In this document: positions 1 to 8,681 of the stretch, piece after piece
Numbering within the stretch: the first letter of the stretch is position 1
How the letters are laid out: every line of letters begins with the position of its first letter
Source of the DNA: a virus
Taxonomy: Duplodnaviria; Heunggongvirae; Uroviricota; Caudoviricetes
Strand: one strand, 5' to 3'
Length of the DNA: 8,681 bases
Virus record (IMG/VR): IMGVR_UViG_2778261165_000009
Position numbers and translations under genes: made by a program
Notes under the pieces: model-generated
The model's input: the letters and a program-made list of their open reading frames with translations, nothing else
Told to the model about the DNA's origin: nothing
Databases searched by the model: none

Positions 1-2
1 TG

Positions 3-119
3 ACAATTACGGTAAACGGCGTGGCGACAGGTAAGGTGCAGATCCCTGTGGTGAGCGGAAATGGTCAGTTCGCCGCAGTGGCTGAAGTCACCGTTACTGA
101 AGCGGGCGCTGCAGGGTAA
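3..119 (+). CDS. V: Major tail protein V, C-terminal fragment (5'-truncated by the window edge)
   Basis: Only the frame starting at nt 3 is open from the window edge; it reads [38 protein letters not shown] and ends at TAA 117-119, 13 nt before the G start with an SD in between. The beta-rich Thr/Val/Gly composition fits the C-terminal Ig-like domain of a lambda-type major tail protein. The call rests on position in the conserved V-G-T-H order. Confidence 0.6.
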
Positions 120-121
120 AC

Positions 122-126
122 GGAGG
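122..126 (+). promoter_or_regulatory. Shine-Dalgarno GGAGG for G
   Basis: GGAGG lies 6 nt upstream of ATG 133. Confidence 0.7.
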
Positions 127-132
127 TAATAC

Positions 133-555
133 ATGTTTCTGAAAACAGAACAATTTGAATATAACGGTGTGTCCGTCACGCTTTCCGAATTGTCTGCGCT
201 GCAGCGGTTTGATTATATAAAGTTTGTTTCAGACGCAGAACAACAGGAGACAACGAAGCATTATGTCGTGCACATTAACCAGCGATATCTGGAAACGGCA
301 TCCCTGCTTGTGGCGATGTCGCTATGGCATTCCCATTCCCTCAAAGGCACTCTGGCCTCTCCGGAGACAGAGATGCAGCAGATCCGCCGTGAAGTGATGC
401 TGGGATGGCCTGCTGATGCACTGAATCAGGCAACGAACCGGGTGCTTTATCTTTCAGGTATGCTGGATAACCGGCACGATGCCGATCCTGAACAAACCGG
501 GAAAGCAGAAGCGACTGAGCCGGTAACATCAAAAAAGCATTCGAAGGCGAGCTGA
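133..555 (+). CDS. G: Tail assembly chaperone G (140 aa)
   Basis: ATG 133 with SD; the 140-aa product begins MFLKTEQFEYNGVSVTLSELSALQR, recognisably lambda gpG-like, and has the same length as lambda G. It sits immediately upstream of the -1 frame T ORF and ends at TGA 553-555. Confidence 0.93.
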   Translation: MFLKTEQFEYNGVSVTLSELSALQRFDYIKFVSDAEQQETTKHYVVHINQRYLETASLLVAMSLWHSHSLKGTLASPETEMQQIRREVMLGWPADALNQATNRVLYLSGMLDNRHDADPEQTGKAEATEPVTSKKHSKAS

Positions 556-995
556 ACTTTGTCCTGAAACTGGCGCGAGAGATGGGGAGACCCGACTGGC
601 GCGCCATGCTTGCCGGGATGACATCCACCGAATATGCCGACTGGCGACGTTTTTACTGCACGCATTATTTTCAGGATACCCAACTGGACGCTCATTTTTC
701 CGGGCTGATGTACGCCGTACTCAGCCTGTTTTTTGGCGATCCGGATATGCATCCGGCGGATTTCAGTCTGCTTGCTCCAGCGTGTGAGGAAGAGCAGACG
801 GAGATGCCGGACGAGGAAGAAATGCTGATGCAGAAAGCGACAGGAGTTGCCGGAGGCGTCCGGTTCGGAGGGGACGGAGGGCGCGATATTTCACCTTCTG
901 CGGATGTGGTGGATGTCAGCGAGGATGATGTTGCATTAATGATGGCTTCAGCGGGGATTTCCGGAGGTGTGAGATATGTCCCAGCCAGCGGGTGA
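133..995 (+). CDS. G-T: Tail assembly chaperone G-T fusion made by -1 frameshift, join(133..537,537..995), about 288 aa
   Basis: G frame 133-537, then the -1 frame continues from 537 (AFEGELNFVLKLAREMGRPDW...) to TGA 993-995. This is the conserved G/GT arrangement upstream of the tape measure gene in long-tailed phages. The T-frame part includes an acidic tract (EEEQTEMPDEEEM). Confidence 0.85.
531..537 (+). promoter_or_regulatory. Programmed -1 ribosomal frameshift slippery heptamer A_AAA_AAG (G to T frame)
   Basis: In the G reading frame the codons are TCA AAA AAG (529-537), an exact X_XXY_YYZ heptamer. The -1 frame is closed by TGA at 516-518 and open from 519 to 995, so the shift has to occur between 519 and 552, and this is the only in-phase slippery heptamer in that interval. 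It lies 5 codons before the G stop. Confidence 0.75.
963..967 (+). promoter_or_regulatory. Shine-Dalgarno GGAGG for H
   Basis: GGAGG lies 8 nt upstream of ATG 976, embedded in the 3' end of the T frame. Confidence 0.65.
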
Positions 996-3588
996 TCTGG
1001 TTATTGATTTGAGTCTGGATGCGGCCCGGTTTGATGAACAGATGGCCCGGGTACGCCGTCATTTTTCCAGTCTGGAGGCGGATGCCAGAAAAACCGCCAG
1101 TACTGTTGAACAGGGGCTGAGCCGACAGGCGCTGGCTGCACAAAAAGCCGGGATATCAGTCGGACAGTATAAGGCTGCCATGCGCACACTGCCCGCACAG
1201 TTCACGGATATTGTCACTCAGCTTGCCGGTGGTCAGAATCCCTTCCTTATCATGCTGCAGCAGGGGGGGCAGATCAGCGATTCATTCGGTGGACCGCTCA
1301 GCCTGCTTACCCTGCTGAAGGAGGAACTTCTCGGGATCAGGGATGCCTCTGAATCATCAGAGGAGTCGCTGTCAGATACGGCAAATGCACTGGCTGAAAA
1401 TGCCCGGAATGCCGGTGAGCTGGGACGATTTATGTCGGTGGCCCGTGTGGCGGCAGGTGGCGGGGTTGCCGTACTGGCCGCGCTTGCTGCCGCCGCCTGG
1501 CAGGCAGAGCAGGCTGACCGGGCCTTATTGCGTTCACTGATCCTGACCGGAGGGGCGGCTGCCACCACAACGGCAGAATTGTGGAAAATGGCCGGGGTGA
1601 TCAGCGATGAAGCCGGTGGTGGTATCAGACAGGCGGCAGAAAATCTGGCCCGTCTGGCAGAAAGCGGGAAATATACCGCCGGGCAGCTACGGATCATGGG
1701 GGAAACCTCTCAGAGATGGCTGCAGACGGTGGGGGACGATGCCGGGAAGGTGGAAAAAGCCTTTGAAGGGATTGCAGCAGATCCGGTGAAGGCGCTGGCC
1801 TCCCTGAATCAGCAGTATAACTTCCTGAGCGTTTCCCAGTTACGCCATATTGATGAGCTTGAGCGCACGAAAGGTAAACAGGCTGCGGTGACGGAGGCGA
1901 TGTCCCTGTTTGCGGATGTCATGAATGCACGTCTGGAGCAACTTGATAAAGCGGCCACGCCGGTGGAAAAAATCTGGGACGATGTTAAAACCTGGACTTC
2001 TGACGCATGGGCATGGATAGGTGATCATACACTGGGGGCACTCAGTCTGATCACTGACGTGGTGGCCGGAACCGTTGAACAAGTGAAGCTGCTGCTTGTG
2101 CAGGGGGATCTGGCGCTGGCTGAATTTATTCAGTCAGCCTGGGAAACGACAAAGAATGTGCCCGGCGTTGGTGCGTTGTTTGGTGAACTGGCAGAAGAGA
2201 ACCGCGTATTTATTGAGAAAACAAAACGCGATGAACTGGCGCTGAGAAAATCCATTGCGGAACGGGATGCGCGTATACGCCAGGGGGAAATGGGGTACAT
2301 CAACCGCTCGCGTGCAACAGGCGTCAGCAAAGGTCCTGGGCAGCAGGAAGCCGTCAGCCGTCTGGCTGAAGAGCTGACAGGTAAAAAGCATACATCACCG
2401 AAAACGCGCTCTGCCGGGGAGAGGGAAGAGGAGCAGGCAAGAGAGGCTCTGCTTGCCCTTGAAGCTGAGCTCAGGACGCTGGAAAAACACAGCGGTGCGA
2501 ATGAGAAAATCAGTCGGCAGCGCCGTGATTTATGGAAGGCGGAAAGTCAGTATGCGGTCCTGAAAGAGGCTGCCACGAAACGGCAGTTATCCTGGCAGGA
2601 AAAATCCCTGCTGGCCCATGAGAAAGAGACGCTGGAGTACAAACGCCAGCTGGCTGACCTGGGCGACAAGGTTGAACACCAGAAACGCCTGAATGAGCTG
2701 GCACAGCAGGCGGTGCGGTTTGAAGAGCAGCAGAGCGCGAAGCAGGCCGCCATCAGCGCAAAAGCCCGCGGTCTCACTGACCGTCAGGCGCAGCGGGAGT
2801 CTGAAGCGCAGCGTCTTCGGGACGTGTACGGTGATAATCCGCAGGCGCTGGCCCGGGTCACCGGGGCACTGAAACAGACATGGGCGGATGAAGACATGCT
2901 GCGCGGTGACTGGCTGGCCGGGCTGAAGTCCGGCTGGGGGGAGTGGGCGGAAAGTGCGACGGACAGTTTTTCGCAGGTTAAAAGCGCGGCCACGCAGACC
3001 TTTGACGGTATTGCACAGAATATGGCAGCGATGCTGACCGGCAGCGAACAGAACTGGCGTGGTTTCACCCGTTCTGTGCTCTCCATGCTGACAGAGATTT
3101 TTCTGAAGCAGGCGATGGTGGGGATAGTCGGGAGTATCGGCAGCGCCATTGGCGGTGCTTTCGGTGGTGGTGCGTCTGCCTCCACGGGGACGGCCATTCA
3201 GGCTGCGGCGGCGAACTTCCATTTCGCGACCGGGGGATTTACGGGAACCGGCGGCAAATATGAGCCAGCGGGGATTGTTCACCGTGGTGAATTTGTCTTC
3301 ACGAAGGAGGCAACCAGCCGGATTGGTGTCGGCAACCTGTACCGCCTGATGCGGGGCTATGCGGAAGGTGGTTATGTGGGCGGTGCCGGAAGTCCGGCGC
3401 AGATGCGGCGGGCTGAAGGCATTAATTTTAATCAGAACAATCACGTGGTGATTCAGAACGACGGTACGAATGGTCTGCCAGGTCCACAGATGATGAAGGC
3501 AGTGTATGACATGGCCCGCAAGGGTGCCCGTGATGAAATCCAGGCACAGATGCGCGATGGTGGCCTGTTCTCCGGAGGTGGACGATGA
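976..3588 (+). CDS. H: Tail tape measure protein H (870 aa)
   Basis: An 870-aa ORF directly after G-T. The N-terminus MSQPAGDLVIDLSLDAARFDEQMARVRRHF and the C-terminal third (LLALEAELRTLEKHSGANEKISRQRRDLWKAESQ ... GGLFSGGGR) resemble lambda gpH as I recall it. It is Ala/Gln/Glu-rich and helical in character, with a Gly-rich hydrophobic segment near the C-terminus. Its start overlaps the T end by 20 nt. Confidence 0.93.
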   Translation: MSQPAGDLVIDLSLDAARFDEQMARVRRHFSSLEADARKTASTVEQGLSRQALAAQKAGISVGQYKAAMRTLPAQFTDIVTQLAGGQNPFLIMLQQGGQISDSFGGPLSLLTLLKEELLGIRDASESSEESLSDTANALAENARNAGELGRFMSVARVAAGGGVAVLAALAAAAWQAEQADRALLRSLILTGGAAATTTAELWKMAGVISDEAGGGIRQAAENLARLAESGKYTAGQLRIMGETSQRWLQTVGDDAGKVEKAFEGIAADPVKALASLNQQYNFLSVSQLRHIDELERTKGKQAAVTEAMSLFADVMNARLEQLDKAATPVEKIWDDVKTWTSDAWAWIGDHTLGALSLITDVVAGTVEQVKLLLVQGDLALAEFIQSAWETTKNVPGVGALFGELAEENRVFIEKTKRDELALRKSIAERDARIRQGEMGYINRSRATGVSKGPGQQEAVSRLAEELTGKKHTSPKTRSAGEREEEQAREALLALEAELRTLEKHSGANEKISRQRRDLWKAESQYAVLKEAATKRQLSWQEKSLLAHEKETLEYKRQLADLGDKVEHQKRLNELAQQAVRFEEQQSAKQAAISAKARGLTDRQAQRESEAQRLRDVYGDNPQALARVTGALKQTWADEDMLRGDWLAGLKSGWGEWAESATDSFSQVKSAATQTFDGIAQNMAAMLTGSEQNWRGFTRSVLSMLTEIFLKQAMVGIVGSIGSAIGGAFGGGASASTGTAIQAAAANFHFATGGFTGTGGKYEPAGIVHRGEFVFTKEATSRIGVGNLYRLMRGYAEGGYVGGAGSPAQMRRAEGINFNQNNHVVIQNDGTNGLPGPQMMKAVYDMARKGARDEIQAQMRDGGLFSGGGR

Positions 3589-3914
3589 AAACCTTCCGCT
3601 GGAAAGTGAAACCCGGTATGGATGTGGCTTCGGCCCCTTCTGTAAGAAAGGTGCGCTTTGGTGATGGCTATTCCCAGCGAGCGCCTGCCGGGCTGAATGC
3701 CAACCTGAAAACGTACAGCGTGACGCTGTCTGTCTCCCGTGAGGAGGCCACGGCGCTGGAGTCGTTTCTGGCTGAGCACGGGGGCTGGAAGGCCTTTCTG
3801 TGGACGCCGCCTTATGGTTACAGGCAGATAAAGGTGACCTGCGCAAAATGGTCGTCGCGGGTCAGTATGCTGCGTGTTGAGTTCAGCGCAGAGTTTGAAC
3901 AGGTGGTGAACTGA
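3585..3914 (+). CDS. M: Tail tip assembly protein M (109 aa)
   Basis: The 109-aa product MKTFRWKVKPGMDVASAPSVRKVRFGDGYSQRAPAGLNANLKTYSVTLSV... matches the size and recalled sequence of lambda gpM. Its start overlaps the H stop as ATGA, and SD GGAGG is at 3574-3578. Confidence 0.93.
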   Translation: MKTFRWKVKPGMDVASAPSVRKVRFGDGYSQRAPAGLNANLKTYSVTLSVSREEATALESFLAEHGGWKAFLWTPPYGYRQIKVTCAKWSSRVSMLRVEFSAEFEQVVN

Positions 3915-4612
3915 TGCAGGATATCCGGCAGGAAACATTGAATGAATGCACCCGTGCGGAGCAGTCGGCCAGCGTGGTGCTCTGGGAAATCGATCTGACA
4001 GAGGTCGGTGGAGAACGTTATTTTTTCTGTAATGAGCAGAACGAAAAAGGTGAGCCGGTCACCTGGCAGGGGAGGCAGTATCAGGCGTATCCCATTCAGG
4101 GGAGCGGTTTTGAACTGAATGGCAAAGGCACCAGTACGCGCCCCACGCTGACGGTTTCTAACCTGTACGGTATGGTCACCGGGATGGCGGAAGATCTGCA
4201 GAGTCTGGTCGGCGGAACGGTGGTCCGGCGTAAGGTTTACGCCCGTTTTCTGGATGCGGTGAACTTCGTCAACGGAAACAGTGACGCCGATCCGGAGCAG
4301 GAGGTGATCAGCCGCTGGCGCATCGAGCAGTGCAGCGAACTGAGCGCGGTGAGTGCCTCCTTTGTACTGTCCACGCCGACGGAAACGGATGGCGCTGTTT
4401 TTCCGGGACGTATCATGCTGGCCAACACCTGCACCTGGACCTATCGCGGTGACGAGTGCGGTTATAGCGGTCCGGCTGTCGCGGATGAATATGACCAGCC
4501 GACGTCCGATATCACGAAGGATAAATGCAGCAAATGCCTGAGTGGCTGTAAGTTTCGCAATAACGTCGGCAACTTTGGCGGCTTCCTTTCCATTAACAAA
4601 CTTTCGCAGTAA
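3914..4612 (+). CDS. L: Tail tip assembly protein L (232 aa), with a C-terminal Cys cluster
   Basis: 232 aa, the same length as lambda gpL. Start overlaps the M stop as TGATG. The C-terminal cysteines (CTWTYRGDECGYSG ... KDKCSKCLSGCKF) are consistent with the reported iron-sulfur cluster site of gpL. Confidence 0.92.
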   Translation: MQDIRQETLNECTRAEQSASVVLWEIDLTEVGGERYFFCNEQNEKGEPVTWQGRQYQAYPIQGSGFELNGKGTSTRPTLTVSNLYGMVTGMAEDLQSLVGGTVVRRKVYARFLDAVNFVNGNSDADPEQEVISRWRIEQCSELSAVSASFVLSTPTETDGAVFPGRIMLANTCTWTYRGDECGYSGPAVADEYDQPTSDITKDKCSKCLSGCKFRNNVGNFGGFLSINKLSQ

Positions 4613-4616
4613 TCCC

Positions 4617-5360
4617 ATGACACAGACAGAATCAGCGATTCTGGCGCATGCCCGGCGGTGTGTGCCTGCGGAGTCGTGCGGCTTCGTGGTGAGAACGCCG
4701 GAGGGGGAGCGGTATATCCCTTGTGTGAATATCTCTGCAGAGCCGGAGGCGTATTTTCGTATTGCACCGGAAGACTGGCTGCGGGCAGAGATGCAGGGGG
4801 AGATTGTGGCACTGGTCCACAGTCATCCCGGTGGTCTGCCCTGGCTGAGTGAGGCCGACCGGCGGCTGCAGGTGCAGAGTGATTTGCCGTGGTGGCTGGT
4901 CTGCCGGGGGGCGATTCATAAGTTCCGCTGTGTGCCGCATCTCACCGGGCGGCGCTTTGAGCACGGGGTGACGGACTGTTACACGCTGTTCCGGGATGCT
5001 TATCATTTGGCGGGGATTGAGATGCCGGATTTTCATCGCGAGGATGACTGGTGGCGTAACGGTCAGAATCTCTATCTGGATAATCTGGAGGCCACAGGGT
5101 TGTATCAGGTGCCGTTGTCATCAGCACAACCGGGCGATGTGCTGCTGTGCTGTTTTGGTTCATCGGTGCCGAATCATGCCGCCATTTACTGTGGTAATGG
5201 CGAGCTGCTGCACCATATTCCTGAACAACTGAGCAAACGAGAGAGGTATACCGACAAATGGCAGCGACGCACACACTCCCTCTGGCGTCACCGGGCATGG
5301 CGCGCATCTGCCTTTACGGGGATTTGCAACGATTTGGCCGCCGCATCGACCTTCGTGTGA
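4617..5360 (+). CDS. K: Tail tip assembly protein K, long form (247 aa): N-terminal JAB/MPN metalloprotease-like domain plus C-terminal NlpC/P60 domain
   Basis: ATG 4617 is 4 nt after the L stop with no strong SD, suggesting coupling. JAB motifs are E-S-C-G (4671-4682) and H-S-H-x7-S-x2-D (HSH at 4818-4826). NlpC/P60-like Cys (TDCYTL, Cys codon 4977-4979) and His (PNHAAIY, 5175-5177) are present. The listed ORF 4542-5360 starts inside L, so the first ATG after the L stop is taken as the start. Confidence 0.85.
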   Translation: MTQTESAILAHARRCVPAESCGFVVRTPEGERYIPCVNISAEPEAYFRIAPEDWLRAEMQGEIVALVHSHPGGLPWLSEADRRLQVQSDLPWWLVCRGAIHKFRCVPHLTGRRFEHGVTDCYTLFRDAYHLAGIEMPDFHREDDWWRNGQNLYLDNLEATGLYQVPLSSAQPGDVLLCCFGSSVPNHAAIYCGNGELLHHIPEQLSKRERYTDKWQRRTHSLWRHRAWRASAFTGICNDLAAASTFV

Positions 5361-5929
5361 AAACGGGGGCTGAAGCCATCCGCGCACTGGCCACACAGCT
5401 CCCGGCGTTTCGTCAGAAACTGAGCGACGGCTGGTATCAGGTACGGATTGCCGGGCGGGACGTCAGCACGTCCGGGTTAACGGCGCAGTTACATGAGACT
5501 CTGCCTGACGGCGCTGTGATTCATATTGTTCCCAGAGTCGCCGGGGCCAAGTCAGGGGGCGTATTCCAGATTGTTCTGGGGGCTGCCGCCATTGCCGGAT
5601 CATTCTTTACTGCCGGAGCCACCCTTGCAGCATGGGGGGCAGCCATTGGGGCCGGTGGTATGACCGGTATCCTGTTTTCTCTCGGTGCCAGTATGGTGCT
5701 CGGTGGTGTGGCGCAGATGCTGGCACCGAAAGCCAGGACGCCCACGGCAGCAAGTACAGATAACGGCAAACAGAACACCTATTTCTCCTCACTGGATAAC
5801 ATGGTTGCCCAGGGCAATGTTCTGCCGGTTCTGTACGGTGAAATGCGCGTGGGGTCACGCGTGGTTTCTCAGGAGATCAGCACGGCAGACGAAGGGGATG
5901 GTGGTCAGGTTGTGGTGATTGGTCGCTGA
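5258..5929 (+). CDS. I: Tail assembly protein I (223 aa): N-terminal ubiquitin-like domain plus C-terminal Gly/Ala-rich hydrophobic segment
   Basis: 223 aa, the same length as lambda gpI. Start ATG 5258 has GAGAGG 11 nt upstream. It overlaps the K 3' end by 103 nt in a different frame. The C-terminal half (VFQIVLGAAAIAGSFFTAGATLAAWGAAIGAGGMTGILFSLGASMVLGG) is hydrophobic. Confidence 0.9.
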   Translation: MAATHTLPLASPGMARICLYGDLQRFGRRIDLRVKTGAEAIRALATQLPAFRQKLSDGWYQVRIAGRDVSTSGLTAQLHETLPDGAVIHIVPRVAGAKSGGVFQIVLGAAAIAGSFFTAGATLAAWGAAIGAGGMTGILFSLGASMVLGGVAQMLAPKARTPTAASTDNGKQNTYFSSLDNMVAQGNVLPVLYGEMRVGSRVVSQEISTADEGDGGQVVVIGR

Positions 5930-5947
5930 TGAAAAACGTTTTATGTG

Positions 5948-5968
5948 AAACCGCCTGCGGGCGGTTTT
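5948..5968 (+). other. Perfect 8-bp GC-rich stem-loop (AAACCGCC-TGCG-GGCGGTTT) followed by a T-run; terminator-like or RNA-stability hairpin between I and J
   Basis: Read directly: left arm 5948-5955, loop 5956-5959, right arm 5960-5967, then T at 5968. It sits in the 60-nt I-J spacer and ends 10 nt before the J SD. Confidence 0.45.
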
Positions 5969-5977
5969 GTCGTATAT

Positions 5978-5981
5978 GGAG
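5978..5981 (+). promoter_or_regulatory. Shine-Dalgarno GGAG for J
   Basis: GGAG lies 8 nt upstream of ATG 5990. Confidence 0.65.
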
Positions 5982-5986
5982 CATGA

Positions 5987-8681
<2,695 letters not shown>

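Follow-up and report, generated by a model that had tools for sequence, protein, structure and literature searches.

The closest described system is the G/GT pair of bacteriophage lambda (Levin, Hendrix & Casjens 1993; Xu, Hendrix & Duda 2004, 2013, 2014). Levin 1993, as quoted in PMC5009743, PMC7618472, and PMC3296357, gives GGGAAAG as the lambda frameshift site, and the first and last of these papers also quote from it a shifting frequency of about 4% and a G:GT ratio of about 30:1. The G-T frameshift is described as conserved across long-tailed phages (Xu 2004, as reported in a citing paper). Frameshifting at A_AAA_AAG in a tail chaperone gene is known already as well, in an unrelated chaperone family: the catalogue of Sharma 2014 (PMC4066793) lists a prophage cluster, A_AAA_AAG_25, with ECs1801, a tail assembly chaperone, marked "true", and Antonov 2013 (PMC3711429) reported 6 to 7% A_AAA_AAG frameshifting in HK97-type prophage genes (the ECs1801 cluster; GeneTack cluster 10). 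Finally, dnaX of Escherichia coli carries A_AAA_AAG together with an upstream Shine-Dalgarno-like stimulator and a downstream hairpin; there, slippage of the single tRNA-Lys reaches about 50% and yields a shorter product.

We analyzed a stretch of 8,681 nucleotides from a Caudoviricetes record (IMG/VR IMGVR_UViG_2778261165_000009), hereafter the window. It starts with the 3' end of a major-tail-protein gene, followed by G, an open -1 frame, the tape measure gene, and then homologues of lambda M, L, K, and I (Table 1). In matching records, the gene 5' of G is labelled major tail protein V, which gives the order V-G-T-H known from lambda. The Pfam Phage_TAC_2 family ("lambda tail assembly chaperone G") matches positions 133 to 552, and the RefSeq name of the G product is "phage tail assembly chaperone G". 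Phage_tail_T matches the -1 frame from 537 to 992, and lambda-type tape measure families cover 976 to 3585.

Positions 100 to 1000 of the window are 100% identical to the Stx1a-converting phage Stx1_9793 and 94 to 95% identical to VT1-Sakai, CP-1639, and several Stx2 phages. Among 5,426 complete E. coli genomes, 514 records matched the window at 99% identity or more, O157:H7 strains and O104:H4 2011C-3493 among them. We are confident that positions 133 to 995 represent the G/T tail assembly chaperone pair of the lambda-like tail module of an Stx1a-converting E. coli prophage. Its G-T site is an unremarkable example of textbook recoding, and the prophage family is among the most heavily sequenced. 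In E. coli 2013C-3277 (NZ_CP027331; locus L003), which is 100% identical to the window over positions 100 to 1000, PGAP flags the flanking major tail and tape measure genes as "frameshifted" pseudogenes; the window's own H reading frame is intact.

Table 1. Features of the G-T region, in window coordinates
Feature	Position	Strand	Basis
Gene G, tail assembly chaperone, zero-frame product, 140 aa	133..555	+	ORF; Pfam PF06894 Phage_TAC_2 (E=7.5e-35); 43% identity to lambda gpG
Out-of-phase GGGAAAG (GGG AAA G), chance look-alike	499..505	+	Phase; TGA 516-518; poor conservation
TGA in the -1 frame, 5' limit of the permitted interval	516..518	+	-1 codon list
Slippery heptamer A_AAA_AAG, predicted -1 programmed frameshift site	531..537	+	Phase reading; lambda alignment; conservation 39/39
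T segment, -1 frame, 152 codons plus stop	537..995	+	Translation; Pfam PF06223 Phage_tail_T (E=1.2e-11)
Predicted downstream RNA structure, role unproven	546..614	+	Fold prediction
Internal ATG, start of stand-alone T in public records	582..584	+	RefSeq CDS 783..1196 of L003, equal to window 582..995
Gene H, tape measure protein	976..3588	+	ORF; Pfam TMP_2 and Tape_meas_lam_C

The G codons at 529-531, 532-534, and 535-537 read TCA AAA AAG, which places positions 531 to 537 in X_XXY_YYZ phase as A_AAA_AAG. Five further codons (CAT TCG AAG GCG AGC) then lead the G frame to its TGA at 553-555. After a -1 slip, the codons from 537 would be GCA TTC GAA GGC GAG CTG (AFEGEL), in a frame that stays open until TGA 993-995. 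The predicted gpGT consists of G codons 1 to 135 followed by the T segment, that is 287 aa with the junction ...EPVTSKK-AFEGELNFVLKLAREMGRPDW.... A sequence-only reading of the window had already placed the shift at 531-537, five codons before the G stop, with TSKK followed by AFEGEL at the junction. Phase, lambda alignment, and conservation bear out the site, the -1 translation agrees with the junction, and all coordinates given in that reading were correct when checked directly against the sequence. Its further statement that the T frame opens exactly at 537 holds for the first codon after the slip, but the -1 frame as such is open from 519 onward.

A -1 shift can yield G-T only within positions 519 to 555 (12 codons). 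The heptamer at 531-537 is the sole in-phase heptamer in G, and it falls inside this interval. With 3 in-phase X_XXY_YYZ heptamers per 2,005 codons of the window's tail genes, the chance of finding any of them in a 12-codon interval is about 1.8%, and it is far lower for a top-tier heptamer. The only other two are T_TTT_TTC at 4021-4027 (gene L) and G_GGG_GGG at 1263-1269 (gene H). We rejected the raw count of AAAAAAG as evidence: the single copy in the 8.7-kb window is not above chance, the shuffle expectation being 0.70, with at least one copy in 97 of 200 shuffles. The argument rests instead on phase, position, and conservation.

We aligned this region with lambda (J02459), at both the DNA and the protein level. 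Both alignments were free of gaps, the two G products being 140 aa long each, and lambda G_GGA_AAG (10109-10115) occupied the same codons as A_AAA_AAG at 531-537. Lambda G (9711..10133) ends in GCG GGA AAG TGT TCG ACG GTG AGC TGA, while the window has TCA AAA AAG CAT TCG AAG GCG AGC TGA. The annotated start of lambda T, 10115, precedes the final base of the G stop by 18 nt, an offset equal to that between 537 and 555. The lambda site and T start given in the sequence-only reading are therefore right, and so is its suspicion of a heptamer substitution at the canonical position, lambda having GGGAAAG and not AAAAAAG there. In both phages the heptamer lies five codons 5' of the G stop, the A-site codon is AAG (tRNA-Lys), the sequence 3' of the heptamer is conserved, and the T parts are 68% identical. 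The two sites differ in bases 1 to 3 of the heptamer, AAA here and GGG in lambda, which gives a P-site codon AAA (Lys) instead of GGA (Gly), a junction dipeptide Lys-Lys instead of Gly-Lys, and a run of six A residues. The T part is also longer, with 152 codons compared to 144.

The HK97-type chaperone ECs1801 of Sakai prophage Sp9 resembles the window's G in its location, with the major tail gene on one side and the tape measure gene on the other, in its A_AAA_AAG heptamer at the 3' end of the chaperone gene, and in that the -1 product is the longer one. However, ECs1801 is a 124-aa protein of the Phage_TAC_1 family (PF06222) without similarity to G (BLASTP E=1.5), and its heptamer directly adjoins the stop codon, whereas that of the window is five codons away. 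We thus rejected the identification of the Sharma cluster A_AAA_AAG_25 with the window's G: ECs1801 belongs to a different family and is an analogue only, and the claim that this G had been catalogued already was dropped.

We next considered how frequent this form of the site is among relatives. We retrieved 110 related loci from viral and genome collections and scored 103 G genes, locating the G reading frame and listing in-phase heptamers followed by a long -1 frame. In this sample, which is redundant, dominated by E. coli, and includes about 20 loci of apparent lambda DNA contaminating unrelated assemblies, GGGAAAG occupied the slot five codons before the G stop in 60 of 103 genes and AAAAAAG did so in 39, including VT1-Sakai. 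In all 39 AAAAAAG and all 60 GGGAAAG loci, the -1 frame remained open for at least 100 codons after the heptamer. The AAAAAAG heptamer was invariant within its class (39/39) and was found on two G backgrounds, the window type and that of locus L040, which are only 49% identical to each other.

The apparent contaminants deserve a comment. Contigs L085-L097, L103, and L107-L112 are 98.6 to 100% identical to lambda J02459 9000-11000 (all but L109 at least 99.6%), and they are attributed to a Chromatiales MAG, Neobacillus, Oceanobacillus, Kitasatospora, Shewanella, Pseudomonas, Paenibacillus, Leeuwenhoekiella, Pseudoxanthomonas, Psychrobacter, Vibrio, Enterococcus, and Bradyrhizobium. Many of them have a coverage of about 1. 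This looks like contamination of the assemblies with lambda DNA.

The same comparison bears on a second candidate site, since the window also harbors, further upstream in G, seven bases identical to lambda's own heptamer (GGGAAAG, 499-505). A shift at this place would have to overcome the reading frames: the motif is phased GGG AAA G, re-pairing at -1 would give CGG GAA, and the -1 frame entered there terminates at TGA 516-518. Moreover, this GGGAAAG is out of alignment with lambda's site, and 15 of the 39 relatives with AAAAAAG no longer have it: 8 loci read GGG AAA A, 6 read GGT AAA G, and the divergent L040 has no such motif. The shuffle expectation of GGGAAAG in the window is 1.29. Shifting at the upstream GGGAAAG is already refuted by the reading frames, on the grounds of phase and stop codon that the sequence-only reading had put forward, and we give it virtually no probability.

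The T part is mosaic. VT1-Sakai (Sp15) and other EHEC Stx-converting lambdoid prophages share the G family of the window (96 to 100% identity) and TCA AAA AAG in the same place, but they have GGG AAA A in place of the upstream GGGAAAG, and their T part, with 117 codons, is shorter and divergent. In VT1-Sakai-type loci (L002 and the L032 type), G is 96 to 98% identical to that of the window, yet T is only about 65% identical. From sequence comparison, this mosaicism of T suggests a recombination breakpoint in or close to the G/T junction. On the other hand, the window T is 88% identical to the T of PhiR12_2_star (L116) and 82% identical to that of L099, both of which carry GGGAAAG and a lambda-like G. 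Since close T domains occur with either heptamer, the heptamers have been exchanged among mosaic G/T combinations, and this free exchange lends mild natural-history support to their equivalence.

We then examined where T-frame coding begins, using positional entropy over 38 distinct sequences. In the 60 nt 5' of the heptamer, the entropy at G-frame codon positions 1, 2, and 3 was 0.87, 0.72, and 1.21, with the peak at the third position. In the 18-nt overlap after the heptamer (from +7), the values for the T frame were 0.18, 0.38, and 0.62; here it is the third position of the T frame that peaks, and that of the G frame varies least (0.15). In line with this, the T-frame peptide AFEGELNFVLKLAREMGRPD matches lambda VFDGELSFALKLAREMGRPD beginning directly after the heptamer, and its conservation includes the very first residues (AFEGELNF... 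in the window and VFDGELSF... in lambda). Peptide conservation and the switch in codon-position pattern thus both begin at the heptamer, 15 codons 5' of the first ATG.

Public annotation tells a different story. RefSeq/PGAP and GenBank records (L003, L115, L116, and L002) present T as a stand-alone CDS from the internal ATG 582, with no ribosomal-slippage join; the annotation is of this kind in ASU11, PhiR12_2_star, and VT1-Sakai. One could therefore take T for an independent gene that needs no frameshift, all the more as a 137-aa "tail assembly protein T" starting at 582 is given by PGAP and in several phage records and this sequence is found on about 1,000 public contigs. Such annotation is, however, an ORF-caller habit and not evidence. 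The 15 T-frame codons from 537 to 581 are conserved as protein between lambda and the window and follow the T-frame codon-position pattern; the methionine of ATG 582 is part of a conserved motif, LAREMGRPDW, that lambda also has; and in lambda, T is annotated from the heptamer and GT is made by frameshifting. In addition, the sequence 5' of ATG 582 is GGCGCGAGAGATG, in which a purine run, GAGAG, abuts the ATG without Shine-Dalgarno spacing. We consider an independent T gene very unlikely, and ATG 582 is, as far as sequence can tell, probably an annotation convenience rather than the real T start.

An exact-sequence look-up of the 287-aa gpGT fusion in a collection of 15 billion proteins returned no entry, although G and the truncated T are each present on close to 1,000 contigs of the same collection. 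This shows that the missing fusion is an annotation gap and not an absence of the protein. The practical value of the present analysis lies in correcting this annotation: gpGT is missing from protein databases for a very widespread STEC prophage, so that studies of Stx-phage tail assembly by proteomics or structural methods would miss the real gpGT product.

We propose that translation of this region proceeds as follows. Most ribosomes would translate G through to TGA 553-555 and release the 140-aa gpG. A small fraction would undergo tandem slippage, the best-supported mechanism, while AAA (532-534) occupies the P site and AAG (535-537) the A site. Both tRNA-Lys would move back by one base to AAA/AAA (531-536), so that the peptidyl-tRNA would re-pair from AAA to AAA and the aminoacyl-tRNA from AAG to AAA. 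Both codons are read by the only tRNA-Lys of E. coli (mnm5s2UUU), whose pairing is better with AAA than AAG (PMC5009743). Reading would then resume at GCA 537 and produce the 287-aa gpGT across the junction ...EPVTSKK-AFEGELNF.... If lambda is a guide, the G portion may bind the tape measure protein (H) and the T portion may recruit the major tail protein (V), and tail assembly would need a large excess of G over GT.

Since A_AAA_AAG contains a run of six A residues (531-536) that lambda's GGGAAAG lacks, the -1 frame could also be reached mainly by transcriptional slippage. Addition of one A would give an indistinguishable ...SKKAFEGEL... protein, and reviews mention that both mechanisms may be in use at some sites. 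However, documented transcriptional realignment involves A runs of more than 7 or T runs of more than 8 (Antonov 2013, PMC3711429), and six A residues are below this range. Furthermore, three A residues are sufficient at homologous lambda-type sites to reach the same frame, and ribosomal shifting at A_AAA_AAG is proven in dnaX. Transcriptional slippage as the main route thus has only a very small probability, and ribosomal slippage at 531-537 remains our reading of the site.

Whether the heptamer alters the G:GT ratio is a separate question. The sequence-only reading had ranked A_AAA_AAG among the most shift-prone heptamers in E. coli and suggested that the ratio may differ from lambda's. The first part is correct, but the suggestion drawn from it receives no support. 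Sharma 2014 (PMC4066793, Table S3) compared all 64 heptamers in one E. coli reporter. AAAAAAG gave 0.291% frameshifting with no stimulator, 4.255% with the IS911 stimulators, and 39.0% with the IS3 pseudoknot; the corresponding values for GGGAAAG were 0.277%, 3.801%, and 43.0%. Both motifs were among the three most efficient. From the heptamer alone, there is no reason to expect a G:GT ratio unlike that of lambda. The bare heptamers reach about 0.3% in this reporter compared to about 4% for lambda G-T; local context probably contributes.

A material change of the ratio could still be argued for on the grounds that both slipping tRNAs would be tRNA-Lys here, compared to tRNA-Gly and tRNA-Lys in lambda, and that the 3' neighbor bases differ (GCA here, GUG in lambda), as spacer identity can matter. 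Nevertheless, the same-reporter values show no meaningful difference across three stimulator contexts, and the sequence 3' of the heptamer is strongly conserved between the AAAAAAG and GGGAAAG classes. The closely related T domain of L116 is coupled to GGGAAAG, so that the heptamers behave as interchangeable among mosaics. In addition, AAAAAAG is not rare among the scored G genes, and the lambda G:GT ratio is under strong selection. Equal reporter values, conserved flanks, and natural interchange leave no basis for an altered ratio, and we regard such a change as unlikely. With A_AAA_AAG functionally equivalent to G_GGA_AAG, the shift efficiency would be expected in the low-percent range, like that of lambda. 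The AAAAAAG form is common, old in databases (VT1-Sakai), and equivalent to lambda's in the reporter, and hence has little biological import.

There is one more speculative way in which the substitution might matter. Maynard 2012 found that hypomodified tRNA-Lys raises lambda frameshifting and lowers phage yield. Since the site of the window would be read twice by the single tRNA-Lys (mnm5s2UUU), and since this pathway is known to tune G:GT in lambda, the GT:G ratio, and with it tail assembly and the yield of Stx-converting phage, could be more sensitive than lambda's to host 2-thiouridine/Fe-S sulfur competition (TusA/MnmA versus IscU), and/or the six A residues could add a small amount of transcriptional slippage. 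If true, either effect would couple Stx phage particle production to host physiology, unlike in lambda. We consider this improbable.

We also searched the flanks of the heptamer for stimulatory elements. No Shine-Dalgarno-like stimulator was found about 6 to 17 nt upstream, the sequence from 505 to 530 (GCAGAAGCGACTGAGCCGGTAACATC) being devoid of any GGAG/AGGA/GAGG-type element. Downstream, an RNA fold was predicted with an outer stem at 546-552/608-614, starting 8 nt after the heptamer, and an inner GC-rich stem at 571-578/599-606 (MFE -35.3 kcal/mol, z = -1.93). The same fold was predicted in both heptamer classes, with 98.9% of cells paired compared to 28 to 44% when slid. However, only 2 pairs change on both sides, a count reached by 200 of 500 shuffles, and the region also encodes the highly conserved T peptide, which confounds pairing conservation. 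Because of the z value, the two double-changed pairs, and this overlap, we leave the role of the fold unproven. The literature describes the tailed-phage G-T shift as seemingly not using stimulators. Although the heptamer and the tRNA-Lys expected to slip on it are those of dnaX, the window thus differs from dnaX in that it has no Shine-Dalgarno-like element and only a predicted downstream structure, in that its frameshift product is the longer one, and in its expected low-percent efficiency.

Finally, a few loci in the census carry a third motif in the G-T slot. The non-canonical G_GAA_AAG was found in 3 of 103 G genes, all from Kluyvera prophages (L100-L102) and five codons before the stop, and in 1 of 103, from Entomohabitans (L104), two codons before the stop; the codons at this position are CTG GAA AAG or GCG GAA AAG. 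The motif does not conform to XXXYYYZ, as P-site re-pairing from GAA to GGA is mismatched, and yet the T frame is still open and conserved. These loci may represent sites that shift on A_AAG only, or they may be apparent intermediates between GGGAAAG and AAAAAAG.

Follow-up and report, generated by a model that had tools for sequence, protein, structure and literature searches.

Protein K of bacteriophage lambda (gpK, also called TAPK) is the closest described counterpart of the gene analysed here. Its architecture, a JAB domain joined to an NlpC/P60 domain, and its linkage to the ubiquitin-like gene I were described by Iyer, Burroughs and Aravind in 2006, together with the proposal that K processes the product of I (PMC1779556). 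Lambda gpK is required for tail assembly and is absent from virions (PMC10721106, PMC12617516), and in the tail tip only residues 135-223 of gpI are resolved (PMC10721106). These virion data are compatible with, but no proof of, the removal of the ubiquitin-like domain of gpI. An experimental demonstration of K peptidase activity, or of gpI as its substrate, was not found in the literature searched, and the start of K goes undiscussed in the literature examined on lambda ribosome profiling and on the lambda interaction map. In the lambda reference sequence, NC_001416, K is annotated at 14276..14875 as a protein of 199 aa.

The window, by which we mean the whole stretch of 8,681 nucleotides analysed, carries on its + strand a lambda-type tail module, with genes G, T, H (870 aa), M, L, K and I followed by the start of J (Table 1). 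As the first-pass annotation had read from the letters, the K frame is open from an ATG right after the L stop; it continues to the TGA at 5358-5360, and its translation is a protein of 247 aa and 28.2 kDa. The K region is 100% identical to prophages of three E. coli chicken isolates, and the identical DNA in RefSeq is a 744-nt CDS (WP_263774655.1, "C40 family peptidase", 247 aa). This long-form architecture of K is already known (2006, PMC1779556) and already annotated, correctly, in RefSeq; for the window itself nothing changes. Our main reading, to which we assign a probability of about 0.9, is that K is translated from ATG 4617, probably coupled to L, as a single 247-aa JAB and NlpC/P60 assembly factor of a lambda-like E. 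coli prophage.

Table 1. Features of the window bearing on gene K and its neighbours
Feature	Position	Strand	Description	Evidence or context
Gene G	133-555	+		Tail module
Gene L stop codon	4610..4612	+	TAA	In the identical prophage, RefSeq ends L at the equivalent base
Gene K	4617..5360	+	247 codons + TGA; tail tip assembly protein K (JAB + NlpC/P60)	
K start codon	4617..4619	+	ATG	4 nt past the L stop
JAB/MPN domain	4623..4910	+	Residues 3-98	Pfam, 2KKS alignment, Foldseek
E-S-C-G	4671..4682	+	Codons 19-22, with the JAMM catalytic Glu19	Conservation in homologues
GGAGG	4745..4749	+	Incidental Shine-Dalgarno-like pentamer within CCG-GAG-GCG (Pro43-Glu44-Ala45)	
Codon 49	4761..4763	+	ATT (Ile)	Aligned with the ATG annotated as K start in NC_001416
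HSHx7SxxD	4818..4859	+	H-S-H-PGGLPWL-S-EA-D, codons 68-81; zinc-binding half of the JAMM motif	
NlpC/P60 (C40) peptidase domain	4947..5288	+	Residues 111-224	Pfam, conservation, Foldseek
Gene I	5258..5929	+	223-aa ORF; ubiquitin-like tail assembly protein, proposed K substrate	Pfam Lambda_tail_I

Because no Shine-Dalgarno sequence precedes ATG 4617, initiation at this codon would depend on translational coupling to L. Such coupling is likely, given this absence, the 4-nt gap between L and K, the arrangement in distant homologues, where the ATG of K either overlaps the stop of the ORF in the L position or adjoins it (CTGATG), and the finding from sequence comparison that the in-frame upstream extension of K is not conserved. 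That extension reaches GTG 4542 inside gene L, and the ORF listing confirms that the K frame is open so far upstream, from where a product of 272 aa could be made. A start there is nevertheless barely credible: the 25-codon extension would overlap L, a one-base intergenic indel cuts it to 7 codons in lambda-type sequences, and RefSeq places the start of K at the ATG. Moreover, homologues of the family have only about 14-25 residues ahead of the catalytic Glu; the count, 14-25 in most cases and matched by K of the window, comes from 112 distant homologues, representatives of 50%-identity clusters that are 36-59% identical to the query. A promoter and terminator scan of positions 4300-5500 gave counts that differ from those expected after shuffling by no more than about 1 standard deviation; a weak hairpin over the GGAGG pentamer was among the hits.

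Comparative sequence data and a structure model show the first 48 codons to be protein-coding, as a predicted part of the JAB domain. Residues 3-98 align with the Prok-JAB profile of Pfam (PF14464), over profile positions 3-103 of 114, with a score of 54.2 bits (cut-off 25). In the 199-aa lambda model, profile positions 63-112 alone remain and the score, 23.3 bits, drops under the cut-off. For codons 2-48, dN/dS against ten close relatives is 0.05-0.17, by which measure these codons are under strong purifying selection; a lack of conservation here, which the first-pass annotation had named as an observation contrary to the long form, was not seen. Indeed E19, C21 and G22 are invariant in 53/53 close sequences (69-96% identity). 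The homologue alignment that had been proposed as a check places a conserved E-x-C-G upstream of the HxH in the distant set as well, with E19 in 106/112, C21 in 101/112 and G22 in 108/112 sequences. The zinc-binding half is similarly maintained (H68 108/112, H70 107/112, S78 101/112, D81 108/112), so that K holds a complete JAMM motif, E19, H68, H70, S78 and D81, each residue being present in at least 101 of the 112. Residues 7-105 of K align with the solved JAB domain 2KKS, which carries a P-x-E-x-C-G of its own. A weak NCBIfam match to desampylase (30 bits) lies far under the family cut-off of 130.

An AlphaFold2 model of K, built from a 93-sequence alignment, has a pLDDT of 96.5 and a pTM of 0.90. 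Residues 1-48 form in it a helix (3-15) and two strands (21-27 and 30-36), and a start at residue 49 would consequently cost the protein not only the catalytic Glu but also three secondary-structure elements of the JAB fold. In Foldseek searches the JAB half matches PfJAMM1 (5ld9/5lda) with a target TM-score of 0.68 and an rmsd of 2.5-2.7 Å over about 110 columns, and further matches are Rpn11, CSN5 and AMSH. The C-terminal half is recognized as NlpC/P60 by Pfam (PF00877, 50.4 bits against a cut-off of 23), and its part of the model matches MepS/Spr and Acd33800. Its putative catalytic residues, Cys121 (4977-4979), His187 (5175-5177) and His199 (5211-5213), are at least 90% conserved in the homologue alignments. 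The first-pass annotation had located E-S-C-G, HSHx7SxxD, the ATT at codon 49 and the GGAGG pentamer correctly, and had argued that the two motifs together complete a JAB/MPN active site; Pfam, conservation and fold agree with this. They are joined by dN/dS, the homologues and 2KKS in favouring its further claim that K is the 247-aa two-domain form and that a 199-aa model loses a catalytic residue.

It may still be asked whether K starts at or near codon 49, with codons 1-48 left untranslated or forming a separate small ORF. NC_001416, UniProt-style annotations and several phage records do give a 199-aa K, and a PHROGs family of 76 positions (phrog_7305), which we suspect to derive from split-gene calls, matches residues 1-76. 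Against such a short form stand the selection on codons 2-48 and the invariant JAB residues encoded there, and codon 49 of the window offers none of the usable start codons ATG, GTG or TTG. The lambda model itself, furthermore, can be traced to a single base omitted from the reference, and we consider a genuinely short K very improbable.

The omission becomes apparent once the two sequences are aligned. The ATG of the reference annotation falls opposite the ATT of the window, which bears out the statement, in the first-pass annotation, that lambda annotates the Met start of a 199-aa K at codon 49. A one-base gap precedes it, GGAGGC-TATTTCC in NC_001416 standing against GGAGGCGTATTT in the window. 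The missing G falls at 14266^14267 of J02459/NC_001416, aligned with window 4750-4751, and the upstream K frame of NC_001416 runs into a stop. With the G in place, the lambda K frame runs open from ATG 14133 for 247 aa. The extra G is found in OM418625, a modern sequence of lambda imm21, and over this stretch the with-G version is matched at 100% identity by 22 phage records; they include the independent lambda resequences PV340536, KT232076, LC730321 and OM418625-7, as well as DE3 (of BL21(DE3)), HK629 and HK630. Only J02459/NC_001416 and the lambda records OR474059 and OR974322, which give the same 306-base, 99.7% match, are without it. The G is likewise present in all 24 lambda-identical loci of genome_contigs, most of them low-coverage lambda contaminants of unrelated assemblies, and in 29 of 30 fetched loci that span the junction, NC_001416 alone lacking it. 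We take the missing base to be the one given as 14266_14267insG by suppliers of commercial lambda DNA; a literature search for the 14266 insertion and a revised K length returned nothing relevant.

On this comparison of sequences, the 199-aa lambda K does not reflect a short form made in nature but is an artefact of one base omitted from the 1982 reference: with the base gone, the K frame is broken and the internal ATG is left as the only available start, hence the 199-aa model. A programmed frameshift, or a genuine frameshift of the laboratory strain, was also considered as an explanation and was rejected, since the resequenced lambdas and the 24 lambda-identical loci all carry the G. As a side observation, contigs of lambda DNA at low coverage turn up in assemblies that bear labels such as Neobacillus, Pseudomonas, Shewanella, Bradyrhizobium and Streptomyces, and several of these contigs are about 48.4 kb long with coverage near 1 (L008-L020, L029, L031, L033, L034, L038, L040 and others). 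They are almost certainly sequencing-control contamination, and as such provide a handy set of independent lambda sequences.

The annotation of K varies across records. It is given as 744 nt (247 aa) in PV340536 (2025; 34915..35658) and ev207 and still as 199 aa in the DE3, HK629 and lambda imm21 records, of which DE3 and HK629 bear notes pointing to the lambda reference proteins; KT232076 annotates K from a third start. About 11,000 sequences in four clusters (P0058, P0060, P0064 and P0078) have a K of 199 aa. In relatives with an ATG at codon 49, gene callers often choose this form. In a Logan contig from SRR11074165 (L066:457-1200), the 199-aa K is called from an internal ATG preceded by a Shine-Dalgarno sequence, although the ATG adjacent to L opens a frame of 247 aa. 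That these clusters represent real truncations was therefore rejected, the long frame being open in the one contig examined, and on the same single contig the large clusters are explained by the gene caller's choice of the internal ATG.

Codon 49 had been viewed in the first-pass annotation as an altered lambda start codon behind a retained Shine-Dalgarno sequence, with low-level internal initiation of an NlpC/P60-only short form as a possible outcome. These suggestions are not supported. Among the 112 distant homologues, position 49 is Ile in 72, Met in 15, Leu in 12 and Val in 6; among close homologues it is Ile in 24, Met in 24, Leu in 4 and Val in 1, and Met is found mostly in the lambda clade and in some Salmonella and Citrobacter relatives. 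Judged by these alignments, position 49 lies in the JAB domain and takes hydrophobic residues, with Ile as the family consensus and Met as a minority state, and for this reason the ATT is not a degraded or lost start. The GGAGG is a by-product of the Pro-Glu codons (CCG-GAG-G) and occurs at chance frequency: the + strand of the window has 24 copies, three of them inside K, against about 22 expected from base composition. The pentamer is kept in the ten lambda-clade loci examined at the DNA level, is missing from Citrobacter K, which has ATG at codon 49, and is absent from ten loci of 46-50% identity with Ile codons at this position.

Very few E. coli genes, infC among them, are known to start at AUU, which reaches a small fraction of the efficiency of AUG. 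The case for two products, mostly full-length K and, from ATT 4761 by means of the GGAGG, a minor 199-aa isoform (a JAB remnant with NlpC/P60), draws on the position of the pentamer 11 nt ahead of codon 49, on the ATG that follows it in the ten lambda-clade relatives, and on the preference of gene callers for this GGAGG-ATG pair even where the long frame is open. However, ATT is a very poor initiator, a spacing of 11 nt exceeds the usual optimum, and neither the pentamer nor a start codon is conserved beyond the lambda clade or beyond coding need, position 49 being mostly Ile. According to the model, a product beginning at residue 49 would also contain an unfoldable JAB remnant, short of one helix and two strands. 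Internal initiation in the window is thus unsupported, in view of a pentamer at chance frequency that is missing outside the lambda clade and a near-inactive ATT start, and we hold the two-product reading to be very unlikely. A related idea is that those lambda-clade phages with GGAGG, 11 nt and ATG do initiate internally and make, beside full-length K, a 199-aa isoform without a working JAB domain, and that the ATT allele of the window would be a natural variant lacking it. This too we find very unlikely. The ATT allele is common to several E. coli prophage clusters, and, if the idea were true, the short form would be either dispensable or regulatory.

Two other places in the module raise questions of annotation. 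Gene I, in its longer 223-aa form, shares about 100 nt with the end of K, read in another frame, and its start presents the mirror image of the K problem. Pfam Lambda_tail_I matches residues 14-97 of the 223-aa ORF at 100 bits, over profile positions 2-83. RefSeq and PV340536 start the gene at a GTG overlapping the K stop, and in the resulting 190-aa protein the match shrinks to profile positions 26-83 (69 bits), with roughly the first 25 positions lost. A GAGAGG stands 11 nt upstream of ATG 5258, and the alternative starts are ATG 5297 and GTG 5357. At the boundary of G and T, the likely site of the G-T -1 frameshift is A-AAA-AAG at 531-537, which keeps register with the frame of G; the frame of T is open from 519 on. 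GGGAAAG at 499-505 is out of register, and a -1 frame stop follows at 516-518. RefSeq has T as a separate ORF from ATG 582, with no G-T fusion.

The following picture of K may be proposed. Ribosomes ending L would reinitiate at ATG 4617, four bases downstream. Residues 1-48 would supply helix 1, strands 1 and 2 and the catalytic Glu19 of a JAB/MPN+ metallopeptidase domain, the rest of whose active site is predicted to be H68, H70, S78 and D81, and codon 49 would be a plain Ile codon inside this fold. Fused to the JAB domain, the C-terminal part of K would be a cysteine peptidase domain of the NlpC/P60 type, with C121, H187 and H199. [quoted passage not shown] Both the catalytic activity of K and the role of gpI as substrate are here inferred.

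For lambda, the result has a practical side. J02459/NC_001416, the lambda reference in widest use, still gives the 199-aa model, as do records whose annotation was transferred from it (DE3, HK629 and lambda imm21 among them). This model lacks a third of the JAB domain together with the catalytic Glu, and the 247-aa protein should be used for cloning, modelling or mutating lambda K or for testing whether K processes I. More widely, the locus is a reminder that the K of the lambda reference is truncated by a single missing base.

Compared with known systems, K of the window is nearest to lambda K: in the resequenced lambdas this protein is 95% identical to it throughout residues 1-247, and the two share the JAB and NlpC/P60 architecture (PMC1779556). 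It also shares the gene order G/T-H-M-L-K-I-J, with K between L and I/J, and the PHROGs family phrog_30, "minor tail protein", matches it at E = 7e-164. In contrast to lambda, which has Met (ATG) at residue 49 and an L-K spacer of 5 nt, the window has Ile (ATT) there and a spacer of 4 nt, and the lambda reference differs further in its 199-aa K, a result of the missing G. Relative to lambda-clade K, dS is 0.45-0.59 in the first 48 codons and 0.05-0.28 in the rest, and this higher dS in 4617-4760 than in 4761-5357 suggests a recombination joint near codon 49. The block 4617-4760 holds the variants A41, I34 and I49, which are also found in several E. coli clusters (P0009, P0017, P0021-22 and P0025).

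The prokaryotic JAMM/MPN+ isopeptidases (PfJAMM1, 5ld9/5lda; AfJAMM; haloarchaeal desampylase) resemble K in the E...HxHx7SxxD motif and in fold, and K shares with them a genomic association with a ubiquitin-like protein ending in Gly, in this case gpI (PMC1779556). However, K is only about 20% identical to these enzymes, its JAB domain is fused to a second peptidase domain, no E1-type activating enzyme is encoded near it, and its activity is predicted. Similarly, the NlpC/P60 (C40) endopeptidases, such as E. coli MepS/Spr and C. difficile Acd33800, are like K in their Pfam match, conserved Cys and His residues and fold. Unlike them, K is a cytoplasmic phage assembly factor with neither a signal peptide nor a cell-wall-binding module, and the substrate of its NlpC/P60 domain is probably a protein, either gpI or another tail component, rather than peptidoglycan.

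Follow-up and report, generated by a model that had tools for sequence, protein, structure and literature searches.

Overlapping Tail Tip Genes K and I of a Lambda-Like Virus: a Lineage-Specific Overlap and a Candidate Processing Pair

The tail tip genes K and I of a lambda-like prophage or phage share 103 nt that are read in two different frames. This overlap is real but already known, because it has been in the lambda reference genome since 1982 and the idea that K trims I was published in 2006; the overlap itself is thus a rediscovery of the reference annotation and of the 2006 hypothesis. What is new here is the clade-specificity of the overlap, the limitation of dual coding to positions 5297-5357, and the finding that the C-terminal tail of K reads as a frame-shifted copy of the N-terminal motif of I. 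From the analysis of a window of 8,681 nt (the whole stretch of DNA studied, from IMG/VR record IMGVR_UViG_2778261165_000009), we suggest that its K-I junction is of the lambda tail-tip type, that the K protein cuts off the beta-grasp domain of I, and that the overlap is a by-product, with I translated independently. In our judgment this combined reading is probably correct, if far from certain.

The K/I Overlap

The overlap and the two genes that form it are as follows.

4617..5360, + strand: gene K, tail tip assembly protein K; 247 aa plus stop (ORF, Pfam, homology, AF2 model)
5258..5929, + strand: gene I, tail tip assembly/plug protein I; 223 aa plus stop (ORF, Pfam PF06805)
5258..5360, + strand: overlap of K and I; 103 nt, the frame of I being -1 to that of K

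Both the ORF list and the sequence itself indicate that K terminates with TGA 5358-5360 and that I opens with ATG 5258-5260. As (5258-4617) mod 3 = 2, I lies in the -1 frame relative to K, such that the first position of an I codon coincides with position 3 of a K codon, the second with K position 1 and the third with K position 2. The 103-nt out-of-frame overlap that the earlier note had placed at 5258-5360 is therefore right, by ORF coordinates and by direct reading. The start of K is most likely ATG 4617; the mechanical ORF opens at GTG 4542, inside L. The encoded protein is 95-96% identical to the annotated gpK of lambdoid phages and 94-96% identical to gpK clusters in the database, and its gene sits between L and I in the order M-L-K-I-J.

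That an alternative frame is open counts for little by itself; it is homology and conservation that are decisive for the overlap. The phase of I contains 10 stops across the 247 codons of K, and when the K protein was held fixed and its codons redrawn by K usage, the final 35 K codons were free of stops in this phase in 3.6% of the simulated trials. The overlap is seen in every one of the lambda-clade loci examined (291/291), with a length of 97, 103 or 106 nt. Its columns contain zero indels among 158 unique haplotypes, and motifs in both reading frames are conserved in distant relatives. The minus-strand ORFs over the region (e.g., 5160-5396, 78 aa) are mechanical ORFs of GC-rich DNA.

In lambda (NC_001416; K 14276..14875, I 14773..15444), the 103-nt overlap, the frame relation and the gene order H-M-L-K-I-J are the same as in the window. 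Around the K/I junction the two sequences differ at 3 of 221 bases, and overall the window has ~96% DNA identity to the best phage records. The lambda reference K lacks one base and is annotated as 199 aa, whereas the K of the window has the full 247 aa; because the reference K is truncated by this missing base, the 247-aa form is the one to use in constructs.

Lineage Distribution and Origin of the Overlap

The overlap is 4 nt long in T1, 4 nt in Pseudomonas phage D14Q (a relative of the F-pyocin with a short K that has no tail) and 8 nt in phi80. In HK97-like and Pasteurellaceae phages K and I do not overlap, and the ES18 clade has a 58-nt overlap in the same phase as that of the lambda clade. 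The 103-nt type of overlap is lineage-specific. T1, phi80 and D14Q resemble the window in that K and I are adjacent, with the Shine-Dalgarno sequence of I inside the 3' end of K, but they differ from it in their 4-8 nt overlaps, in their coupling geometry (ATGA-type) and in a K protein that ends right past ...RHKD... Compared with these phages, the window has ~20 extra K residues and a 13-codon I leader, which result in an overlap of 103 nt without termination-reinitiation geometry.

The extra K residues form the following feature.

5289..5357, + strand: C-terminal tail of K (residues 225-247, HRAWRASAFTGICNDLAAASTFV), an extension specific to the clade and lying inside the 5' end of I

This tail is missing from the short-K homologues, which are the majority. 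Its motif, F-x-G-I-x-N-D-[LI]-A, is common to the lambda clade, ES18 and Pasteurellaceae phages (in the latter it is separately encoded), and FTGIxNDLA is a +1-nt reading of the universal I motif [LF]-Y-G-D-L-Q-R-F-G. AF2 predicts a helix at 230-244, with pLDDT dropping from 67 to 35. The tail is co-encoded with the first predicted beta-strand of I, the proposed substrate of K.

We envisage the overlap as an evolutionary by-product and not as a regulatory device. In the branch of the lambda, ES18 and Pasteurellaceae phages, K would have gained its ~20-aa tail by read-through into the 5' end of I, a direction that is read from four clades without a rooted tree. The tail may later have become useful, since it appears to have been retained in the Pasteurellaceae phages after K and I separated; the K-tail DNA of a Mannheimia phage and I 5' DNA are strongly diverged (~56% identity by inspection), so that this un-overlapping route can only be inferred. 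In the lambda clade, initiation of I would have shifted 39 nt upstream to ATG 5258 with its own Shine-Dalgarno sequence, and as a result the overlap would have grown from ~60 to 103 nt.

Selection on the Two Reading Frames

The overlap falls into two parts that differ in constraint.

5258..5296, + strand: part A of the overlap, with I codons 1-13 (MAATHTLPLASPG); a leader found only in the lambda clade and without I-frame constraint
5297..5357, + strand: part B of the overlap, where I codons 14-34, which open the beta-grasp domain, coincide with the K tail; the dual-coding core

In part B, the diversity at K position 3 is.148 versus.291 in K-only sequence (p=.0013) and that at I position 3 is.156 versus.423 in I-only sequence (p=1e-6), by statistics that ignore phylogenetic non-independence and recombination. 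This dual-coding signature is replicated in the 58-nt overlap of the ES18 clade. Part A, measured in the same way, has diversities of.057/.049/.191 at K positions 1/2/3, and hence I position 3 is its least variable position. Codons 1-13 of I are missing from distant I homologues and are modelled with pLDDT <50. Purifying selection acts on both frames at 5297-5357 and not at 5258-5296, where the constraint is on the K frame only. The claim that both proteins constrain the whole of 5258-5360, for which a synonymous-rate analysis had been proposed (run here as positional diversity), consequently holds for the second part of the overlap and fails for the first. The diversity map also shows where in the overlap mutations synonymous in one frame can be made.

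The Start of Gene I

The start of I is ambiguous: it is either ATG 5258 or ATG 5297, the latter giving a protein of 210 aa, and the overlap is accordingly 103 or 64 nt. Both lengths, 223 and 210 aa, occur at NCBI (P0006 and P0012), and the 210-aa form has 5268 member sequences. The upstream start is preceded by a candidate ribosome binding site.

5241..5246, + strand: Shine-Dalgarno-like GAGAGG for I ATG 5258, made of the K codons GAG AGG

It is possible, though we think it unlikely, that the true start is Met14 (ATG 5297), in which case the overlap is 64 nt, codons 1-13 are untranslated and the 103 nt are partly an annotation artefact. Distant I proteins begin at the position equivalent to Met14, and in the ES18 clade the start at this place is a GTG, which a stop codon often directly precedes. 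The lack of I-frame constraint in codons 1-13, the annotation of the 210-aa form by NCBI and a start codon at I position 14 in 158/158 haplotypes (ATG 155, TTG 2, GTG 1) point in the same direction. ATG 5258, however, is also retained in 158/158, across three different K codons (AAA, TCA and CGA). Start-codon conservation cannot choose between the two sites, because both are valid starts in all of these haplotypes and both lie on conserved K Trp codons. The translation signals are less even-handed. No Shine-Dalgarno sequence precedes ATG 5297 (-1.5 kcal/mol, 91st percentile of background), and the predicted fold shows this codon paired. For ATG 5258 the Shine-Dalgarno:anti-Shine-Dalgarno energy is -9.3 kcal/mol, and both this codon and its Shine-Dalgarno sequence are unpaired. 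Among the upstream haplotypes listed, GAGAGG, GAGGAG or GAGGGG persists even where K residues change, the AGG within it is a rare codon, and its equivalent is annotated as the ribosome binding site in phage 21. The literature searched yielded no usable ribosome-profiling or N-terminal data on this start.

The further suggestion of the earlier note, that the overlap might couple the translation of I to that of K, is unsupported in its classical termination-reinitiation form: K ends 100 nt past ATG 5258 and 61 nt past ATG 5297, I has its own strong Shine-Dalgarno sequence, and the RNA is unstructured. A masking of the I ribosome binding site by RNA structure until K is translated was rejected as well, as the fold of 5210-5330 is no stabler than that of shuffled sequences (z = +1.08) and leaves the upstream start exposed. 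We presume instead that translation of I would be independent of K termination.

The -1 phase of I recalls the programmed frameshift of lambda G/GT, and one could imagine that the overlap serves to produce a K-I fusion in the same manner; fused forms are mentioned by Iyer et al. (PMC1779556), and fusion ORFs are found in the databases (P0146, P0013, P0010). Those ORFs, however, are singletons or near-singletons (1-2 member sequences) whose junctions vary, as expected of indels or sequencing errors, and I has its own Shine-Dalgarno sequence and ATG. The K frame contains no X XXY YYZ heptamer in 5200-5360, and a stable downstream structure is not predicted there, the z value being that given above. 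The missing slippery heptamer and the missing stimulatory structure rule out such a fusion for practical purposes, and we regard it as extremely improbable.

Two Peptidase Domains in K

4623..4910, + strand: K JAB/MPN+ metalloprotease domain, residues 3-98; Pfam PF14464 Prok-JAB, E 1.6e-14
4947..5288, + strand: K NlpC/P60 (C40) papain-like peptidase domain, residues 111-224; Pfam PF00877, E 2.3e-13

Both Pfam matches exceed the curated cut-offs. The JAMM motif E...HxH-x7-S-x2-D is complete in K; its residues are E19 (4671-4673), H68-S69-H70 (4818-4826, within HSHPGGLPWLSEAD), S78 (4848-4850) and D81 (4857-4859), and all six are invariant in 40 K homologues of 29-96% identity. In the second domain, the corresponding residues are C121 (4977-4979), H187 (5175-5177) and H199-H200 (5211-5216), of which C121, H187 and H199 are invariant in the same 40 homologues. 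The AF2 model of K has a pLDDT of 86, and its JAB domain has 77-96 per 10-residue block, mostly ~95. In Foldseek searches the JAB model matched PfJAMM1 (5ld9/5lda), also in its complex with the ubiquitin-like SAMP2, with a probability of 1.00, an rmsd of 2.7 A over 110 columns and TMt.65-.68, and it also matched Rpn11, CSN5 and AMSH; the NlpC/P60 model matched C. difficile hydrolases and MepS, with 4hpe, 9ubf and 8xup (MepS) among the entries. Pfam, invariant catalytic residues and fold matches thus agree with the earlier assignment of K as a JAB plus NlpC/P60 protein, and direct reading places H68, H70 and C121 where they had been said to be. As judged from its sequence and model, K is a protein with two intact predicted peptidase active sites, those of a JAMM metalloprotease and of an NlpC/P60 cysteine peptidase. 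The literature searched contained no report of gpK acting as a Zn-dependent protease that cuts a beta-grasp substrate behind its C-terminal glycine.

Gene I and the Proposed Junction

5297..5548, + strand: I N-terminal ubiquitin-like (MoaD/ThiS-type beta-grasp) domain, residues 14-97
5531..5560, + strand: end of the beta-grasp domain and linker, P92-R-V-A-G96-A97-K98-S-G-G101; proposed scissile region
5561..5728, + strand: Gly/Ala-rich hydrophobic segment of I, residues 102-157, helices H1/H2, predicted membrane-inserting
5657..5926, + strand: I C-terminal plug region resolved in virions, residues 134-223

The I protein is nearly identical over its full length to PDB 8IYK chain I (E 5.5e-139) and has the layout of the Lambda_tail_I family: the PF06805 domain (residues 14-97, E 1e-28), a Gly-rich linker, the hydrophobic helices (described in PMC11101478 and PMC10721106) and the C-terminal plug, the PDB 9E7M chains covering query residues 133-222. 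Its AF2 model has a low confidence (mean pLDDT 43, from a shallow alignment; 56-69 in the N-terminal domain, residues 14-94) and was used only for a fold-class search. In this search the best 50 PDB matches of the N-terminal domain were all beta-grasp ubiquitin-like proteins; the top match was MoaD (1fm0_D; TM 0.69, rmsd 3.1 A, probability 1.00, E 7.6e-3), and ThiS, Urm1, SAMP1, SUMO and ubiquitin were matched as well. Such a structure prediction had been proposed as a check on the ubiquitin-like character of I, and from this low-confidence model its N-terminal domain would indeed have the beta-grasp fold.

The linker RVAGAKSGG, earlier singled out as a candidate processing site at about 5540-5560, is present as residues 93-101 and has the exact span 5534-5560. 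As a region it remains a good candidate, whereas the critical residues are probably G96-A97: among 7 distant I homologues P92 and G96 are invariant and position 97 is Ala or Ser, and G100 is not conserved. By hhalign, G96-A97 falls on G80-G81 of MoaD, a weak alignment (E 0.068). The I chain continues past this junction, which is G-A rather than a terminal Gly-Gly. Our best guess for the scissile point is after G96-A97, in a stretch that is encoded beyond the K stop and hence free of the K frame.

Processing of I during Tail Assembly

The published comparative genomics to which the earlier note had alluded exists: Iyer, Burroughs and Aravind (2006, Genome Biol 7:R60; PMC1779556) proposed that K and I are a processing pair, their TAPK/TAPI being the same proteins and their proposal the same as that made here. 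They suggested that the JAB domain of K frees the ubiquitin-like domain of I by cutting at the C-terminal-most glycine before the Gly-rich linker. They also noted that many phages combine JAB with a beta-grasp domain that has a conserved glycine at its end, and that some phages have a K with the NlpC/P60 domain only (PMC1779556). No paper was found showing K to be the protease of I.

In the cryo-EM structures, the C-terminal part of I is the tip plug (PMC10721106, PMC12617516, PMC11101478). The gpI protein is resolved from residue 101 in a closed-tail structure (PMC11101478) and from residue 134/135 in virions (PMC10721106, PMC12617516). Virion mass spectrometry did not detect gpK (PMC10721106) and gave a single gpI peptide with 9.87% coverage, which, if trypsin was used, can only be the C-terminal 22-mer 202-223. 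In lambda the absence of the I N-terminal domain thus rests on missing density and one detected peptide, and disorder is possible. The F-pyocin PA0639/PA0640 of Pseudomonas aeruginosa, the homologues of gpK and gpI in what is a tailocin and not a phage, offers a parallel: mature particles have lost the N-terminal domain of PA0640, stalled tips still carry it, and PA0639, without which no tips form, is missing from the particles (bioRxiv preprint 10.64898/2026.02.24.707460). Overall, the structural and proteomic literature fits a removal of the N-terminal domain of I.

A rather improbable alternative is that I stays uncleaved in lambda-type phages, its beta-grasp domain being flexibly tethered by the Gly-rich linker and so invisible to cryo-EM, and the JAB domain of K binding it without cutting or having another role. 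The structural papers call the domain only unresolved or unseen (PMC10721106, PMC12617516, PMC11101478), one group speculates that it acts on peptidoglycan during infection (PMC11101478), and the mass-spectrometry evidence is that one peptide. The F-pyocin homologue, however, truly loses its domain, as judged by peptide coverage in the wild type versus stalled mutants; three 11 kDa domains would need room within the closed lumen of the tip, or a way out of it; and none of the five predicted tryptic peptides from I residues 17-93 (7-26 aa) is reported in virions.

An alternative that we rate as unlikely, yet clearly more credible than uncleaved I, is that the domain is removed by a host protease or through linker instability, K being a chaperone or maturation factor or cutting some other substrate, such as the tape measure gpH. 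When recombinant PA0640 was produced on its own in E. coli, without the K homologue, host proteases removed its N-terminal region, and in stalled tips the domain persisted despite the presence of the K homologue in the cells (10.64898/2026.02.24.707460). Deletion of PA0639 leads to tip-less tubes (10.64898/2026.02.24.707460), a defect earlier and broader than failed processing would give, and gpH is cleaved to gpH* by a protease that is stated to be unknown (PMC12617516). Against this, the invariance of the complete JAMM motif across such divergent K homologues argues for a conserved catalytic role, and the JAB/beta-grasp pairing is found again in many phages. The breakdown of a membrane-protein precursor in a heterologous host is, moreover, uninformative on events in the tip.

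In the reading that we prefer, K would be a non-virion assembly factor and I would be made as a precursor consisting of a leader (1-13), a beta-grasp domain (14-97), a conserved junction of the form P-x3-G-[AS]-K, a pair of hydrophobic helices and the plug at the C-terminus, the last of these lying in the tip lumen beneath the C-terminus of the tape measure. During tip maturation the beta-grasp domain would be released by a cut at G96-A97 or directly behind it, the JAB domain of K being the most plausible protease. Such a cut would parallel the cleavage after the C-terminal Gly-Gly of a beta-grasp domain by JAMM1, QbsD and Rpn11-type enzymes, and it would license the tip to join the tape measure and the tube.

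Comparison with JAMM/Beta-Grasp Systems

The models of K and I resemble Pyrococcus JAMM1-SAMP2 (PDB 5LDA) and Rpn11-ubiquitin, in which a JAMM protease and a beta-grasp protein are likewise combined and the cut is after Gly-Gly. The K-I pair differs from these systems in having no E1, E2 or conjugation, in a beta-grasp domain that is the N-terminal part of a structural precursor, in a junction that is G-A-K and not G-G, and in a K protein with a second peptidase domain. An E1-like adenylating enzyme was not found in the window, which encodes only the tail genes G/T, H, M, L, K, I and J. At most, K-I is a processing pair and not a conjugation system. QbsD-QbsE and Mec+-CysO are further JAMM/beta-grasp pairs.

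Implications

The picture that emerges is of a gpK that is essential, absent from virions and apparently endowed with two intact peptidase sites, and of a plug protein whose ubiquitin-like domain seems to vanish during maturation; the comparison of homologues points to G96-A97, and not to the SGG residues, as the likely cleavage site. A bolder version, which we offer tentatively and consider possible rather than probable, is that K and I constitute a self-contained processing checkpoint: the JAB domain would cut I after G96-A97 only once the tip is complete and free the beta-grasp domain as a "shield", whose release would let the tape measure and the tube dock, and the overprinted K tail would help to recognize I. 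If this were true, K-I would be a minimal JAMM/ubiquitin-like system without conjugation, gpK would have a function after 50 years, and its tail would document that an overprinted peptide can stay useful once the genes have separated.

The Tail Module and Its K/I Junction

Open reading frames and Pfam matches identify the 8.7-kb window as a lambda-type tail module with the following genes:

133-995, G/T
976-3588, H
3585-3914, M (Pfam Phage_min_tail)
3914-4612, L (Pfam Phage_tail_L)
4617-5360, K, tail tip assembly protein (TGA stop at 5358-5360)
5258-5929, I, tail tip/plug protein (ATG start at 5258)
5990 onward, J

From the positions of the K stop and the I start, the two-frame stretch is 103 nt (5258-5360), and the out-of-frame overlap described in an earlier note is thus confirmed; the I frame is -1 relative to K, so that codon positions I1, I2 and I3 coincide with K3, K1 and K2. 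The residues which that note singled out are also present: H68 and H70 of K within HSHPGGLPWLSEAD, C121 of K within TDCY, and RVAGAKSGG as I residues 93-101 (5534-5560). The length of the overlap contrasts with the short ones of the same operon, which have the usual coupling pattern (T/H, 20 nt, 976-995; H/M, 4 nt, ATGA, 3585-3588; M/L, the single shared base 3914 in TAATG). Upstream, the mechanical K ORF reaches a GTG at 4542, within the 3' end of L (4542-4616); the ATG at 4617, 5 nt past the L stop, is not preceded by a Shine-Dalgarno match (+0.7 kcal/mol), and ribosomes probably get to it via coupling to L. Downstream, a hairpin resembling a terminator (CCGCCTGCGGGCGG, then TTTT; 5951-5972) lies between the I stop (5929) and the J start, an odd place for a terminator, inside a late tail operon and directly ahead of its largest gene; the equivalent site of phage 21 (OL657228) is annotated as a terminator.

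Over 1.7 kb around the junction 267 phage records match, and the best of them, with 96% identity, carry annotations for tail tip assembly proteins K, I, L and J. For the I protein there is also a match to PDB 8IYK chain I (E 5.5e-139). Lambda itself (NC_001416; K 14276..14875, I 14773..15444) has the same 103-nt overlap, with 3 differences over 221 bases around it; the observation has therefore stood in the reference annotation ever since that genome was sequenced. This reference (J02459/NC_001416) is one base short in the K N-terminal region (window 4617-4770 compared with 1133-1290 of L001, the NC_001416 locus): it reads GGAGGC-TATTT, as opposed to GGAGGCGTATTT in both the window and phage 21. 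Because of the missing base, the annotated reference K has 199 aa and lacks the first 48 JAB residues, the catalytic Glu among them. The extra base is found over the same stretch (202 vs 201 nt) in other lambda records and in derivatives of lambda: LC730321 (48,503 bp), DE3, KT232076 and lambda imm21/imm434; these comparisons point to a probable 1982 sequencing error, true K being 247 aa.

Dual Coding and the Start of I

Mean pairwise diversity by codon position among 158 unique lambda-clade haplotypes (overlap free of indels)
K-only, 4958-5257: K1.095, K2.056, K3.291
Overlap part A (I codons 1-13), 5258-5296: K1.057, K2.049, K3.191; I3 (= K2) the least variable class
Overlap part B (I codons 14-34 over the K tail), 5297-5357: K3.148, I3.156, shared K1/I2.046
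I-only, 5361-5660: I1.188, I2.147, I3.423

Dual-coding constraint, which had been expected over the whole of 5258-5360, is apparent in part B, where both "third positions" have about half their usual value (p =.0013 for K3 and p = 1e-6 for I3 versus single-coding sequence, indicative only because the tests ignore shared ancestry and recombination). In the K/I phase hardly any change is synonymous in K and I at once, and such damping is what two frames under constraint are expected to show. The ES18 clade repeats the pattern (.132,.143 and.069, vs.331 and.428 in the single-coding flanks). Part A, however, evolves like K-only sequence, under the K frame alone.

This absence of constraint on I codons 1-13, together with the start position of distant I homologues, would favor initiation at ATG 5297 (Met14, giving a 210-aa form); but that codon has a Shine-Dalgarno energy of -1.5 kcal/mol and is base-paired in the predicted fold, whereas ATG 5258 (Met1) has a strong Shine-Dalgarno sequence, GAGAGG at 5241-5246 (-9.3 kcal/mol), to which a rare AGG codon contributes. 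The listed haplotypes retain GAGAGG, GAGGAG or GAGGGG despite K residue changes, and ATG 5258 is invariant across the K codons AAA, TCA and CGA. Met1 thus seems to us, with a fair degree of confidence, a likelier start than Met14; starting there, I would have a short, unconstrained leader, probably disordered. Both starts may be in use.

The suggestion that the overlap couples I translation to K is not supported for coupling of the classical kind, since the K stop is 100 nt past the I start and termination-reinitiation is inapplicable. Around the I ribosome-binding site no stable RNA structure is predicted (fold z = +1.08), and no slippery heptamer was found in the K frame between 5200 and 5360, which argues against a K-I fusion by programmed frameshift. 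Databases contain K-I fusion ORFs, joined at varying positions within the overlap, and one in-frame K/I deletion (protein entries P0146, P0013, P0010 and P0034). As all are singletons or near-singletons, they most likely reflect indels, errors of sequencing or prophages in decay, not a programmed product.

History of the Overlap

Among relatives, the overlap is 97, 103 or 106 nt in 291/291 lambda-clade loci. In the ES18 clade (about 40 junction types, 80 loci) it is 58 nt, in the lambda phase, in every locus with both gene ends scorable but one, in which K is prematurely terminated; I there starts with GTG at the equivalent of lambda Met14, and a stop codon often lies right ahead of it. The overlap is 4 nt in T1 and Pseudomonas phage D14Q, 8 nt in phi80, and absent in HK97-like mEp234 and Mannheimia phage 535AP2, which have extra ORFs or terminators between the genes. 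The junction is an insertion hot spot in Pasteurellaceae and HK97-like phages (L083 1233-1500; L088 1168-1488; loci L304-L324), with moron-like inserts of small ORFs and terminators, 29 to 930 nt.

Most K homologues stop a few residues past ...RHK, and a tail of about 20 residues occurs only in the lambda, ES18 and Pasteurellaceae clades. Its core, F-T-G-I-x-N-D-L-A, is [LF]-Y-G-D-L-Q-R-F-G read one base later, the latter being the universal N-terminal motif of I, present in all clades including those with a short K. The simplest history would be that the K tail arose through overprinting of the I 5' end. In Pasteurellaceae the tail motif is kept (LDFDG[IV]LNDIA; NFNGMLNDLA at 65% K identity) despite a separation of K and I by 29-930 nt, which suggests that the tail came to have a function of its own; the AF2 prediction for it, of modest confidence, is a helix (residues 230-244).

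Domains of K and I, and Proposed Processing of I

K contains Prok-JAB (residues 3-98) and NLPC_P60 (111-224) Pfam domains. Across 40 homologues (29-96% identity) its JAMM motif is complete and invariant (E19, H68, S69, H70, S78, D81), as are C121, H187 and H199. Its AF2 model (mean pLDDT 86) matches NlpC/P60 hydrolases and JAMM enzymes, including Rpn11, CSN5, AMSH and Pyrococcus JAMM1, both free and bound to ubiquitin-like SAMP2 (5ld9, 5lda; rmsd 2.7 A). For I (Pfam Lambda_tail_I, residues 14-97), a shallow alignment gave a model of poor overall quality (mean pLDDT 43; 56-69 over residues 14-94, below 50 over 1-12 and 95-223). The beta-grasp fold proposed for its N-terminal domain is nonetheless predicted, at low confidence: the 50 best PDB matches are all beta-grasp ubiquitin-like proteins, headed by MoaD 1fm0_D (TM.69, rmsd 3.1 A) and including ThiS, Urm1, SAMP1, SUMO and ubiquitin.

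That K processes I is not an original idea but the published proposal of Iyer, Burroughs and Aravind (2006; PMC1779556), who described the N-terminus of I (their TAPI) as a ThiS/MoaD-like ubiquitin-like domain ended by a conserved glycine and followed by a Gly-rich linker and a C-terminal domain. RVAGAKSGG, the candidate site of the earlier note, lies in the right region, although its SGG residues (S99-G100-G101) are less conserved than G96. P92 and G96 are invariant at the domain end in seven distant I homologues, and hhalign places G96 on the penultimate glycine of E. coli MoaD (a weak alignment, E.068), which makes A97 the counterpart of the MoaD C-terminal Gly. On these grounds the likeliest predicted scissile position is G96-A97|K98.

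Cryo-EM shows gpI of the lambda virion from residue 134/135 onward only (PMC10721106, PMC12617516) and gpI of the closed tail from residue 101 onward (PMC11101478), the N-terminal domain being described as unresolved (PMC10721106, PMC12617516, PMC11101478). Virion mass spectrometry did not find gpK (PMC10721106), and the proteomics table lists one gpI peptide (9.87% coverage). If trypsin is assumed, this would be the C-terminal 22-mer 202-223, the only one of that size, and none is reported of the five peptides, 7-26 aa long, that residues 17-93 would yield. In F-pyocin, the N-terminal part of PA0640, the gpI homologue, is missing from mature particles and kept when deletion of the tube, the adaptor or the tape measure stalls the tip, and the authors propose a proteolytic checkpoint ahead of tip-tube joining (2026 preprint, 10.64898/2026.02.24.707460). 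Tips need the gpK homologue PA0639, particles are without it, and in E. coli host proteases remove this N-terminal part from PA0640 when it is expressed on its own (10.64898/2026.02.24.707460). Processing of I is therefore now experimentally supported in a homologue, but that support does not extend to K as the protease. Which protease acts on I, and what gpK does, is a good bench question, on which our finding is not ahead of the literature.

Implications

The K/I overlap is confirmed and its interpretation partly supported, and both were already known. Bench workers may find use in how the overlap differs in its history from lineage to lineage, in which of its 103 nt are constrained by K only and which are truly dual-coding, in the prediction of G96-A97 as the likeliest cleavage site, and in the base probably missing from K in the reference.
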